Positions 1 to 41,221 of a DNA stretch of 41,221 nt are shown here, one piece after another. This DNA is from a virus. Where the stretch lies: IMG/VR virus record IMGVR_UViG_3300042934_000171, positions 1 through 41,221 of that record, one strand, 5' to 3'. The position numbers and the translations under genes are program-made. Positions within the stretch are counted from its first letter, which is position 1; each line of letters begins with the position of its first letter. The notes under the pieces were generated by a model. That model made no database searches and was not told the DNA's origin. It saw only the letters and a program-made list of their open reading frames with translations.

Positions 1-127
1 GAGGCACTGCCGTCAACCTAGTACCTAGTGACAGTCCGCAGGATATCTATAGAAGTGTAGCTGAGAAAGTCAATGTGCTCCTTGAGAAGGATGCTAAGAA
101 AGGCACGATGGATGAGGAAGCGGAGAC
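1..127. repeat. Exact terminal overlap (1-127 = 41095-41221), indicating a circularly closed assembly
   Basis: Direct comparison of the first and last lines of the window. The 127 nt are identical, and the offset of 41,094 is a multiple of 3, so the RNAP frame is preserved. Confidence 0.95.
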
Positions 128-923
128 AACAAAAGGAGAGCCATACTTGAAGCTAGGTACAAAGACCTTGGCCCAACAATGGCTCCTCTATGGGGTCAAT
201 CGCAAGGTTACCAAGCGATGTGTTATGACCTTCGCTTATGGGTCAAAAGAGTACGGATTCAAAGGGCAAATCCTTGAGGATGTCATCAAGAAAGCCAAGA
301 ATGAACACAGGGGCGATATGTTTGTAAAACCTGTACAAGCTGCAGCGTACCTCGCCAAGTTGATCTGGAAGGTCATCCAGGAGGTCGTTGTCAAGGCAGT
401 AGAAGGCATGAACTGGCTTCAGAAGATGGCCCGGATGGTCTGCAAGGATGGAAATGTGGTTACCTGGGTGACTCCTTTAGGTCTTCCTATTCAGCAGGCC
501 TATATGGAAAGCAATATGGAGGTCTTCAGGTTGCGCTTTGGTGGGTCCATAAAGAGACTCTACTCATCTAAACCGAGCGGCAACATTGATAAGATCGCTC
601 AGGTTAACGGTATCGCTCCTAATTTTATCCATAGCTTGGATGCCTCACACCTTCAGCTCACAGTCCTTGAGGCATACGATAGAGGGATTCAACACTTCGC
701 TATGATACATGATAGTTTTGGGTCTCCTGTGGCCCAAGCTCAAGAGATGTTCCAGACAGTCCGCTATACCTTCCATAAGATGTACACGGAGAATAATGTC
801 CTGGAGAACTTCGCAAGAGATATGGATGCCTTTATCGATCCTAATGCAAGCCTTCCGGTTATCCCTGCTTGCGGAAGACTGAATCTTGAAACTGTACTGA
901 ATAGTCCGTATATGTTTGCCTAA
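1..923 (+). CDS. T7-like single-subunit DNA-directed RNA polymerase, C-terminal part (continues from 39411-41221)
   Basis: The open frame runs from base 3 in the same phase as 39411. Motifs present: TFAYGS, NFIHSLDASH, IHDSFG (motif C) and a C-terminal YMFA that resembles the T7 FAFA foot. Confidence 0.97.
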   Translation, partial: GTAVNLVPSDSPQDIYRSVAEKVNVLLEKDAKKGTMDEEAETTKGEPYLKLGTKTLAQQWLLYGVNRKVTKRCVMTFAYGSKEYGFKGQILEDVIKKAKNEHRGDMFVKPVQAAAYLAKLIWKVIQEVVVKAVEGMNWLQKMARMVCKDGNVVTWVTPLGLPIQQAYMESNMEVFRLRFGGSIKRLYSSKPSGNIDKIAQVNGIAPNFIHSLDASHLQLTVLEAYDRGIQHFAMIHDSFGSPVAQAQEMFQTVRYTFHKMYTENNVLENFARDMDAFIDPNASLPVIPACGRLNLETVLNSPYMFA

Positions 924-943
924 TGAAAGGAGAGGGAATTGTA

Positions 944-1240
944 ATGATTAAACCACAACTAACAGCCGATGATGTCTTAAAGGAACATGAAAATAAAGTT
1001 GAACAGATATTATCTATAATAGATCGTAAGATACGTATAGCGGAAAGGTTCTATGATAAGAGGCCTGCAGCCCTTACACTAAGCGAAAACATAAGGCGGG
1101 TTCTCTATCATGAGTATCACAGAGGACTCCATCTCGGTTATTTTCAGAAGGACCTGAAAGACCATAGTGAGAGAATCTTTGGGATACCTATTATTTGGAC
1201 GTTTGATACTAATAAAATCGGCGTGGTATTCTATGACTGA
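944..1240 (+). CDS. hypothetical protein
   Basis: ORF 923-1240. The ATG at 944 is preferred because a GGAGAGGG SD lies 7-8 nt upstream. No recognisable motif. Confidence 0.6.
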   Translation: MIKPQLTADDVLKEHENKVEQILSIIDRKIRIAERFYDKRPAALTLSENIRRVLYHEYHRGLHLGYFQKDLKDHSERIFGIPIIWTFDTNKIGVVFYD

Positions 1241-1243
1241 GTG

Positions 1244-1262
1244 ATTGTGACACAATAGGAGG
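1244..1262 (+). promoter_or_regulatory. Candidate phage-RNAP promoter P1 (ATTGTGACACAATAGGAGG)
   Basis: One of six + strand intergenic copies of ATTGTGACAC(A/G)A. The 19-mer is identical to the copy at 39293. It sits after the RNAP block, as T7 phi1.1 does. Confidence 0.7.
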
Positions 1263-1264
1263 AA

Positions 1265-1299
1265 AGAGGCTCACCTGATATGTAGGTGGGTCTTTCTTT
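1265..1299 (+). terminator. Hairpin plus T-tract immediately downstream of P1 (early-terminator-like or 5' leader stem-loop)
   Basis: The arm ending GGCTCACCT (1265-1276) pairs with the arm starting AGGTGGGTCT (1284-1295), including G-U pairs. The loop is GATATGT and the stem runs into TTTCTTT. Confidence 0.5.
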
Positions 1300-1330
1300 A
1301 TGCTCAAATGAAAGGAGGTGAAATAGATAA

Positions 1331-1726
1331 GTGGCAAAAGCAACAACTAAAGAATTAGTGACAGGAGCCTCTACGGTATCCTCAATAGACCTCAAGGCAC
1401 CTGTAGATGTCCTTGTAGCTCCTCAGCGATTGGACCCGATTGTCAAGGAGGTCCGCACAGGGCAAACCATCGAGATTCCTGCAGGTGGTGCAGTTCTTTT
1501 CTCGCTGGCCCCTCGGATGCTCAAGACTCCTATCAGACTTGTAGAGAACTTCATCCTGAATCGGACAGCGGCTCCTGTGAAGCAGCCTATAGTTCTCCTT
1601 GTGGACAACACAGGGATGGATGGGTTCTTCCTAACTAAAGGCGCTGTGATCGCAACCGCTGTGATCCTTAATCCTGTGGATGGTCCTAAGGAGCCTCCTC
1701 AAGTAGTATCCCCGGCAGCCGAATAA
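1331..1726 (+). CDS. hypothetical protein
   Basis: GTG start 11 nt after an AAAGGAGGTG SD. 131 aa with no recognisable motif. Confidence 0.65.
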   Translation: MAKATTKELVTGASTVSSIDLKAPVDVLVAPQRLDPIVKEVRTGQTIEIPAGGAVLFSLAPRMLKTPIRLVENFILNRTAAPVKQPIVLLVDNTGMDGFFLTKGAVIATAVILNPVDGPKEPPQVVSPAAE

Positions 1727-1753
1727 ATTATTACATTGAAAGGAGATTAATCT

Positions 1754-2374
1754 TTGAACGACAGATTTACAACTCCAGTAGGGGTTATGTCATGGGCACA
1801 CCTCAGAACTCAAGAGGAATACAAAGGGAAGCCGACAGGCCGCCACAGTATCACCATGAAGTTCCCACTGGAAGTAACCCAAGAAATCCTGAAGCAATTA
1901 GAGGGTGTCTATAATGAAATCAAAAAGTATGCCCCATGCTTCAAAGGAGCCAAGCCCGCCAAAGGGTCTAAGCCTAACTTTGGAACTAAACTAGATCAAG
2001 ATGGGGACATCGTATTCAAGTTTAGCACGCGAGCGGAAGGCAAGAACCCTAAAACCGGGGAGACCTGGAAGAAGACCATTCCGGTATTTGATGTCAATGG
2101 TAAGCACCTTGAGGTGAACATTGGGAATGGCTCCACAGGTAAAGTCTCATATGAGATTGGTCCTAAGTTTGTTGATGGGACTAAATACGGTCTTAATCTC
2201 TATCTGATTGCAGCCCAGGTGCTAAACCTCGTGGAATATACTCCAGGCACTGTCAGCGCAGAAGCCTTTGGGTTCGATGTGGCTGAAGGTGGTTTCCCTG
2301 GTGAAGAAGAGAACCCCTTTGATGATCCAGAGAATGAATTTGCAAGTCCGGGAGATGTAAGCGAAGACTTCTAA
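1754..2374 (+). CDS. gp2.5-like single-stranded DNA-binding protein
   Basis: It occupies the position between RNAP and endonuclease I. Size is about 200 aa. The acidic C-terminal tail ends in Phe (PGDVSEDF), as in T7 gp2.5. TTG start follows an AAAGGAGA SD. Confidence 0.75.
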   Translation: MNDRFTTPVGVMSWAHLRTQEEYKGKPTGRHSITMKFPLEVTQEILKQLEGVYNEIKKYAPCFKGAKPAKGSKPNFGTKLDQDGDIVFKFSTRAEGKNPKTGETWKKTIPVFDVNGKHLEVNIGNGSTGKVSYEIGPKFVDGTKYGLNLYLIAAQVLNLVEYTPGTVSAEAFGFDVAEGGFPGEEENPFDDPENEFASPGDVSEDF

Positions 2375-2377
2375 AGT

Positions 2378-2839
2378 ATGGCACTAAGAACTTTCAGCCG
2401 CACCGGAGGGTGGACAGATCATAACCCTGTAGCCTTCCGAAGTGGCCTAGAGGAGAGCATAGCTAAAAAGCTACTAACCCAAGGGGTCCCCATTGTTTTT
2501 GAGCAGTATACCATTAAGTATGTGATTCCCGCCTCTAACCATGTTTATACACCGGACTTGATTCTTCCTAATGGAATCATTATAGAGGCAAAAGGGCTTT
2601 TCGAGGTGGATGACCGCAAGAAGCATCTATTGGTGAAAGAGCAGTATCCACAGCTCGATATCAGGTTTGTTTTCAGCAATCCCAAGCAGAAAATTTATAA
2701 AGGCAGCAAGACCACTTATGCTATGTGGTGTACTCAACACGGCTTCAAGTTTGCTGCTAAGTTTGTGCCTGAGGATTGGCTCAAGGAGTCTCGCAAGATC
2801 ACTCAAGGTCTCGTAGAGAAGAAAAGGAAAGGAGACTAA
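2378..2839 (+). CDS. Endonuclease I (T7 gp3-like Holliday junction resolvase)
   Basis: YTPDLILPNGIIIEAKGLFEVDDRKKHLLVKEQYPQLDIRFVFS is nearly colinear with the remembered T7 endonuclease I core (YTPDF..PNG...E.KG....DRKK). Confidence 0.92.
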   Translation: MALRTFSRTGGWTDHNPVAFRSGLEESIAKKLLTQGVPIVFEQYTIKYVIPASNHVYTPDLILPNGIIIEAKGLFEVDDRKKHLLVKEQYPQLDIRFVFSNPKQKIYKGSKTTYAMWCTQHGFKFAAKFVPEDWLKESRKITQGLVEKKRKGD

Positions 2840-2842
2840 TAG

Positions 2843-3184
2843 GTCATCGTATCATTCAGACAACGCAATCAAACAGACTATGTATGTCTCCGCTGCGAGG
2901 AGACCAAGGGTGCATCCCAAGATACCCTATGGAGAGCCGCTCGGAGAAGTGGGGAGCTTGATGTTCCCTTTCATTTCATCGTGCAGAAGACCGGAATAGT
3001 GGAAAACGGAAGGCCACTTGAGGCTATCGCGGGGCATAAGTACCCGCACAATGACACCACTCTATATGTCCTGGTCGATGCTGAAAACCATAACGCAATC
3101 ACAGATGCTCAAAGGAAAGCCATAGCGGACCTCTTGAGAAGCATTGAAGCGCATTTCCCGAAGGTTCAAATTGTGAAAGTCTAA
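2843..3184 (+). CDS. T7 gp3.5 (amidase_2 / T7 lysozyme)-like protein, apparently catalytically degenerate and C-terminally short; start codon unresolved
   Basis: The frame is open from 2843, directly after the endonuclease I TAATAG double stop and in the same phase. LDVPFHFIVQKTGIVENGRPLEAIAGH aligns with remembered T7 LDVGYHFIIKRDGTVEAGRDEMAVGSH. The first canonical start is GTG 2981, which lies downstream of that motif. Confidence 0.55.
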   Translation, partial: VIVSFRQRNQTDYVCLRCEETKGASQDTLWRAARRSGELDVPFHFIVQKTGIVENGRPLEAIAGHKYPHNDTTLYVLVDAENHNAITDAQRKAIADLLRSIEAHFPKVQIVKV

Positions 3185-3207
3185 GGGAGTAAAGCAGGGA
3201 GAATCCT

Positions 3208-4893
3208 GTGAATCGTGAAGAGTCGGAAATCATTGAGAGGCATCTACCTTGCCCGGAGTGTGGAAGCTCTGATGCACTAGCCACATATAGTGATGGGCAT
3301 ACCTACTGCTTCTCATGTAAGAAAGTCCGCAGTGGAAGCGGCATACCTTCATCAATAGAGAGAGGATCTCGCATGGCTAAAACTTCTGCACCACTTTCGC
3401 AGGACCTCCTTGTCCTTGGACCTTTGCCAGCCCGAGGGATCATGCAGGCAACTTGCGAAAAATACAGCTACTATAAGGCAACCTATAGCGGGAAGCCTGT
3501 TCAAGTCGCGTGTTATACAAACTCAGCTAATGAAGTGTTATTTCAAAAGATTAGAGGCAAAGACAAAGACTTCTTCAGCCTCGGGAAAACCCACAAGGTA
3601 TTCTATGGGCAACACTTATATAACTCCGGGAAGAAGCTAATAGTTACCGAAGGTGAAATTGACTGCCTAACGGTATCTCAGCTCCAAGACAATAAGTGGC
3701 CTGTGGTATCCCTGCCTTTTGGTGCAGGGTCTGCCGCTGAGACCTTTAAGGAAAACCTGGATTGGCTTGAAGGTTTTGAAGAGGTCATCACCATGTTTGA
3801 TATGGACAAGGCCGGGGAAGAGGCCAGAAAGTCTGTAGAAGGCTTACTCTCTCCAGGTAAACTCTACCACGCCACCTTGCCTCTCAAGGACCCTAATGAG
3901 TGTCTTGTGAAAGGCCAAGGGGAGGCCGTGAAGAAAGCCATATGGAATGCCAAGCAGTACAAGCCGGGAGGCATTGTCAATGGGGCAGACCTATGGGATC
4001 GCCTTAATGACCACAAAAAGAACACCCATGAGATTCCTTGGCCTTGGCCTGGGATTCCCCTTCAGAACCTAACCCGAGGAATCCGTAAAGGTGAGATGAT
4101 TATGCTCACAGCGGGAACCGGGATAGGGAAGTCTACGGTATTCCGAGAGATGGCCTACTGGATGGGTGTCAAATTAGACCCTCCTATGAAAATAGGCATG
4201 GTCTTCCTGGAGGAACAAAATGAAGAAACAGGTTTAGCTCTAATGTCGCTCCATGAGAACAAGCGTTTGCACCTTGAGTGGGAATCTATCTCAGCGGAGG
4301 AGCGCAGAAAGTCCTTTGAGGAGACCTTAGGAACCGGAAGATTCGTCTTCTATGACCACTTTGGGTCTATCGATGGGGAAAGCCTATTAAACCGAATACG
4401 CTACATGGTCACGGCTGAGGGCTGTGACTTTATCTTTTTAGACCATGTGTCAATCGCTATTAGCGGTCTCGCTACTAACAACGAACGGAAAGACATTGAT
4501 GTGCTCATGACTAACCTTGCCTCGCTTATACAGGAGACAGGTTGTGGCATGGGCATTATTTGTCATCTCAAGAAAACCGAAGGACAGAAGAAGTCCTTTG
4601 AGCAAGGCGCTCAGATATCCCTGGATGACCTCCGGGGTTCAGGGACCCTTAAGCAAATTCCCAATACGATCGTGGCAGGTGAGAGGGATCAACAGACTGA
4701 GGATGATCGAGCTAAGAATCTATTTGCTATCAGGCTCCTGAAGTGTCGATTTACCGGGAAGACCGGACCCGCAGGCTACTTATGGTTTAATGAGGAAACC
4801 GGAAGGCTTGATCTTATTGACGATAAGGACGCTTTCTTAGGGACTCTTGAGGTTTCCTCTAATGGAGACCTAGGTGTTCCTTCAGAGTTCTAA
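3208..4893 (+). CDS. Bifunctional primase-helicase (T7 gp4-like)
   Basis: Zn ribbon CPECGS..CFSC, TOPRIM VTEGEIDCLTVSQ, Walker A LTAGTGIGKST, Walker B FIFLDHVS, and a C-terminal Phe. GTG start follows an AGGGAGAA SD. Confidence 0.95.
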   Translation: MNREESEIIERHLPCPECGSSDALATYSDGHTYCFSCKKVRSGSGIPSSIERGSRMAKTSAPLSQDLLVLGPLPARGIMQATCEKYSYYKATYSGKPVQVACYTNSANEVLFQKIRGKDKDFFSLGKTHKVFYGQHLYNSGKKLIVTEGEIDCLTVSQLQDNKWPVVSLPFGAGSAAETFKENLDWLEGFEEVITMFDMDKAGEEARKSVEGLLSPGKLYHATLPLKDPNECLVKGQGEAVKKAIWNAKQYKPGGIVNGADLWDRLNDHKKNTHEIPWPWPGIPLQNLTRGIRKGEMIMLTAGTGIGKSTVFREMAYWMGVKLDPPMKIGMVFLEEQNEETGLALMSLHENKRLHLEWESISAEERRKSFEETLGTGRFVFYDHFGSIDGESLLNRIRYMVTAEGCDFIFLDHVSIAISGLATNNERKDIDVLMTNLASLIQETGCGMGIICHLKKTEGQKKSFEQGAQISLDDLRGSGTLKQIPNTIVAGERDQQTEDDRAKNLFAIRLLKCRFTGKTGPAGYLWFNEETGRLDLIDDKDAFLGTLEVSSNGDLGVPSEF

Positions 4894-4919
4894 TTAAAGT
4901 GTAAAGGGAGAGGAAGTAA

Positions 4920-5033
4920 GTGGGAAAGAAACTTCGTTTTGATATTAATGGTGTCTATCTGGACTCTGTAGAGGTTCCTGATGAGGAGCCAAAAGGAGAT
5001 CCTAAGGAATCCCAGGAGGTGACTCAAGCATGA
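4920..5033 (+). CDS. small hypothetical protein (37 aa)
   Basis: GTG start after a GGGAGAGGAAG SD. The stop overlaps the next start (ATGA coupling). Too short to appear in the ORF track. Confidence 0.35.
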   Translation: MGKKLRFDINGVYLDSVEVPDEEPKGDPKESQEVTQA

Positions 5034-5809
5034 TGCCAAGTGAGAAGTTCCCAGGGTATTGCCGTAAATGCATTTATCGTGATGGTAGCTTATGTCCCAC
5101 CTGTAGAAAGCTCAATGGAGTAGTACCCTTCAGCTTTAAACCTAAAAGAGAACTTCAAGGACTTACTGCAGCTCGACTACTATTTGATGCTTTACATGGA
5201 ACTCCTCCCTTTCCCGCATGGAGAAAGCCTAAGATGATCGTGATTCTCCTCAGTGGTAAAGCAGGGTCCGGTAAGGACACCTTCTGGAATATCACAAACA
5301 ACCACTTCAGTCCTCGTGTGAAATGCTTTAGGTTGGCCTTTGGGGATGCCGTTAAGAAGCTCGCAATGGAACACGCAGGCTGGAACGGTATCAAGGATGC
5401 TCCAGGCAGGAAGCTTCTGCAGAGCCTAGGGGAAGTCGGTCGGGAGTACAATGAGGATTCCTGGGTTAATAAGATCATCCCTGCACTCAAGAGACATGCC
5501 GCTAATGGAACCCACCTCGTGTGCATCACAGATTGCCGCTACCCTAATGAGATCGAACGTATCAAGGAAATCGAGAAGGAACTCGGGACTGTAATCACGG
5601 TTCGCATTGAGCGGCCCACCAGGGAAGACCTCGGGGCAAACTCAAGACACCTCAGCGAGACCGCTCTGGATTCCTATAGGTTCACCCATACGCTATTCAA
5701 CAATGGAACCGAAAAGGAATTTGAGGAGCAGGTCCATAGGTTCCTTACGTTCCTCTCTGGTAAATCGAATAATAATCAAAAGACTGAATCGGAGTGTGAT
5801 CATTTCTAA
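5030..5809 (+). CDS. Putative deoxynucleoside monophosphate kinase with N-terminal Cys4 ribbon
   Basis: P-loop SGKAGSGKDT and ITDCRYPNEIERIK resemble the phage dNMP-kinase family. The N-terminus carries CRKC..CPTC. Confidence 0.55.
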   Translation: MMPSEKFPGYCRKCIYRDGSLCPTCRKLNGVVPFSFKPKRELQGLTAARLLFDALHGTPPFPAWRKPKMIVILLSGKAGSGKDTFWNITNNHFSPRVKCFRLAFGDAVKKLAMEHAGWNGIKDAPGRKLLQSLGEVGREYNEDSWVNKIIPALKRHAANGTHLVCITDCRYPNEIERIKEIEKELGTVITVRIERPTREDLGANSRHLSETALDSYRFTHTLFNNGTEKEFEEQVHRFLTFLSGKSNNNQKTESECDHF

Positions 5810-5810
5810 T

Positions 5811-6134
5811 ATGAAAACAATTTACTCTATGAAGACTATCGCCTCAGTGGAATCTAAAGTAGCTGCTTTAACTCAGTTTACAGTCGAAACCATTGACAAG
5901 CTGCACAGAGGCTCCCGGACCCTCCAGGTTAAACTTTCAAACCTCTGTCTGAGCCTCATAAAGATGCGAATGAATGTTCGCAAGAAATACTTCCGGTTCC
6001 TGAAGGGGTTTGCTGAGAACCAAGCCCAGGCCCGCCATGAGCGCCTTGCTTACATTGCCTTGGAGAAGGTCAAGATGGAGCAAGAAGCGGAGACCCTCAA
6101 GGAAGCCGCCGTGGAAATCTCAAGGAGAATCTAG
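5811..6134 (+). CDS. hypothetical protein
   Basis: ORF 5607-6134 trimmed to the first ATG after the upstream stop (5811). The earlier part overlaps the kinase gene. Confidence 0.5.
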   Translation: MKTIYSMKTIASVESKVAALTQFTVETIDKLHRGSRTLQVKLSNLCLSLIKMRMNVRKKYFRFLKGFAENQAQARHERLAYIALEKVKMEQEAETLKEAAVEISRRI

Positions 6135-6143
6135 GTAGACCTA

Positions 6144-8186
6144 TTGCTGATTTTCGACTTGGAGTCTGATGGACTCCTAGAGACTATCACAAAGATTCAC
6201 TGTCTAACAATCTCTAAGGTGCAGATCACCAAAGAGGAATTGTATACGCTGTCCCTGGAGGAGCTTACTTCCAGATTTACCAGTGGTCAGAAGTTTAGAT
6301 TTAGACCTGATGAAGTCCCTGAAGGTTTCCGCATGTTGCAGGAGGCCCTGGACAATGATGAATACATCTGCGGTCATAATATCATCGACTTCGACACTGA
6401 GGCTGGAACTAAGATCTTCCCGGAAATCTTTACGGTGATGCGTGAGAAGCGCCACCTTGTGCTTGATACTCTCGTCTTATCTAGGTTGGTCTATGCCAAC
6501 ATTAAGGACCTCGATGCTCCTCTATTACGCTCAGGGAAACTCCCCGGGAAGCTCTATGGGTCTCACTCATTAAGAGCTTGGGGCTATCGTTTGAATGTCC
6601 TTAAAGGAGACTTTGCTCTCCATACAGAGGAAGATGCAGAGCTATGGGCGATTTTCACGGAGGAAATGTTTGACTACAACCTTCAGGACGTAGTTGTGAC
6701 AGAACACCTGTGTGCTCGCCTGTTCGCCAAGAGGTACTCTCAGGAAGCCGTTAAGTTAGAACACGAGATCCAGTGGCTAATGTGTCAGCAGAAACGTAAT
6801 GGCTTCCCTTTTGATGTCCTCAAGGCACAAGAATTGGAGGTCAACCTCAGGGAACGCTTAGGAGTCCTTGAGACACAGCTCGTGGATGCAGCCCCGCTTA
6901 TCCCTGCTCCTGATTTTATCCCTAAGAGGGACAATAAGAGGCTCGGGTATATTGCCGGGGTTCCTGTCAAACGCTACAAGGCCTTCAATCCTAATTCCCG
7001 GCAGATGCTTGAGTACATCATCACGAAACACTTCAGGTATTACCCGGAGGACACTGACTTCTATAATGTTAGTGAGGAACTCAAGAAGACCTTAGATGAA
7101 GAGGAAATCCTCGTCAGGATTCACCAGGGGACAATCCCTTTGAAGATTGATGAGACCACTTTTAACTTCATCAAGGAAGACCCTGAGGCTCCTCAAGAGC
7201 TTCAATCTCTGGCTGCAGTCTTTGAGGAATACTACACGGTTTCCAAGAGGATAGGGCAGCTTGTGGATGGGAAGCAAGGGTGGCTTAAGAATGTCAAAAG
7301 TGATGGTGCCATCCATCATAGTGTAAATCCGAATGGCGCTGTTACCGGAAGGGCAACCCATAGTAGTCCTAATCTTGCTCAGGTTCCTAAGGTCCAATTT
7401 GGGAGTGACAAAAAGCCTCTCAAGGGATCTGAGGGTAAGTATGGGTATGACTGCAGGGAACTCTTTACGGTTCCTTCAGGATGGGTCCAAGTTGGCGTAG
7501 ATGCGAGTGGGCTTGAGCTTAGATGCTTGGCTCATTTTTTGTTTCCTTATGATAATGGCTTCTATGCTGATGCGGTAGTTCATGGGGATGTCCATACGCT
7601 CAACCAGGAAGCTGCAGGGTTACCCACAAGGGATAACGCTAAGACCTTCATTTATGCTTGGCTTTATGGTGCCGGAGATGCGAAGATCGGGAAGATTGTC
7701 AAAGGAGACAGGAGCACAGGCAAGCGCCTGAAGACCGCCTTCCTCTCCAAGAATCCCGCGATAGCTAACCTCAAGAAAGCCATAGAGACAGCCTTAGTCG
7801 CAGAGATGCACAGAGGTCGAGTCCGCAAGTGGAAGAAGAAATGGCTCAGAGGTCTCGATGGTAGACAAGTTCATGTGAGGTATCTCCATGCAGCTCTCAA
7901 CACTCTCCTACAATCTGCCGGGGCGCTCATCTGCAAAATGTGGCTAGTGCTCACCGAACGGATGCTCGTAGAAGAGAAAGGTCTAACTCATGGATGGTCG
8001 GGAGACTTCGCAATGTTAGCCTGGGTTCACGATGAGTTTCAAGCAGCCTGTAGGTCAGAAGAGATCGCTCAGATTGTCAAGGAGACCGCTCAGGAAGCCA
8101 TGAGGAAAACTGGAGAGATCTTTGGGTTCAGGGTTCAGTTAGATACTGAAGGTAAGATTGGAAGGAATTGGGCTGAGTGCCACTAA
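6144..8186 (+). CDS. Family A DNA polymerase with 3'-5' exonuclease (T7 gp5-like)
   Basis: Exo motifs IFDLESDGL, HNIIDFD, YNLQD. Pol motifs DASGLELR (A), RDNAKTFIYAWLYGAG (B), VHDEF (C). The N-terminus resembles T7 MIVSDIEANALLESVTKFHC. Confidence 0.96.
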   Translation: MLIFDLESDGLLETITKIHCLTISKVQITKEELYTLSLEELTSRFTSGQKFRFRPDEVPEGFRMLQEALDNDEYICGHNIIDFDTEAGTKIFPEIFTVMREKRHLVLDTLVLSRLVYANIKDLDAPLLRSGKLPGKLYGSHSLRAWGYRLNVLKGDFALHTEEDAELWAIFTEEMFDYNLQDVVVTEHLCARLFAKRYSQEAVKLEHEIQWLMCQQKRNGFPFDVLKAQELEVNLRERLGVLETQLVDAAPLIPAPDFIPKRDNKRLGYIAGVPVKRYKAFNPNSRQMLEYIITKHFRYYPEDTDFYNVSEELKKTLDEEEILVRIHQGTIPLKIDETTFNFIKEDPEAPQELQSLAAVFEEYYTVSKRIGQLVDGKQGWLKNVKSDGAIHHSVNPNGAVTGRATHSSPNLAQVPKVQFGSDKKPLKGSEGKYGYDCRELFTVPSGWVQVGVDASGLELRCLAHFLFPYDNGFYADAVVHGDVHTLNQEAAGLPTRDNAKTFIYAWLYGAGDAKIGKIVKGDRSTGKRLKTAFLSKNPAIANLKKAIETALVAEMHRGRVRKWKKKWLRGLDGRQVHVRYLHAALNTLLQSAGALICKMWLVLTERMLVEEKGLTHGWSGDFAMLAWVHDEFQAACRSEEIAQIVKETAQEAMRKTGEIFGFRVQLDTEGKIGRNWAECH

Positions 8187-8214
8187 ACGATTACAAAGGG
8201 AGAGGAAGACAAAG

Positions 8215-8556
8215 ATGCAATCGGTACGAATTGGAGTGCTTTGGCCTCCACCAGTATACACTAACGTATTGGAAGAATGGGCGAACCTTAGAAAAAGTCT
8301 TGAAGGCTCTCAGGAAGCACCTAAGGATGCCAAAGAAAAGCCTCAAGGCAGAACAGTAGGAATTCTTCTATGTTCATCCTGCGGTAGACTCGTAGGTGAG
8401 TCAGGAACAATCCATAGATTTGGTAATGGATACCTTTGCACTCCTTGTATTAACAAACACCCTGATAAGGACTTCTATTTGAAAATAAGTCACCTCTCCC
8501 GCAAGGATCGCCGTAAGTACGAGAAGGCAATGCGAAAGGTGGTCAAAGGGCTTTGA
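8215..8556 (+). CDS. hypothetical zinc-ribbon protein
   Basis: ATG 8215 follows an AAAGGGAGAGGAAG SD. Contains CSSCGRL...CTPC. Confidence 0.6.
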   Translation: MQSVRIGVLWPPPVYTNVLEEWANLRKSLEGSQEAPKDAKEKPQGRTVGILLCSSCGRLVGESGTIHRFGNGYLCTPCINKHPDKDFYLKISHLSRKDRRKYEKAMRKVVKGL

Positions 8557-9089
8557 GCAAGAGACCTATTGTAGTCAATCTCTTCGCAGGACCTGGAGCT
8601 GGCAAGTCAACGATTGCCGCAGGTGTCTTTGAGGAACTCAAGTGGCAAGGCGTGGAAGTCGAGCTAGTCCGTGAGTTCGCTAAGGATGAAGTATGGGCAG
8701 ACCATAAGAAATCCTTTGGCAACCAACTGTATCTCACAGGTATCCAAAGTCATCGTCAGTTTGTCCTTAGGGATGAAGTGGATGTAGTCATCACGGATTC
8801 CCCGATTATCTTAGGGTGTCTATATGGAGCCTCTCCTAAGTTATCCGAGGCTCTCCTTGAGGAGTTCAATCAGTATAACAATATCAACTACTTCCTCCAA
8901 AGGACCAAGGCTTACAATCCAAAGGGCCGCAATCAAAATGCAGAAGAGGCAAAGACTGTAGATTTTCAGTCCCTCCTGTTCTTAATTGATTCAGGCATTC
9001 CTTATACTCCACTCAAGGCAGACCGAGAGGCAAAGCATGCAATAGTCGAGAGGGTTCTTAAGGAACTCCAAGGGAGGGCTGAAGAATGA
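8553..9089 (+). CDS. P-loop NTPase / kinase-like protein
   Basis: Walker A GPGAGKST near the N-terminus and Walker B-like VVITDSP. TTG start overlaps the upstream stop. Confidence 0.6.
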   Translation: MSKRPIVVNLFAGPGAGKSTIAAGVFEELKWQGVEVELVREFAKDEVWADHKKSFGNQLYLTGIQSHRQFVLRDEVDVVITDSPIILGCLYGASPKLSEALLEEFNQYNNINYFLQRTKAYNPKGRNQNAEEAKTVDFQSLLFLIDSGIPYTPLKADREAKHAIVERVLKELQGRAEE

Positions 9090-9388
9090 CAAACGAAATG
9101 AAAGCAGGGGGTTGCACTTTAATCATTGGCCTACTATGCCTATTCATGCTCCTTTGGGTGTTCACGCCTTCAGAATCTCATCCAGTATCCCTTTATGAAC
9201 CTGGAGATATTTCGTACTGCAAACTTGCAGGTCCTTATGTCCAAGAAGTAATCCTCATTCACAAGGACCCTCATAAGCCTTCCTACTGGATTGTTAGAAA
9301 TTCAAAAGGCAATAGTAATAGCTTCATGAGGGTCTCTGAAGATGAACTTATGGGAGTGAAAGAAAACCCAAAGGAGGTCCTCAAGTAA
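9086..9388 (+). CDS. small membrane-anchored protein
   Basis: N-terminal hydrophobic segment CTLIIGLLCLFMLLWVF. SD AAGGGAGGG. Confidence 0.6.
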   Translation: MTNEMKAGGCTLIIGLLCLFMLLWVFTPSESHPVSLYEPGDISYCKLAGPYVQEVILIHKDPHKPSYWIVRNSKGNSNSFMRVSEDELMGVKENPKEVLK

Positions 9389-9606
9389 TGTTTGAATTCG
9401 GTAAAAAGAAATCAAAAGAGAGTCCGTTCAAGCCGGGACAACAGGCTCTCCATGTAGCGTGGAGCGATAACAAAGTGTCTACTGTGAAGCTCCTTCAGTA
9501 TCGTATTGACGAGGAAAGAGGCTTTATGTGGATCGTTGAGTTTCCAAATGGAGAGCGTAAGGAAGTTTGGGAAGGAATACTGAGAGTCAAAGGAGAGTTA
9601 GCATGA
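9388..9606 (+). CDS. hypothetical small protein (MFEFGKKK family; VEFPNG motif)
   Basis: 72-aa ORF. Its 5' end is nearly identical at nucleotide level to that of 9886-10107. Confidence 0.6.
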   Translation: MFEFGKKKSKESPFKPGQQALHVAWSDNKVSTVKLLQYRIDEERGFMWIVEFPNGERKEVWEGILRVKGELA

Positions 9607-9684
9607 CTGACCTTGTGGCCTCCTTAAGTATTCTCAGCTCGCTCTTGCTGTGGGTGTGCTTAAGTAAACCTAGAGGAGGTCAAC

Positions 9685-9885
9685 ATGGATAAGCTCTCTA
9701 TAATTGAGTTTCTCCTTCAAGAGGTTAAGGAAGAGTTAGAGCTTCTAGCCGAGTTTCAAGCCTTCCGTAAGGATAATAAGGACTGGTGGAAATGGACTAA
9801 GAGATTCCCTAAGAAGGCATTAATTAAGAGCAACCTCTTGAAGATACGCAAGCTCACCTTAAAGATCACTAAGGAGGTTGAGTGA
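9685..9885 (+). CDS. hypothetical protein
   Basis: ATG follows an AGAGGAGG SD. 66 aa, helical and charged. Confidence 0.55.
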   Translation: MDKLSIIEFLLQEVKEELELLAEFQAFRKDNKDWWKWTKRFPKKALIKSNLLKIRKLTLKITKEVE

Positions 9886-10107
9886 ATGTTTGGATTCGGT
9901 AAAAAGAAGAAGAAAGACCTTGAGAGAGGCATTAAGGTCCTGATTACATCTCGTCATCGCACAGATGTCTTCAAAGGCACTATAGTTCAGCGAGGTAGTG
10001 AGGAGTATGACTGCTGGATCATTGAAGATGAAACAGGCCAGTTGTACGCTATTCCTGAGTGCCGCATTGTTATTTGCGAAGACATACCGGAGGATTCTCA
10101 TGACTGA
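9886..10107 (+). CDS. hypothetical small protein (MFGFGKKK family, paralogue of 9388-9606)
   Basis: Shares the 5' nucleotide block and a similar length with 9388-9606. Confidence 0.6.
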   Translation: MFGFGKKKKKDLERGIKVLITSRHRTDVFKGTIVQRGSEEYDCWIIEDETGQLYAIPECRIVICEDIPEDSHD

Positions 10108-11011
10108 CCTTGTGGCCCTCTCAGGTAGACCCAAGAACAAACTCGTTCAGCTTGCCTTAGACCTCTCTAAGGTCAACCTCAGCAAACTCAAGTTCCCTAT
10201 GTTAGTCTCTGAGAAACTCGATGGAGTCTTCTGCCTCGCCTTGAAGCTCTCTGGAAAGGTTGAGATATTCAGCCGTACTGGAGAGCTTTATACTTCCATG
10301 AGACACATTGAGGAAATCCTTGAGGAGATCATGGATGATGAAGACATTATTATCTTTGAGGCTTATACACCTAACACGGTCCAGGCTGTCATAAGTGGAC
10401 GGTGTAGGGATACCAAAGAGCAGCATCCTGAGTTAATGGCAGGGTGTCATGATCTTATAGGACTCGGTGAGTTCATCTTTGGAGGAGGTAATCGAGATTA
10501 CCTTTTTCGCTCCTTAGGACTGAAGGGTCGTATAGACACCTACAGGAGAGCTAAAGGAACCAAGGAAACCTATTGGACTATCTTTTGTGTTGCTCAGAAA
10601 TGGGTTCAATCTCTTGAGGAAGCTCAGGAATATGCAGCTCACATATGGGACCTTGGAGGCGAAGGGGCAGTCCTTAGGAATCCTCAAGGCTTCTACGCTC
10701 CCGGCAAGCGAAACTCAGACATCATCAAGTTAAAGCAAGGTGTCTCCTTTGACCTTGCGGTCCTCGATGGATACGAAGGTGAAGGGAAATACAAAGGAGT
10801 CCTTGGGGGTCTCATCTGCAAATGGAAGAATGGGAAGACCATTCAAATCTCAGGGATGACCGATGAACAGCGGAGGTCCTGGTGGGCTAACCCTGAGTTA
10901 ATCAAAGGGAAGATAGTCCAAGTGGATGCCATGTGTGAAAGTTCTAAAGGACTCCTGAGGGAGCCTAGGTTCAAAGGGATTCGTACTGATAAAACGGAAG
11001 GGGATTTTTAA
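10100..11011 (+). CDS. ATP-dependent DNA ligase
   Basis: Adenylation motif I SEKLDGV, later EGAVLR and DIIKLK motifs, and an OB-fold-like C-terminus. Start trimmed to ATG 10100 (MTDLVALSG), which overlaps the upstream stop. Confidence 0.88.
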   Translation: MTDLVALSGRPKNKLVQLALDLSKVNLSKLKFPMLVSEKLDGVFCLALKLSGKVEIFSRTGELYTSMRHIEEILEEIMDDEDIIIFEAYTPNTVQAVISGRCRDTKEQHPELMAGCHDLIGLGEFIFGGGNRDYLFRSLGLKGRIDTYRRAKGTKETYWTIFCVAQKWVQSLEEAQEYAAHIWDLGGEGAVLRNPQGFYAPGKRNSDIIKLKQGVSFDLAVLDGYEGEGKYKGVLGGLICKWKNGKTIQISGMTDEQRRSWWANPELIKGKIVQVDAMCESSKGLLREPRFKGIRTDKTEGDF

Positions 11012-11012
11012 T

Positions 11013-11435
11013 ATGTTAAAAGTAGGTCAGAACGTACAAGCAAATGGCAAAGTGGGGGTTAAACACGCTCCTTGGTGTCCCTGTATTCCTGAGTTAAAAT
11101 CCTTTGCAGGGATGATTGGTCAAGTCAAGGAACATTCATTAAGGTCTTCTCAGGTTCAAGTCGAGTTCCCTAATGGTCAGACCTTTTGGTTTCATGAGGA
11201 TGAACTTGAGGTGGTGCCTGAAGAGGTCCTTAAGAAAGGTCAGAAAGTTAAGGTTGTGGATACTTCCAAGTCAGTACACCGTGAATGGGGAACTCCTAAT
11301 ATCAGCAGGGAGCCTGTAGTAGGGGAAGTAGGAACCATTACAGCTATGGATGGTTCTGAGCAACCTTACAAGGTAACATTGGAAGCCGATGGGAAGCCTT
11401 GGTGGTTCTACCCTCAGGAAATCAAAGCAATCTAG
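11013..11435 (+). CDS. hypothetical protein with two internal repeats of a small beta-rich domain
   Basis: Two roughly 65-aa halves share (V/K)GQ.V....G...V(E/T).....G...WF..(D/Q)E(L/I) patterns. Confidence 0.6.
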   Translation: MLKVGQNVQANGKVGVKHAPWCPCIPELKSFAGMIGQVKEHSLRSSQVQVEFPNGQTFWFHEDELEVVPEEVLKKGQKVKVVDTSKSVHREWGTPNISREPVVGEVGTITAMDGSEQPYKVTLEADGKPWWFYPQEIKAI

Positions 11436-11461
11436 TTGGAGAATCGAGACAAATAACATTA

Positions 11462-11662
11462 ATGGATAATTACCTAAGAACACTCAAGGAAATCTTTGAA
11501 CACCCCAAGAAACCCGGAGCGGACTTCTGCCGCTATCATGCCTATCTGATTGCTGAAATGGCAACCCGGAGACATATTGGGTTTGCTGCAGGTCGATGGT
11601 ATGTTTCCCGGAGAGGCACTGCGTTCCTGCAGGCTAACCTCGGGAAGGGAGCGTGGAGCTAA
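11462..11662 (+). CDS. hypothetical protein
   Basis: ORF 11399-11662 trimmed to the first ATG downstream of the preceding gene. Confidence 0.45.
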   Translation: MDNYLRTLKEIFEHPKKPGADFCRYHAYLIAEMATRRHIGFAAGRWYVSRRGTAFLQANLGKGAWS

Positions 11663-11663
11663 G

Positions 11664-11945
11664 ATGGGTGTGGATTTCTACCCTTGTAAGAAATGTGGGG
11701 AGACCTACTGCGACTGCGGGGATATGCTGAATTATTGTGAGGGATGTGGCGAGTACATCTGCACTAATTGTTTGGTTAAACCCGCTGAGTATGACGAGCA
11801 AACTGGTGAAATGAAACTGGAATGCTGTCCTTATTGCTCAGGAACAGTGATTCATAATGATGACCTGTTGGAGTTTCTACTGAAGAAGTATGGGATCACT
11901 CATGCTGAGGCTATTGTTCTCTATAAGGAGGGCAACAATGGCTAA
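11664..11945 (+). CDS. Cys-rich (multi-zinc-ribbon) hypothetical protein
   Basis: CKKCGETYCDC...CEGCGEYICTNC...CCPYC. ATG follows a GGAG. Confidence 0.55.
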   Translation: MGVDFYPCKKCGETYCDCGDMLNYCEGCGEYICTNCLVKPAEYDEQTGEMKLECCPYCSGTVIHNDDLLEFLLKKYGITHAEAIVLYKEGNNG

Positions 11946-12714
11946 ACCTCAAGTTCCCCTCACGCTCCTCTTTGATGGCGACATGATTCTCTTTGAGTCG
12001 TGCTCTGCCGTTGAAACGGAGATCAACTGGGAGGATGACCTATGGACCCTCCATGCAGATGCTGCGGAAGCCAAGGCGAAGATTGACAGTAAGATCCAAG
12101 CACTCACTGAGAAGGTCCTAAGGAAACTCAAGTTTACCGGGAAGTATGAGATCATTCTCTGCTTCACTGATGATGTGAACTTCCGTAAGACCCTCCTTCC
12201 TACCTACAAGGCAAACCGAGCAGGCAAGAGAAAACCTGTCTGCTATAAGGGTGTCAAAGCGTGGGCAATGGAAGCCTATAGGTCTTACTTGAGACCTTCC
12301 TTGGAAGCTGATGATTGCCTCGGGATTCTGTCCACAGGTAAACCTAATTGCATTATCATCAGTGGTGACAAGGACTTCAAGAGTGTCCCCGGTCGCTTCT
12401 TTGATTATCGCCGCGATGAGTTCTATGACATCTCTGAGGAGCAAGCGAACTACTGGCATATGTATCAGGCTCTCATTGGGGACACTGCAGACAACTATGC
12501 AGGGTGTCCAGGGATTGGCCCTAAGACAGCCGAGAAGATCTTAGCTGAGGGAACCGATTGGCCTAACATTGTGAAGACCTTTGAGAAGGCCAAGCTCACT
12601 GAAGCTGATGCACTTCTCCAGGCCCGAGTGGCGAGAATCCTCAGGGTGTCCGATTATGACATGCAAAAGAAGGTGCCTATTCTATGGAGTCCTCCTACTA
12701 CACAGGAAGTGTAA
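11938..12714 (+). CDS. 5'-3' exonuclease (FEN/PIN plus H3TH; T7 gp6 functional equivalent)
   Basis: LLFDGDMILF, FTDDVNFRK..YKANR, SLEADDCLG, ISGDKDF and IGDTADNYAGCPGIGPKTA (H3TH). Confidence 0.9.
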   Translation: MAKPQVPLTLLFDGDMILFESCSAVETEINWEDDLWTLHADAAEAKAKIDSKIQALTEKVLRKLKFTGKYEIILCFTDDVNFRKTLLPTYKANRAGKRKPVCYKGVKAWAMEAYRSYLRPSLEADDCLGILSTGKPNCIIISGDKDFKSVPGRFFDYRRDEFYDISEEQANYWHMYQALIGDTADNYAGCPGIGPKTAEKILAEGTDWPNIVKTFEKAKLTEADALLQARVARILRVSDYDMQKKVPILWSPPTTQEV

Positions 12715-13178
12715 AGGTCACTTATCCTGATCCGCTATCCTTCTTTGGGGACCGTATCATAATCCTTGCAGCTCTCCAAGAGGTTCTCAAAAGACATCGA
12801 GAACAAGGGCATCCCCTTGCGGATGTGGTGGTAGATAAGATTGCTCATGAGTGGCTTCTGAGACTTCTCAGGGAATCCTCTGTGGTTGCCTGCAGGAGTG
12901 GCCCGGACCTTATAGGCATCATCTGCTACTCCATTGAACCCTTTGACCTAGGGACCTGTCAGTGCCTCACGGAGCATCTTGTATTAGCTACAGATGACAG
13001 CGCAGGGTTCGGAAGGGTTGCCGTAGAGATCCTTGAGAAGATCGCTAAGGAGCAACACTGCAAGATGATTGTCTCAGGGAATGCCTTGAGTCTAAATCAA
13101 AAGTTGACTGAGAACCTTTACACTCGTAAGGGTTCTTTCTTATTTTCTCATCAGAATTTTATTAAGGTACTTAGTTAA
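12684..13178 (+). CDS. hypothetical protein, possibly a GNAT-type acetyltransferase
   Basis: SAGFGRVAVEILEKIAKE resembles acetyl-CoA-binding motif A. This is weak evidence. Confidence 0.35.
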   Translation: MESSYYTGSVKVTYPDPLSFFGDRIIILAALQEVLKRHREQGHPLADVVVDKIAHEWLLRLLRESSVVACRSGPDLIGIICYSIEPFDLGTCQCLTEHLVLATDDSAGFGRVAVEILEKIAKEQHCKMIVSGNALSLNQKLTENLYTRKGSFLFSHQNFIKVLS

Positions 13179-13191
13179 CTAAGGCTCTCTA

Positions 13192-13210
13192 ATTGTGACA
13201 CGAAAGGCAT
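13192..13210 (+). promoter_or_regulatory. Candidate phage-RNAP promoter P2a (ATTGTGACACGAAAGG)
   Basis: A copy of the conserved motif, in tandem with P2b 24 bp downstream. It lies at the DNA-metabolism / structural gene boundary. Confidence 0.65.
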
Positions 13211-13215
13211 TCTTT

Positions 13216-13234
13216 ATTGTGACACAAGGAGAGA
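13216..13234 (+). promoter_or_regulatory. Candidate phage-RNAP promoter P2b (ATTGTGACACAAGGAGAG)
   Basis: A copy of the conserved motif, 34 nt upstream of the first structural-module ATG. Confidence 0.65.
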
Positions 13235-13249
13235 AAAGGAGGACACCTA

Positions 13250-13453
13250 ATGGACTACACCAAAGCTCCTCCGGTCACTCAAGCTCTAATAGGTTTCCTT
13301 GAGGAAGCCCTCAGCATGGACTCACTCTTCAATGAAGCAGGTCTTCAAGGTCTAACAGGCCCTGAATGTTTAGGCTTCCTCAGAGGAGCGAGGCATGCTA
13401 TAGGAATCCTTAAGGCAGTCAATAGAGCACAGGAGGAAGGCAGTGGGATGTAA
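13250..13453 (+). CDS. hypothetical protein
   Basis: ATG follows an AAAAGGAGG SD. 67 aa. Confidence 0.6.
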   Translation: MDYTKAPPVTQALIGFLEEALSMDSLFNEAGLQGLTGPECLGFLRGARHAIGILKAVNRAQEEGSGM

Positions 13454-13662
13454 TGTGTTGGAAAGTTAAGATGCCTAAAGTTGCTACCTCTGCTCGTGAC
13501 CTTGTAGCATCCACAGAGTCAGCCGCTCCTGATGCCCCTGTGATGGGGGATATTGAAGACACTTATGGGTCCGGTAAGAAGACCGGGAAGGAATCCCTTA
13601 AGATTACCAAAGCATCTTCATCAGGAAGCTCAACACTAGATACTGACTCCATCTATTTTTAA
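13453..13662 (+). CDS. gp6.7-like small virion protein
   Basis: The N-terminal MCWKVKMPK resembles remembered T7 gp6.7 MCFSPKIKTPK. It has the same position upstream of the portal gene and an S/T/G-rich tail. Confidence 0.55.
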   Translation: MCWKVKMPKVATSARDLVASTESAAPDAPVMGDIEDTYGSGKKTGKESLKITKASSSGSSTLDTDSIYF

Positions 13663-13682
13663 GCAACAAAGGAAGTGATCTA

Positions 13683-13916
13683 TTGGGATCTGTAGGAAAG
13701 ATCGTTGGAAAAATACTCGGGATTAGGAGGCCAAAGCAGGCAGACGTGCCAACCCCTGCACAGCCTGCAGCGGAGGCAGGCGCACCTATGCAAACCCCGG
13801 AGACATCTGCGGATACAGCCGCAACTATACTCCGAAAGAAGGCCAGAGGAAAGCAGAGTCTAACCATACCAACATCTAATGCTTCAGGTACAGGTGGAAC
13901 TGGTCTAAACATATGA
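13683..13916 (+). CDS. gp7.3-like small virion (tail-associated) protein
   Basis: RKKARGKQSLTIPTSNASGTGGTGLNI resembles the remembered T7 gp7.3 C-terminus RKKARAGGKKSLSVARSSGGGINI. TTG start follows an AGGAAGTG SD. Confidence 0.6.
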   Translation: MGSVGKIVGKILGIRRPKQADVPTPAQPAAEAGAPMQTPETSADTAATILRKKARGKQSLTIPTSNASGTGGTGLNI

Positions 13917-15481
13917 AGAAGCAAGTGGTAGACCATTTAGGACCTCAAGCTGAAACAGCGCAGGCCATGTATGGAAGGTTAGAGTCTATTCGCGCTCCTT
14001 ATATCACAAGAGCAGAGCAGGCCGCCGCTTGTACTATCCCATCGTTATTCCCTAAGGAAGGCTCAAGTGGTAGCTCAGAATTCCAGACACCCTTTCAAAG
14101 TGTAGGTGCTCGTGGTCTAAACAACCTGTCATCTAAGTTGATCTTAGCTCTCATGCCTCCGAATAGCCCCTTTGTAAAACTCTCTGCAAGTGAGAAAGAG
14201 AAGAGGGCTTTGGCTTCTGTAGGTGATGAATCTCTATTCGCCAAGATTGACAATATTCTTGCACAACATGAGCAGCGCATGATGAGATGGTGTGAGACCC
14301 ATCAGATAAGAGTGACTGTAGGGGAGGCCTGTAAGCAGCTTCTTGTTGCTGGCAATGGTCTCCTTTTCCTTCCCCCTAAAGAAGGTGGGATCAAACTATA
14401 CCGCTTGAACTCTTATGTTGTAGAAAGGGATGCCTTAGGTAATGTCTTCAATCACATTGCACGAGACACACGCTCCTTTGCATCCCTCCCGGAAAACCTC
14501 AAGGAAACCCTAAGAGCTGGCGGTAAGGAATATGCCCCGGCTGATCCAGTGAACATCTACACGAGGGTCTATCTTGTGAAGAAACGCTGGCTGTCCTTCC
14601 AAGAGCTGGAGGGTAAGATCATCCCAGGATCTGAGCAGAGTTATCCTTTTGATAAGTCCCCTTGGATTCCTGTGAGGATGGTCAAGGTAGATGGTGAGTC
14701 ATATGGTCGAGGTTACATTGAGGAATATCAAGGAGACCTTACATCTCTTGAGGCCCTCTCTAAGGCTATCGTTGAATATGCCGCTGTGGTATCCCGGATT
14801 ATTTTCCTGGTGAATCCTTCAGGGCAAACTTCAGCAAGTGCAGTTACCAAGACCAAGACAGGTGGCTATGTATCAGGCCGCAAGGCAGACATTGAGGCTC
14901 TCACTTTGGACAAATATGCTGACTTCCAGGTAATGAAGGGAGTCGCTGATGCCATTGAGGGTCGGCTGAGTTATGCCTTCCTTTTGAACTCTGCAGTACA
15001 GCGCAACGGTGAGAGAGTCACTGCGGAAGAAATCCGGTATGTGGCCCGAGAGTTAGAGGACACCCTTGGGGGTGTCTATAGTATCCTCTCGGTTGAGCTA
15101 CAGTTACCCCTGGCAAGAAGAATTCAAGCACAACTCCAGGCATCAGGAGAACTTCCTGATCTGCCGAGCGGTAGTATTGATATTCAAATCACAACTGGCT
15201 TTGAAGCACTTGGCAGAGGTAGAGACCTAGAGAAACTTAAGTTGTTCCTAGAATATCTCCAGATGATACCAGGAAGTCAGCAACACCTCAGGGTGGGAGA
15301 TCTCTTAACAATGATTGGGACAGGCTGTAGTCTGGACATCAAGTCTATTGTGCTTGATCCCGCAGAGGTTAAGCAGGAACAACAGCAGGCAGCTTATCAG
15401 GAGATGATGGCGAAGGCTGCTCCACAATTAGCAGGGGCCTTTGGACAGGCTCAATTACAAAATCAAGGAGGCCAAGGATAA
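13913..15481 (+). CDS. Portal (head-tail connector) protein, T7 gp8-like
   Basis: 522 aa, in the position immediately before scaffold and capsid. General gp8-like sequence character. Confidence 0.88.
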   Translation: MKKQVVDHLGPQAETAQAMYGRLESIRAPYITRAEQAAACTIPSLFPKEGSSGSSEFQTPFQSVGARGLNNLSSKLILALMPPNSPFVKLSASEKEKRALASVGDESLFAKIDNILAQHEQRMMRWCETHQIRVTVGEACKQLLVAGNGLLFLPPKEGGIKLYRLNSYVVERDALGNVFNHIARDTRSFASLPENLKETLRAGGKEYAPADPVNIYTRVYLVKKRWLSFQELEGKIIPGSEQSYPFDKSPWIPVRMVKVDGESYGRGYIEEYQGDLTSLEALSKAIVEYAAVVSRIIFLVNPSGQTSASAVTKTKTGGYVSGRKADIEALTLDKYADFQVMKGVADAIEGRLSYAFLLNSAVQRNGERVTAEEIRYVARELEDTLGGVYSILSVELQLPLARRIQAQLQASGELPDLPSGSIDIQITTGFEALGRGRDLEKLKLFLEYLQMIPGSQQHLRVGDLLTMIGTGCSLDIKSIVLDPAEVKQEQQQAAYQEMMAKAAPQLAGAFGQAQLQNQGGQG

Positions 15482-15484
15482 TTA

Positions 15485-16243
15485 ATGGCTATTGAAACAC
15501 AAGCTGATGGAACAGTAGTAACATCTGCAACCGGTTCCGCTGATGATGTAGTCACATTACCGGAGGGTGTAAAGATCACCTCTAGTAACACCTCGACAAT
15601 CGAAATGAAGACCGGAGAAGAAGCCTCAGGTGAGCCCGAGAAGGACCTTGAGGCTTCTTCTAATGTTGACCCTGATGTACAGCTCGAAGCTGATGTTCAA
15701 GGCATCAAGAAAGCTGAAGGCGAGATCAAAGAGGAGCTAACGTCCAAGGGTGTTGACTTTGCTGCTCTGGAGACTGAGTTTGGCACAAGTGGTCAACTCA
15801 GCGAAGAGTCCTACAAGGCGCTGGAGAATGCAGGCTACCCTCGGTCTGCAGTGGATGCCTATACCACAGGATTACAGGCTAAAGCCGAACAGTTTGTCTC
15901 AAGAGTGACCGCTCTGGCTGGTGGCGAGGAAGCTTTTAAGGCTGTCACGACTTTTATTGGTAGTCAAGATGATGCCTATATCAAAGCCTTCAATGATGCC
16001 CTAGATGCTGGCTCCCTTAAGCAGCTTGATCTTGTCATCAAAGGCGCTAAGGCAGATATGGCGGCGAAGTTTGGAACGGACAGCCCAAGCCTCCTTGGGG
16101 GTGACTCAAGTGCATCCACTCAAGGATTCGCCAATCAGGCCGAAATGGTCAAAGCTGTGAACGATCCTAAGTATGCCCGAGATAAGGCCTACACAGAGGG
16201 AGTCAGAGCTAAGATTGCTGCAACCAAGAACATCTTCGCGTAG
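15485..16243 (+). CDS. Scaffolding protein, T7 gp9-like
   Basis: Acidic, Ala/Glu/Lys-rich 252-aa protein between portal and capsid. Confidence 0.8.
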   Translation: MAIETQADGTVVTSATGSADDVVTLPEGVKITSSNTSTIEMKTGEEASGEPEKDLEASSNVDPDVQLEADVQGIKKAEGEIKEELTSKGVDFAALETEFGTSGQLSEESYKALENAGYPRSAVDAYTTGLQAKAEQFVSRVTALAGGEEAFKAVTTFIGSQDDAYIKAFNDALDAGSLKQLDLVIKGAKADMAAKFGTDSPSLLGGDSSASTQGFANQAEMVKAVNDPKYARDKAYTEGVRAKIAATKNIFA

Positions 16244-16251
16244 TAACAATG

Positions 16252-16282
16252 AGGCCCGCCTAATGGTGGGTCTTTTGATTTT
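16252..16282 (+). terminator. Stem-loop with T-tract between scaffold and capsid genes
   Basis: GGCCCGCC (16253-60), loop TAAT, GGTGGGTC (16265-72, with two G-U pairs), then TTTTGATTTT. Confidence 0.55.
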
Positions 16283-16325
16283 CCAAGAAAAAAAAATAAA
16301 CGAAATGAAAGAAGGATTATAACAA

Positions 16326-17306
16326 ATGGCTATTTCAGTTGCAACTCCTGGACTTAAACAAGGCTATGCCGACAAACTTGAGTTATTCCTCAAGAACTCT
16401 GCAGTGGAGACCATCGCGGCCTTCCTTCGCACTTGCGCTACTTTAAACCGCTTCATGACCCGGACTATTGAAAGTGGCAAATCTGCGGCCTTCCCTGTGA
16501 TGGGGCGGGCAGGTGCCACCTATTTAGCTCCTGGTGATTCCTTGGATGCTCAAATCCAAAACATTGCTGGCACTGAGAAGACCATCCTGATTGATGGCTT
16601 ACTGACCGCTGCTGCAATGATTACAGACCTTGATGATGCTATGACACATTGGGATGTTGGCTCGGAATACTCCAAGCAACTTGGGGAAGCTCTAGCTATT
16701 GCCTCTGATGGCGCTATCCTTGCGGAACTCGCTAAGATGGCTGTGGCTGGAACCGCCAACCTCGCTGAATTGGGAACCCCGGCAATCATTGACAAATCTG
16801 TAGCCATTGGTACATCTTTGACCAGTGCAACCCTTGGACAGTACTACCTGGATATGTTACTTGAAATGCAGTATAACCTGGATAGTAATTATGTCCCGCA
16901 AACCGAGCGGACTGCCTTTGTGAAGCCTGATGTAACTGCAGCCTTGGTCAATGCTAAAGTGGTCATCAATAGCGATTACGGCGGTAATAGCTCTATCACT
17001 GAAGGACGTCCCTTCCGTGTTGCAGGCTTTGACCTTATCACTTGTCCTCATCTCACAATTGGTGGCGCAGACAATGCCAAGACCCTTCAAGGCGGCGGCC
17101 ATATCTTCCCGGCTGCGTACACTGCTAAGACCAAGATTATTGCCGCTCATCGTTCTGCTGCTGGCACTCTCAAGCTGAAAGATCTGGGAATTGAGCACGC
17201 TCGTAGAACCGAATACCAAGCCGACATGATAGTCGCTAAGTATATGATGGGTCACGGCGGTCTTCGCCCTGAGGCTGTCCAAATGGGAACTGTTACGTTC
17301 GCCTAA
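16326..17306 (+). CDS. Major capsid protein, T7 gp10-like
   Basis: DKLELFLK, SGKSAAFPVMGR..ATYLAPG, TILIDGLLTA and the C-terminal KYMMGHGGLRPEA are colinear with remembered T7 gp10A. Confidence 0.96.
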   Translation: MAISVATPGLKQGYADKLELFLKNSAVETIAAFLRTCATLNRFMTRTIESGKSAAFPVMGRAGATYLAPGDSLDAQIQNIAGTEKTILIDGLLTAAAMITDLDDAMTHWDVGSEYSKQLGEALAIASDGAILAELAKMAVAGTANLAELGTPAIIDKSVAIGTSLTSATLGQYYLDMLLEMQYNLDSNYVPQTERTAFVKPDVTAALVNAKVVINSDYGGNSSITEGRPFRVAGFDLITCPHLTIGGADNAKTLQGGGHIFPAAYTAKTKIIAAHRSAAGTLKLKDLGIEHARRTEYQADMIVAKYMMGHGGLRPEAVQMGTVTFA

Positions 17307-17328
17307 GCTGTAAATCTATAACATAACT

Positions 17329-17382
17329 AAAAGGGGAAGCTCAGGTGGTCCTTAGGGCCTCTTAGGGGCTTCCCCTTTTTTA
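17329..17382 (+). terminator. Strong rho-independent-type terminator after the capsid gene (T-phi analogue)
   Basis: AAAAGGGGAAGC (17329-40) pairs with GCTTCCCCTTTT (17368-79), followed by a T-run. Confidence 0.8.
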
Positions 17383-17403
17383 TCTCTTAAGAAAGGAGAC
17401 AAC

Positions 17404-17979
17404 ATGAATTTATCTATAGATACCAAGTTAGATGCCATAAACCAAATCCTTAGCGCCATTGGGGAATCTCCGGTAAACTCCATAGAAAACCCTGAGAATG
17501 TAGATGTGATTGGTGCTCTAGGTATGCTAGAGAGAACCAATAGGAAATTCCAAGGAAGAGGATGGTCATTCAACACCCAGGCCGCCTATGTGATGAACCC
17601 GGACTATTTCACCAAGAAGATCCTGTGGAACTCCTCGATCCTTCGCCTCAGGGGTCTCCGTAAGATTACCTATGTGAAGCGAGGAGACTACCTATTTGAC
17701 TTCACTAATAGCACAGATATGTTTACCGAACCTGTGACAGTCGAGGCAGTCCTCTTGGCTGACTTTGAGGATCTCCCTGAGCAAGCCCGCAATTACATCA
17801 CAGCAAAGGCAGCTCTTGATTTTCAGATTCGTTTTCATGGTGATGACACTCTCACACAAAGCCTAGAGATTGACCGCAAGGAAGCCTGGGAGGAGTTCAA
17901 TAAGTATCTTTTAGAGATCGAGCAGCCTAACATGCTTGAGCGTTCAGATGTCCTTGAGGCTATGGGTGGGAGGACCTAA
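17404..17979 (+). CDS. Tail tubular protein A, T7 gp11-like
   Basis: INQILSAIGESPVNS and FQGRGWSFN match remembered T7 gp11 (VNDILASIGEPPVST, IQSRGWTFN). Confidence 0.92.
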   Translation: MNLSIDTKLDAINQILSAIGESPVNSIENPENVDVIGALGMLERTNRKFQGRGWSFNTQAAYVMNPDYFTKKILWNSSILRLRGLRKITYVKRGDYLFDFTNSTDMFTEPVTVEAVLLADFEDLPEQARNYITAKAALDFQIRFHGDDTLTQSLEIDRKEAWEEFNKYLLEIEQPNMLERSDVLEAMGGRT

Positions 17980-18068
17980 TGGGTAACGCAGTTATTACTT
18001 GGACTATTTTTATGCTCTGCCTTACCGTCTTCTTGATGTGTCTGATAGGAGGTAGAGTATGGGGCTAA
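17979..18068 (+). CDS. possible 29-aa hydrophobic mini-protein
   Basis: MGNAVITWTIFMLCLTVFLMCLIGGRVWG. The start overlaps the gp11 stop (TAATG) and the stop overlaps the gp12 start. There is no independent SD. Confidence 0.3.
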   Translation: MGNAVITWTIFMLCLTVFLMCLIGGRVWG

Positions 18069-20425
18069 TCTCACAGACCATTAAGAATATGGTAGCCGGG
18101 ATGAGTCAGCAGCCTCCTATCCTCAGGCATCCTGAGCAGCTTGAACTCCAGGAGAATTGTTGGTCCTCAGAAGCAGATGGTCTTCAGAAGAGACCCCCAA
18201 CAGTCCACTTGGCTACCTTAGACCCTTCAATATTAGACCCAGGGATTACCCCGCTTATTCACTTCGCTAACCGAGACTTGACCGAGCAATACATCATGGT
18301 ATTTACCGGGACAGGTGTTCGAGTGTGGGACCTTCAAGGAAATGAGAAGACAGTCAATTATTATGGTTCGGAAGGGTCTGCTTACCTCCATACCTCTCAG
18401 CCTAGAGAGGACCTAAGGGCTGTCACAGTCGCTGATTACACTTTCATCATTAATAACAAAGTGACTGTCGCTCTATCTTCTACAGTTTCCCCTAATGTAT
18501 GGGCCACGCAAGGCGCTCTTATAAATGTCAAAAGTGGACAGTATGGAAGGACCTATAGTATATACCTCAATGGGAACTTAGCGGCCTCTTATAGTTCACC
18601 GGATGGCTCACAACCTGCTCATGTGAAAGAGATAGATACAAATTACATTGCAGGGGCGCTTGCTTATTCACTAGGCCTGCTAGGTTTTCAGGTTTCCCAA
18701 GGCGAGGGATGGTTATATATACATGGCCCTATCTCCTCGGTGGCAACAAAAGACGGTTTCAATAATGCGGCAATGTATAGCTTCCTGACAACTGCTCAGA
18801 AATTCTCAGTATTACCCGCCTCTGCTCCTGATGGCTTCACAGTGGAAGTCGTAGGGGAGCCTGGGAGTCTCGCTGATAACTACTACTTGACTTTTGATGC
18901 TACTAAGGCTATCTGGAAGGAAACCGTGAGGCCTAATATCAAGAATGCCTACAACCCTGCAACGATGCCTCATGTATTAGTTCGGGAGGCTGATGGGTCA
19001 TTCACCTTTAAGGAAGCCACCTGGGACACCCGCAAGGTAGGCGATGAGGACAGCAATCCTGTTCCTTCTTTTGTAGGCCAGAAGATAAATGACATATTCT
19101 TCTTTAGGAACCGCTTAGGATTCCTTGCAGGGGAAAATGTGATCCTTAGTAAGAGTGGGGAGTTCTTCAAGTTCTGGATGTCTACTGCCTTGGAGCTCCT
19201 AGACACTGATATGATTGATGATGCAGCTCCTAATGATGCTGTGTCTACTCTATATCATGCAGTAGCCTTCGATAAGAACATCCTGCTATTCTCTGAAACC
19301 ACTCAATTTGTAGGCAGGGCTGAAGGCTCAGTTACCCCTAAGAGTTTCCGATTGGAGCACACTACGGACTTCGCATGTGCAACCTCAGCTAAACCTGTAG
19401 GGGCCGGGAGGAATATCTACTTTCCCTCCGCTCGTGAAGAGTTCACATCCCTCATGGAATACTACGCAGTTCAAGATGTTACTGATGTGAATAATGCTCA
19501 TGATGTCTCAGGGCATGTGCCTTCACTTGTTCCTAATGGTGTCCATAGTCTTATTGCTAACACTCGTGAAAACATTGTAATGGCTTTATCAGAGGGCGAT
19601 CCTACGAAAGTCTTCCTATATAAATATCTATTTCAACAGGAAGTTCGTGTGCAGTCCTCATGGTCTTATTGGGAGTTTGGAACAGCGGAGATCTTAGGTG
19701 CAGGTTTCATAGGGTCTACCCTCTATCTTCTAATGAAGCGAGAGGATGGTCTCTTTCTTGAAAAGATGTTATTCACTTATAACACCAAGGACCTCTCAGG
19801 AGAACCTTATAGAGCCTTCCTAGATCGTAAGGTTATCTCCGAGGTGATCCCAAGTGCCTCCTATGATTCTCTCAGAGGGACCACTAAGATTAATCTTCAG
19901 ACACTCTATGGAACTACTCTTTGCGATGGTGCCACATATGGTGTTCTTCTTAGTGATGGGTGGTATGGGGTGTATTCAAATATTGAATGTCCTGAAGGTA
20001 TCATTGATATTCCTGGGGATGTCTCAGGACAGAGGGTCATCGTAGGGGAAACATTCAAGGCTAGAATCAAACCTACAACTGTAATGGTTAAATCAGATGA
20101 TGGTCGAGGGGGAACCAAAGCAGACACTGAAGGCCGCCTCCAGGTTAAGAAGTACTGGCTTAACTTTAATAACACCGGATACTTCAAAGCTATCGTCAGA
20201 CATCTCGGCAAGGAGACATATACCTATGAGTGGACCTCAAGAACCCTCGGGGCTTCTACTAATGTTCTTGGCTCGATTCCCCTTGAGACAGGCCGCTTTG
20301 AGTTTCCTATTCAGTCTCTTAATACAGGCTGTGAGATCACCATTGAGTCTGAAGCGCCAACCCCTTTCAGTTTCATTGGGGCAGGTTGGGAAGGTAATTA
20401 CTACAGAAGGAGTAAGCGTGTATGA
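18059..20425 (+). CDS. Tail tubular protein B, T7 gp12-like
   Basis: 788 aa directly after gp11. Size and position match T7 gp12 (about 790 aa). Confidence 0.88.
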   Translation: MGLISQTIKNMVAGMSQQPPILRHPEQLELQENCWSSEADGLQKRPPTVHLATLDPSILDPGITPLIHFANRDLTEQYIMVFTGTGVRVWDLQGNEKTVNYYGSEGSAYLHTSQPREDLRAVTVADYTFIINNKVTVALSSTVSPNVWATQGALINVKSGQYGRTYSIYLNGNLAASYSSPDGSQPAHVKEIDTNYIAGALAYSLGLLGFQVSQGEGWLYIHGPISSVATKDGFNNAAMYSFLTTAQKFSVLPASAPDGFTVEVVGEPGSLADNYYLTFDATKAIWKETVRPNIKNAYNPATMPHVLVREADGSFTFKEATWDTRKVGDEDSNPVPSFVGQKINDIFFFRNRLGFLAGENVILSKSGEFFKFWMSTALELLDTDMIDDAAPNDAVSTLYHAVAFDKNILLFSETTQFVGRAEGSVTPKSFRLEHTTDFACATSAKPVGAGRNIYFPSAREEFTSLMEYYAVQDVTDVNNAHDVSGHVPSLVPNGVHSLIANTRENIVMALSEGDPTKVFLYKYLFQQEVRVQSSWSYWEFGTAEILGAGFIGSTLYLLMKREDGLFLEKMLFTYNTKDLSGEPYRAFLDRKVISEVIPSASYDSLRGTTKINLQTLYGTTLCDGATYGVLLSDGWYGVYSNIECPEGIIDIPGDVSGQRVIVGETFKARIKPTTVMVKSDDGRGGTKADTEGRLQVKKYWLNFNNTGYFKAIVRHLGKETYTYEWTSRTLGASTNVLGSIPLETGRFEFPIQSLNTGCEITIESEAPTPFSFIGAGWEGNYYRRSKRV

Positions 20426-20895
20426 TTATTGTTAGAGATCTGACGATTGGGCAGCTCATGGAATTCCTCAAGATCGCTCGTGAGGAAGACTTAGCAGAAG
20501 TCTTCGCAACATCTGGACAATCCATTTTGAAAGAACCTTTAGGTCTGTTAGAAGGAGCGAAGGCTATAATTCGCCTAGATTGTCCAGAAGGTGAGGAGGT
20601 ACTGCTAGGGATAGGGGCTGTAACATTAGAGTGCAGGCGCTCCTTTGAGAACCCTATCGCTATACCGTGGATGTTGTTAACCACAAATGTCTATAAGCAT
20701 CCTATTGAGTTCTTACGGTTCTCCAAGAGATACCTTGCCGACTTGCTCAGAAAGGCTCCTCAGGTGGCGAATGGTGTGCATGGGGAGAACCAGTTACATA
20801 TCAAGTGGCTAACGTGGCTAGGTTGTAAATGGGTGCCGAACACAAGAGGAAAGGGCAAAGTATTCCTATTTGAAAGGGGAGAGGAAGATGTCTAA
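20422..20895 (+). CDS. gp13-position internal virion / assembly protein
   Basis: The call rests on synteny only: it lies between tail tubular B and the gp14-like gene. Confidence 0.5.
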   Translation: MIIVRDLTIGQLMEFLKIAREEDLAEVFATSGQSILKEPLGLLEGAKAIIRLDCPEGEEVLLGIGAVTLECRRSFENPIAIPWMLLTTNVYKHPIEFLRFSKRYLADLLRKAPQVANGVHGENQLHIKWLTWLGCKWVPNTRGKGKVFLFERGEEDV

Positions 20896-21458
20896 TGTGT
20901 TGGATAGAGGCGGCAGTATCAGGAGTTACATCAATAGTTGGCACTGTAATGGGTGCTCGGTCTCAAGCTAAACAAGCAGAGGCACAAGGTAAAGCTGTAG
21001 TTACCTCCATGAATAGGGACTTTATGAACCTAGAGATTCAGCGGCAGGATTCCTTTGATGCTGCTGTACAGGAGATAACTAAGACTCGCCTTAATGCAAT
21101 GCAGCTAGGAGCAGGTGTAGATGTAGCTGTCAATGAGGATCTTGGAGACAGTAACACAGGTAAATTGATTAAGAGAAGTGTCGAGGCTGATGAAGCCCGC
21201 AATGTTGCCTCTATTCAAGATCAATACCAAGCTAAGTCAAACGAGATTGATCTAAATAAGGAAACTACATTGCTAAATGCGAAGGCTCAATTGAAAGGGA
21301 TTGCTAAACCAAGCAAGACTGCAACTGCGCTAGGAATTGCTTCAGGTGTTGTCAGTGCATACACTTCAGCGATGGAGGCAAAAGCAACAGCGAATTCAAA
21401 CGGCATGGATTGGGACTTTTGGAAGGGTGCAACCACTAGAAAGAAGGTGACACCATAA
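20895..21458 (+). CDS. Internal virion protein, T7 gp14-like
   Basis: The N-terminal MCW plus a hydrophobic helix, the size (187 aa) and the Ala/Gln-rich helical body resemble remembered T7 gp14 (MCWAAAIPIA...). Confidence 0.75.
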   Translation: MCWIEAAVSGVTSIVGTVMGARSQAKQAEAQGKAVVTSMNRDFMNLEIQRQDSFDAAVQEITKTRLNAMQLGAGVDVAVNEDLGDSNTGKLIKRSVEADEARNVASIQDQYQAKSNEIDLNKETTLLNAKAQLKGIAKPSKTATALGIASGVVSAYTSAMEAKATANSNGMDWDFWKGATTRKKVTP

Positions 21459-21459
21459 C

Positions 21460-23736
21460 ATGGCTAATAAAGTAGAAGCAGCCCTAGGAACCCAACAGAG
21501 ATTCACAGCAAACCCTCAAGGTGTCTATGAGAAGCGCCTTGGGGGTTTATCTATCATACCCTCTGCAGCAGGGTCCCAGGAGAGCCAACTAGCGAGAGCC
21601 TTTGGACTCCTCGGGGATTCCCTCACGAAGGAAGCGCAGTCCAAGCAGACAAGGCAACAAAAGGTAGGCATAGCGGAGGCCGATAGGATTGCCCGAGGGA
21701 CCTCAGATAAGGACATGAAGGACCTCACAGCTATTGACATCCTGCAGACCTATGGGGATCATACTCTCAGTGACAATCCTTATGCCGTGGCAACCGTAGA
21801 GAAGATGCGAGGCACTTATTTTGGTGCTCGGGTCAAGGACGAATATAATACCTGGAGGCAATCCCAAGAACCCACTAAGAATGCTGATGAGGAGATCGCT
21901 CGATTCAATAAGTTCCATCAGGAAGCCTATGGGAAGGCCGTAAGCAAAACCTCAGACCCTACAGCCTTTCAGAAGGGTTTCTTCGAGAGTCATATAGCAG
22001 ACCAAGCGGACTTTGCAGGGAAACGCCTGGGAGAGCTTGAGGTTGAGCGTAAGCAGATCGCCACAGGGAGCATTCAAGCCTCCTTAGGAGGAGTCACCAG
22101 TAAGGCCCGCTTGATGGCCCCTGAAGATCTTACCAAGGCAGCTTCTGATGTCTTCGCAGATACACGGCTTACAGGCTTTAGTATCCCCGAGAGAGTCAAG
22201 ATGGCCCGAGAGTTTGCTATTGATCTCGTTCAAGCCACAGGTGGGGACTATGCCAAAATTGAAGCAATGGCAGATAAGGTGGTCATAGGGTCTAAACCTG
22301 ATGGAACCCCTGTTCGCCTGTCAGACAATCTCAACATGCACGATATCTCGCAAATGGCAGAACAGAAGACTTCCCAGGTATTCGGGGAGAAAGTCCAGAA
22401 GAGTCTTGAGGATCTCCAAGGGATGACCAAGGAAGAGGCCAATGCTAAATACGCAGAGTGGCAGCAGAGTGATCCTCACTGGTTCAACGTAATGATTCCC
22501 TTCAGGGATAATGTCTATAACTACCATAAATCCCAAGAAGCAAAGAAGCTGGCTGCTAAGTTTGCAAGTTGGGAACAGGAGCACATCAAAGCGCAATCCT
22601 CAAGCATCCTCAAGAGTCAATATCGTTCATTCCTCGCCGGGGAGACCAAGGATGCCTCCGGGAAAGTCGTAGCGGCTTCCTATGGGGACCTCCCTAAGAT
22701 TACCTACAAGCATCGTGACAAGGATGGGAACCTCGTGGATAAAACTAAGGACTGGACTGTAGAGGAAGTTAACAGTTTTGTCGATGAGCAACTTAAGGCA
22801 ATCATGAGTAACCCTAACACGGATTCCCAAAGGAAAACCGCAGAGTCCATGAAGCTCCTCGATTGGGGGCCTGCAAGTCACTATAAGGATTCCGTGAAAA
22901 TGCAGCTCAATAATGCCATTGACACAATGACAGTGGACAAGCTCCCTACTAATGATAATGGGCAAGCACAGCTCTCAGATCAACTTCAGTCTGCTATGCA
23001 GATGTATCAGACAGACCCTGAGATGTTCTATAAAATGATGGGAGCTGATGTGTCACACAAGCTGGAGACCATTCAGTTATTGTCTCAGGCAAACTCGGGT
23101 GACCTTAAGCAAGCTGTAGGGCTATATGCTCAAGGTAGAGACAGAGCTAAGGACAAGGCATTCACTAAAGAATCAGACCTCAATGTAATGGATAGGCTTG
23201 CCACTGCCTCTCTCTCAGGCTTCTTAGATCTAGCTGGAAACAGTGTGTCTATTAAGACAGGATTAGCAGGGAATAGGTCTGTGATGGAGAGAGTTGAAGG
23301 CCTAGCTAAGTGGCTGGCATATACCGGAATGGACCCTTCAGAAGCTGTAGAGTCTGCAAAGGCCGCTGCTCAGAAGACTCATTATGTCTGGAAGGACACT
23401 GCAATTCCTCGGTCTATCTTCAACGGAATAAACTCCCCGGATCGCGTAAAGGTTGGTCAGCAGGTCCTTGAGTATTACCTTGAGAAGTTCGTTGGAGATA
23501 CCAGGGCAGACCCTAAGAACGTCACCACTACTTTTGATGTTAATAGAGGAGTCTTCAGGATTACCGGAGGTGGCGGCTATGCTCATTACAATCTGAATGA
23601 TATAGCGTATTCCGGGAATTATCTCTTAAGTCAACCTCAAGAAACCCCTGTAGCAGTAACCTTGGAAGAAGCAAGGGAACTCAGAGGAAGCCCTGAGACA
23701 TTAACCAGTGATGACATGAGACTGTGGTCAGATTAA
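21460..23736 (+). CDS. Internal core protein, T7 gp15-like
   Basis: 758 aa (T7 gp15 is about 750 aa). Synteny between the gp14-like and gp16-like genes. Confidence 0.75.
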   Translation: MANKVEAALGTQQRFTANPQGVYEKRLGGLSIIPSAAGSQESQLARAFGLLGDSLTKEAQSKQTRQQKVGIAEADRIARGTSDKDMKDLTAIDILQTYGDHTLSDNPYAVATVEKMRGTYFGARVKDEYNTWRQSQEPTKNADEEIARFNKFHQEAYGKAVSKTSDPTAFQKGFFESHIADQADFAGKRLGELEVERKQIATGSIQASLGGVTSKARLMAPEDLTKAASDVFADTRLTGFSIPERVKMAREFAIDLVQATGGDYAKIEAMADKVVIGSKPDGTPVRLSDNLNMHDISQMAEQKTSQVFGEKVQKSLEDLQGMTKEEANAKYAEWQQSDPHWFNVMIPFRDNVYNYHKSQEAKKLAAKFASWEQEHIKAQSSSILKSQYRSFLAGETKDASGKVVAASYGDLPKITYKHRDKDGNLVDKTKDWTVEEVNSFVDEQLKAIMSNPNTDSQRKTAESMKLLDWGPASHYKDSVKMQLNNAIDTMTVDKLPTNDNGQAQLSDQLQSAMQMYQTDPEMFYKMMGADVSHKLETIQLLSQANSGDLKQAVGLYAQGRDRAKDKAFTKESDLNVMDRLATASLSGFLDLAGNSVSIKTGLAGNRSVMERVEGLAKWLAYTGMDPSEAVESAKAAAQKTHYVWKDTAIPRSIFNGINSPDRVKVGQQVLEYYLEKFVGDTRADPKNVTTTFDVNRGVFRITGGGGYAHYNLNDIAYSGNYLLSQPQETPVAVTLEEARELRGSPETLTSDDMRLWSD

Positions 23737-23752
23737 GGAAAGGAGGCAGCCA

Positions 23753-26700
23753 ATGCCTGATCTTGAATCAATAATTGAAGAAGCTGCTAAAACCTATGGA
23801 GTCCCGCATGAACTAATCCGAGGGGTTATACAGCAGGAATCCAATGGGAAGCACTATGCTGCTGATGGTAATGTGTTAACCTCTTCAGCAGGTGCCTTAG
23901 GCTTGATGCAACTAATGCCTAGAACTGCTGAAGAGTTGGGAGTAAATCCTAATGATGAACGAGAGAACATCTTAGGTGGTACTAAATACTTAAAACAGCA
24001 GCTTGATACTTTTGGTGGGGATGTCCCTAAGGCATTGGCTGCTTATAATGCAGGGCCTGGAGCAGTTCAGGAGCATAATGGTATTCCTCCTTATGAGGAG
24101 ACCCAAGGCTACGTTAAGAACATCATGGAGAATATGGGGCAAGGTTCCTTCGCTCTCTCAGGCGCTGTGGACCGTGAAAGGGATTCCTTTGGTGCTGTAA
24201 AGCCTACCTCCATGACCCAGGAGCCTATCCCTTATACCTTTTGGAATATGGCAGGCAACTCCTTCCTAGATTCCTGGTATGACTCAGGGTTAATCGGAAT
24301 GGGTCGTGTAGCGTGGTCAGGGATGGGGACAGACAATAGTAAACCCTTAGACCTCACTCAGGACGATGTTGATTATGTCTCAAAGAACCTCCCAGGAGAC
24401 CTTGAGGCTCAACGATGGGTCCTGTCTAATGCCACGAATCCTGAGCATCTCACAAGGTTAACCAAGATGAAGCAAGAGGACATCCAAAGGAGAGACCGTC
24501 TGGAAGCCTATCATGGTGGCCTCGCAGGCGTGGCGAAAATAGGAGGCTCCCTCGCAGGTTCCCTCTTGTCAGACCCTACTCTCTTGATCCCCTTAGGCCA
24601 AGAGGCATTCATAGGGAAAGCCTTAAGTCGCCTCGGTGGTGCATCCTCAAGATTAGCTGTAAGTAAGTTTGCTAAATATAGTGAACTAGCAGCAACTAAT
24701 GCTCTATTGAATGTAGGCGAGAGAAAGTTTGCTGAGGTCCAGGGTGGATACAAGCAGGACTTTGAGTCTGCGGCTCTCGTGGGGAGTATCGCAGGATTTG
24801 GCCTAGGTGCCTTAGGAGATGTCTTAGCGAGAAACAAGAGTACCCGAAAAGTCCTTGGTGCTCTCGACAATGCGGAGTCTCATTCTATCGCACAGTCAAT
24901 GGGAGTGAGAACTCCAAGTGAACTCCGGGCAATCAAAGAGGATGTCTTAAAGCTCCATGATGGTCTCTTCTCTGAGGCTCTTAATTCACCTACGCTTAAC
25001 AAGCTCACTGCAGATGGTAAGGTAGTAGTGGTAGCCCGGAAGGACCTTGCGGGTTTCAGCAGAGACCTCGGGATCGATTCTATTGATAACCTCAAGGCCT
25101 TCAATAAGCGTGATGAAGGTCTCACAATAATTGTAAAGGATGCCCTACAGCCTGGGGACAACATAGACAACATCCTCGCTCATGAGATAGGTGTTCATCA
25201 GAACCTCAAGGAAAACCTCGGGGATCGCCTCTATGCTTCTGTCAAGGAAGCTGTGATGAAGAACATTGAGAAACCTAGAGGTGAGTGGTTGGAAGCTGTC
25301 AAGGCTGTCCCTGGGGGCGGCTGGGAGGAAGTCCTAGGCCACTGGGTTGAAAGAGGTAAGGCAACTGATGGAGTCTTCAAGGACCTCGGGAGAGGTATTA
25401 GGAAGACCATGAGAACCCTCGGAGGCAGTGATAAGCTGACTGATGGAGAACTTAAGGACTTCGTTAAGAGATCCCTCCAGAATGAAGTTGAGAGAGGCCA
25501 AGGCTTCCGTACTTTATCTGATGGGTCTGTGTTGGCTCTCGATGACAACATTAAATTGTCGGCCGCGAATGTCTTCAACCCTAACCTTCTATCTCACATT
25601 CTCGACATTGAGCCGGGAACCGGAGGGCTAATCTCTAAGGCTGCTAATTGGGTCAGTCATCAGGCCGAAGCGAGTAGGCTCTATGGGACTCTTCACGGAA
25701 TCCTCAGTACCTCTGTGTCTAAGGAAGGGAAGAAGATAGCGGCCGACCTCTTGACTGACCCAAGGCTTCGCTCTTCAAAGACATCCAATATTCTGCCTAT
25801 AGAGCGCCAAAAGGAGCACATCCAAAGACAACTCCTGAAGAGATATGAGGATTACCTTGATACCCGCATGGAGTACCTTCAGGATACCTTGACAACCCAG
25901 GGGCCTGTGTCTCCGGGTCGCTTCCAGGACTTCAATAAGCAGGTCCGGGAGTGTTACAACGCCACTTTCACAGATAACACCTCAGGGCTAATCGCTAAGG
26001 AATGGGAGCCTGCGGTTCTCAAAGCGGCTAATCAAATGAAGATCCTGAAGGATGACATGGTGGATACCGCTAAGAAGTCCGCAGAGATGTTTGGGGCCAA
26101 GACTAAAAACCTCCTGCCTAAGGATTGGAAGGCTCTTGATGATGAACTATGGAGAGCGGTTGATGAGGACAAGTGGCTCATTATCGCTAATAAATTCCCT
26201 ACGATTGATAAATTCATTGACTACCTTGAGCAGTATGCCCAAAGCGCCATCAAGCGGGATAAGATCGAAGAGAAGCTCCTCGCTGAGAAGATGGCTGTCT
26301 ATGAGGCTGACCTTAAGAAGTGGCAGAAGGACTTTGATAGGACTCCTAAGATTGTCGCAGATAAGCCTATCAAACCTGAGAAACCTACAGTAACCCCTGA
26401 GGAAGTCGAAGCTAAAGTCAGAGAGTCTGCTCGGGATTGGGCTGTGGGTGTCGGAGATCAAAACTTATCGAACTTAGACATCTTCAAGGAGGGTGCTCCT
26501 CATGAACTCTCTGAGACCCTTCACTTTCTCCAGGAGAGAGTTCCTATGGACACCTCAAAGATCCTTGAGACTCCTTGGGGAGAAGCCTTCAGCTATGACA
26601 TTCACCTTCGCAGTGATGACCTAGATAGGCTTGTCCCTATGACAATCAATAGGTTTGCTGGAGAGGCATCCTTGAGGAACTTCGCTAAGGATACCACAGA

Positions 26701-28213
26701 GTTATCCACTAAGAGAGCGGTCCTCGCTAGTGATCTCGCTAAGGCTGAGAAGTTCAAACTAATTAACGCTAATGAAGCCGCGAGGAACCTTGAGGCATTC
26801 GATGCAACCATCACGAAGATCCGAGGTCTAAGGCGTGAGAGAGATGTCAAGGGTCAAGTAGGCGCTCTCGTGAATACCCTCAAAGGTATCTCCTATGCTG
26901 AGAACGGCTCAATGATGGGAGCTAATCAGCTCGGGGAAATGAGTGGGTCTATTGCTTATACAGGCTTCAAGGCAGTCACACATCTTATCCCTTCTGTGTC
27001 TAATGTCCTCCGAGAGTTGCGAGTGGGAAAGCAAGGAGCGGCTATAGCGAAGGAAGCCGAGCTGCAAGTCTTTGGGGCTACTCTTGAGAACTCCATTTGG
27101 AAGACCGATTGGCAGTCCCGGATGTGGCAAGAGGCTAGTACCAAAGGAGACCTCCTGCGCTACATGGATAAGGTCCAGACAGGCGTGAACTTCGCTTCTA
27201 AGGTTGTCTCAAGTGTCTCCATGCTCCCTAAGCTCACTGACAATATGCTCCGGGGAATCCGCAGGGATACCATAGTGGATACTTTCGATTGGGCCGCAGG
27301 GAAATCTGTAGGAACCTTAAGGAATCCCTTCAGTGACAAGAAACTGCAGGCTGCAGGGCTTGATAAGGTTAGCTCCGAGGAAGTCAAGGCAGGGATCAAC
27401 AAGTATCTCACAAGGGATGCTGAAGGAAACCCCACAAGGCTAGACCTCTTCAAGTGGCAGAAGGAAGACCCAAATACCTTCTTCAAGTGGAAGAACATTG
27501 TAGACAATCAGGCTCTTAGGGCGCTCCAACAGAATACCATTGGTAACCATAATCTCCTTAAAGATGCCAATAACTTCACTAAGATGATGTTTCAGTTCAA
27601 GGACTTCTCGATGAAGGTCATGAATGGACAGCTTGCTAGGGTCGTGACTCACCATGAGATTGATGATGTGCTGTCTCTGATGTTCTCAATGGCTACTAAC
27701 ACTATGGTCTACGCAGGGTTAACCTATGGAAAAGCCTATGCTCGATTCTCTGATGAAGGGAAACGGCAGGCATACCTTGAGGATCGCTTGAGTGCTCAGA
27801 ACCTAGCAAGTGCAGCATTCCTTAGAAGTATGTTAGGTACTGGCCTATCGTTTGGTCAAGACATCTATGAGGCTGCTACCGGGAGTCAATCCTTTAGGAC
27901 AACCGTAGATCGCTCCTCACAGTTCTCTAAGAGACAGCAACAGGACAGAGACTTTGGGGATGCTGTGGGTGACTTCGTTACACAGTTCCCGGCTATCAGA
28001 GCAGCTAAGTCTGTGGGTTGGGATATTCCTAAGACAGCAATTAACACCACAAAGCAACTCATCACGGATACCCCGAGTGTCAGCCAGAGGGATCTCAGGG
28101 ATGTCTTTAGGGCCTTCCCTCTGCAGAACTTCTTGCCTATGGTTAAACTTACGGAGACCCTAGTGGATGAGTCAGAATTACCTGAGAAAATCCGAAAGAG
28201 AGGTGGTAACTAA
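23753..28213 (+). CDS. Internal core protein with N-terminal lytic transglycosylase domain, T7 gp16-like
   Basis: SLT motifs ESNGK, GLMQLMP, AYNAGPGAV in the first 110 aa. 1486 aa, in syntenic position. Confidence 0.92.
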   Translation: MPDLESIIEEAAKTYGVPHELIRGVIQQESNGKHYAADGNVLTSSAGALGLMQLMPRTAEELGVNPNDERENILGGTKYLKQQLDTFGGDVPKALAAYNAGPGAVQEHNGIPPYEETQGYVKNIMENMGQGSFALSGAVDRERDSFGAVKPTSMTQEPIPYTFWNMAGNSFLDSWYDSGLIGMGRVAWSGMGTDNSKPLDLTQDDVDYVSKNLPGDLEAQRWVLSNATNPEHLTRLTKMKQEDIQRRDRLEAYHGGLAGVAKIGGSLAGSLLSDPTLLIPLGQEAFIGKALSRLGGASSRLAVSKFAKYSELAATNALLNVGERKFAEVQGGYKQDFESAALVGSIAGFGLGALGDVLARNKSTRKVLGALDNAESHSIAQSMGVRTPSELRAIKEDVLKLHDGLFSEALNSPTLNKLTADGKVVVVARKDLAGFSRDLGIDSIDNLKAFNKRDEGLTIIVKDALQPGDNIDNILAHEIGVHQNLKENLGDRLYASVKEAVMKNIEKPRGEWLEAVKAVPGGGWEEVLGHWVERGKATDGVFKDLGRGIRKTMRTLGGSDKLTDGELKDFVKRSLQNEVERGQGFRTLSDGSVLALDDNIKLSAANVFNPNLLSHILDIEPGTGGLISKAANWVSHQAEASRLYGTLHGILSTSVSKEGKKIAADLLTDPRLRSSKTSNILPIERQKEHIQRQLLKRYEDYLDTRMEYLQDTLTTQGPVSPGRFQDFNKQVRECYNATFTDNTSGLIAKEWEPAVLKAANQMKILKDDMVDTAKKSAEMFGAKTKNLLPKDWKALDDELWRAVDEDKWLIIANKFPTIDKFIDYLEQYAQSAIKRDKIEEKLLAEKMAVYEADLKKWQKDFDRTPKIVADKPIKPEKPTVTPEEVEAKVRESARDWAVGVGDQNLSNLDIFKEGAPHELSETLHFLQERVPMDTSKILETPWGEAFSYDIHLRSDDLDRLVPMTINRFAGEASLRNFAKDTTELSTKRAVLASDLAKAEKFKLINANEAARNLEAFDATITKIRGLRRERDVKGQVGALVNTLKGISYAENGSMMGANQLGEMSGSIAYTGFKAVTHLIPSVSNVLRELRVGKQGAAIAKEAELQVFGATLENSIWKTDWQSRMWQEASTKGDLLRYMDKVQTGVNFASKVVSSVSMLPKLTDNMLRGIRRDTIVDTFDWAAGKSVGTLRNPFSDKKLQAAGLDKVSSEEVKAGINKYLTRDAEGNPTRLDLFKWQKEDPNTFFKWKNIVDNQALRALQQNTIGNHNLLKDANNFTKMMFQFKDFSMKVMNGQLARVVTHHEIDDVLSLMFSMATNTMVYAGLTYGKAYARFSDEGKRQAYLEDRLSAQNLASAAFLRSMLGTGLSFGQDIYEAATGSQSFRTTVDRSSQFSKRQQQDRDFGDAVGDFVTQFPAIRAAKSVGWDIPKTAINTTKQLITDTPSVSQRDLRDVFRAFPLQNFLPMVKLTETLVDESELPEKIRKRGGN

Positions 28214-29305
28214 TTGGCAACAACATATAAGACAGTTCAAACTTATGAATGTGATGGCATCCAGCGGATCTTCACATTTCCTTTTGACTACCTAAGGACA
28301 TCCTTTGTTAAGTGTTCCTTAGATGCCTTAGAGCAGGTCAATGGGACAGACTACTCAGTCCCTGCAAGTCTAAAGCAAGTAGAGTTTTCTAGTGCTCCTG
28401 CTGCAGGGGTAATACTTAAGATCTACCGAGAGACTACCACAGATCACCTAGTGACTTGGGCAGATGCCTCAGTGCTCCGAGCTAAAGACCTTACAGTGTT
28501 TGAGGTTCAGCTCTTGCATGTTGCAGAGGAAACCAAGGACGCTGTACAGGCAGGTGGGATGGCACTAGATGATATTGATGGGAAGTGGCAAGGGGGTCTT
28601 CATGTAATTAAGGACCTTTTGGACCCTGAGAATCCGGGGGATGCTGTGACCTTGAGGTATCTTGAGAGTGCTAAAGGGGCCGTGATTACTGCTAAGGATA
28701 CAGCAATAACTAAGGCTGCAGAGGCTTCTCTAAGCGCAGAAGCCGCATCAGCCTCTGAGCTTGCTGCACGTATGTCTGAAGTTAATGCAGAGGATTCAGA
28801 AACTGTAGCCACAACTAAGGCCACTGAGTCATCCTTAAGTGCTTCTACAGCCACAACTAAGGCCGCTGAGGCATCCGCAAGCGCAATCTCAGCATTAGCC
28901 TCTAAGGATGCCTCAGCCATCTCGGAAACAAATGCAGCTTTAAGTGCTGCTCAAGCAGCTACGTTTGACCCCTCTCTCTATGCTACTAAGGCGCAGCAGG
29001 CTTGGCAAACTCCTACACTATTGAATGGATGGGTACAATTTGGCGCTCCTTATCCTACTGTTCAATATTATAAAGATTCCATTGGTGTTGTCCATCTAAG
29101 AGGGTGTGTTAAGAGCGGAACAATAGGAATTCCTATTACTGTTTTACCTGTAGGATATAGACCAGGATATTCTTGTAGTTTTTCAACGCCATCAAATACC
29201 GGGGTTGGTATTATGGTCGTGCAGACAGATGGAACTATTATGCCTGCTGTGGGAAGTAATTCATCCTTATTATTAGATGGTATCTCATTCAGAGTGGAGG
29301 GTTAA
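28214..29305 (+). CDS. Tail fibre protein (gp17-like N-terminal adaptor, Ala/Ser-rich coiled region, distinct C-terminal receptor-binding domain)
   Basis: The N-terminal YECDGIQRIFTFPFDYL pattern is typical of T7-type fibre N-domains. Position follows gp16. TTG start follows a GAGAGGTGG SD. Confidence 0.82.
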   Translation: MATTYKTVQTYECDGIQRIFTFPFDYLRTSFVKCSLDALEQVNGTDYSVPASLKQVEFSSAPAAGVILKIYRETTTDHLVTWADASVLRAKDLTVFEVQLLHVAEETKDAVQAGGMALDDIDGKWQGGLHVIKDLLDPENPGDAVTLRYLESAKGAVITAKDTAITKAAEASLSAEAASASELAARMSEVNAEDSETVATTKATESSLSASTATTKAAEASASAISALASKDASAISETNAALSAAQAATFDPSLYATKAQQAWQTPTLLNGWVQFGAPYPTVQYYKDSIGVVHLRGCVKSGTIGIPITVLPVGYRPGYSCSFSTPSNTGVGIMVVQTDGTIMPAVGSNSSLLLDGISFRVEG

Positions 29306-29308
29306 CCA

Positions 29309-29497
29309 ATGGATAACCAAGAGATCAAAACTGAATTAACCCGAATGGCCCCTCCTATAGGTGTCTCTACGGTATCTATAGCAGGGGTCTCTCTATCTGA
29401 ATGGGTCCTCGGGGCTACCCTCTTGTATACCTTAATTCAAATCGGCTGGACTATCTATAGGATCGTCAAGCACTTCAAAGGAGGCGATAAGAAGTGA
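29309..29497 (+). CDS. Putative holin (small membrane protein)
   Basis: 62 aa with hydrophobic stretches VSTVSIAGV and WVLGATLLYTLIQIGWTIY and a basic C-terminus. Its position matches T7 gene 17.5. Confidence 0.55.
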   Translation: MDNQEIKTELTRMAPPIGVSTVSIAGVSLSEWVLGATLLYTLIQIGWTIYRIVKHFKGGDKK

Positions 29498-29709
29498 GTA
29501 AAGATGTATTCGGAAATTTCCTCACGGTCGGTGATAAGGTAGCCTTAATTCGTCCGCGCTATTCCTACATGACTCTTGGAGAAGTCACAAACGTAACTCC
29601 GACAGGGGCTACTGTGAAATACCTCACCTACGGCAATCGAACTGCAAAGACCTTTAGGGATTCCTCGCAGCTTGCTAAGGATATGTCTCAGACGCTTCCC
29701 TGCGAATGA
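29494..29709 (+). CDS. hypothetical small protein
   Basis: GTG start follows an AAAGGAGG SD. 71 aa, beta-rich. Confidence 0.55.
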   Translation: MSKDVFGNFLTVGDKVALIRPRYSYMTLGEVTNVTPTGATVKYLTYGNRTAKTFRDSSQLAKDMSQTLPCE

Positions 29710-29984
29710 CCGAAAATAAAGACATGAGAATATGGACTATCCTCTTTGTGGTCTTAGGGGTCTCCGAGCAGCTTGCTAACGGACTCCTTAAGACCTCTTT
29801 TAGTCTCTATGATCTCCTTGCGGTCTATGGCATGGTAGCTGCTTATTATGGCTATACGTTCCATATGGCTTCCAAGTGGGGACCTCCGGGACAGCCTACA
29901 GCGAGGAATCAAGGTCAATCATTAACTAACCCTAGCTCCGGTCCAGTAAATACTTCAGGAGGTGGTTTTTATGGAACTCGGTAG
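29706..29984 (+). CDS. Two-TM membrane protein in the lysis cassette (holin/antiholin or spanin-like candidate)
   Basis: Hydrophobic segments IWTILFVVLGV and LLAVYGMVAAYYGY. The tail is Gly/Pro/Ser-rich. Confidence 0.5.
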   Translation: MTENKDMRIWTILFVVLGVSEQLANGLLKTSFSLYDLLAVYGMVAAYYGYTFHMASKWGPPGQPTARNQGQSLTNPSSGPVNTSGGGFYGTR

Positions 29985-30576
29985 TTTATCGGCTAAGTAC
30001 GAATCAAACGGAGACCCTGGGTGTGTAGCTCACACTCCAGGGGATCTCGGAGGGGCTTCCTATGGCGCCTATCAATTCGCCACAGCTTCAGGGATACCTC
30101 AAGCCTTCATCCAGTGGTTACTCTCACAAGGCTACTCCAATGCGGAATACCTCGCTAACTCCGGGGAGCCGGGGAGTAGTTCTTTTGATGATGCCTGGAG
30201 GAAGACCGCAGAGGTGGATGCTGAGGAGTTCTTGAGGTGGCAGTGGCAGTATGTCAAGGAGCAGTATTATGATGTTGCTATTGAGAGCCTAAGCAATGCA
30301 GGCTATGACATGATTAATGTCCCTGAGGCTATTCATCAGATTGTATGGTCCGCATCTGTTCATTATGGGCCTAGATGGATTGTAGACCTTTGGATAGAAG
30401 CATACGAGCGTTGTGATCCTGAAGATATCCAAAGACTCATCAAGGCTATCTACGAGGTCCGCTCGGAATCCCGAAATAGTAATGATTGGATATCCACAAG
30501 TAACCCTGAGGACATTGTGTGGGGCCTGAGGAACCGCATGGTCAATGAATGTGAGGATGCACTGGAGATGTGCTAA
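29971..30576 (+). CDS. Putative peptidoglycan hydrolase (endolysin), not amidase_2 type
   Basis: ATG 29971 lies 6 nt after an AGGAGGTG SD. YESNGDPG...GGASYGAYQF resembles lysozyme/glycosidase-like phage and T6SS muramidase domains. Position within the lysis cassette supports the call. Confidence 0.55.
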   Translation: MELGSLSAKYESNGDPGCVAHTPGDLGGASYGAYQFATASGIPQAFIQWLLSQGYSNAEYLANSGEPGSSSFDDAWRKTAEVDAEEFLRWQWQYVKEQYYDVAIESLSNAGYDMINVPEAIHQIVWSASVHYGPRWIVDLWIEAYERCDPEDIQRLIKAIYEVRSESRNSNDWISTSNPEDIVWGLRNRMVNECEDALEMC

Positions 30577-30607
30577 AAGAAACAGACGGAGAAATTAGGT
30601 AAATACA

Positions 30608-30853
30608 TTGGCAAAAATTGATGAAGAACTGTTAGACCAAATTGCAATCAAAGAAGTAGAGATCCTCCTTGAGAACTGTGATGATCCTGAGATGAGAAGG
30701 AACCCGAGTTTTCTTGAGAAGCTTAGAAAGTTCCTTAAGGAGAATAAACTCCAGACAACCCCTGAGACACCTGGGGTTAATAAGGTACAGCAGAAGGCTG
30801 AGGAGATCCCGGACTTCGATAAGGATGAGGATGCTCAGGAGTTCACACAGTGA
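30608..30853 (+). CDS. Terminase small subunit, T7 gp18-like
   Basis: 81 aa directly upstream of, and overlapping, the large terminase. Resembles the gp18 central region from memory. TTG start with a weak SD. Confidence 0.65.
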   Translation: MAKIDEELLDQIAIKEVEILLENCDDPEMRRNPSFLEKLRKFLKENKLQTTPETPGVNKVQQKAEEIPDFDKDEDAQEFTQ

Positions 30854-32595
30854 TGTGGACTAAAGAACAGATAGGGAGGGCCTTGAAAGACTTCAGGGCG
30901 CTCCTCTTTATTATCTGGAAGATGATTGGACTCCCTCAGCCTACTCCTATCCAGCTCGATATGGCAAAGACCCTTCAGAATCCTCCAGGTGATCGATTCA
31001 TTCTGGAGGGGTTCCGAGGGGTAGCCAAGAGCTTTATCACATGTGCCTATGTGGTATGGCGCTTGTGGCAGAATCCTCTGCTAAAAGTGGAGATTGTCTC
31101 AGCATCCAAGGAGAGGGCAGATGCTAATGCTAACTTCATTAAGAAGATCATTAATACAGTTCCCTTCTTGGAGTGCCTCAGGTTAACCCCGGAGGACAAA
31201 GCTCAAGGTCTAAGGGACACTCAGAACCTGTTTGATGTTCATGGGGCTGTCCCTGATATTGCCCCGAGTGTCAAAAGTGTAGGTATCACAGGGCAGATCA
31301 CAGGGTCTCGTGCTGACATTCTTGTAGCAGATGATGTGGAGGTCCCGAATAACAGCGGTACTCAGAAGCAAAGAGATCAACTCGGGGAAGCCGTTAAGGA
31401 GTTTGATGCTATTATCAAGCCGGGAGGCCAGATCATTTACCTAGGGACTCCTCAAAATGAAATGAGTCTCTACAATGAACTCCTCAAGAGAGGCTACCGA
31501 GCTTTGATCTATCCTCTTCTGTACCCTGAGACATCTAAAGAGCGTAATGACTATGGGTCTAACTTAGCGCCTTTCATTGCTAATCGCTACGATAAGGACC
31601 CTGAGAAGTGGGCAGGGAAGTCTACAGAACCGGGGCGGTTTGACATGGAGGAGATAGGTAAGAGAAGGCTGTCCTATGGTCGAGCAGGGTTCGCCTTGCA
31701 GTTCCTCCTCAATACTAATCTCACGGATGCTGAGAAGTATCCTCTCAAGGTCTCGGACTTGATTGTGACAGACCTTGATATGAAAGAGACCTCCATGAAG
31801 TGGCACTGGGGCAAAACTCCTGATCTTCGACACTTGGACATTCCTTGTGTGGCCCTCAAGAATGACTACTTCTATGGAGAGTTTGAGAGATCCAAGGAGG
31901 TTGCTCCCTACACTGGCGCGGTCATGTTCATAGACCCAAGTGGTCGCGGCAAAGACGAGACAGCTTATGCCATAGTAAAGTATCTCAATGGATATTTGTT
32001 CCTTGTCGCTGTAGGGGGCTTCAAGGACGGATACTCTGATGAGGTCCTCAGGACTCTCGCAATGAAAGCGAAGTACTATGGGGTCACTGATGTTGTCTCT
32101 GAGGCAAACTTTGGTGATGGTATGTTCACCAAGATTCTCACTCCGATATTCCGGGAGATCTACCCTTGCACCATCACAGAGGTTAAATCCTCCACTCAAA
32201 AAGAGAAGAGGATCATAGACACCCTCGAACCTGTCATGCAGCAGCATAGGCTTATCGTGGATGCCCAGGTTATCCATGAGGACTTCTCAGTGTATGAGAA
32301 GGACTATATGTATAGTCTGATCTACCAATTAACCCGCATCAGTAAAGATAGGGGTTCCTTGGGACACGATGATAGGCTCGATGCGCTCACTGGAGCCGTT
32401 GCCTTTTGGGTGGAAGCTATGGCCCGCTCTGCTGAAGTCGGAATGGAGGAACTAGCGGAACAGGAGTTTGAAAAATGGATGGACCCTGATAGAGGGGTCT
32501 TTTTTATTTCTGAGATAGCTCCTAAGCCTGGGAAGATCAAGAGGACTATCCCTGGTGAGTACAATATTCTTGATGGATTCTTTACAGGTCGTTGA
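30850..32595 (+). CDS. Terminase large subunit, T7 gp19-like
   Basis: 581 aa. Walker A-like GFRGVAKS, Walker B ILVADDVE, nuclease-domain FIDPSGRGKDETAY. The start is either GTG 30850 or ATG 30853. Confidence 0.94.
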   Translation: MMWTKEQIGRALKDFRALLFIIWKMIGLPQPTPIQLDMAKTLQNPPGDRFILEGFRGVAKSFITCAYVVWRLWQNPLLKVEIVSASKERADANANFIKKIINTVPFLECLRLTPEDKAQGLRDTQNLFDVHGAVPDIAPSVKSVGITGQITGSRADILVADDVEVPNNSGTQKQRDQLGEAVKEFDAIIKPGGQIIYLGTPQNEMSLYNELLKRGYRALIYPLLYPETSKERNDYGSNLAPFIANRYDKDPEKWAGKSTEPGRFDMEEIGKRRLSYGRAGFALQFLLNTNLTDAEKYPLKVSDLIVTDLDMKETSMKWHWGKTPDLRHLDIPCVALKNDYFYGEFERSKEVAPYTGAVMFIDPSGRGKDETAYAIVKYLNGYLFLVAVGGFKDGYSDEVLRTLAMKAKYYGVTDVVSEANFGDGMFTKILTPIFREIYPCTITEVKSSTQKEKRIIDTLEPVMQQHRLIVDAQVIHEDFSVYEKDYMYSLIYQLTRISKDRGSLGHDDRLDALTGAVAFWVEAMARSAEVGMEELAEQEFEKWMDPDRGVFFISEIAPKPGKIKRTIPGEYNILDGFFTGR

Positions 32596-32608
32596 GTCTC
32601 CAAAGTTG

Positions 32609-32627
32609 ATTGTGACACGAAAGAAGA
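32609..32627 (+). promoter_or_regulatory. Candidate phage-RNAP promoter P3a (ATTGTGACACGAAAGAAG)
   Basis: Conserved motif 14 nt after the terminase stop, analogous to T7 phiOR. Confidence 0.6.
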
Positions 32628-32634
32628 GAATCTG

Positions 32635-32653
32635 ATTGTGACACGATAAGCAG
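32635..32653 (+). promoter_or_regulatory. Candidate phage-RNAP promoter P3b (ATTGTGACACGATAAGCAG)
   Basis: A tandem copy 26 bp after P3a. Confidence 0.6.
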
Positions 32654-32759
32654 AAGGAAAGTCAAGAGTCTGCATAGAGATCACCTTAAGGACTTCATGA
32701 GTGCTACCTCATGTTGTATTGAAAGCGCTAGTTTACACTAGCTATCTCCTTAAGGCTGT

Positions 32760-32821
32760 GATTGTCTTCTATCTTAAATGGTAGATCATAGGAGGTGGTG
32801 GACCCTATGATGAAGACAATC
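32760..32821. repeat. Long imperfect palindrome / hairpin
   Basis: GATTGTCTTC (32760-69) pairs with GAAGACAATC (32812-21). An inner pair ATCATAGG / CCTATGAT lies within it. Confidence 0.7.
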
Positions 32822-32832
32822 TCAGATGTAGT

Positions 32833-32938
32833 GAGACATCAGAGTGTACAAGGCTAAGGGACTTAATTTGAAGACCTCATGTAGGATTACCCGGATGAGG
32901 AAAGCGGTTAGGGATGAACTTAGACACTCTGATGTCTC
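32833..32938. repeat. 15-bp inverted repeat pair (GAGACATCAGAGTGT / ACACTCTGATGTCTC) enclosing about 76 bp
   Basis: Exact reverse complements at 32833-47 and 32924-38. The internal sequence contains a further CCTCAT...ATGAGG stem. Confidence 0.7.
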
Positions 32939-33215
32939 CACCCCTTGTAGATACCTCTAGGTATACTCAAGGTTTAACTAAGACTATCTCTTCTTTCTTA
33001 TTGTTTAATAAGATAAAGACAATAGTACCTTAGGTAAACCTTAAGGAATACCTAGCGGTAAAGCTAGGACTTCCTAGCACTTCTGCAAGGTGAGTGACCT
33101 AGAGGCACATCCTGAGGTTATCATCCTTATGTCCTCCTCAGGATACCTCTAGTTTCCCCTTTAATAATCTATAAGGATGTGATATCCAATAATAACCATA
33201 AATAAGAAGTACCTA

Positions 33216-33725
33216 ATGATAGCTGCAGGGGTTATCCTGGTGGCCTTCTTAGGGCTGTACCTCTGGACCTCTAAGGCTCCTAAGGACATCCCTAAGGCTA
33301 CGCTATCGCCCATTACCTCTACCACAGAGGTCTCTACAGCCCCTAAGACTTCCCCTGCGGATAATGATGTGGAGATCACTCAGACCTACAAAGCGAATGT
33401 CAATGGGGTCCAAGTGACAGCCCCTGTGAAGACCTCAAGTGCTTCCTCAAGTGGTACTAAAGGCATCATTAAGCAAGAGATAGACCTCGCTCCTATTGTT
33501 GACCTCGCTAAGGAATCCGCTAAGAAAGACTATTATAAAGAGTGGTCTATAGGCACCGGATATGGTGTCCATAAAGGCTCTGCTTACATTCCTCTAGAGA
33601 TCGAGAAGACATACTCTCACAGCCCTAAGGTTGACAAGGCGGTATCCATTGAGGCCCATTTTGAGCCTTCCCTAAGTAACCTAAAGGTTAATGGAGGGGA
33701 GCTGAAGCATAAGTGGAGATTCTAA
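33216..33725 (+). CDS. Membrane-anchored / exported protein of unknown function (moron candidate)
   Basis: N-terminal hydrophobic helix AAGVILVAFLGLYLW, S/T/P-rich linker, beta-rich C-domain ending KHKWRF. The SD is weak. Confidence 0.5.
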   Translation: MIAAGVILVAFLGLYLWTSKAPKDIPKATLSPITSTTEVSTAPKTSPADNDVEITQTYKANVNGVQVTAPVKTSSASSSGTKGIIKQEIDLAPIVDLAKESAKKDYYKEWSIGTGYGVHKGSAYIPLEIEKTYSHSPKVDKAVSIEAHFEPSLSNLKVNGGELKHKWRF

Positions 33726-33742
33726 AGACACTCCTCTTTCTG

Positions 33743-33859
33743 ATGCCTCTCATAGTGCTGACGATCTTCAGTGTAGTATTTATGGTCTTCATAGGTCTCC
33801 TTGGGTGGGCCTGTGGAGCGTGGTTGAAACATATCGAGAATAAGAGAAGTAAGTCTTAA
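33743..33859 (+). CDS. 38-aa single-TM peptide
   Basis: MPLIVLTIFSVVFMVFIGLLGWACGAWLKHIENKRSKS, followed directly by a terminator hairpin. Confidence 0.35.
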   Translation: MPLIVLTIFSVVFMVFIGLLGWACGAWLKHIENKRSKS

Positions 33860-33887
33860 GGCTACCTTAGTGGTGGCCTTTTCTATT
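33858..33887 (+). terminator. Rho-independent-type terminator
   Basis: AAGGCTACC, loop TTAGT, GGTGGCCTT, then TTCTATT. Confidence 0.6.
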
Positions 33888-33939
33888 CCAATTTAGTATC
33901 TGGTACTAATAATTAATTAACTACCGGGAGATCTTCAAG

Positions 33940-34101
33940 GTGATCCTCATGTTGTACCTTCTGGCCTTCGTGGTTGTCCTTGAGGATTACCTAGTGGCCT
34001 ACTTAATCTTTCACTACTATATCCTCCCTGGGGACCTCTTGAGCCTCCGGGTCTACATGAGGGTCCTAAGGAAATACATTGATTTTGATGGGAGTGGTTA
34101 A
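33940..34101 (+). CDS. small hydrophobic protein
   Basis: GTG 33940 (GGGAG SD) or ATG 33949. Sequence MLYLLAFVVVLEDYLVAYLIFHYYIL... It ends just before the xis-like start. Confidence 0.4.
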   Translation: MILMLYLLAFVVVLEDYLVAYLIFHYYILPGDLLSLRVYMRVLRKYIDFDGSG

Positions 34102-34105
34102 TCTA

Positions 34106-34306
34106 ATGTCTGATAGTCCTTTAATAACAATTAAGGAAGCTGCTGAATATCTGAACATATCTAAGGATGTTGTATATTTACTAGCAAGGTCTAAGGAATT
34201 CCCTGCAATTAAAATAGGTAACTCCTGGAGAGTCCTGAAGAAGGAACTTGATGTTTGGATAGCGAAGCAGTATAAAGACAAGCCAACATTTGTATATTCT
34301 CTATAA
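34106..34306 (+). CDS. xis: Excisionase-family (MerR-like HTH_17) DNA-binding protein
   Basis: ITIKEAAEYLNISKDVVYLLARSKEFPAIKIGNSWRV is the typical excisionase-family HTH pattern. ATG 34106 lies 8 nt after GGGAGTGG. The gene converges on int. Confidence 0.75.
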   Translation: MSDSPLITIKEAAEYLNISKDVVYLLARSKEFPAIKIGNSWRVLKKELDVWIAKQYKDKPTFVYSL

Positions 34307-34321
34307 ACACTCAAGGAGACC

Positions 34322-34341
34322 ATAAGCACTTATAAGCACTT
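34322..34341 (+). repeat. Tandem ATAAGCACTT x2 (candidate integrase arm-type sites, left)
   Basis: Two exact adjacent 10-mers. The same 10-mer pair recurs at 34553-34573. Confidence 0.6.
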
Positions 34342-34552
34342 TAGGCCTCCTAATAACCTGGAGGAATCTAGTAAATACAAGGCTCCAAAGGGTTTCAATC
34401 ATTCTATACTAATTTTAGACAGGAAAGAATTTAAGGCACTTTTGGGACTCCTTGGTTCTCATAAGGAATCCTTATTCTAAAAGGGCTGAAGCCTAGTGTG
34501 ACCTTGAGATTCTGTAAGATATGGAAGCTACTCGAAGCTAACTTAAGGAGCA

Positions 34553-34573
34553 ATAAGCACTTCATAAGCACTT
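34553..34573 (+). repeat. ATAAGCACTT-C-ATAAGCACTT (candidate integrase arm-type sites, right)
   Basis: Two exact 10-mers separated by 1 nt. The pair overlaps the int stop codon. Confidence 0.6.
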
Positions 34574-35732
34574 AAGACTTCTCCTTAATCACCAATTTAT
34601 CTCCTATAAAGGAAGCAGCATCTCGGTCCCTCTTAGGGATCTTATGTGCATACGTTGTGATTACAGTCTTAGGGTCATCCCCAATTCGATCCGCAACCAT
34701 CGCCACATCAAACCCATTAGCTAACAGATGAGATACATGAGTATGCCTAAGGTTATGAGGACTCATCTTCGTAGTGATGCCTGCCTTCTCTAGCATCTCC
34801 TTAAAGCATTTACCGAGGGTTGAGAAGTGCATAGGCTTGTTGTCTTTAGTACCAAACACAAGGTTATCCTCAGGATCTCCAGGCTTCTGAAGGTCTTTCT
34901 TAATGATCGCTAGGACCTCAGGCTCCACAGCGAAAGACCTACAGGAGTTATCGGTCTTCGGAGTGTCGAACAGATGTTTTCCTCGGATCTCCACAACATT
35001 CTCTTTGACATTTATCACATTAGCTGCGAAATCAATATTGTTCCACTTGAGACCCAATAGTTCACCTCTTCGCATCCCTGTAGCGAGTGCAAGGAGGACC
35101 AAGTGGTATATCTGCTTGTATTGTCTTGGGTCTTTCTTTTGATTCCTCTCTTGGAAAGCCTGGAGGAGTCTTGTCATCTCTTCCTCAGATAATATAGACT
35201 TCTCGGTCTTCCTTCGGGTGATCGTTATGGCATTCGAGGTGGGATTACTTCCAATGATGCCCTCCGATATCGCAGCCTCTAAGACACTATGTATGATTGA
35301 CTTGTGTTGAATTAAGGTATTGGAAGCTACTTCCGCTTTAGTTTTTTCCATGATATAATCATTGATAATACCTGTGGTAATCTTCTGAATTCTATAGTCC
35401 TTGAAAAAGGGTAGAATGTGTCGAGTAAGAGCATCCTCATAAGTTACATATGACCTCAGTTTGATTGCAGACCCTTTCTTGATCTCTAGCCATCTTTTGG
35501 CATAAGTCTCGAAGGTGATTGCATTGGGACCTGTTAAGGTTCCCTTGAGCTTATCTGCCTTGAATTGATTGAGAGCTAGGACAACCTCTGTCTTTGACCC
35601 TGTGATTGACTTTCGGACTTGCTTACCATTCTGATAACCGATTGTGATTTGAGCCTTGTACTTTCCATTGGGTAACTTCTGGATAGACCCATCGCCTTTA
35701 GGTCTTCTTGTGGCCTTCTTAGGGTCTGCCAT
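34572..35732 (-). CDS. int: Tyrosine recombinase / phage integrase
   Basis: C-terminal catalytic HNLRHTH...TYAH. N-terminal arm-binding type GDGSIQKLPNGKYKAQITIG. Start trimmed to ATG 35732, which follows AAGGAG by 9 nt. The upstream 47 codons of the tracked ORF have no support. Confidence 0.92.
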   Translation of the reverse strand: MADPKKATRRPKGDGSIQKLPNGKYKAQITIGYQNGKQVRKSITGSKTEVVLALNQFKADKLKGTLTGPNAITFETYAKRWLEIKKGSAIKLRSYVTYEDALTRHILPFFKDYRIQKITTGIINDYIMEKTKAEVASNTLIQHKSIIHSVLEAAISEGIIGSNPTSNAITITRRKTEKSILSEEEMTRLLQAFQERNQKKDPRQYKQIYHLVLLALATGMRRGELLGLKWNNIDFAANVINVKENVVEIRGKHLFDTPKTDNSCRSFAVEPEVLAIIKKDLQKPGDPEDNLVFGTKDNKPMHFSTLGKCFKEMLEKAGITTKMSPHNLRHTHVSHLLANGFDVAMVADRIGDDPKTVITTYAHKIPKRDRDAASFIGDKLVIKEKS

Positions 35733-35880
35733 GTAATCACGCTCCTTGTGAATCCTTTTGATACAAACCATAACACAGTGCTTAAGAAATAGCAAGGAGG
35801 TCCCAAGGGAAATTTTGGGCCAAAAATTCGTGACCATCCCTTCACTGCGTTCGCCCCGCGCGATTCCCCCCATAGGCCAC

Positions 35881-35902
35881 TGTCAAGCAGTTTCCCTTGA
35901 CA
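35881..35902. promoter_or_regulatory. 22-bp palindrome-ended element, copy 1 (TGTCAAGCAGTTTCCCTTGACA)
   Basis: 20/22 identical to the copy at 36063-36084. The ends GTCAAG/CTTGAC are inverted repeats. Confidence 0.5.
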
Positions 35903-36062
35903 TCCTTAAAAGTCTCTCCAGGATGTACATTTTGATACCTAAGGACACTCCGAACCCTGCAGGCCAGTAACTACGGCAATCTCAAGAATACATAAACAAC
36001 ATTATCGGACGTAGAGTGCACCTGAGGTGGCTTGAGGGTAGCCTTGGGTATTACATTCAGGG

Positions 36063-36084
36063 TGTCAAGTAGTTTCCATTGACA
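36063..36084. promoter_or_regulatory. 22-bp palindrome-ended element, copy 2 (TGTCAAGTAGTTTCCATTGACA)
   Basis: See copy 1. The two copies are spaced 182 bp start to start, in the int / moron intergenic region. Confidence 0.5.
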
Positions 36085-36223
36085 GAACAATCGTTCGCAT
36101 GTCTTAAGTATATCTGTGTTTATTTAGGACCAGGTACTAAGAGTAGGTACTAAGGATTCCTCAAGGTTTACCTCAAGTCTCTACTCAAGTTGATCCACTG
36201 AATATACAAAGAGGGAGGAATAC

Positions 36224-36445
36224 ATGGTGTTACCTAGGAGCGTCCTTTGGGTCTACCTTGGAATACTCGCTGTATCGTGCCTCTATCTGCCTTACAAGGT
36301 CTCCTTAGGGCATTCTGTGTACCTCATCACCTCAGTCAACTATAGATACCCTCTAGATTATTCTTTAGCATTCCTCCAGATAATCACAGTGACTACCATC
36401 TATGCACTCATTATTTATCTATGGATCAACTCAAGGAAGGACTGA
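36224..36445 (+). CDS. Two-TM small membrane protein (moron / possible superinfection-exclusion candidate)
   Basis: ATG follows an AGGGAGG SD. Hydrophobic segments VLWVYLGILAVSCLYL and ITVTTIYALIIYLWI. Confidence 0.6.
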   Translation: MVLPRSVLWVYLGILAVSCLYLPYKVSLGHSVYLITSVNYRYPLDYSLAFLQIITVTTIYALIIYLWINSRKD

Positions 36446-36564
36446 GAAGATGAAGGGAGCAGGGCAGCTATATGGAGACAATAGTTATCAGTATAGTCGG
36501 TACGGTATTAGTAGGAATGTTCTGGAGTTTGGTAACGAGTAGGTAAATAACTAAGAACACAAAT

Positions 36565-36620
36565 AAGGCCCTCCTTAAGGAGTCCACACGGATTCCCTAA
36601 GGAGGGCCTTATTTTTTTTT
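36565..36620. terminator. Strong bidirectional-type terminator between the moron genes (+) and the repressor (-)
   Basis: AAGGCCCTCCTTAAGG pairs with CCCTAAGGAGGGCCTT (at least 13 bp), followed by T9 on + and preceded by an A/T-rich run that serves the - strand. Confidence 0.85.
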
Positions 36621-36639
36621 GTCTCAAAGCAGTTGTTGA

Positions 36640-36843
36640 CTATTTGGTCTTATGCATCCATTCGATCTTATAGCCTAGAACCTCTGCGATCTCTAAGGCT
36701 TCTCTATAGCGGAGCGTGTCATTCTGTAGTTTCTTATGAAGGTTTTGCGGTGATTGTCCCAAGAGTTCCGCTAATTCTGTGACGTTCTTATTCTCCTGAG
36801 CTAATATCACGTTAATTGTTGTCTTGGTATTCAATGGGTTCAC
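36640..36843 (-). CDS. XRE/CI-type HTH repressor
   Basis: NVTELAELLGQSPQNLHKKLQ is a classic HTH_3 pattern. The gene is divergent from a strong + strand promoter. The start is GTG 36843 or, more plausibly, TTG 36834, which follows AAAGGA by 10 nt. Confidence 0.8.
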   Translation of the reverse strand: MNPLNTKTTINVILAQENKNVTELAELLGQSPQNLHKKLQNDTLRYREALEIAEVLGYKIEWMHKTK

Positions 36844-36876
36844 ATCCTTTCACATTATAAAAATAGAATAGCAAAG

Positions 36877-36893
36877 TTGATCTAATAAATCAA
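36877..36893. promoter_or_regulatory. Operator-like palindrome TTGATCTAATAAATCAA
   Basis: TTGAT/ATCAA inverted half-sites. It overlaps the -35 (TTGATT on the - strand) of a candidate repressor promoter (TTGATT-N17-TATTCT, 36893-36865). Confidence 0.5.
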
Positions 36894-36930
36894 TTGGTTT
36901 ATAAAATAAACTAATTTGTTGATTTAATGC

Positions 36931-36959
36931 TTGACACCTGGGCTAACCTGTGCTAGTAT
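36931..36959 (+). promoter_or_regulatory. Near-consensus sigma70-type early promoter (TTGACA-N17-TAGTAT)
   Basis: TTGACA at 36931-36 and TAGTAT at 36954-59, with exactly 17-nt spacing. It points into the early operon. Confidence 0.75.
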
Positions 36960-36968
36960 CAACTCAAA

Positions 36969-36985
36969 GGTTGAAATAATCAACC
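36969..36985. promoter_or_regulatory. Operator-like perfect palindrome GGTTGAAATAATCAACC just downstream of the -10
   Basis: 6-bp perfect arms. It lies at about +3 to +20 of the early promoter. More TTGAT/ATCAA half-sites occur at about 36918 and 36958. Confidence 0.55.
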
Positions 36986-37012
36986 AAATGGTTTAAGGAG
37001 GTCTACTAAAAT

Positions 37013-37159
37013 ATGAAAAAGCCGGAACTGGATGTCTACACTTTGTCAGCGAAACTCGCCTCAGCCTTAGATAACAGGGATTGGGCAGAGGTAGAGGAGT
37101 GCTTTCGCTCCCTGCTCGACCATAAGAAAGCCCTTAACACTTACAACAGTAAGAAATAA
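37013..37159 (+). CDS. early small protein (48 aa)
   Basis: ATG follows an AAGGAGGT SD by 11 nt. First cistron of the early operon. Confidence 0.5.
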   Translation: MKKPELDVYTLSAKLASALDNRDWAEVEECFRSLLDHKKALNTYNSKK

Positions 37160-37163
37160 CCAC

Positions 37164-37239
37164 GTCGAAACCTAAGGGTCTCCCTAAGAGGCCCTGACGG
37201 TCTCCTGGAGATAGCCTACCAGGACTGATGAGATAGGCT
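37164..37239 (+). ncRNA. Type II hammerhead self-cleaving ribozyme candidate, HHR-1 (predicted cleavage 37202|37203)
   Basis: In order: GUC, GAA, stem III (ACC...GGU enclosing GGGUCUC/GAGGCCC), C17, stem I (UCCUGG/CCAGGA), CUGAUGA, GAU. The tail AGGCU is complementary to AGCCU in loop I. Confidence 0.8.
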
Positions 37240-37256
37240 TAAGGAGGTTAGAGGTA

Positions 37257-37433
37257 ATGCATAAGAAACACAAAGGCTGGCTAATAGTCTCTAAGATCGA
37301 CAAGGAAACAGGGATGGAGTTCTTCTACTGTTACACACCGGATGAACTAGAGTACCCTGCGGCCCTTAGGAGCTACGAATGGGAGGCTTGCAGCCTTCAG
37401 GAAGCCCTAGACTTTATCAATAGTTGTAGATAA
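37257..37433 (+). CDS. early small protein (58 aa)
   Basis: ATG lies 8 nt after an AAGGAGGT SD that abuts the 3' end of the ribozyme. Confidence 0.6.
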   Translation: MHKKHKGWLIVSKIDKETGMEFFYCYTPDELEYPAALRSYEWEACSLQEALDFINSCR

Positions 37434-37450
37434 AAGGAGGTAGTGAACAA

Positions 37451-37936
37451 ATGAAACTATCTAAAGTCATCAACAGAGGAACTGAAATTCTATTAGTCAA
37501 GGCGTACCTATCGGACCTCAAAGGAAACTCTCAGCCGTACTTCAGCATCACCGGGGAAATTTGGGCGTATAGTCAGTCCTTAGGAAGAAAGAAAGGCAGC
37601 GACTGTATTACAGGTGGATGTATCCATGAGGAGATACTCAAGGCATTCCCTAAGCTCTCAGACCTAGTAGCTCTTCACCTCTCAGGAATGGACGGACAAC
37701 CTATGCACGCCTTGGAAAATGGATGGTATTGGTATGGAGGGACCAAGTGGCAGGAGTATCACAGGAAGAACCTTGCAGCACACCTGAGAATCACTGAGGA
37801 TCAAGCGGATGCTCTACACACTCTCCAGTTAGATAAAGTGGCGTTCGCTAAATACATAGATGAGCAGAAACCTCGATGGTCCCTAGAAGCTGCTCAGGTC
37901 ATTGACAAGTATCACCTTGAGATTATCAAAAGGTAG
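37451..37936 (+). CDS. early hypothetical protein (161 aa)
   Basis: ATG follows an AAAAGGAGGT SD. No motif that I can name. Confidence 0.7.
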   Translation: MKLSKVINRGTEILLVKAYLSDLKGNSQPYFSITGEIWAYSQSLGRKKGSDCITGGCIHEEILKAFPKLSDLVALHLSGMDGQPMHALENGWYWYGGTKWQEYHRKNLAAHLRITEDQADALHTLQLDKVAFAKYIDEQKPRWSLEAAQVIDKYHLEIIKR

Positions 37937-38021
37937 TGTCTAGCAGGGAGGTCCTGAGGGATTCCTTCAGGGCTTCAATGGTGGACATTAAAGAATAAAC
38001 CACATAAGGAGGACAAGAGCA

Positions 38022-38408
38022 ATGAAACACCGTCAGTATACCTTCACACTGAAGACTAAAGGAAGCCGTCAAGACCGTGAAATGACCGCACAGGTAGCCT
38101 TTTCCCCAGAGACGAACATGAGGACCCTGCTACAATTCACGGAGAAGCTGCAAGAGGTTTGGAAGGAAGCCATGAAAGCAACCAAGCGCGGCGATTATAT
38201 GGAGCTTACGATCTCCCGCACTGTAAACTCCTGGGACCCGCAAGAGGTTGCAAGAACTTGGAAACAGGAGGCCTTTGACTACTGGACCTTTGAGGGATAC
38301 AACGAGGACCTAGAAGGAATCTATCTGGCTCCAGACACGAAGTATACCGCAGCCGAATGCGACCTTTATCTGACTAAAAACATTTTAGAAAGTTTGGAGG
38401 GAATCTAG
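38022..38408 (+). CDS. early hypothetical protein (128 aa)
   Basis: ATG follows a TAAGGAGGA SD. The C-terminal half is acidic and aromatic. Confidence 0.7.
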   Translation: MKHRQYTFTLKTKGSRQDREMTAQVAFSPETNMRTLLQFTEKLQEVWKEAMKATKRGDYMELTISRTVNSWDPQEVARTWKQEAFDYWTFEGYNEDLEGIYLAPDTKYTAAECDLYLTKNILESLEGI

Positions 38409-38409
38409 A

Positions 38410-38481
38410 ATGACCCTCAAGGAACGCCTTTGCATCCTCTTAGTACTCACAGCCAGCCAGAAGCCCTCAGGTAATCACTAG
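38410..38481 (+). CDS. 23-codon mini-ORF MTLKERLCILLVLTASQKPSGNH (paralogue of 39228-39293)
   Basis: GGAGGGAA SD 8 nt upstream. The first roughly 45 nt are nearly identical to the second copy. Confidence 0.45.
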   Translation: MTLKERLCILLVLTASQKPSGNH

Positions 38482-38590
38482 GCCCACCTCAACACGCCAG
38501 AAGGCTGACTAAGGCTAGGTCAACCATTAGGAGCCCTCGGTCAGCCTTTGCGACAATCGAACGGATGTTCTATATTAAGGAGGAATTGAA

Positions 38591-38866
38591 ATGTTAATTA
38601 AAGGTAGTGAAATGAATTTTAAGACTCAACAAGAGGCCCTAAATAGATTTGTCCATAGATATACAAAGGATCATAAACCTGCTTGGGCAAGTCAACCAAT
38701 GCCGAATGGGGCTTCATACCCAGTTCAACATAACAGCGATAAGGAATGGTTGGAGCATACTTACTTCCACGTTACCGAAACAGGTGAACTATCGCGAAGA
38801 CATTCCTTTTGTGAATCCTTTTCAACTTGGCCTGATAATCCCGAATTAAGGAGACAGAAACATTAA
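38591..38866 (+). CDS. early hypothetical protein (91 aa)
   Basis: ATG follows a TAAGGAGGAA SD. Confidence 0.65.
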   Translation: MLIKGSEMNFKTQQEALNRFVHRYTKDHKPAWASQPMPNGASYPVQHNSDKEWLEHTYFHVTETGELSRRHSFCESFSTWPDNPELRRQKH

Positions 38867-38879
38867 TCTATATGAACAA

Positions 38880-38956
38880 GTCGAAACCTTCTGGACCTCT
38901 TTTGAGGCCCTGGAGGTATTCCGAGGGATAGCCTCCCGGAACTGATGAGACAGGCT
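38880..38956 (+). ncRNA. Type II hammerhead self-cleaving ribozyme candidate, HHR-2 (predicted cleavage 38918|38919)
   Basis: In order: GUC, GAA, stem III (ACCUUC/GGAGGU enclosing GGACCUC/GAGGCCC), A17, stem I (UUCCG/CGGAA), CUGAUGA, GAC. The tail AGGCU is complementary to AGCCU in loop I. Confidence 0.8.
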
Positions 38957-38973
38957 GAAGGAGGTCAAGAGGG

Positions 38974-39120
38974 ATGACTAGATATCAAATCATAGAGCAC
39001 ACCACAGGCCGCATTATGGGAGTCTACAGGGACCATAAGAGGGCCAGAAGGGCTGCTGATGCGTTGGACCTTAAGTACGGCAAAATCAATTATTACATTA
39101 AACCTATTGCAAGCGCCTAG
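38974..39120 (+). CDS. early small basic protein (48 aa)
   Basis: ATG lies 8 nt after a GAAGGAGGT SD that abuts the 3' end of HHR-2. Confidence 0.55.
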   Translation: MTRYQIIEHTTGRIMGVYRDHKRARRAADALDLKYGKINYYIKPIASA

Positions 39121-39227
39121 AGGAGGACCTAAGGTTTATCTTTCTATGACTATTGTAGTAATTCAGACAAAGGCCACAAGTCTATCAGGCAACAACCGAG
39201 AAGGTGGACATAAGGAGGTGATTAATT

Positions 39228-39293
39228 ATGACCCTCAAGGAAAACCTTTGCATTCTCTTGGCTCTCATCTGTACCACTCAAGGCAAAACTTAA
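39228..39293 (+). CDS. 21-codon mini-ORF MTLKENLCILLALICTTQGKT (leader-peptide-like)
   Basis: AAGGAGGTG SD 7 nt upstream. The stop TAA overlaps the first base of promoter motif P4. Confidence 0.45.
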   Translation: MTLKENLCILLALICTTQGKT

Positions 39294-39311
39294 TTGTGAC
39301 ACAATAGGAGG
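39293..39311 (+). promoter_or_regulatory. Candidate phage-RNAP promoter P4 (ATTGTGACACAATAGGAGG), 100 nt upstream of the RNAP gene
   Basis: The 19-mer is identical to P1 at 1244. Confidence 0.65.
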
Positions 39312-39344
39312 GACAGGTCGGTTCTATAGGCCTGTCTTTCTTTT
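39309..39344 (+). terminator. Hairpin plus T-tract between P4 and the RNAP gene (attenuator / 5' leader stem-loop)
   Basis: GACAGGTC (39312-19) pairs with GGCCTGTC (39329-36), followed by TTTCTTTT. The architecture matches the hairpin after P1, but the stem sequence differs. Confidence 0.55.
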
Positions 39345-39410
39345 ACCCTTTTCTTGTCATATTTTGTCAGTTTTTGTAATTAAATAAATAGAATAAGGGA
39401 GAGGATTTAC

Positions 39411-41221
39411 ATGGTGAATACCCTTTCGGCTACCTACGGTAAACTCTATGAGGCCCAATTAGCTATCGAAAAGAAGTACAAGCAAGGTGCCTCTGATCGC
39501 CTCGCGGCTATGTTTGAAAAGTGTGAGAAGGAAGGAAGGGCCTCCTCGGTATCCTTAGGGCAAAAACTCCTGGATCATCAATTTAAGACCGTAAAGGAGA
39601 ACATTACACTCCTCGTGGATAAACTCTTGGCACCTAAAGCAGGTCAAAAGGCAAATTATACCTATATCATTGTGGAACTGGCAGGACTTTACGAAGGCAA
39701 TCGCGAAAGGCTCCTCGATATGCTGACCTTCATTCCTTTCAGTGCTCTCCTGAGTGCAGCCCTTCAGAATCGAGCGAATGCGGGGTTTGTGTCTGCCACT
39801 CTCAGTGCTCTTTCACATATCATAGGGGCTGAGATACAAGAGGAGGCCACTGCAGACGTATTCCTTAAATCCCTTGAGGATAATATAGAAGGTAAGGTCC
39901 TGGACGGTATCAAGAAGCGCAAGGATCGTCACTATAAAACCGCCTTCCTAGACAAGACCATGAAAGGCGAAGGATTCTCAAAACTATCTTGGGATTCTGT
40001 CTCAAGAGCTTCCTTAGGTGCCAAGCTCCTCGAACTCTCCATAGAAGGCAGTGGCTATTTTGAATTAGTACACGCTAAAGGGCCTAAAGGTGATGCAGTG
40101 CTAGAGATACGGCCTACTCAATGGCTAGTAGAGGCATGGAAGGATAATACTGCTGCAGCGGTCCTTAGGGCGTACCGGGCCTGTCCTACGGTTATTCCTC
40201 CTGCCCCTTGGGAAACTGTCTTCGAAGGTGGCTACTATGGGGACCTCAGAGGAAGACAGCCTATGTTACGCTCTGAAGCCTTCAGGCAATGGCAGGGACC
40301 TTCTAATGTATACAATAAAGAATACTTGGAGAAGATATCTCAACTCGACCTCAAGGAAGTCCGAACAGCCCTTGACCACATCCAGAGGACACCTTGGGTC
40401 ATCAATAGGGAGACCTTGGAGGTTGTCCAAGCTATTATAAACCGGGGCGGCGATTTTGCAGGGATAGCGAGAATCGATGACTCACCTAGACTTCCTGAGT
40501 TGACTGGAGACTTCACTGAGGAAGACCTAAAGAAACACAAAAAGAAGCTCGCTCAGTGGCACGCAGACGAACACATTAGGACATCTAAAGCTCTTAGGTG
40601 CCTATCGATCCTAAAGGTGGCTGAGGAGTTTTCTGAATTTGATAAAATTTACTTCCCGATGAACTGTGATTTTCGAGGACGCTGCTATCCTATTCCTAGC
40701 TTCAGTCCTCAAGGTGATGATATTACCAAGGGCCTGCTACTCTTTGCGGACCCTCCAGAATGTCACAGTATGGTCGATATCGAATGGCTCATGGTGCATG
40801 GGGCCAACCTTGCAGGAGTCGATAAGGTTTCCTTTGAAGACCGTAGGCAATGGGTCAAAGATCATGAGGAGCAAATCCTGAGGTCGGCTCAAGACCCTCT
40901 TGGGTTCACATGGTGGGCAACCCTTGATGACAATTCCATCCAATTCCTAGCGTTCTGCTTTGAGTGGACAAAGTGGAAGCAATGGGAGAAGGAGCATGGG
41001 ACACCTGAAGGATTCAAAACCGGGATACCTGTGGCCTTCGATGGGACATGTTCAGGCCTCCAGCACTTCTCAGCAATCCTGAGGGATACCGTGGGAGGCA
41101 CTGCCGTCAACCTAGTACCTAGTGACAGTCCGCAGGATATCTATAGAAGTGTAGCTGAGAAAGTCAATGTGCTCCTTGAGAAGGATGCTAAGAAAGGCAC
41201 GATGGATGAGGAAGCGGAGAC
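39411..41221 (+). CDS. T7-like single-subunit RNA polymerase, N-terminal part (runs off the window and continues at 128-923; 868 codons in total)
   Basis: The frame, translated by hand, is open from ATG 39411 to the window end. YFPMNCDFRGRCYPIPSFSPQGDDITKGLL and AFDGTCSGLQHFSAILRD match the T7 RNAP palm motifs. The ORF is absent from the track because it has no in-window stop. Confidence 0.96.
   Translation, partial: MVNTLSATYGKLYEAQLAIEKKYKQGASDRLAAMFEKCEKEGRASSVSLGQKLLDHQFKTVKENITLLVDKLLAPKAGQKANYTYIIVELAGLYEGNRERLLDMLTFIPFSALLSAALQNRANAGFVSATLSALSHIIGAEIQEEATADVFLKSLEDNIEGKVLDGIKKRKDRHYKTAFLDKTMKGEGFSKLSWDSVSRASLGAKLLELSIEGSGYFELVHAKGPKGDAVLEIRPTQWLVEAWKDNTAAAVLRAYRACPTVIPPAPWETVFEGGYYGDLRGRQPMLRSEAFRQWQGPSNVYNKEYLEKISQLDLKEVRTALDHIQRTPWVINRETLEVVQAIINRGGDFAGIARIDDSPRLPELTGDFTEEDLKKHKKKLAQWHADEHIRTSKALRCLSILKVAEEFSEFDKIYFPMNCDFRGRCYPIPSFSPQGDDITKGLLLFADPPECHSMVDIEWLMVHGANLAGVDKVSFEDRRQWVKDHEEQILRSAQDPLGFTWWATLDDNSIQFLAFCFEWTKWKQWEKEHGTPEGFKTGIPVAFDGTCSGLQHFSAILRDTVGGTAVNLVPSDSPQDIYRSVAEKVNVLLEKDAKKGTMDEEAE
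41095..41221. repeat. Second copy of the 127-bp terminal overlap
   Basis: Identical to 1-127. Confidence 0.95.

What the first reader, a model, noticed from the sequence alone, without database searches (positions are those of the whole stretch)
33940..37012. Full lysogeny module (xis, attP candidate, int, CI-type repressor, divergent promoters) in a T7-like genome that encodes its own RNAP
T7-type phages are the classic example of obligately lytic phages. Some marine relatives carry an integrase, but this block contains more than that:
- a tyrosine integrase (34572-35732, -);
- a convergent excisionase-family HTH gene (34106-34306);
- an XRE/CI-type repressor (36640-36843, -);
- a near-consensus sigma70 promoter with palindromic operators (36877-36985), divergent from the repressor.

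That promoter is the only evident host-RNAP entry point to the early operon and the RNAP gene. The layout attP - int(-) - repressor(-) - early genes(+) is the classic temperate-phage left arm. This implies that repressing a single promoter could silence the whole T7-style cascade.
Basis: partly seen in the sequence, partly recalled or inferred. Interest (0 to 1): 0.7.

Follow-up and report, generated by a model that had tools for sequence, protein, structure and literature searches.

The report
Lysogeny switch in a T7-like phage
This T7-like phage genome carries a complete-looking integration, excision and repression module; a related T7-like prophage sits in the chromosome of a Negativicutes bacterium, so the phage is very probably temperate, which makes it a new variant of the already known temperate T7-like phages.

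Summary
At the stated coordinates there is:
- a tyrosine integrase;
- a convergent excisionase;
- a 64-67 aa XRE-type HTH protein;
- the best sigma70-like promoter on the coding strand of the genome, inside a dense cluster of GTTGAW/WTCAAC half-sites.

The window is a circularly closed 41.1 kb T7-like genome.

New evidence:
- Two pairs of the 10-mer ATAAGCACTT flank the xis-int gap. They occur nowhere else in the genome. The same arm motif brackets the attP of related integrases.
- One related integrase is seen both free and integrated.
- Four relatives (45-48% identity) sit inside the sporulation gene spoVD.
- A 37% relative belongs to an integrated T7-like prophage in Anaeroselena agilis (Negativicutes). 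That prophage has the same layout and is the closest relative with a named host (RNAP C-terminal part 61%, SSB 57%).
- Four more T7-like viral contigs carry this integrase family.

Caveats:
- No integrated copy of this phage was found.
- The repressor has no CI-like cleavage domain, and its binding is untested.
- Temperate T7-like phages are already published (Pasto, HTVC019P, LUZ100).

The lambda-style divergent switch, the Xis, the arm-type attP and the integrase resembling those of Gram-positive-host phages make this a new variant of a known kind.

The parts
32609..32646 (+). Two tandem copies of the phage-promoter-like motif ATTGTGACACGA (32609-32620 and 32635-32646), just after TerL. They read towards g169 and xis.
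   Evidence: The motif has 6 copies on the + strand in the genome (1244, 13192, 13216, 32609, 32635, 39293) against 0.2 expected, all intergenic. That the phage RNAP uses them is an inference.
33858..33880 (+). Terminator-like hairpin between the late-region tail genes and xis.
   Evidence: Consensus scan, 9 base pairs.
34106..34306 (+). Excisionase (recombination directionality factor candidate), 66 aa, convergent with int.
   Evidence: HTH_17 E 3.9e-17. TIGR01764 'excise' 54.6 bits against a cutoff of 28.8. It is 59-64% identical to the xis genes at the far end of the spoVD-inserted elements L003 and L037.
34322..34341 (.). attP P arm: two abutting copies of ATAAGCACTT (candidate arm-type integrase binding sites).
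   Evidence: The genome holds four exact copies, all in this gap. The same motif in the same arrangement is found in L005, L037 and L053.
34400..34455 (.). Predicted crossover (core) zone of attP. Candidate a is 34405-34424 (CTATACTAATTTTAGACAGG); candidate b is 34436-34450 (GCACTTTTGGGACTC).
   Evidence: Inferred from relatives. In L005 the free/integrated breakpoint lies 138 nt from the P' arm and 64 nt from the P arm. Candidate a lies 138 and 74 nt from the two arms, aligns with the L005 core, and reads ILILDR in frame, compared with spoVD AILALDR. Not demonstrated.
34553..34573 (.). attP P' arm: two copies of ATAAGCACTT separated by 1 nt, overlapping the int stop codon.
   Evidence: The sequence is identical over 23-24 nt to the int-proximal arm of L005, L006 and L039.
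34572..35732 (-). Tyrosine integrase, 386 aa.
   Evidence: Pfam and PHROG hits. R221, K259, H326, R329 and Y361 are invariant across 15 homologues. The usual 'GH' histidine is replaced by Asp throughout the subclade, including P0015, which is seen both free and integrated. The start at 35732 fits the N-termini of the homologues.
35881..36084 (.). Two copies of the 22-nt palindromic motif TGTCAAGNAGTTTCCNTTGACA (35881-35902 and 36063-36084), between int and the 73-aa ORF. Function unknown; possibly a regulator site.
   Evidence: Two matches against 0.02 expected.
36224..36445 (+). 73-aa hydrophobic ORF inside the lysogeny block; a possible prophage-expressed membrane protein.
   Evidence: ORF called by JGI and Logan. 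No family hit. L039 and L049 carry small membrane ORFs at the same position, but they are not detectably homologous.
36556..36619 (.). Strong hairpin terminator followed by U9, between the convergent 73-aa ORF and the repressor gene.
   Evidence: -41.8 kcal/mol, z-score -9.6; inverted repeat I1.
36640..36843 (-). Small XRE / Cro-C1-type HTH protein (64-67 aa); candidate prophage repressor.
   Evidence: HTH_26 27.9 bits against a cutoff of 22. PHROG 'transcriptional repressor' E 5e-5. 126 distant relatives, mostly stand-alone HTH proteins of 60-80 aa. Weak match to the DNA-binding domain of the phage 434 repressor. The repressor role is inferred from position.
36876..36984 (.). Operator-like cluster. 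GTTGAT/ATCAAT palindrome at 36876-36894, GTTGAT at 36918, ATCAAC at 36958 (overlapping the -10/+1 region), GTTGAA-N3-ATCAAC at 36970-36984.
   Evidence: Five half-sites in 121 nt against 0.11 expected, the unique maximum in the genome; palindromes listed. Binding is untested.
36931..36959 (+). Early promoter candidate for the host RNA polymerase: TTGACA-17-TGcTAGTAT.
   Evidence: 10/12 with an extended -10. It is the only such site on the coding strand in an intergenic gap. L049 has an analogous promoter followed by a palindrome.
37013..39307 (+). Early operon of small ORFs leading to the RNAP gene. It includes two hammerhead-II-like motifs (37163-37242 and 38879-38959).
   Evidence: ORFs. The e161 protein is 57% identical to an early gene of the A. 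agilis prophage. Ribozyme hits.
39293..39304 (+). Phage-promoter-like motif about 105 nt upstream of the RNAP start codon; a possible positive-feedback input.
39411..41221 (+). T7-type single-subunit RNA polymerase gene. It continues at 128-923 because the assembly is circular; 868 aa in total.
   Evidence: Pfam RNA_pol; translation across the ends of the window.

Best explanation
The block is a working lysogeny module of a temperate T7-like phage, built on the lambda plan rather than the plan of the published temperate T7-likes.

Lytic route (inferred):
- Host sigma70 RNA polymerase starts at the early promoter (36931-36959) and reads about 2.45 kb of small early genes into the phage RNAP gene.
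- The RNAP then uses ATTGTGACACRA-type promoters. One lies just upstream of its own gene, which would give positive feedback.

Lysogenic route (inferred):
- The 64-67 aa XRE-type HTH protein is transcribed divergently. It binds the GTTGAW/WTCAAC half-sites that cover -10/+1 to +20, about -45 and about -85 of the early promoter.
- With no RNAP made, all middle and late genes stay silent.

Integration (anatomy shown, reaction inferred):
- Int recombines an attP whose two arms each carry a pair of ATAAGCACTT sites.
- The crossover lies in 34400-34455.
- The target is probably not a tRNA gene. It is possibly the spoVD-like PBP gene of a spore-forming Bacillota host, most likely a diderm member of the Negativicutes.

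Excision (inferred):
- In the prophage, xis ends up at the far end, downstream of the late genes and of two phage-type promoters.
- Phage RNAP made after derepression could therefore supply Xis.

The repressor has no sensor or cleavage domain, so the induction signal is unknown.
For: Gene families:
- int, xis, the HTH protein and the T7-like core genes are all confirmed.
- The integrase catalytic residues are intact.

attP:
- The four exact ATAAGCACTT copies occur only here.
- The same arm motif brackets attP in L005, L034, L037, L039, L051 and L053.

Activity in the family:
- P0015 occurs on a free phage contig (L005) and integrated (L006-L008), with a clean breakpoint.
- L003 has an 18-bp direct repeat at both ends of the inserted element.

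Lysogeny in the same phage lineage:
- L049 is a T7-like prophage in the Anaeroselena agilis chromosome with host genes beside int. Identity to the window is 61% for the RNAP C-terminal part, 57% for SSB and 57% for e161.
- It has the same order of parts, and its early promoter TTGACA-17-TAAAGT is followed by the palindrome GGGAACATGTTCCC.
- L039, L053, L054 and L055 are further T7-like contigs with this integrase family. In L053 int lies between TerL and the early genes. L053 also has a convergent xis and an RHH-like gene divergent from the early genes, and L039 has an RHH gene in that same position.

Promoter and operators:
- Both are statistically singular in the genome.

Assembly:
- Three independent assemblies are identical across the junctions.
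Against: - No integrated copy of this phage and no attB were found. All contigs that carry its exact int, xis or repressor are in the free xis-attP-int arrangement.
- The arm pattern found no related element in 185,579 species-representative genomes, and only the L005-type phage in JGI metagenomes.
- No protein in 5.8 billion clusters shares three 5-mers with the attP-spanning reading frame.
- Repressor-operator binding is inferred only. The palindromes have unequal spacings, and no convincing promoter for the repressor passed the scan.
- There is no Cro-like partner and no induction sensor.
- On a neighbour-joining tree, the window's integrase is sister to the spoVD-targeting clade, not nested within it. 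Other family members use other targets.
- LUZ100 shows that a T7-like phage with int and a regulator can still fail to give stable lysogens (PMC10134795).
Confidence: 0.78

Rival explanations
1. The module is present, but the phage does not form stable lysogens. It could be a decaying or recently acquired cassette, or one used only for transient carriage, so that the phage behaves as lytic in practice, as reported for LUZ100.
For: Only free-form contigs were found, and no attB or lysogen turned up in any collection searched. The repressor has no sensor domain and no partner. LUZ100 carries int and a regulator but gave no stable lysogens (PMC10134795).
Against: All parts are intact. The catalytic residues are conserved. 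The arm sites are exact and symmetric. xis is 59-64% identical to xis genes of integrated elements. The same architecture is kept across at least 6 diverged T7-like genomes, one of them integrated in an isolate genome. A decaying cassette would not be expected to be conserved in this way.
Confidence: 0.13
2. The small HTH protein is not the prophage repressor. It could be a Cro-like or other early regulator, or an antitoxin-type or defence-associated HTH protein. Immunity, if there is any, would then be encoded elsewhere.
For: It is only 64-67 aa, the size of Cro. The family hits are weak and there is no NCBIfam hit. The spacing of the half-sites is inconsistent. The 22-nt palindromic motif at 35881 and 36063 has no assigned binder.
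Against: It is transcribed away from the early operon, on the int strand. This is the position held by the small RHH genes of L039 and L049 and by the RHH-like gene of L053. No other DNA-binding gene exists between TerL and the RNAP gene. Its gene abuts the half-site cluster that overlaps the early promoter.
Confidence: 0.15
3. The contig is an assembly chimera that joins a lytic T7-like phage to an unrelated integrative element.
For: It is a metagenome assembly. The GC content of the 34-37 kb block is about 5 points lower than the rest of the genome. The integrase's nearest cultured relatives are phages of Gram-positive hosts, whereas the structural genes resemble proteobacterial T7-likes.
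Against: Contigs from three samples are 100% identical across TerL-xis-int (L001, window 31383-36594) and across int-repressor-early genes (L047, window 35360-37266). The same junctions exist in L053 and in the A. agilis isolate genome.
Confidence: 0.02

Closest known systems
Published temperate T7-like phages: Rhizobium/Agrobacterium phage Pasto group (Boeckman et al. 2022, as summarised in PMC10134795), Pseudomonas phage LUZ100, pelagiphage HTVC019P, and the T7-like prophage of P. putida KT2440
   Same: They share a T7-type genome with its own RNAP, a tyrosine integrase upstream of the RNAP gene, and a small regulator proposed to shut off RNAP expression. A phage-type promoter directly upstream of the RNAP gene is also seen in LUZ100 (PMC10134795).
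   Different: In Pasto, the HTH (MarR-like) gene and int lie co-oriented inside the early operon. Its attP is a tRNA-Leu fragment and no xis is annotated. Here int and the repressor are on the opposite strand, divergent from the early operon. There is a convergent xis, an attP with arm sites, and no tRNA. The window's Int is only 22% identical to Pasto Int, and the regulators are unrelated. The module was therefore acquired independently.
Lambda-type immunity and integration regions (cI-OR-cro; attP with arm-type Int sites, Int plus Xis)
   Same: A repressor gene is divergent from the early lytic promoter, with operator-like palindromes between them. The integrase has an N-terminal arm-binding/SAM-like domain and repeated arm sites on both sides of a core. 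A small HTH excisionase is present. This comparison rests on established knowledge of lambda together.
   Different: The repressor is a bare HTH domain with no C-terminal dimerisation or RecA-cleavage domain. There is no recognisable Cro. xis is on the other side of attP from int. The thing being silenced is a single-subunit RNAP cascade rather than N/Q antitermination.
T7-like prophage of Anaeroselena agilis (GCA_032334055.1, contig JAUOZS010000001.1, about 981-1002 kb), apparently undescribed, and IMG/VR contigs 3300032038_000200, 3300045988_103347, 3300045988_185944 and 3300045988_089611
   Same: They belong to the same phage lineage (RNAP C-terminal part 43-61% identical, TerL 62%, SSB 57%), carry the same integrase family, and (where the locus was examined: L049, L039, L053) keep the same order: int, small repressor, divergent early operon, RNAP. 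Two of them (L039 and L053) also carry GTGCTTAT arm pairs. A hammerhead-II ribozyme in the early operon is shared with the A. agilis prophage.
   Different: Where a repressor gene was identified (L039, L049, L053) it is an RHH or RHH-like protein rather than an XRE HTH. The integrases are only 31-37% identical. The A. agilis prophage is inserted next to a UbiE-type methyltransferase gene, not in spoVD.
Sporulation-gene intervening elements (skin in sigK, SPbeta in spsM, gin in gerE, yin in yabG; PMC4191935, PMC5595907, PMC10747680)
   Same: The four integrase relatives examined at 45-48% identity sit inside the coding sequence of a sporulation gene (spoVD), with an Int and an RDF at opposite ends of the element.
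   Different: For the window phage this target is only predicted. Developmentally timed excision is untested for all of them. No paper in the searched library mentions spoVD together with 'intervening element'.

Membership tests
Tyrosine (lambda-Int-type) phage integrase | Catalytic domain with the R-K-H-R-(H/W)-Y residues | tested here: met
   PF00589 E 1.3e-27. R221, K259, H326, R329 and Y361 are invariant in a 15-sequence alignment. The fifth position is Asp throughout the subclade, including members that are demonstrably integrated.
Tyrosine (lambda-Int-type) phage integrase | N-terminal arm-binding/SAM-like domain, and an attP with repeated arm-type sites flanking a core | tested here: met
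   PF14659 E 2.5e-13. There are 2+2 exact copies of ATAAGCACTT only in the xis-int gap. The arms are conserved in relatives while the sequence between them diverges.
Tyrosine (lambda-Int-type) phage integrase | Demonstrated attP x attB recombination (both integrated and free forms observed) | tested here: not met
   For this phage only the free form was found. The feature is met for relative P0015 and for the lineage through the A. agilis prophage.
Excisionase / recombination directionality factor (TIGR01764, HTH_17) | Small winged-helix/HTH 'excise' domain encoded next to attP and int | tested here: met
   TIGR01764 54.6 bits against a cutoff of 28.8; HTH_17 E 3.9e-17. Orthologues lie at the opposite end of the integrated elements L003 and L037. 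Control of recombination direction cannot be tested here.
Lambda CI / 434 cI-type prophage repressor | Cro/C1-type HTH DNA-binding domain | tested here: met
   PF13443 27.9 bits against a cutoff of 22. Weak match to the 434 repressor DNA-binding domain, E 0.02-0.04.
Lambda CI / 434 cI-type prophage repressor | C-terminal oligomerisation / S24 self-cleavage domain that gives SOS inducibility | tested here: not met
   The protein is 64-67 aa, HTH only. Its relatives are mostly 60-80 aa.
Lambda CI / 434 cI-type prophage repressor | Binds operators that overlap the lytic promoter | not testable with these tools
   The half-site cluster over the promoter is consistent with this, but binding needs EMSA or footprinting.
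Autographiviridae / T7-like phage | Single-subunit RNAP plus collinear T7-type replication, structural and packaging genes on one strand | tested here: met
   Pfam hits for RNA_pol, Helic-prim_T7_N, DNA_pol_A, Head-tail_con, Gp10A-like, Phage_nozzle (987 bits), Phage_T7_tail and Terminase-T7. Best identities to cultured phages are only 38-45%.
Pasto/LUZ100-type temperate T7-like module | MarR-like regulator co-transcribed with int inside the early operon; attP in a tRNA gene | tested here: not met
   No MarR-like protein. The regulator and int are on the opposite strand. ARAGORN finds no tRNA. Int is 22% identical to Pasto Int and the regulators show no similarity.
Sporulation-gene intervening element (inserted in spoVD) | attB lies inside a sporulation gene that is restored on excision | tested here: inconclusive
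   Four relatives split spoVD (TIGR02214 764 bits against a cutoff of 688). In the window, the sequence at the predicted core reads ILILDR compared with spoVD AILALDR, at matching arm spacing. However, no attB was found, and the integrase is sister to the spoVD clade rather than inside it.

The most novel reading that the evidence does not exclude
The phage belongs to an undescribed lineage of temperate T7-like phages of diderm, spore-forming Bacillota (Negativicutes). This member integrates inside the sporulation gene spoVD, as its integrase relatives do. A T7-type prophage would then act as a sporulation-gene intervening element, and its excision (Xis supplied by the phage's own RNAP) would restore spoVD.
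Probability: 0.2. Interest if true: 0.75.

Novelty: new variant of a known kind. Interest (0 to 1): 0.5.

Why it matters
T7 is the textbook obligately lytic phage, and T7-like phages are favoured for therapy and for synthetic biology. Temperate relatives are now known, but so far with one type of module: a MarR-like regulator plus int inside the early operon, and a tRNA attB.

This genome and its relatives show that a T7-type RNAP cascade has been placed under a different, lambda-style switch. That switch has a divergent small repressor (XRE or RHH, apparently interchangeable), Xis, and an arm-type attP. Its integrase resembles those of phages of Gram-positive hosts.

The lineage reaches Negativicutes, where an integrated copy exists in a cultured strain. 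That strain gives a testable system for asking how a self-amplifying RNAP loop is kept silent in a prophage.

The by-product may be of separate interest to sporulation biology: a family of integrases whose members split spoVD.

Tried and rejected
- DNA search of the block against 50,697 GenBank phages found no match.
- A single-protein integrase scan of IMG/VR found nothing. An alignment-based scan was needed.
- A scan of species-representative genomes with the arm pattern gave 17 hits. None had a related integrase within the locus, so they were treated as chance matches.
- A metagenome scan with the 23-nt P' arm returned only the L005-type phage, not even the window contig.
- The 57-aa frame across attP was used as a protein query to catch chimeric lysogen ORFs or a matching host PBP. 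There were no candidates. An earlier attempt failed on an E-value limit.
- The repressor homologue search by word index found only the protein itself.
- A single-sequence AlphaFold model of the repressor gave two long helices rather than an HTH fold (pTM 0.48, and the other four models scored 70 or below). It was judged unreliable and was not used for a fold search.
- The 73-aa ORF compared with the L039 72-aa membrane ORF showed no similarity.
- The Boeckman 2022 paper is not in the held library. Its content is cited only through PMC10134795.
- A tRNA-type attP was considered and rejected: there is no tRNA or tmRNA in the window.
- I considered whether the missing 'GH' histidine inactivates Int. 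This was rejected because the whole active subclade shares the substitution.
- The rli56 Rfam hit at 36542-36627 is below threshold and is simply the terminator hairpin.

Full report
**What the window is.** The 41,221-base window is a circularly closed metagenome assembly. Bases 1-127 repeat at 41095-41221, and the break falls inside the RNA polymerase gene. It corresponds to JGI 3300042922 contig Ga0456363_0001510.

It is a genuine T7-like genome. Nearly all genes lie on one strand in the T7 order:
- single-subunit RNAP (39411 to the end of the window, continuing at 128-923);
- SSB and endonuclease I;
- primase-helicase, DNA polymerase and ligase;
- portal, capsid, nozzle (987 bits), internal virion proteins and tail fibre;
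- holin and large terminase.

It is distant from cultured phages. The best identities are 45% for the nozzle and 38-39% for the RNAP. The block under study has no DNA match among 50,697 GenBank phages.

**Checking the observation.** All four listed parts are real.
- 34572-35732 (-) is a tyrosine integrase: Phage_integrase E 1.3e-27, with an N-terminal SAM-like domain and PHROG integrase E 2e-65.
- 34106-34306 (+) is an excisionase-family protein: HTH_17 E 3.9e-17, and TIGR01764 54.6 bits against a cutoff of 28.8.
- 36640-36843 (-) is a Cro/C1-type HTH protein: HTH_26 27.9 bits against a cutoff of 22.
- 36931-36959 (+) reads TTGACA-17-TAGTAT preceded by TG, 10 of 12.

Promoter-like sites in the 7-kb region as a whole are no more numerous than chance (9 against 11.6). 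This one, however, is the only site of 10/12 or better in the whole genome that lies on the coding strand in an intergenic gap.

The palindromes exist, at 36877-36893 and 36969-36985. The half-site GTTGAW/WTCAAC occurs five times in 121 nt against 0.11 expected, the single densest spot in the genome.

The layout needs two corrections. A 73-aa hydrophobic ORF on the + strand and a very strong terminator lie between int and the repressor (36556-36619; -41.8 kcal/mol, z -9.6, followed by U9). The two genes are therefore separate units. The assembly is not chimeric: contigs from two other samples are 100% identical across window 31383-36594 and 35360-37266.

**The attachment site.** Two abutting copies of ATAAGCACTT lie at 34322-34341. 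Two more, 1 nt apart, lie at 34553-34573 and overlap the int stop codon. These four are the only exact copies in the genome.

The same motif in the same arrangement brackets the int-xis gap of a phage whose integrase is only 45% identical (L005). The sequence between the arms has diverged. That is the signature of arm-type integrase binding sites.

The L005 phage is also found integrated (L006-L008). The alignment breaks cleanly 138 nt from the int-proximal arm and 64 nt from the other arm. In the window, the equivalent position is 34405-34424. A second candidate lies at 34436-34450. I report 34400-34455 as the predicted crossover zone. This is an inference.

**Is the integrase intact?** In an alignment of 15 homologues, R221, K259, H326, R329 and Y361 are invariant. 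The usual histidine of the 'GH' motif is Asp in the window, but it is Asp throughout the subclade, which includes members that are clearly integrated. It is therefore not a defect.

**Where relatives integrate.** All four integrase relatives examined at 45-48% identity (P0004, P0008, P0014, P0015) sit inside a class-B penicillin-binding-protein gene directly after mraZ-rsmH-ftsL.
- The gene is cut at the codons for A-A-I-L-A-L.
- In L003 an 18-bp direct repeat (TAATGCCAAAATAGCAGC) marks both ends of the insert.
- The rejoined protein is SpoVD (TIGR02214 764 bits against a cutoff of 688), and the neighbouring gene is spoVE.
- The window's xis is 59-64% identical to the xis genes at the far end of two of these inserts.
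- At the window's predicted core, the frame that would continue the host gene reads ILILDR. The spoVD sequence is AILALDR.

This points to spoVD as the target but does not prove it. On a neighbour-joining tree, the window's integrase is sister to the spoVD group rather than inside it. More distant members use other sites.

**Lysogeny in the same phage lineage.** The integrase homologue P0024 (37% identity) lies in the chromosome of the isolate Anaeroselena agilis (Bacillota, Negativicutes). It is at the edge of a T7-like prophage. On the strand opposite to int the prophage carries SSB, an 864-aa RNAP and an early operon. On the int strand it carries a 51-aa RHH protein, a small membrane ORF and int. 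Host genes follow directly after int.

This prophage is the closest relative of the window phage with a named host. Identities are 61% for the RNAP C-terminal part, 57% for SSB and 57% for the early protein e161. Its early promoter, TTGACA-17-TAAAGT with TG, is followed by the palindrome GGGAACATGTTCCC and faces away from the RHH gene.

Four IMG/VR contigs of 36-43 kb are also T7-like and carry this integrase family. They are L039, L053, L054 and L055.
- RNAP C-terminal part 43-55% identical.
- In L053, TerL is 62% identical and int lies between TerL and the early genes.
- L053 has a convergent xis, GTGCTTAT arm pairs on both sides of a roughly 200-nt gap, and an RHH-like gene divergent from the early genes.
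- L039 has an int-proximal arm identical to the window's and a 49-aa RHH gene in the repressor position.

The architecture is therefore conserved in the lineage, while the repressor family is exchangeable.

**What could not be found.** Every contig that carries the window's exact int, xis or repressor is in the free arrangement. The arm pattern found no related element in the species-representative genomes, and only the L005-type phage in JGI metagenomes. No protein in the 5.8-billion-cluster collection shares even three 5-mers with the frame across attP, so no chimeric lysogen ORF is on record.

**The repressor.** It has no close relatives. Its 126 distant relatives are mostly stand-alone HTH proteins of 60-80 aa. 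There is a weak resemblance to the DNA-binding domain of the 434 repressor. It lacks any CI-like C-terminal domain, so SOS-type self-cleavage is not expected, and the induction route is unknown. No Cro-like gene is recognisable among the early ORFs. A single-sequence structure model was unreliable and was not used.

**Likely mechanism.** Steps shown: the parts, their families, their order, the arm sites, the singular promoter and half-site cluster, and integration by relatives.

Steps inferred:
- Host RNA polymerase enters at 36931-36959 and reads 2.45 kb into the RNAP gene.
- The small HTH protein blocks this by binding the half-sites from about -85 to +20.
- The phage RNAP uses the ATTGTGACACRA motif. 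It has six + strand intergenic copies against 0.2 expected, and one lies about 105 nt upstream of the RNAP start codon. This would give a self-amplifying loop that makes tight repression essential.
- After integration, xis lies at the far end of the prophage, downstream of two of these motifs (32609 and 32635). Derepression could therefore couple RNAP synthesis to excision.

Two weaker sigma70-like sites at 38384 and 38548 mean that the early promoter is the best host entry point, but not provably the only one.

**Comparison with what is known.** Temperate T7-like phages are established. PMC10134795 summarises several lines of evidence:
- the P. putida KT2440 prophage;
- integrases next to the RNAP gene in several phages;
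- demonstrated lysogeny for Pelagibacter and Agrobacterium phages;
- widespread T7-like prophages;
- a model in which a MarR-like regulator represses RNAP expression.

Phage Pasto shows that plan. Its HTH gene and int are co-oriented inside the early operon, its attP is a tRNA-Leu fragment, and no xis is annotated.

The window differs in every part. Its Int is 22% identical to Pasto Int, the regulators are unrelated, there is no tRNA, and the genes are arranged as a lambda-style divergent switch with Xis. The integrase's nearest cultured relatives are phages of Gram-positive hosts, all below 30% identity.

I therefore class this as a new variant of a known kind, with interest 0.5. The general claim is no longer surprising. 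The independent, differently built module, the Negativicutes host link and the possible spoVD target are new and testable.

Noticed in passing
window 38879-38959 (+) and 37163-37242 (+); L049 6858-6938 (-): There are two hammerhead type II-like ribozyme motifs in intergenic gaps of the early operon. Each ends at the ribosome-binding site of the next gene. Scores are 35.3 bits (gathering threshold 37, E 2e-4) and 24.6 bits. They are the only CGAAAC...CUGAUGA pairs in the genome, and they are paralogous to each other. The A. agilis T7-like prophage has one above threshold (40.4 bits) in its early operon. Self-cleaving RNAs therefore appear to be conserved in the early transcripts of this lineage.
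   Followed up: partly
L003 8824-8841 and 18262-18279; L006/L007 about 11286; L034 about 4413; L037 about 7220: A family of integrative elements splits the coding sequence of the sporulation gene spoVD at the codons A-A-I-L-A-L, next to mraZ-rsmH-ftsL. The family includes a 40-kb phage with a PolIII-alpha gene and small islands of about 2.5 to about 9 kb. Int and Xis lie at opposite ends of the element. No paper in the searched library links spoVD with intervening elements.
   Followed up: partly
L049 (Anaeroselena agilis GCA_032334055.1, JAUOZS010000001.1, about 981-1002 kb): An integrated T7-like prophage lies in a cultured Negativicutes (diderm Bacillota) strain, with RNAP, SSB, an RHH repressor and int. 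It is the closest relative of the window phage with a named host. Only one end of the prophage was retrievable.
   Followed up: partly
window 35881-35902 and 36063-36084: The 22-nt motif TGTCAAGNAGTTTCCNTTGACA occurs twice, 182 nt apart, between int and the 73-aa ORF (0.02 expected). It is an inverted repeat with back-to-back TTGACA boxes. No binder or function has been assigned.
   Followed up: partly
window 1244, 13192, 13216, 32609, 32635, 39293 (+): Six intergenic copies of ATTGTGACAC(A/G)A on the + strand are candidate phage-RNAP promoters. The core TTGTGACACAA is itself palindromic, so a binding site for a dimeric protein cannot be excluded. None was found between 1.3 and 13.2 kb.
   Followed up: partly
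window 34307-34480 (+): A 57-codon frame without stop codons, and without a start codon, runs from the xis stop across the whole attP core zone. It would extend a host gene interrupted at the core by about 9-19 codons, as happens in the spoVD-inserted relatives.
   Followed up: partly
L053 17979-18060 (-): There is an Rfam RT-18 RNA hit above threshold (45.1 bits against 41.3) in a related T7-like viral contig.
   Followed up: no
window 34000-37000: The lysogeny block has a lower GC content (0.40-0.44) than the rest of the genome (0.45-0.50), and its GC skew is reversed. This is consistent with horizontal acquisition and with the opposite coding strand.
   Followed up: no

What the first reader, a model, noticed from the sequence alone, without database searches (positions are those of the whole stretch)
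36931..39410. Early operon with built-in RNA processing and attenuation elements where T7 uses host RNase III sites
One host-type promoter (36931-36959) drives the early operon. From that promoter to the RNAP gene I read:
- six short cistrons;
- two hammerhead candidates;
- a stable 8-bp hairpin (CCTGAGGG-ATT-CCTTCAGG, about 37961-37979);
- a long hairpin with a duplicated AAGGCT arm (38501-38548), which allows alternative pairings;
- two paralogous mini-ORFs;
- a terminator-like hairpin directly before the RNAP gene.

In T7, host RNase III cuts the polycistronic early transcript at intercistronic stem-loops (established knowledge). Here, self-cleaving ribozymes occupy two equivalent intercistronic positions. 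My inference is that the phage carries a host-independent way of processing its early mRNA, and that the RNA ends left by the ribozyme shape the stability or translation of the downstream cistrons.
Basis: inference. Interest (0 to 1): 0.7.

Follow-up and report, generated by a model that had tools for sequence, protein, structure and literature searches.

The report
Hammerhead ribozymes punctuating a phage early operon
Two genuine self-cleaving hammerhead RNAs sit exactly between genes in the early operon of a temperate T7-like phage, and related phages carry them too; this is a clear new example of a known but functionally unexplained kind of phage element, not a new kind.

Summary
Every listed feature exists. 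The two hammerhead candidates are real type II pseudoknotted hammerheads at 37163-37241 (cut 37202^37203) and 38879-38958 (cut 38918^38919). They fall just below Rfam's cut-off. A model built from 54 other phage hammerheads scores them 58 and 63 bits (E about 1e-13).

Each fills the gap between a stop codon and the next Shine-Dalgarno site. Six of ten genomes with a related T7-like RNA polymerase (window included) carry 1-3 such ribozymes in the early operon. These show compensatory changes in the stems and the pseudoknot, and an unusually long stem III.

Processing of the polycistronic early mRNA is the best explanation. It was proposed for prophage hammerheads in 2011 and remains untested.

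The "host-independent, instead of RNase III" reading is only partly supported:
- The "8-bp hairpin" is a 24-bp RNase III-type stem-loop (37934-37990).
- The "long hairpin" abuts a conserved promoter-like element carrying a LexA (SOS) box.
- The "terminator" before the polymerase gene overlaps a phage-polymerase promoter.

Verdict: new member of a known kind, moderate interest.

The parts
36640..36843 (-). Divergent Cro/C1-type HTH repressor-like gene (67 aa)
   Evidence: Pfam HTH_26 at 2.9e-6 and PHROG transcriptional repressor families
36931..36959 (+). Host-type early promoter TTGACA-17-(TG)TAGTAT. It is flanked by the palindromes TTGAT-N7-ATCAA (36877-36893) and TCAAC/GTTGA repeats (36959-36984).
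   Evidence: Promoter scan, 10 of 12 with TG. The palindromes were read directly.
37013..37159 (+). Early cistron 1 (48 aa, unknown function). This gene plus HH1 is syntenic with L106 3202-3436.
37163..37241 (+). Hammerhead ribozyme HH1 (type II). Stem II GUC 37164-66 / GAU 37232-34. GAAA 37167-70. Stem III 37171-37200. U16.1 at 37201 and C17 at 37202, with the predicted cut at 37202^37203. Stem I 37203-08 / 37219-24. CUGAUGA 37225-31. Pseudoknot AGCCU(A) 37213-18 with (U)AGGCU 37234-39. The SD follows at 37242-48 and the ATG at 37257.
   Evidence: Rfam RF02276 24.6 bits; model R1 58.5 bits, E 3.4e-13; hand parse
37257..37433 (+). Early cistron 2 (58 aa). Its homologue is the first early gene in L108 and L106.
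37451..37936 (+). Early cistron 3 (161 aa, phrog_17696, unknown function)
37934..37990 (+). Long irregular stem-loop: 9 bp, a bulge, 2 bp, a 2x2 internal loop, 13 bp, and a 3-nt loop. It starts at the stop codon of cistron 3. It is a candidate RNase III site or 3' stabiliser. No U-run follows, so it is not an intrinsic terminator.
   Evidence: dG -36.7, z -7.5; 95% identical copy after an unrelated gene in L108 4794-4850
38022..38408 (+). Early cistron 4 (128 aa, unknown function)
38410..38481 (+). Mini-ORF 1, MTLKERLCILLVLTASQKPSGNH, with its own SD. The same ORF is present in L108.
38500..38549 (+). Hairpin with a duplicated AAGGCU 5' arm, followed by UUUG. The 3' arm is conserved in L100, L106 and L108.
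38548..38576 (+). Promoter-like TTGCGA-17-TATATT. Its spacer carries the LexA/Cheo-type box CGAACGGATGTTCT (38558-38571).
   Evidence: Promoter scan, 9 of 12. The same hexamers, spacing and box occur in L100 8161-8199, L106 3980-4013 and L108. Box enrichment.
38591..38866 (+). Early cistron 5 (91 aa, unknown function)
38879..38958 (+). Hammerhead ribozyme HH2 (type II). Stem II GUC 38880-82 / GAC 38949-51. GAAA 38883-86. Stem III 38887-38916 (13 positions, 11 paired). U16.1 at 38917 and A17 at 38918, with the predicted cut at 38918^38919. CUGAUGA 38942-48. Pseudoknot AGCCU 38930-34 with AGGCU 38952-56. The SD is at 38958-64 and the ATG at 38974.
   Evidence: Rfam RF02276 35.3 bits; R1 63.3 bits, E 1.7e-14; 88.5% identical to the L100 ribozyme between unrelated genes
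38974..39120 (+). Early cistron 6 (48 aa, weak DUF7336 match)
39121..39227 (+). Non-coding leader, conserved with L108 (83% over 99 nt). In L108 it follows the LexA-box promoter directly. No convincing fold was found.
39228..39293 (+). Mini-ORF 2, MTLKENLCILLALICTTQGKT, a paralogue of mini-ORF 1 with a strong SD
39291..39310 (+). Phage-RNAP promoter-like motif TAATTGTGACACAATAGGAG. It is one of six + strand copies of ATTGTGACAC, which from their positions against the ORF list appear to lie between genes.
   Evidence: L100 has the homologous motif at the syntenic places.
39306..39342 (+). Stem-loop followed by CUUUCUUUUACCCUUUU. It could act as a terminator for host-RNAP read-through and as the 5' stem-loop of the phage-promoter transcript.
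   Evidence: dG -21, z -4.4. The tail is conserved with L106. The same promoter-plus-hairpin design occurs at 1242 and in L100.
39411..41221 (+). T7-like RNA polymerase gene. It continues at window 128-923 because the window ends repeat; total 868 aa.

Best explanation
The region is the host-transcribed early operon of a complete, temperate T7-like phage. Its nearest relatives are prophages of Sporomusaceae (Negativicutes).

Two type II hammerhead ribozymes, each stabilised by a loop I-3' tail pseudoknot, act as exact intercistronic spacers. As the polycistronic RNA is made, each ribozyme folds and cuts itself, HH1 at 37202^37203 and HH2 at 38918^38919.

The upstream piece then ends 2 nt after an unusually long stem III hairpin and carries a 2',3'-cyclic phosphate, which should resist 3' exonucleases. 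The downstream piece starts with a 5'-OH nucleotide that is already paired in stem I, which gives a poor entry site for 5'-end-dependent RNases. Its Shine-Dalgarno site lies 2 nt beyond the ribozyme.

The result would be discrete early mRNAs whose stability and translation no longer depend on the neighbouring cistrons. This is the same outcome T7 gets from RNase III cuts, and it resembles what synthetic RiboJ-type insulators do.

Shown here: the identity of the ribozymes, their architecture, their conservation and their placement.
Inferred: that they cleave in vivo, and what cleavage does to stability and translation.

The remaining items in the operon are ordinary transcription and processing signals. 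They are an RNase III-type stem-loop, a probable LexA-controlled internal promoter, and a phage promoter with a hairpin in front of the polymerase gene.
For: Core and topology:
- All core nucleotides are present in both copies: CUGAUGA, GAAA, the A15.1-U16.1 pair, and H17 = C or A.
- All pairs next to the core are Watson-Crick.

The phage subclass:
- 93 IMG/VR contigs carry the same subclass.
- In the 54-sequence alignment, 93% of cells are paired and the covariation score is 0.671, against 0.155 in shuffles.
- The model built from that alignment, which excludes the window, scores 63.3 and 58.5 bits on the window copies.

Related genomes:
- Six of ten RNAP-related genomes (window included) have 1-3 copies between the switch region and the RNAP gene.
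- In the alignment of these 11 copies, 95.8% of cells are paired.
- The pseudoknot changes by compensation: AGCCU:AGGCU, GGCCU:AGGCC, UGGUC:GACCA and UGACC:GGUCG.
- A second T7-like lineage (L018, L031, L071, L090; RNAP 42-43% identical) also carries them near, and where checked (L071) upstream of, the RNAP gene.

Placement across the subclass:
- In 85% of contexts an ORF stops within a few nt of the ribozyme's 5' end.
- In 74% an SD plus start codon follows within 60 nt of the 3' end, mostly at 10-31 nt.
- Random positions give 19% and 18%.

Stem III length:
- The stem III region is 12-16 nt longer in ribozymes linked to T7-like RNAP genes (distance 38-43 nt, against a median of 27; Mann-Whitney p = 3e-9).

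Selection or exchange:
- HH2 is 88.5% identical to the L100 copy although the flanking genes are unrelated.

Published precedent:
- Hammerheads flank genes in prophages.
- The HF1/HF2 halovirus hammerhead lies 13 nt upstream of the first early ORF, and the mapped 5' end of the transcript lies near the cut site (PMC3088659).
Against: - There are no RNA-end or activity data.
- Both copies fall below Rfam's gathering score.
- MFE folding does not recover the hammerhead fold, and the z-scores are unremarkable (-0.8 and -1.3). This is expected for a pseudoknotted ribozyme, but it gives no independent support.
- Four related genomes have no ribozyme, so the function is dispensable or replaceable.
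- In Firmicutes-type hosts RNase J1 can degrade 5'-OH RNA, as shown for glmS (own knowledge: Collins et al. 2007). Cleavage could therefore lower downstream expression rather than protect it.
- The related sequences are few and come from two lineages, so the statistics on stem III length are not independent samples.
Confidence: 0.6

Rival explanations
1. The ribozymes cleave, but the purpose is to lower or gate expression. Cutting uncouples the downstream cistrons, ultimately including the RNA polymerase message, from the protected 5' triphosphate end and exposes them to RNase J-type decay. Alternatively, cleavage is modulated by ribosome loading at the abutting SD or by a cellular signal. On this view the ribozymes damp leaky polymerase expression in a lysogen.
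For: - The hosts are Firmicutes-type.
- 5'-OH products are RNase J1 substrates in B. subtilis (own knowledge: Collins 2007).
- HH2 lies on the only read-through path from the internal promoter-like element to the RNAP gene.
- L110 has a weak copy directly before the RNAP gene.
- The SD starts 2 nt after the pseudoknot in 5 of 8 relatives' and window copies examined, so a 30S subunit and the pseudoknot could compete.
- Perreault et al. raise regulated cleavage for phage hammerheads (PMC3088659).
Against: - The first nucleotide of the 3' product is paired in a 5-7 bp stem I, which should hinder 5' exonucleases.
- No ligand-binding or switch domain is evident.
- The computed SD accessibility before and after cleavage is inconsistent across copies.
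Confidence: 0.17
2. The ribozymes are mainly conserved junction sequences of mobile small-gene cassettes. Their identical sequence between unrelated genes provides homology for recombination that shuffles early genes among phages. Any effect on expression is incidental.
For: - HH2 and the L100 copy share 46 identical nt between unrelated genes.
- The 48-aa gene plus HH1 sits at a different place in the L106 operon.
- In L108 the LexA-box promoter joins directly to the leader, so 38577-39120 (gene, HH2, gene) looks like an insertion.
- Other non-coding modules also move as blocks.
Against: - Recombination linkers need no catalytic core, no compensatory stem changes and no pseudoknot covariation, yet all of these are maintained.
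- The exact stop-ribozyme-SD fit is seen in 75-85% of contexts.
Confidence: 0.1
3. The segment between the two cuts (37203-38918, 1.7 kb, four cistrons plus mini-ORF 1) carries 5'-OH and 2',3'-cyclic phosphate ends. A host RtcB-type ligase joins them into a circular, exonuclease-proof mRNA.
For: The end chemistry matches RtcB substrates (own knowledge). Perreault et al. considered circular or spliced products for clustered prophage hammerheads (PMC3088659).
Against: - Perreault et al. looked for such products and did not detect them.
- Several relatives have a single ribozyme.
- Nothing brings the two ends together.
Confidence: 0.03
4. The matches are inactive relics or chance look-alikes with no cleavage.
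For: Scores are below the Rfam threshold, and there are two mismatches in HH2 stem III.
Against: - E about 1e-13 with an independent model.
- The core is intact.
- Compensatory changes occur across relatives.
- Placement is precise.
Confidence: 0.05

Closest known systems
Type II hammerhead ribozymes of prophages and metagenomes (Rfam RF02276; Perreault et al. 2011, PMC3088659)
   Same: The core is the same. The topology is the same, with stems I and III capped and a short open stem II. The loop I-3' tail pseudoknot is the same. Several copies flank single genes or short gene blocks in phage DNA. The proposed role, processing long phage transcripts, is the same.
   Different: Stem III is about twice the usual length, which pushes both copies under Rfam's cut-off. 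The setting is the early operon of temperate T7-like phages of Negativicutes, which I did not find described. The SD abuts the pseudoknot.
RNase III processing sites of the T7 early region (R0.3 to R1.3; established knowledge)
   Same: They occupy intercistronic positions in a host-transcribed early operon upstream of and around the RNAP gene. Cutting leaves a hairpin at the 3' end of the upstream mRNA.
   Different: Catalysis is by the RNA itself, so it needs no host enzyme. The ends are 5'-OH and 2',3'-cyclic phosphate rather than 5'-P and 3'-OH. The operon also keeps one RNase III-type stem-loop (37934-37990), so the replacement is not complete.
HHphage of haloviruses HF1/HF2 (Perreault et al. 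2011)
   Same: It is a hammerhead a few nucleotides upstream of a start codon in an early polycistronic unit. The mapped transcript 5' end lies near the cut site.
   Different: It is an archaeal virus with a core-variant, salt-dependent ribozyme. It lies at the start of the transcript, not between cistrons.
Synthetic ribozyme insulators such as RiboJ (own knowledge: Lou et al. 2012)
   Same: It is a self-cleaving hammerhead placed directly 5' of an RBS, so that the translated mRNA has a fixed, structured 5' end whatever lies upstream.
   Different: This one is natural. It uses type II topology with a pseudoknot rather than an sTRSV-derived type III ribozyme plus an added hairpin. The insulating effect here is only inferred.
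[quoted passage not shown]
   Same: A terminator-like element and a phage-promoter motif lie directly upstream of the RNAP gene. The model is leaky read-through followed by positive feedback.
   Different: The promoter sequence and the repressor type differ (HTH here, MarR there). Here the hairpin lies just downstream of the promoter motif. There are no transcript data.
LexA-controlled phage switches (GIL01, CTXphi, coliphage 186 tum; own knowledge) and the Gram-positive Cheo box CGAACRNRYGTTYC (terms confirmed in PMC2248561)
   Same: A GAAC-N4-GTTC box lies inside a promoter of a prophage lytic operon.
   Different: The box sits inside the early operon upstream of a T7-like RNAP gene. The LexA motif of the host group was not checked.

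Membership tests
Hammerhead ribozyme, type II | Conserved catalytic core: C3 U4 G5 A6 N7 G8 A9, G12 A13 A14, A15.1-U16.1, and H17 (not G) | tested here: met
   HH1 has CUGAUGA at 37225-31, GAAA at 37167-70, and U at 37201 with C at 37202. HH2 has CUGAUGA at 38942-48, GAAA at 38883-86, and U at 38917 with A at 38918.
Hammerhead ribozyme, type II | Three helices around the core, with stems I and III closed by loops and stem II open (type II permutation). The pairs next to the core are Watson-Crick. | tested here: met
   The Rfam and R1 alignments cover the full model with no non-canonical pair flagged next to the core. The pairs are 10.1-11.1 G-C, 1.1-2.1 U-A and 15.1-16.1 A-U in both copies.
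Hammerhead ribozyme, type II | Tertiary contact: a pseudoknot of at least 4 bp between loop I and the tail 3' of stem II | tested here: met
   HH1 has 5-6 bp and HH2 has 5 bp. In relatives the pair changes by compensation, with 3 of 5 pairs changed on both sides and 90% of cells paired.
Hammerhead ribozyme, type II | Helices supported by covariation among homologues | tested here: met
   Family alignment A1: 93.3% paired, score 0.671 against 0.155 shuffled and at most 0.134 slid. Relatives' alignment A3: 95.8% paired, score 0.342 against 0.146.
Hammerhead ribozyme, type II | Score at or above Rfam RF02276's gathering threshold (37 bits) | tested here: not met
   35.3 and 24.6 bits. The shortfall comes from the 16-26 nt insertion in stem III. 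The subclass model R1 gives 63.3 and 58.5 bits.
Hammerhead ribozyme, type II | Site-specific self-cleavage giving 2',3'-cyclic phosphate and 5'-OH ends | not testable with these tools
   This needs in vitro transcription or end-specific RNA-seq.
RNase III processing site (T7 early type) | An intercistronic irregular stem-loop of about two helical turns with an internal loop | tested here: met
   Applies to 37934-37990 only: 24 bp with a bulge and a 2x2 loop, dG -36.7, z -7.5. Cleavage by RNase III was not tested. The hammerheads themselves do not meet this feature.
LexA (Cheo/SOS) box operator | Match to CGAACRNRYGTTYC that overlaps a promoter | tested here: met
   CGAACGGATGTTCT at 38558-38571 lies between TTGCGA and TATATT. 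The same arrangement occurs in L100, L106 and L108.
LexA (Cheo/SOS) box operator | Occurrence beyond chance and independent of the phage's own repressor type | tested here: met
   8 exact GAAC-N4-GTTC boxes in 39.5 kb of early regions, against 0.52 expected (0 of 2000 shuffles), and 3 in 139 kb elsewhere. The repressor genes next to these operons belong to different families.
LexA (Cheo/SOS) box operator | The host LexA recognises this motif, and LexA binds the site | not tested
   No Sporomusaceae lexA or recA upstream regions were examined. Binding needs EMSA or ChIP.
T7-like phage RNAP promoter | A conserved asymmetric motif of about 20 bp, repeated on the coding strand in intergenic regions | tested here: met
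   Six exact + strand copies of ATTGVGACAC-type motif ATTGTGACAC; 10 matches at up to 1 mismatch against 2.0 expected. They share flanks. A homologous motif lies at syntenic sites in L100. Start sites were not testable.

The most novel reading that the evidence does not exclude
In temperate T7-like phages the hammerhead has been adapted into a self-contained replacement for RNase III punctuation. Its lengthened stem III supplies the protective 3' hairpin, and its stem I and pseudoknot supply a protected 5' end that presents the SD.

In this phage it would also be wired into an SOS circuit. Loss of LexA fires the internal promoter at 38548-38576. HH2 then trims that transcript to a defined, stable message running towards the RNA polymerase gene. 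Read-through of the 39306-39342 hairpin plus the phage promoter at 39291 then locks in lytic growth by positive feedback, without any need to inactivate the phage repressor.
Probability: 0.15. Interest if true: 0.65.

Novelty: new member of a known kind. Interest (0 to 1): 0.42.

Why it matters
What bacterial and phage hammerheads do is still an open question (PMC6765202). This operon places two of them in a setting where the equivalent protein-catalysed step, RNase III cutting of T7 early mRNA, is well understood. That turns a vague idea ("they process transcripts") into specific predictions: exact cut sites, which fragments should be stable, and which cistrons should gain or lose expression.

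The comparative data add three points:
- The ribozymes recur in two lineages of temperate T7-like phages.
- They nearly always fit exactly between a stop codon and an SD.
- Copies linked to T7-like polymerases have a lengthened stem III.

The region also suggests how a temperate T7-like phage might couple its polymerase to the host SOS response.

Tried and rejected
- Rfam at gathering threshold on the whole window found nothing. The low-scoring Rfam hits are chance matches or terminator hairpins, well below threshold: RAGATH-34, rli56, miRNA and lncRNA families.
- CTGATGAG at 4978 in another gap is not a hammerhead. It gives no model hit even with filters off.
- MFE folding of the ribozyme regions does not give the hammerhead fold and has ordinary z-scores.
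- blastn of the operon and of HH2 against 50,697 phage records found no match.
- The RNAP query found no relative in genome contigs. It found only distant relatives (36-41% identical) in viral and metagenome contigs, and the four of these scanned had no ribozyme.
- I tested whether cleavage frees the SD from pairing with the anti-SD-like 5' arm of stem III. Computed SD accessibility rises after cleavage for HH1, HH2, L100 and L106-3352, but not for four other copies. The result is inconclusive.
- I asked whether 39121-39227 is a decayed third hammerhead, since 39195-39219 resembles the 3' part of HH1 at 72%. There is no GAAA core, no model hit and no stable fold, so I rejected this.
- I asked whether the relatives without ribozymes carry another ribozyme class instead. 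Rfam at E-value threshold finds none.
- I considered the mini-ORFs as leader peptides for attenuation. This cannot be excluded: the stop codons lie 12 nt and 18 nt before the hairpins. However, small hydrophobic ORFs recur before the RNAP gene in relatives with different downstream structures, which favours small membrane peptides.

Full report
**What the window is**

The first and last 127 nt of the window are identical. The RNA polymerase ORF that runs off the end at 41221 continues at the start of the window. The window is therefore a complete, circularly permuted genome of about 41.1 kb.

It encodes a T7-type single-subunit RNA polymerase and a T7-like capsid, the capsid being about 48% identical to those of Ralstonia and Delftia T7-like phages. 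On the opposite strand it carries a tyrosine-type integrase ORF (34572-35873) and a Cro/C1-type HTH gene (36640-36843).

The closest polymerases are:
- 69% identical, in a prophage of Sporomusaceae bacterium FL31;
- 65% identical, in a JGI contig;
- 51% identical, in the chromosome of Anaeroselena agilis.

The phage is therefore a temperate T7-like phage, probably of a Negativicutes host.

**Check of the observation**

The promoter TTGACA-17-TAGTAT, preceded by TG, is at 36931-36959. It is the best sigma-70 match in the region. It lies among TTGAT/ATCAA and TCAAC/GTTGA palindromes (read).

Six ORFs of 48-161 aa follow, each with an AAGGAGG-type ribosome-binding site. Only two of the six have any family match, and both matches are to families of unknown function. 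The two mini-ORFs (38410-38481 and 39228-39293) are paralogous, 78% identical over 54 nt. All three hairpins exist.

**The hammerheads**

Rfam's curated thresholds report nothing. With E-value reporting, Hammerhead_II matches both candidates over the full model, at 35.3 and 24.6 bits against a cut-off of 37.

By hand, both copies have:
- the complete core;
- Watson-Crick pairs next to the core;
- an allowed cleavage-site nucleotide (C at 37202, A at 38918);
- a 5-6 bp pseudoknot between loop I (AGCCU) and the tail after stem II (AGGCU).

Perreault et al. showed that this pseudoknot is needed for fast cleavage in type II hammerheads (PMC3088659).

A pattern taken from the 3' half found 93 IMG/VR contigs. 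Almost all of them show the same architecture. An alignment of 54 of them has strong covariation in stems I, II and III: 93% of cells are paired, and the score is 0.671 against 0.155 in shuffles and at most 0.134 when partners are slid.

A covariance model built from that alignment contains no window sequence. It scores the window copies at 63.3 and 58.5 bits, E about 1e-14 and 1e-13. With filters off it finds no other strong match in the genome. The low Rfam scores come from a 16-26 nt insertion in stem III.

**Relatives**

I fetched the early regions of nine polymerase relatives and scanned them.

| Locus | Ribozymes in the early operon | Note |
|---|---|---|
| L100 | 1 | |
| L104 | 2 | |
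| L105 | 1 | directly after ardA |
| L106 | 2 | one directly before ardA |
| L110 | 3 | the weakest is just before the polymerase gene |
| L102, L107, L108, L109 | 0 | no other Rfam ribozyme either |

All copies are on the coding strand, between the switch region and the polymerase gene.

In the alignment of the 11 copies, 95.8% of cells are paired. The pseudoknot changes by compensation: AGCCU:AGGCU, GGCCU:AGGCC, UGGUC:GACCA and UGACC:GGUCG.

Four of the pattern-derived contigs (L018, L031, L071, L090) encode a polymerase 42-43% identical to the window's near their ribozymes, upstream of it in L071, the one checked. A second T7-like lineage therefore shows the same arrangement.

The two window copies are not recent duplicates of each other:
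- HH1 plus its upstream gene matches L106 3202-3436.
- HH2 matches the L100 copy at 88.5%, between unrelated genes.

**Placement**

Across 75 distinct contexts of the subclass:
- 85% have an ORF of at least 40 codons that stops within a few nucleotides of the ribozyme's 5' end;
- 74% have an SD plus start codon within 60 nt of the 3' end, mostly at 10-31 nt;
- random positions give 19% and 18%.

In the window, HH1 starts 4 nt after a stop codon and ends 15 nt before the next ATG. HH2 ends 15 nt before its ATG. In both, the SD starts 2 nt after the pseudoknot.

**A feature particular to the T7-like copies**

The distance from GAAA to loop I is 38-43 nt in ribozymes linked to a T7-like polymerase gene. 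In the rest of the subclass the median is 27 (Mann-Whitney p = 3e-9). The samples are related, so this is indicative only.

The extra length is a stem III of 11-13 pairs. After cleavage this stem would sit 2 nt from the 3' end of the upstream fragment.

**Mechanism**

Shown: ribozyme identity, conservation, cut sites and geometry.

Inferred:
- Co-transcriptional self-cleavage yields an upstream mRNA capped by a long hairpin and a cyclic phosphate.
- It yields a downstream mRNA whose 5'-OH nucleotide is paired in stem I and whose SD is presented immediately after a compact fold.

This is functionally what RNase III does for T7 early mRNAs (established knowledge) and what RiboJ-type insulators do in synthetic operons (own knowledge).

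The direction of the effect is uncertain. RNase J1 can degrade 5'-OH RNA in Firmicutes (own knowledge: Collins 2007). A computed test of whether cleavage exposes the SD gave mixed results.

(a) The '8-bp hairpin' is a 24-bp irregular stem-loop at 37934-37990, with dG -36.7 and z = -7.5. It begins at the stop codon and has no U-run. A 95% identical copy follows an unrelated gene in L108. Its geometry is that of an RNase III site or a 3' stabiliser. The operon therefore does not dispense with host-type processing signals.

(b) The hairpin at 38500-38549 is followed by TTGCGA-17-TATATT. The spacer holds CGAACGGATGTTCT, a near-perfect Gram-positive LexA (Cheo) box. The hexamers, the spacing and the box are conserved in L100, L106 and L108, although the downstream genes differ.

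Exact GAAC-N4-GTTC occurs 8 times in 39.5 kb of early regions of the ten genomes, against 0.52 expected (0 of 2000 shuffles), and 3 times in the other 139 kb. The phages' own repressors belong to different families. This points to a host factor.

This is a probable SOS-controlled internal promoter. In the window the predicted start would fall inside the SD, and the host's LexA motif was not checked.

(c) The hairpin before the polymerase gene starts 15 nt into TAATTGTGACACAATAGGAG. This is one of six + strand copies of ATTGTGACAC, which from their positions against the ORF list appear to lie between genes. The same motif-plus-hairpin design occurs after the polymerase gene at 1242. It also occurs at both syntenic sites in L100 with that phage's own motif.

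This matches the LUZ100 model: a leaky terminator plus a phage promoter in front of the polymerase gene gives positive feedback (PMC10134795).

(d) In L108 the LexA-box promoter joins directly to a homologue of 39123-39221. The block 38577-39120 (gene, HH2, gene) therefore looks like an inserted cassette, and the early operon is a mosaic.

**Comparison with what is known, and novelty**

The ribozymes meet every testable defining feature of type II hammerheads except Rfam's score cut-off.

Two papers already cover the interpretation:
- Perreault et al. 2011 described several hammerheads flanking genes in prophages and proposed that they cut long phage transcripts into gene-length mRNAs.
- The 2019 review by Weinberg and colleagues repeats this and says the function is still unresolved.

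What is added here:
- the T7-like early-operon setting in two lineages;
- the quantified stop-ribozyme-SD fit;
- the long stem III;
- the surrounding control elements.

This is a new member of a known kind, of moderate interest. It is useful chiefly because the T7 framework makes the open question of hammerhead function concretely testable.

Noticed in passing
window 1-127 and 41095-41221: The two ends of the window are identical over 127 nt, and the RNA polymerase ORF runs across the junction. The window is therefore a complete circularly permuted (or terminally redundant) genome of about 41.1 kb.
   Followed up: yes
window 1244, 13192, 13216, 32609, 32635, 39293 (+ strand): There are six exact copies of ATTGTGACAC with shared flanks (TGATTGTGACACAATAGGAG), which from their positions appear to lie between genes. 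They are probably the phage RNA polymerase promoters. Two pairs are tandem. Those at 1242 and 39291 are each followed at once by a hairpin with a UCUUUCUU tail. L100 has a homologous motif (TTGTGCCACGATATGAG) at the syntenic sites.
   Followed up: partly
window 38558-38571 and 36085-36096; L100 9740-9751 and 8180-8191; L105 5877-5888; L106 3999-4010; L108 2303-2314 and 5572-5583; L104 1189-1200: LexA (Cheo)-type boxes GAAC-N4-GTTC are about 15-fold enriched in the early and regulatory regions of these temperate T7-like phages. Several lie inside or next to promoter hexamers upstream of the polymerase gene. This suggests direct SOS control.
   Followed up: partly
window 35881-35906 and 36063-36086; L108 near 2350: The palindrome TGTCAAG-N7/8-CTTGACA is repeated. 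One copy lies at the integrase start and one lies next to a LexA-type box. Each contains a TTGACA hexamer. They are likely operator or arm-type sites of the lysogeny module, and the region is conserved with L100 and L102 (window 36031-36181).
   Followed up: no
window 36224-36445 and 36562-36613: A 73-aa hydrophobic ORF is followed by a strong hairpin with a T9 run, which reads as an intrinsic terminator (the weak rli56 Rfam hit). It lies between the integrase and the repressor gene. L100 has a homologous but longer ORF (6900-7325) and terminator. It may be a lysogen-expressed membrane protein.
   Followed up: no
L105 4286-4878; L106 3352-3957: In two relatives a hammerhead lies directly after or directly before an ardA anti-restriction gene. 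Perreault et al. noted the same ardA-hammerhead link in Legionella and Agrobacterium.
   Followed up: no
window 39228-39293; L106 about 5000-5100; L108 about 5715-5810; L100 9288-9356: A small hydrophobic ORF of 21-35 codons recurs just upstream of the hairpin and polymerase gene in several relatives, with little sequence similarity between them. It may be a small membrane peptide or a leader peptide.
   Followed up: partly
window 38887-38904 and 39034-39051: The 5' arm of HH2 stem III is 89% complementary (16 of 18) to a stretch inside the downstream 48-aa gene. A similar GACCATAAGA(A/G)(A/G)GCC word lies in the gene upstream of HH1 (37118-37132). This could allow an alternative pairing that competes with ribozyme folding, or it could be chance.
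   Followed up: no
window 38887-38892, 38912-38916, 38932-38936 and the equivalent positions in relatives: In the copies from this polymerase lineage, stem III is built from an anti-SD-like 5' arm (ACCUCCU, ACCUUCU) and an SD-like 3' arm (GGAGGU). Loop I/stem I often contains CCUCC. The ribozyme therefore holds several sequences that could pair with, or mimic, the real SD 2 nt downstream.
   Followed up: partly

Follow-up and report, generated by a model that had tools for sequence, protein, structure and literature searches.

Putative type II hammerhead ribozymes between early cistrons of a temperate T7-like phage

The early operon and its two hammerhead elements

We analysed a window of 41,221 nt, positions 1 to 41,221 of the IMG/VR virus record IMGVR_UViG_3300042934_000171. 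The contig is circular, with a terminal overlap of 127 nt, and the gene for its RNA polymerase therefore runs over the contig end. This 41-kb phage encodes a T7-like primase/helicase, DNA polymerase I, ligase, portal and major capsid, together with further T7-like proteins (tail tube B, tail fibre and large terminase), a tyrosine integrase and, on the minus strand, a Cro/CI-type HTH gene. Judged by its gene content, the window is a temperate T7-like phage. Neither tRNA genes nor a recognisable ArdA were found in the window.

A sigma-70-like promoter, directed away from the Cro/CI-type HTH gene (36640–36843, minus strand), would drive an early operon that contains both of the hammerhead elements described here, HH1 and HH2 (Table 1). 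The operon is probably transcribed by the host RNA polymerase. The class I early operon of T7 lies in the same place, upstream of the RNA polymerase gene. The terminator scan listed no terminator-like site on the plus strand from the promoter to HH2. The early operon possibly terminates at a strong hairpin that leads into a U-rich tract before the RNA polymerase gene; the scan did not list this hairpin because of its 9-nt loop. Among the four cistrons bracketed by HH1 and HH2, the sole match was that of the 161-aa protein to phrog_17696 (unknown function), and the 48-aa cistron that follows HH2 has weak matches to DUF7336 and phrog_6742. The sequence AATCGAACGGATGTTCTAT, considered as a repeated phage-polymerase promoter, was rejected on its single occurrence in the window.

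Table 1. Coordinates of the early region, of the parts of HH1 and HH2, and of the homologous hammerheads in related loci (positions in the last four rows are those of the locus named)
Feature	Position	Strand	Remarks
Sigma-70-like promoter	36931–36959	+	TTGACA, 17 nt, TG-TAGTAT; consensus match only (10/12, extended -10 TG)
First early cistron, 48 aa	37013–37159	+	Without known family; stop codon ends 4 nt before HH1
HH1, putative type II hammerhead	37164–37239	+	Direct reading; Rfam 24.6 bits; R1 59.7 bits; motif scan; same-subtype homologues
HH1 stem II, 3' strand GUC (11.3–11.1)	37164–37166	+	
HH1 G12A13A14, GAA	37167–37169	+	
HH1 stem III	37170–37201	+	Proximal ACC 37170–37172 / GGU 37199–37201, 3 pairs
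HH1 stem III, purine-rich internal loop	37173–37175 / 37195–37198	+	UAA / UGAC
HH1 stem III, distal helix	37176–37182 / 37188–37194	+	GGGUCUC / GAGGCCC, 7 bp; loop CCUAA 37183–37187
HH1 C17	37202	+	
HH1 predicted cleavage site	37202–37203	+	Between C17 and U1.1; hammerhead numbering applied to the sequence
HH1 stem I hairpin	37203–37224	+	UCCUGG 37203–37208 / CCAGGA 37219–37224
HH1 pseudoknot	37213–37217 / 37235–37239	+	Loop I AGCCU / 3' tail AGGCU
HH1 core C3–A9, CUGAUGA	37225–37231	+	
HH1 stem II, 5' strand GAU	37232–37234	+	
SD and start codon of 58-aa cistron	37241–37259	+	SD AAGGAGGT 37241–37248; ATG 37257, 17 nt past the HH1 tail
Four cistrons (58, 161, 128, 91 aa) between HH1 and HH2	37257–38866	+	Function unassigned
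HH2, second putative type II hammerhead	38880–38956	+	Rfam 35.3 bits; R1 58.4 bits; motif scan; homologues
HH2 GUC; GAA	38880–38882; 38883–38885	+	
HH2 stem III	38886–38917	+	6 proximal pairs ACCUUC/GGAGGU, then distal helix
HH2 H17	38918	+	A17
HH2 stem I	38919–38941	+	Bulged A38924
HH2 pseudoknot	38930–38934 / 38952–38956	+	Loop AGCCU / tail AGGCU, 5 complementary bases
HH2 core CUGAUGA; stem II, 5' strand GAC	38942–38948; 38949–38951	+	
SD and 48-aa cistron after HH2	38957–39120	+	SD GAAGGAGGU 38957–38965; ATG 38974
Strong hairpin into U-rich tract	39306–39344	+	-20.3 kcal/mol, z -4.19
T7-type single-subunit RNA polymerase gene	39411–41221, continuing 128–923	+	PF00940, E 7.6e-47; 868-aa protein
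L128 hammerhead	4516–4594		
L131 hammerheads	3061–3140 and 3931–4010		Two elements
L132 hammerhead	4806–4879		Right after ArdA
L133 hammerheads	3353–3431 and 4056–4153		Two elements, flanking ArdA on both sides

HH1 comprises 76 bases in an intercistronic gap. A preliminary description of this DNA had read the gap as a type II hammerhead with a complete invariant core, a pseudoknot between the stem I loop and the 3' tail, and an SD close after the tail. Our reading of positions 37140–37260 reproduced all of its base assignments and coordinates: every core position was found, the loop and the tail are complementary, and AAGGAGGT stands where it had been placed. The pairs adjacent to the core, G37232–C37166 (10.1–11.1), U37203–A37224 (1.1–2.1) and A37170–U37201 (15.1–16.1), are intact; a mispair at any of the three is a rejection criterion (Perreault et al. 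2011, PMC3088659). The strands of the pseudoknot have six complementary bases, the possible sixth pair being A37218–U37234. Cleavage at the predicted site would leave C37202 with a 2',3'-cyclic phosphate and U37203 with a 5'-OH. In energy-based folding, stems I and III are present in both the minimum-energy and the centroid structure, with pair probabilities of 0.99 for the distal helix of stem III and about 0.5 for its proximal pairs. The folding-energy z-score of the segment is not significant (-0.81), which we do not count against a hammerhead since cores and pseudoknots lie outside the energy model.

The identification of HH1 stands, but a second copy with a better Rfam score, HH2, had been missed; HH2 occupies a further gap between cistrons of this early operon. 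The core-adjacent pairs of HH2 are likewise intact (G38949–C38882, U38919–A38941 and A38886–U38917). Over about 110 nt that include the SD, HH1 and HH2 share 68% identity, so that the duplicated unit is the ribozyme together with its ribosome-binding site. In the minimum-energy fold of HH2, positions 38887–38891 are paired with the SD, both alone and in a 201-nt context, and the hammerhead fold lies 5.7 kcal/mol above this ACCUUC–SD alternative in a model that ignores the pseudoknot and the core tertiary contacts.

Covariance models, motif searches and the wider family

Hammerhead_II (RF02276) is the best Rfam family for both elements, each of which is aligned over the full model (positions 1–66). 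HH1 scores 24.6 bits, with an E-value of 0.0039 in a 201-nt stretch and of 0.8 in the whole window with all families; HH2 (match 38879–38959, plus strand) scores 35.3 bits, with an E-value of 0.0012 in the whole window, so that HH1 stands 10.7 bits below HH2. Both scores are under the gathering score of 37 bits, which is an operational annotation threshold and no biochemical defining feature. A scan of the whole window at the gathering score returned no match, and HH1 and HH2 surface only with E-value thresholds; routine annotation therefore misses them. The covariance-model search that the preliminary description had named as a check on HH1 gives a full-length Hammerhead_II match, at a score below the family's threshold; with the Rfam model, HH1 only just escapes the lack of a significant match that would have spoken against it. 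The shortfall is largely due to the long insertions in stem III. The Rfam alignments also flag the stem II pairs and some inner stem I pairs as non-standard, and the model is unable to score a pseudoknot.

A motif scan leads to the same two positions. The scan required CUGAUGA, GAAA, a stem II of at least 2 bp, a stem I of at least 4 bp, an H17 other than G, and a stem III with A15.1–U16.1 and at least two further pairs. It found exactly two sites in the window, HH1 and HH2, both on the plus strand, against a mean of 0.013 sites per dinucleotide-shuffled window (1000 shuffles), or 0.004 per shuffle when a pseudoknot of at least 4 bp was also required.

Using the 15-mer CTGATGAGATAGGCT from HH1 as bait, we recovered 94 IMG/VR stretches, among which 38 distinct upstream sequences build a complete type II hammerhead. 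Their layout is that of the window: (A/G/U)UCGAAAC, a hairpin, GUC, a 6-bp stem I with an AUAGCC loop, and then the 15-mer. The upstream part of these hammerheads lay outside the bait. Model R1 was made from 31 of these IMG/VR phage hammerheads, which are unrelated to the window, with the window itself excluded. It scores HH1 at 59.7 bits (E about 1e-14), a value that is partly circular because the training set was fished with the last 15 nt of HH1, and HH2 at 58.4 bits, where the circularity is smaller as HH2 is one base off the 15-mer (GAC for GAU); for the upstream two-thirds of both elements the circularity is absent. Both alignments cover model positions 1–64, and the next-best site in the window scores 12.3 bits. 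With filters off, R1 found no third copy anywhere in the window. The 182-nt gap at 38409–38590, searched for a third ribozyme, gave no notable Rfam match and a fold z-score of -0.16.

The family shows extensive compensatory change. In an alignment of 78 elements, 97.9% of the cells are paired, against 22–48% in slid-partner controls, the alignment itself having been fitted to the model; changes on both sides occur in 12 of the 15 pairs, and covariation is massive in stems I and III. The pseudoknot, which had been proposed from complementarity in HH1, also carries compensatory changes across the family: its pairing reaches 87%, both sides have changed in 17 cells compared to 2.3 in shuffles, and its variants include GACC/GGUC, GGUC/GACC, AGGC/GCCU and GGGC/GCCC. 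HH1 itself matches the family consensus exactly in the core, stem I, stem II and the pseudoknot.

The placement of family members between genes was followed in 39 instances. An upstream ORF end was found for 37 of them, with the stop codon mostly ending -1 to +8 nt of the first ribozyme base. A start codon lies within 40 nt of the tail in 32 of the 39, mostly 12–21 nt after it, and the SD stands directly behind the tail. In the window, the distance from stop codon to ribozyme is 4 nt for HH1 and 13 nt for HH2, and that from tail to ATG is 17 nt at both. The placement of HH1 and HH2 fits the family.

On these grounds, HH1 and HH2 are almost certainly both true type II hammerheads, and HH1 is very probably self-cleaving. 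The type II reading of HH1 holds at every testable point in the sequence comparisons, namely core, permutation, pseudoknot, covariation and homologues in related phages.

Related phages and two stem III subtypes

The closest RNA polymerase, 69% identical, is encoded by a prophage of Sporomusaceae bacterium FL31. It is followed by the polymerases of a JGI contig (65%), of a prophage of Anaeroselena agilis (51%) and of further contigs (48–52%). The phage probably has its host in Sporomusaceae (Negativicutes). We searched the seven loci with the closest RNA polymerases (48–69% identity) with R1. Four of these seven related phages and prophages have homologous hammerheads in their early operon, before the polymerase gene (Table 1), with the pseudoknot variants GGCC/GGCC, GACC/GGUC and GGUC/GACC. 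The R1 search of the remaining loci (L129/L130, L134 and L135) gave no hammerhead, which indicates that the element is dispensable. Sporomusaceae bacterium FL31 (GCA_003990955.1) and Anaeroselena agilis (GCA_032334055.1) both carry related prophages with homologous ribozymes.

The elements of this lineage display two forms of stem III. In HH2-type elements, stem III is long and has the form ACCUYY.../...GGAGGU; CUGGAGGU is invariant in all four of them. In HH1-type elements, ACC(U) and (A)GGU enclose a purine-rich internal loop followed by a distal helix. The internal loop is present in each of the four HH1-type elements, as UAA/UGAC, UAA/AAU, UA/GAU or A/GA. The stem III layout of HH1 is shared by the element of L132, by that at 3353–3431 in L133 and by that at 3061–3140 in L131, and the distal helix covaries (GGGUCUC/GAGGCCC, GGGAGCC/GGUUCCC, GCCGG/CCGGC and GCGGGGUC/GACUCCGC). 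The recurrence of this layout in relatives with a covarying distal helix shows that the short proximal stem III of HH1 is a conserved architecture and not a sign of decay.

Relatives at 70–95% identity were found in none of the IMG/VR, JGI, INPHARED and exact-protein searches. There are no close isolate phages, the portal being at most 51% identical. A blastn search with 36900–37500 against INPHARED phages returned no match, megablast with positions 1–25000 gave only a 63-nt match at chance level, and IMG/VR, searched via the 161-aa protein and the RNA polymerase, yielded relatives at 36–45% identity only. A weak R1 match (27 bits) occurs in locus L097. The lineage-specific DNA pattern GAGGCCCTG..GGT..GATAGCCT..CTGATGAGA recovered nothing in IMG/VR or JGI metagenomes; a broader pattern recovered 11 hammerhead-bearing genomes, mostly Bacillota, from GTDB. 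The exact-protein look-up returned only Logan contigs that are 100% identical and are therefore uninformative for covariation.

Predicted processing of the early transcript and its parallels

The most likely function of HH1 and HH2 is self-cleavage of the polycistronic early mRNA. Each element would fold while the operon is being transcribed, with stems III and I forming as local hairpins; a stem II of 3 bp and the loop I–tail pseudoknot would then close the core. Self-cleavage after C37202 and A38918 during transcription would divide the early transcript into three pieces: the leader with the 48-aa cistron, an RNA of 1716 nt (37203–38918) with four cistrons, and a short RNA for the next 48-aa cistron. 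The monocistronic-style product that the preliminary description had expected downstream of HH1 does not follow from this arrangement, as the predicted product spans the four cistrons up to HH2. An upstream product would have the stem III hairpin and a 2',3'-cyclic phosphate at its 3' end. A downstream product would begin with a 5'-OH and a flush stem I hairpin, and the SD would follow 1–2 nt after the ribozyme tail. Ribozyme and ribosome-binding site may in this way constitute a portable intercistronic cassette which, by analogy with the RNase III sites of T7, would make adjoining early genes independent of one another in stability and translation, with no need for a host nuclease. In Bacillota, a 5'-OH end can reportedly target an RNA for RNase J1, a finding on glmS ascribed to Collins and colleagues in 2007, so that stability might change in either direction, although RNase J1 should be hindered by a flush 5' hairpin. 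We regard cleavage by HH1 and HH2 in vivo, with the processing of the early mRNA set out above, as likely, somewhat less so for HH1 taken alone.

Other readings of the two elements deserve less weight. It is hardly credible that they are chance resemblances, or ordinary intercistronic hairpins (an RNase III site, an attenuator or a terminator) devoid of ribozyme activity. HH1 does score below the Rfam gathering score, its whole-window E-value is poor and its segment is not unusually stable; set against this are two same-strand sites compared to the 0.013 expected per shuffle, 58–60 bits with the family model R1, all 11 or more invariant core bases at both elements, and covarying homologues in related phages. 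The R1 scores, the motif scan and the related-phage hammerheads effectively refute a chance resemblance, and the lack of terminator-like sites on the plus strand between the promoter and HH2 speaks against ordinary hairpins. There is more to be said for the view, still unlikely, that HH1 is a true type II homologue but catalytically weak or dead, serving as a structured spacer or as an insulator of the ribosome-binding site while HH2 is the active copy. The lower Rfam score of HH1 relative to HH2 fits such a view, as do its three proximal stem III pairs, compared to 5–6 or more in HH2 and most of the family, and the pair probabilities of about 0.5 for these pairs. A dead copy, however, would be expected to build up changes in its core, and the core of HH1 is intact; core, stem I, stem II and pseudoknot all correspond to the exact family consensus, and three diverged phages retain the stem III layout (3–4 bp, internal loop, distal helix), in which the distal helix shows compensatory changes.

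Conditional cleavage, in which the ribozymes act as switches, we consider quite improbable. The idea is based on the alternative fold of HH2: ACCUUC of HH2-type elements would pair either with GGAGGU or with the downstream SD, and cleavage would permanently remove the anti-SD strand, upon which the next cistron would be translated; in HH1-type elements, the internal loop could bind a factor. The pairing of 38887–38891 with the SD in the minimum-energy fold, the invariance of CUGGAGGU across the four HH2-type elements and the recurrence of the internal loop in all four HH1-type elements are in keeping with a switch, and regulated cleavage of phage hammerheads was raised as a possibility by Perreault et al. 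(PMC3088659). However, stem III sequences vary freely in the wider family and are not anti-SD-like, which excludes a switch as the general mechanism. Stem III is made, and can close as a hairpin, before the SD has been transcribed; the pseudoknot is absent from the energy models; no ligand or protein is indicated; and common descent may alone explain the shared CUGGAGGU. A more encompassing proposal, which we hold to be doubtful, is that in temperate T7-like phages of Negativicutes cassettes of hammerhead and ribosome-binding site have replaced the RNase III sites of T7 in their role, and that the stem III features of the subtypes (the HH1 internal loop or the HH2 anti-SD/SD-like stem) make cleavage conditional. 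If this were true, the type II permutation would have been selected, since it alone leaves a 3' hairpin (stem III) and a flush 5' hairpin (stem I), and ribozyme action would be coupled to the translation of early genes such as ArdA, those with anti-defence roles among them.

HH1 and HH2 are further members of a class described in phages and prophages since 2011, and they reveal no new kind of RNA or mechanism. The preliminary description was right about HH1 as an element but missed that such arrangements in phages and prophages had already been described. What the present elements add is that sub-threshold Rfam scores arise largely from a long or interrupted stem III, that stem III occurs in two conserved subtypes, and that a temperate T7-like phage lineage of Negativicutes carries ribozymes in its early operon; in the literature covered by our search, no paper joining hammerheads with T7-like phages was found. 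Standard Rfam annotation at the gathering score overlooks real type II hammerheads whose stem III is long or interrupted. The complete phage genome presents a clear layout of promoter, two ribozymes, terminator-like hairpin and RNA polymerase gene, and the prophages of FL31 and Anaeroselena agilis offer a setting in which the long-open role of phage hammerheads could be tested with active versus dead ribozymes.

Type II hammerheads are common in bacteria; their stem II can be as short as two pairs, and they typically have a pseudoknot of loop I with the 3' tail, which they need for fast cleavage (Perreault et al. 2011, PMC3088659). In prophages, multiple hammerheads flank genes or short gene blocks, and the cutting of long phage transcripts into gene-length mRNAs has been proposed as their role (PMC3088659). 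With RF02276 and the type II hammerheads of Perreault et al., HH1 and HH2 have in common an identical core, the circular permutation (stems I and III capped, stem II open), a stem II of 2–3 bp, a loop I–tail pseudoknot of 5–6 bp, and their siting in gaps of phage or prophage operons with several copies flanking genes or blocks. They depart from the RF02276 consensus in a much longer stem III (26- and 16-nt insertions in HH1 and HH2, respectively), which in HH1 is interrupted by an internal loop 3 bp from the core, and in swapped pseudoknot strands, with AGCC in the loop and GGCU in the tail. Hammerheads associated with ardA flank the gene in Agrobacterium tumefaciens and precede it in Legionella (PMC3088659). 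The relatives L133, in which ArdA stands between two elements, and L132, in which one follows it immediately, are similar, whereas the genes flanked in the window are without known function. In Desulfovibrio vulgaris, cyPhyRNA-seq showed in vivo cleavage by three type II hammerheads that lie near phage genes (Olzog et al. 2021, PMC8782182). These too stand beside hypothetical and phage-like genes, although in another host phylum and at other loci, and they show that predicted elements of this class are active in cells.

A parallel of a different kind is provided by the early genes of T7, in which Dunn and Studier reportedly placed the RNase III sites R0.3, R0.5, R1, R1.1 and R1.3. A site of this type is a long imperfect double-stranded hairpin that is cut by host RNase III. 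Like HH1 and HH2, the T7 sites lie between cistrons of the early operon, ahead of the phage RNA polymerase gene, and they produce hairpin-capped ends, as predicted for cleavage by HH1 and HH2. In T7, a host nuclease generates 5'-phosphate and 3'-OH ends, whereas the predicted self-cleavage of HH1 and HH2 would generate 5'-OH and 2',3'-cyclic phosphate ends. Given the conserved hammerhead core, self-cleavage is favoured over RNase III processing. The T7 sites have no sequence or structural homology to HH1 and HH2, and the likeness between them is that of functional analogues.

Genome form, relatives and probable host

The first and last 127 bases of the window are identical, and the record is therefore a circular assembly of ∼41,094 bp. 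The ORF of the T7-type RNA polymerase spans the circular junction, which explains why no long ORF was listed at 39.3-41.2 kb. The phage is a temperate T7-like podovirus, and its genes include an integrase and a Cro/CI-type HTH. The RNA polymerases nearest to that of the window, at 69% and 51%, are encoded by prophages found in Sporomusaceae bacterium FL31 and Anaeroselena agilis, respectively; judged from these relatives, the phage probably infects a member of the Negativicutes. Among isolate phages, none exceeds about 51% to the portal protein of the window.

Structured elements outside the ribozymes

Positions of the features in the window and in other loci
Feature	Locus	Position	Details
Identical ends	window	1-127, 41095-41221
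Match to Listeria sRNA rli56 (Rfam)	window	36542-36627	32.9 bits, gathering score 47, E 0.07
Non-coding gap	window	38409-38590	182 nt
Long hairpin in this gap	window	38501-09 / 38541-49	AAGGCUGAC / GUCAGCCUU
Hairpin with conserved stretch	window	38501-38583
Region sharing the conserved stretch	L133	3960-4013
Sigma-70-like site	window	38548-76	TTGCGA-17-TATATT
HH2 stem III, 5' strand	window	38886-38891	ACCUUC
SD downstream of HH2	window	38957-38965
14-bp hairpin running into U-rich tract	window	39306-39344	-20.3 kcal/mol, z -4.19
RNA polymerase ORF, start	window	39411
ardA with hammerheads on either side	L133	3353-4153
ardA and the hammerhead directly after it	L132	4286-4879
Hammerheads with CUGAGGA	L131	3061-3140, 3931-4010
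Array of 7 hammerheads	L113	7055-7910	NZ_BMHQ01000020.1
Series of 9 hammerheads	L010	3617-6707	IMGVR_UViG_3300000217_000001

The hairpin that lies ahead of the RNA polymerase gene, after the last small early ORF, probably terminates or attenuates transcription of the early operon; its 9-nt loop accounts for its absence from a simple terminator scan. Another long hairpin, in the non-coding gap, is followed on its 3' side by a conserved stretch of ∼40 nt, GCCTTTG(C/T)GA(C/A)AATCGAAC(G/A)GATGTTCTAT, which is common to the window and L133, a locus with a related RNA polymerase, and which overlaps the sigma-70-like site. Its single occurrence in the window rules out a repeated promoter of the phage polymerase; the stretch may act as a promoter within the operon or as a site of processing. 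The weak rli56 match, which lies within ∼770 nt lacking convincing ORFs in the interval between the integrase and HTH genes, is probably due to chance.

Hammerheads in the window and in other loci

The 5' strand of stem III in HH2, the second of the two predicted type II hammerheads of the window, resembles an anti-SD sequence. The partner of this strand in minimum-energy folds is the SD further downstream, not the GGAGGU inside the ribozyme, and CUGGAGGU is unchanged in all four elements of this stem III subtype.

Type II hammerheads also occur in series elsewhere. Those of Marinithermofilum abyssi (L113) are arranged head-to-tail, with one start every 122-146 nt and spacers that leave no room for ordinary genes; cleavage would yield a succession of RNAs, each about 120-145 nt long. 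The L010 hammerheads occupy ∼3.1 kb, about one per small gene, and carry pseudoknot sequences of many different kinds. In the A. agilis prophage (L131), the pseudoknots are altered to GACC/GGUC and GGCC/GGCC. At core position 7, which is freely variable, both of these hammerheads carry G.

In L133 and in L132, another locus with a related polymerase, hammerheads adjoin the gene of the anti-restriction protein ArdA, recalling the association of hammerheads with ardA described by Perreault et al. 2011 (PMC3088659).

Follow-up and report, generated by a model that had tools for sequence, protein, structure and literature searches.

The window, i.e., the whole stretch of viral DNA analyzed (41,221 nt; IMG/VR record IMGVR_UViG_3300042934_000171), has ends that overlap exactly over 127 nt (1-127 and 41095-41221), and its assembly is therefore circular, with a length of about 41,094 bp. 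The gene for a T7-like RNA polymerase of the single-subunit kind runs on through the junction, with the genes for the DNA polymerase and the large terminase downstream of it, and a tyrosine integrase gene and an HTH repressor-like gene are located on the minus strand (Table 1). The identity of this RNA polymerase to the enzymes of isolated Autographiviridae does not exceed 35%, and near-identity and short blastn searches of cultured phages gave no match. Two hammerhead elements, HHR-1 and HHR-2, lie between the integrase/repressor and RNA polymerase genes, on the same strand (+) as all of the ORFs flanking them. HHR-1 is placed after the first 48-aa ORF of the early operon, and HHR-2 after a block of four ORFs plus a mini-ORF, 455 nt before the start of the RNA polymerase gene. 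The promoter match listed in Table 1 is likely the start of the early rightward operon holding both ribozymes. Neither family matches nor relatives were found for the 91-aa ORF upstream of HHR-2, and the 48-aa ORF downstream gave weak matches to DUF7336 and phrog_6742.

Two other features of this region were recorded. A stable hairpin followed by U9 was detected at 36561-36623 (MFE -42 kcal/mol, z -7.35), with a sub-threshold match to Rfam rli56 and with compensatory changes at the conserved site of a related contig (L109, 2473-2571); this hairpin probably serves as an intrinsic terminator acting in both directions, set between the + strand ORFs upstream and the repressor gene on the minus strand. 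Additionally, two paralogous mini-ORFs, both under 30 aa, MTLKERLCILLVLTASQKPSGNH (38410-38481) and MTLKENLCILLALICTTQGKT (39228-39293), share their first ~35 nt, and the second of them has a strong Shine-Dalgarno (SD) sequence.

Table 1. Coordinates of HHR-2, of its parts and of the surrounding features in the window.
Feature	Position	Strand	Remarks
Tyrosine integrase gene	34572-35873	-	
HTH repressor-like gene	36640-36843	-	
Sigma-70-like promoter match, TTGACA-17-TAGTAT with TG	36931-36959	+	Consensus match only; count not significant
HHR-1, paralogous first copy	37164-37239	+	Predicted cleavage between C37202 and U37203
91-aa ORF upstream of HHR-2	38591-38866	+	Stop codon ends 13 nt before the ribozyme
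HHR-2, 77 nt	38880-38956	+	In the 107-nt gap between the 91-aa ORF (38591-38866) and the 48-aa ORF (38974-39120)
HHR-2 stem II, 5' strand GUC (G11.3 U11.2 C11.1)	38880-38882	+	Pairs with GAC 38949-51
HHR-2 core GAA (G12 A13 A14)	38883-38885	+	Read in the sequence; GAA invariant in 99/99 family matches
HHR-2 stem III hairpin, 32 nt	38886-38917	+	From A15.1 to U16.1; MFE fold
HHR-2 H17 = A	38918	+	Position from covariance model alignments; predicted scissile bond A38918/U38919
HHR-2 stem I hairpin, UUCCG(A)GG / CCCGGAA	38919-38941	+	7 bp, bulged A38924; fold and covariance model alignments
HHR-2 pseudoknot, 5' strand AGCC in loop I	38930-38933	+	Pairs with GGCU 38953-56
HHR-2 core CUGAUGA (C3 U4 G5 A6 U7 G8 A9)	38942-38948	+	Read in the sequence
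HHR-2 stem II, 3' strand GAC (G10.1 A10.2 C10.3)	38949-38951	+	Pairs with GUC 38880-82; stem II covaries in the family
HHR-2 3' tail AGGCU	38952-38956	+	Linker A38952 (conserved), then pseudoknot 3' strand GGCU 38953-56
Shine-Dalgarno AAGGAGG	38958-38964	+	Starts 2 nt past the HHR-2 tail
48-aa ORF downstream of HHR-2	38974-39120	+	ATG at 38974, 17 nt after the tail, the family mode
T7-like single-subunit RNA polymerase gene	39411-41221, on through the circular junction to 923	+	Terminal overlap, translation, homology

HHR-2 reads GUC GAA ACCUUCUGGACCUCUUUUGAGGCCCUGGAGGU A UUCCGAGGGAUAGCCUCCCGGAA CUGAUGA GAC AGGCU, and its motifs, its core, the loop AGCCU (38930-34) and the flanking gap were all found where a first-pass annotation of this DNA had placed them. 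Two of the helices had to be redrawn. Stem I had been described as the 5-bp helix UUCCG/CGGAA; these pairs are present (U38919 being position 1.1 and A38941 position 2.1), but the helix continues beyond a bulged A with G38925-C38936 and G38926-C38935, giving 7 bp closed by the 8-nt loop I GAUAGCCU (38927-38934), a size typical of the family. The stem III base, ACCUUC 38886-91 / GGAGGU 38912-17, stood as described and starts with A38886 (A15.1) paired to U38917 (U16.1). By contrast, the distal helix GGACCUC/GAGGCCC holds an A38895/C38908 mismatch. The complete stem III is thus composed of a 6-bp base with one wobble pair (U38890-G38913), a 1x1 loop formed by U38892 and U38911, a distal helix of seven positions including the A/C mismatch, and a UUUU loop. 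The folding energy of HHR-2 alone was without significance compared with shuffles (z -1.3) and that of HHR-1 was likewise not distinctive (z -1.5), such thermodynamic scores being uninformative for RNAs this short.

The assignment of HHR-2 to the type II hammerheads was examined with the acceptance criteria of Perreault et al. (2011). The consensus core (C3 U4 G5 A6 N7 G8 A9, G12 A13 A14, A15.1, U16.1, and A, C, or U as H17) is complete, and the standard core-adjacent pairs are all present: G38949-C38882 (10.1-11.1), U38919-A38941 (1.1-2.1), and A38886-U38917 (15.1-16.1). Among the helices, stem I has 7 bp with one bulge, stem II has three perfect pairs, and stem III has two mismatches in 13 positions, but is long. 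Loops close stems I and III, and stem II holds the 5' and 3' ends, with the element order 11.x-GAA-stem III-H17-stem I-CUGAUGA-10.x of the type II permutation. Moreover, loop I forms a pseudoknot, for which at least 4 bp are expected in type II, with the nucleotides immediately 3' of stem II. The type II identity proposed in the first-pass annotation agrees in this way with the published sequence and structure criteria. The same applies to the cleavage nucleotide, which had been placed at A38918 in a GUA triplet held to be permitted: A is allowed by the H17 rule, though found in only 3 of 99 members of the subfamily (C in 95, U in 1).

The Rfam model RF02276 (Hammerhead_II) aligned with HHR-2 over its full length (model positions 1-66 to 38879-38959) with 35.3 bits and E-values of 6.7e-6 in a local search and 1.2e-3 in the whole window. 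This score is 1.7 bits short of the gathering cut-off of 37 bits, which is an operational criterion rather than a defining feature; no match was returned in the Rfam gathering mode, and the E-value mode was needed to reveal it. HHR-2 falls below the cut-off because of the insertion in stem III (16 nt, making the stem about twice its usual length) and a 1-nt register insert in stem II. HHR-1 is also under the gathering score, with 24.6 bits. A covariance model was then built from 90 relatives in viral contigs, with both window copies and the two relatives nearest to them left out. It scored 57.8 bits for HHR-2 and 57.0 bits for HHR-1, and the next best site in the 41-kb window, with filters off, reached 11.4 bits; no third or degenerate hammerhead copy was found in the window by the covariance models under these conditions. 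The composite AGCCU-N-CUGAUGA-N-AGGCU was observed twice in the window (37213-37239 and 38930-38956) and in none of 100 shuffles.

The comparison of both copies revealed that the core, the loop, and the tail are shared, as had been claimed for the core nucleotides and the pseudoknot partners, and that the helices differ in a compensatory manner. In stem I, the pair 1.2-2.2 is C-G in HHR-1 and U-A in HHR-2, and the pair 1.4-2.4 is U-A in HHR-1 and C-G in HHR-2. The pair 10.3-11.3 is U-G in HHR-1 and C-G in HHR-2, also in agreement with the earlier description. Stem III is built on a 3-bp base and an internal loop in HHR-1, and on a 6-bp base in HHR-2. The comparison of orthologous sites covers one contig, L050 (41.4 kb), whose RNA polymerase is 48% identical to that of the window. 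One hammerhead of L050 is 85% identical to HHR-2, with the same bulged A and with A-U, a third state, at 1.2-2.2, and a second copy (558-638) resembles HHR-1, but has U4 of the core changed to C.

The first-pass annotation had proposed aligning both copies with metagenomic relatives and scoring the covariation, and covariation was scored here on alignments of the family. After an earlier, too strict pattern that gave no matches in viral sequences, the pattern GTCGAAAC-N35-65-CTGATGAGAYAGGCT matched 108 viral contigs, with 119 matches over those loci plus the window (84 unique sequences). It was also detected in 13 bacterial genomes, mostly Bacillota, plus Desulfoluna and Brevundimonas. When the 84 unique sequences were aligned with MAFFT, 94.3% of the cells were paired, double-sided changes were observed at 10 pairs, and the covariation score was 0.516, versus 0.124 in shuffles and <0.1 with slid partners. 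A model-based search of 100 of these loci yielded 176 copies, many of them with different stem II and tail sequences. In the wider set of 98 distinct copies, 95.1% of the cells were paired, double-sided changes occurred in 17 of the 20 pairs (13 of the 15 in the nested helices), and the covariation score rose to 0.696, compared with 0.156 for shuffles and at most 0.10 for slid controls. Since the covariation set was seeded with a pattern derived from the window, the 23 nt fixed in it are not independent evidence.

The changes were distributed over all of the helices. In the family, all six modeled pairs of stem I covary, as do five of the six modeled pairs of stem III and two pairs of stem II (GC/AU at 11.3-10.3, and UA/GC/CG at 11.2-10.2). 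Double-sided changes were also observed at all four pairs of the pseudoknot, the outer one appearing as AU, GC, CG, GU, or UA, with the loop/tail combinations AGCC/GGCU, CGCC/GGCG, GACC/GGUC, UGCC/GGCA, GGCC/GGCC, GGUC/GACC, and AGGC/GCCU. This support is not built in, because the pseudoknot lies outside the covariance model. The five-pair AGGCU/AGCCU interaction proposed earlier was accordingly retained for the four pairs 38930-33/38953-56 and abandoned for the fifth, U38934-A38952, whose equivalent is paired in 37 members and unpaired in 56; position A38952 is conserved whatever its would-be partner. Judging from this covariation, the helices and the tertiary contact of the family are under selection, and the pattern of a conserved core with covarying helices put forward in the first-pass annotation was borne out both by the two copies and by their relatives. 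HHR-2 is confirmed by sequence, structure, and covariation as a genuine type II hammerhead.

Some features of the family set HHR-2 in context. The core reads CUGAUGA in 71 of the 99 family matches, CUGAAGA in 12, CUGACGA in 12, and CCGAUGA in 4. The last variant (U4 to C) recurs in otherwise well-formed copies (L050 558-638; L061 4179-4277, 5201-5266, and 5738-5825), which may be attenuated, conditional, or dead ribozymes. The stem III region has a median of 18 nt and a mode of 16 nt in the family, compared with 32 nt in HHR-2 and 28–32 nt in all of the T7-like loci. Inserts of up to 94 nt were observed in stem III of the L061 copies.

The position of the element between genes was quantified in the 94 family copies with enough flanking sequence. 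An upstream ORF of at least 40 codons ends between -45 and +3 nt of G11.3 in 88 of these copies, and in 38 of the 88 the stop codon is UAG, its G being G11.3 itself. An SD-like motif with a start codon (ORF of at least 30 codons) follows within 45 nt of the tail in 82 of the 94, with a mode of 17–21 nt. Random positions in the same loci gave 28% for the ORF end and 13% for the SD plus start. In both window copies, the SD and the ATG are found 2 nt and 17 nt after GGCU, respectively. The upstream spacing differs between them: HHR-1 starts 5 nt after its stop codon, and not 14 nt as had been stated. The HHR-2 subfamily is therefore common in viral contigs and is positioned almost to the nucleotide between a stop codon and the ribosome-binding site that follows.

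The same layout, i.e., a divergent integrase, a hammerhead, at least one gene, another hammerhead, more genes and finally the RNA polymerase gene, recurs in L050, in L071, and in the group formed by L014, L076, and L099, whose RNA polymerases are only 42–48% identical to that of the window. The closest relative by RNA polymerase, L109 (69% amino acid identity), showed neither a hammerhead nor any other Rfam ribozyme at E ≤1 within the 5 kb (1-5000) that precede its RNA polymerase gene, so the element is dispensable for this type of phage. No homologues of the early ORFs of the window were found in L109 either and, since both ribozymes and early ORFs are missing there, the early region must turn over quickly, along with its ribozymes. 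When viral and metagenome contigs were searched for close relatives by means of the RNA polymerase gene, only L109 and distant ones were returned, none of them with a hammerhead, and the relatives of the 161-aa ORF had no confident hammerhead nearby, the sole match being marginal (23.2 bits, L128).

Taking these results together, HHR-2 is read as an active type II hammerhead, transcribed within an early rightward polycistronic phage mRNA, with a probability of roughly 85%; its self-cleavage is what we infer from the features described above. The weak points of the element are the bulged A of stem I, the two internal mismatches of stem III, and an A17 that is rare in the subfamily (3/99). These points, the sub-threshold Rfam score, and the core-mutant (U4C) copies in related contigs (e.g., L050:558-638) would also suit a catalytically weak or dead sequence derived from a hammerhead, a decaying paralogue of HHR-1 kept as a hairpin pair for stabilizing or spacing the mRNA. 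We consider this unlikely, since every invariant core position, all three core-adjacent pairs, and the 4-bp pseudoknot are intact, and the bulged-A form of stem I is found again in L050, L100, and L006, flanked by compensatory changes, which argues for selection. The triplet itself is no obstacle, GUA being permitted and well cleaved under the NUH rule of hammerheads.

An anti-SD-like CCUCC (38932-36), which spans loop I and the 3' strand of stem I, is complementary to the SD GGAGG (38960-64) and could in principle make HHR-2 a conditional ribozyme and translational switch with two exclusive folds, one with an active ribozyme and a free SD and the other with an inactive ribozyme and a masked SD. 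The MFE fold of the 3' product does pair GCCUCCCGG with the SD region, but it is no better than those of shuffled sequences (z +0.28). Moreover, HHR-1 has CCUAC at this place, which makes the pairing impossible, an A or a G replaces the needed U/C in about half of the family, and the CCUCC is already accounted for by the pseudoknot AGCC and the closing G-C pairs. The switch was rejected, mainly on the fold score and its absence from HHR-1, as quite improbable, slightly more so than a decayed ribozyme.

Cleavage by two ribozymes on the same strand would give one fragment carrying both a 5'-OH and a 2',3'-cyclic phosphate, and the pair might therefore excise the 1.7-kb segment between HHR-1 and HHR-2 for circularization or splicing by a host RtcB-type ligase, a possibility raised by Perreault et al. 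(PMC3088659). Those authors sought spliced or circular products and detected none (PMC3088659), the copy number (1 to about 12) and the spacing vary widely in the family, and each ribozyme is positioned relative to a stop codon and an SD instead of to a partner; we regard excision as very improbable. Finally, the possibility that CUGAUGA and GAAA lie near hairpins by chance, for which only the unremarkable frequency of CUGAUGA alone could be invoked (17 copies in the window versus 9.5 expected), is excluded by the composite motif (0 in 100 shuffles), by the covariance model (57.8 versus 11.4 bits), and by hundreds of covarying relatives. The first-pass annotation had also argued against a chance CUGAUGA.

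An active hammerhead at this position would act on an operon running from the promoter near 36.95 kb through the small ORFs to the T7-like RNA polymerase gene. After transcription, stems III and I would fold and the 3-bp stem II would close the core, with the pairing of the loop I AGCC and the 3' tail GGCU holding stems I and II parallel. The RNA would then cut itself between A38918 and U38919. The upstream product would terminate in the long stem III hairpin (32 nt; fold z -2.3) with a 2',3'-cyclic phosphate, and the downstream product would open with a 5'-OH placed right at the structure formed by stem I and the pseudoknot, shortly before the SD. Being joined by just the 3 bp of stem II, both products would part. 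Because of the strand order, type II is the sole permutation in which both new ends are capped by hairpins. Cuts at both HHR-1 and HHR-2 would free a segment of 1,716 nt (37203-38918) with four ORFs of 58–161 aa and a 23-codon mini-ORF, and the cistrons that follow would gain a defined, context-independent 5' end.

HHR-2 thus probably cuts an early multi-gene mRNA into separate hairpin-capped pieces. As for mRNA stability and translation, the consequences that we infer from the arrangement would amount to uncoupling both of them between neighboring early cistrons. The long stem III of the T7-like loci (28–32 nt) fits a role as a 3'-end stabilizer.

This reading is in line with what is known of related elements. 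Type II hammerheads with a pseudoknot between loop I and the 3' tail cleave faster than 1 per minute at 0.5 mM Mg2+ and require the pseudoknot, and clustered prophage hammerheads cleave both in vitro and in E. coli (PMC3088659). HHR-2 shares with the elements of Perreault et al. (PMC3088659; RF02276, clan CL00010) the circular permutation with stems I and III capped and stem II open, the core, the short 3-bp stem II, and the pseudoknot, with its 4 bp or more, that links loop I to the nucleotides just after stem II, as well as a location in a phage or prophage close to an integrase, where several copies flank single genes or short gene blocks. It differs from them in a stem III of about twice the usual length, in A instead of C as H17, and in its genome, which is that of an uncultured integrase-bearing T7-like phage rather than a RefSeq-annotated bacterial prophage. 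In Desulfovibrio vulgaris, three type II hammerheads with phage-like genes nearby were found to be active in vivo by cyPhyRNA-seq (PMC8782182). They resemble HHR-2 in their type II architecture, the 5' fragment measuring about 30 nt and the 3' fragment 39 nt; hypothetical, phage-like and HTH genes adjoin them, and two copies lie close together, as here (PMC8782182). The likeness drawn here is one of architecture and context, between elements validated experimentally and a predicted one.

Already in 2011 the class itself was described, together with its permutation and pseudoknot, its link to integrases and prophages, and the way in which several copies flank genes; it was also proposed then that long phage transcripts are processed to operon- or gene-length mRNAs (PMC3088659). 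HHR-2 reveals neither a new class nor a new mechanism, and it is a well supported but ordinary member of its class. What is new here is modest: a member with an unusually long stem III and A17 in a complete uncultured temperate T7-like genome, and a quantified placement from stop codon to SD. A well-documented hammerhead pair is thereby added, in the complete circular genome of a divergent temperate T7-like phage. Both this placement and the fact that hammerheads recur ahead of T7-like RNA polymerase genes in lineages with only 42–48% identity in that protein support the old idea that phage hammerheads may split polycistronic mRNAs into units that are separately stabilized and translated.

The position of HHR-2 also recalls phage T7 itself, in whose early polycistronic mRNA RNase III processing sites were reportedly described by Dunn and Studier. 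These sites occupy the same niche, lying between cistrons of the early operon, in the neighborhood of the RNA polymerase gene, in a genome of the T7 type, and RNase III processing leaves a hairpin at the new 3' end, as the predicted cleavage of HHR-2 would do. The chemistry and the host dependence differ, since in T7 a host protein endonuclease acts on a long duplex, whereas HHR-2 is predicted to cleave itself. The likeness would be a functional analogy only. On this basis it is tentatively suggested, with the odds somewhat against it, that in integrase-bearing T7-like phages the type II hammerheads are the counterpart, independent of the host, of the sites at which RNase III processes the early mRNA of T7, the permutation having been selected for the hairpins on both ends and the doubled stem III being an adaptation as a 3'-end stabilizer. 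Nothing specific was found in the literature on hammerheads as analogues of RNase III sites or on phage hammerhead arrays. If the suggestion held, it would provide hammerheads of bacteria and phages with a concrete, testable function.

A second parallel is provided by synthetic insulators of the RiboJ type, engineered from a type III satellite-RNA hammerhead, in which a hammerhead just upstream of the ribosome-binding site removes variable upstream RNA and leaves a defined, hairpin-capped 5' UTR. HHR-2 lies likewise just upstream of a ribosome-binding site, and is natural, type II and pseudoknotted. The sequences of HHR-1 and HHR-2 would be ready-made natural insulator parts for functional tests.

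Hammerheads of this subfamily were also observed in larger arrays. VIPR systems contain, next to a Vipr gene, vrRNA arrays interspersed with hammerhead ribozymes (bioRxiv 10.64898/2026.04.26.720920). An array in Marinithermofilum abyssi (L114 7053-7911, NZ_BMHQ01000020.1), with seven hammerheads of the same subfamily (AUCGAAAC...CUGAUGAGAUAGGCU) in 860 nt at a period of about 130 nt, matches this description (bioRxiv 10.64898/2026.04.26.720920), and the hammerheads separate there the units of a multi-unit transcript. Its spacers are G/U-rich guide-like RNAs of about 65 nt with a GGY/NN pattern and a 5-nt GGN-NN periodicity (e.g., GGUAA GGUAC GGAAC GGCUC), whereas the spacers of the window are protein-coding cistrons. 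When GGY/NN periodic arrays (nine 5-mers, at least six starting with GG) were sought on both strands of the window, none was found, compared with 20 in L114. A link of the window to vrRNA arrays was rejected on these grounds, its ribozymes being followed by an SD and ORFs. Long type II arrays with about 11–12 copies, one every 300–400 nt, were detected in the viral contigs L006 (3615-6708) and L061 (3163-8611), and further ones in L101, L010, L048, and L046. They contain approximately one copy per small gene, far above the triple arrangements tested in 2011.
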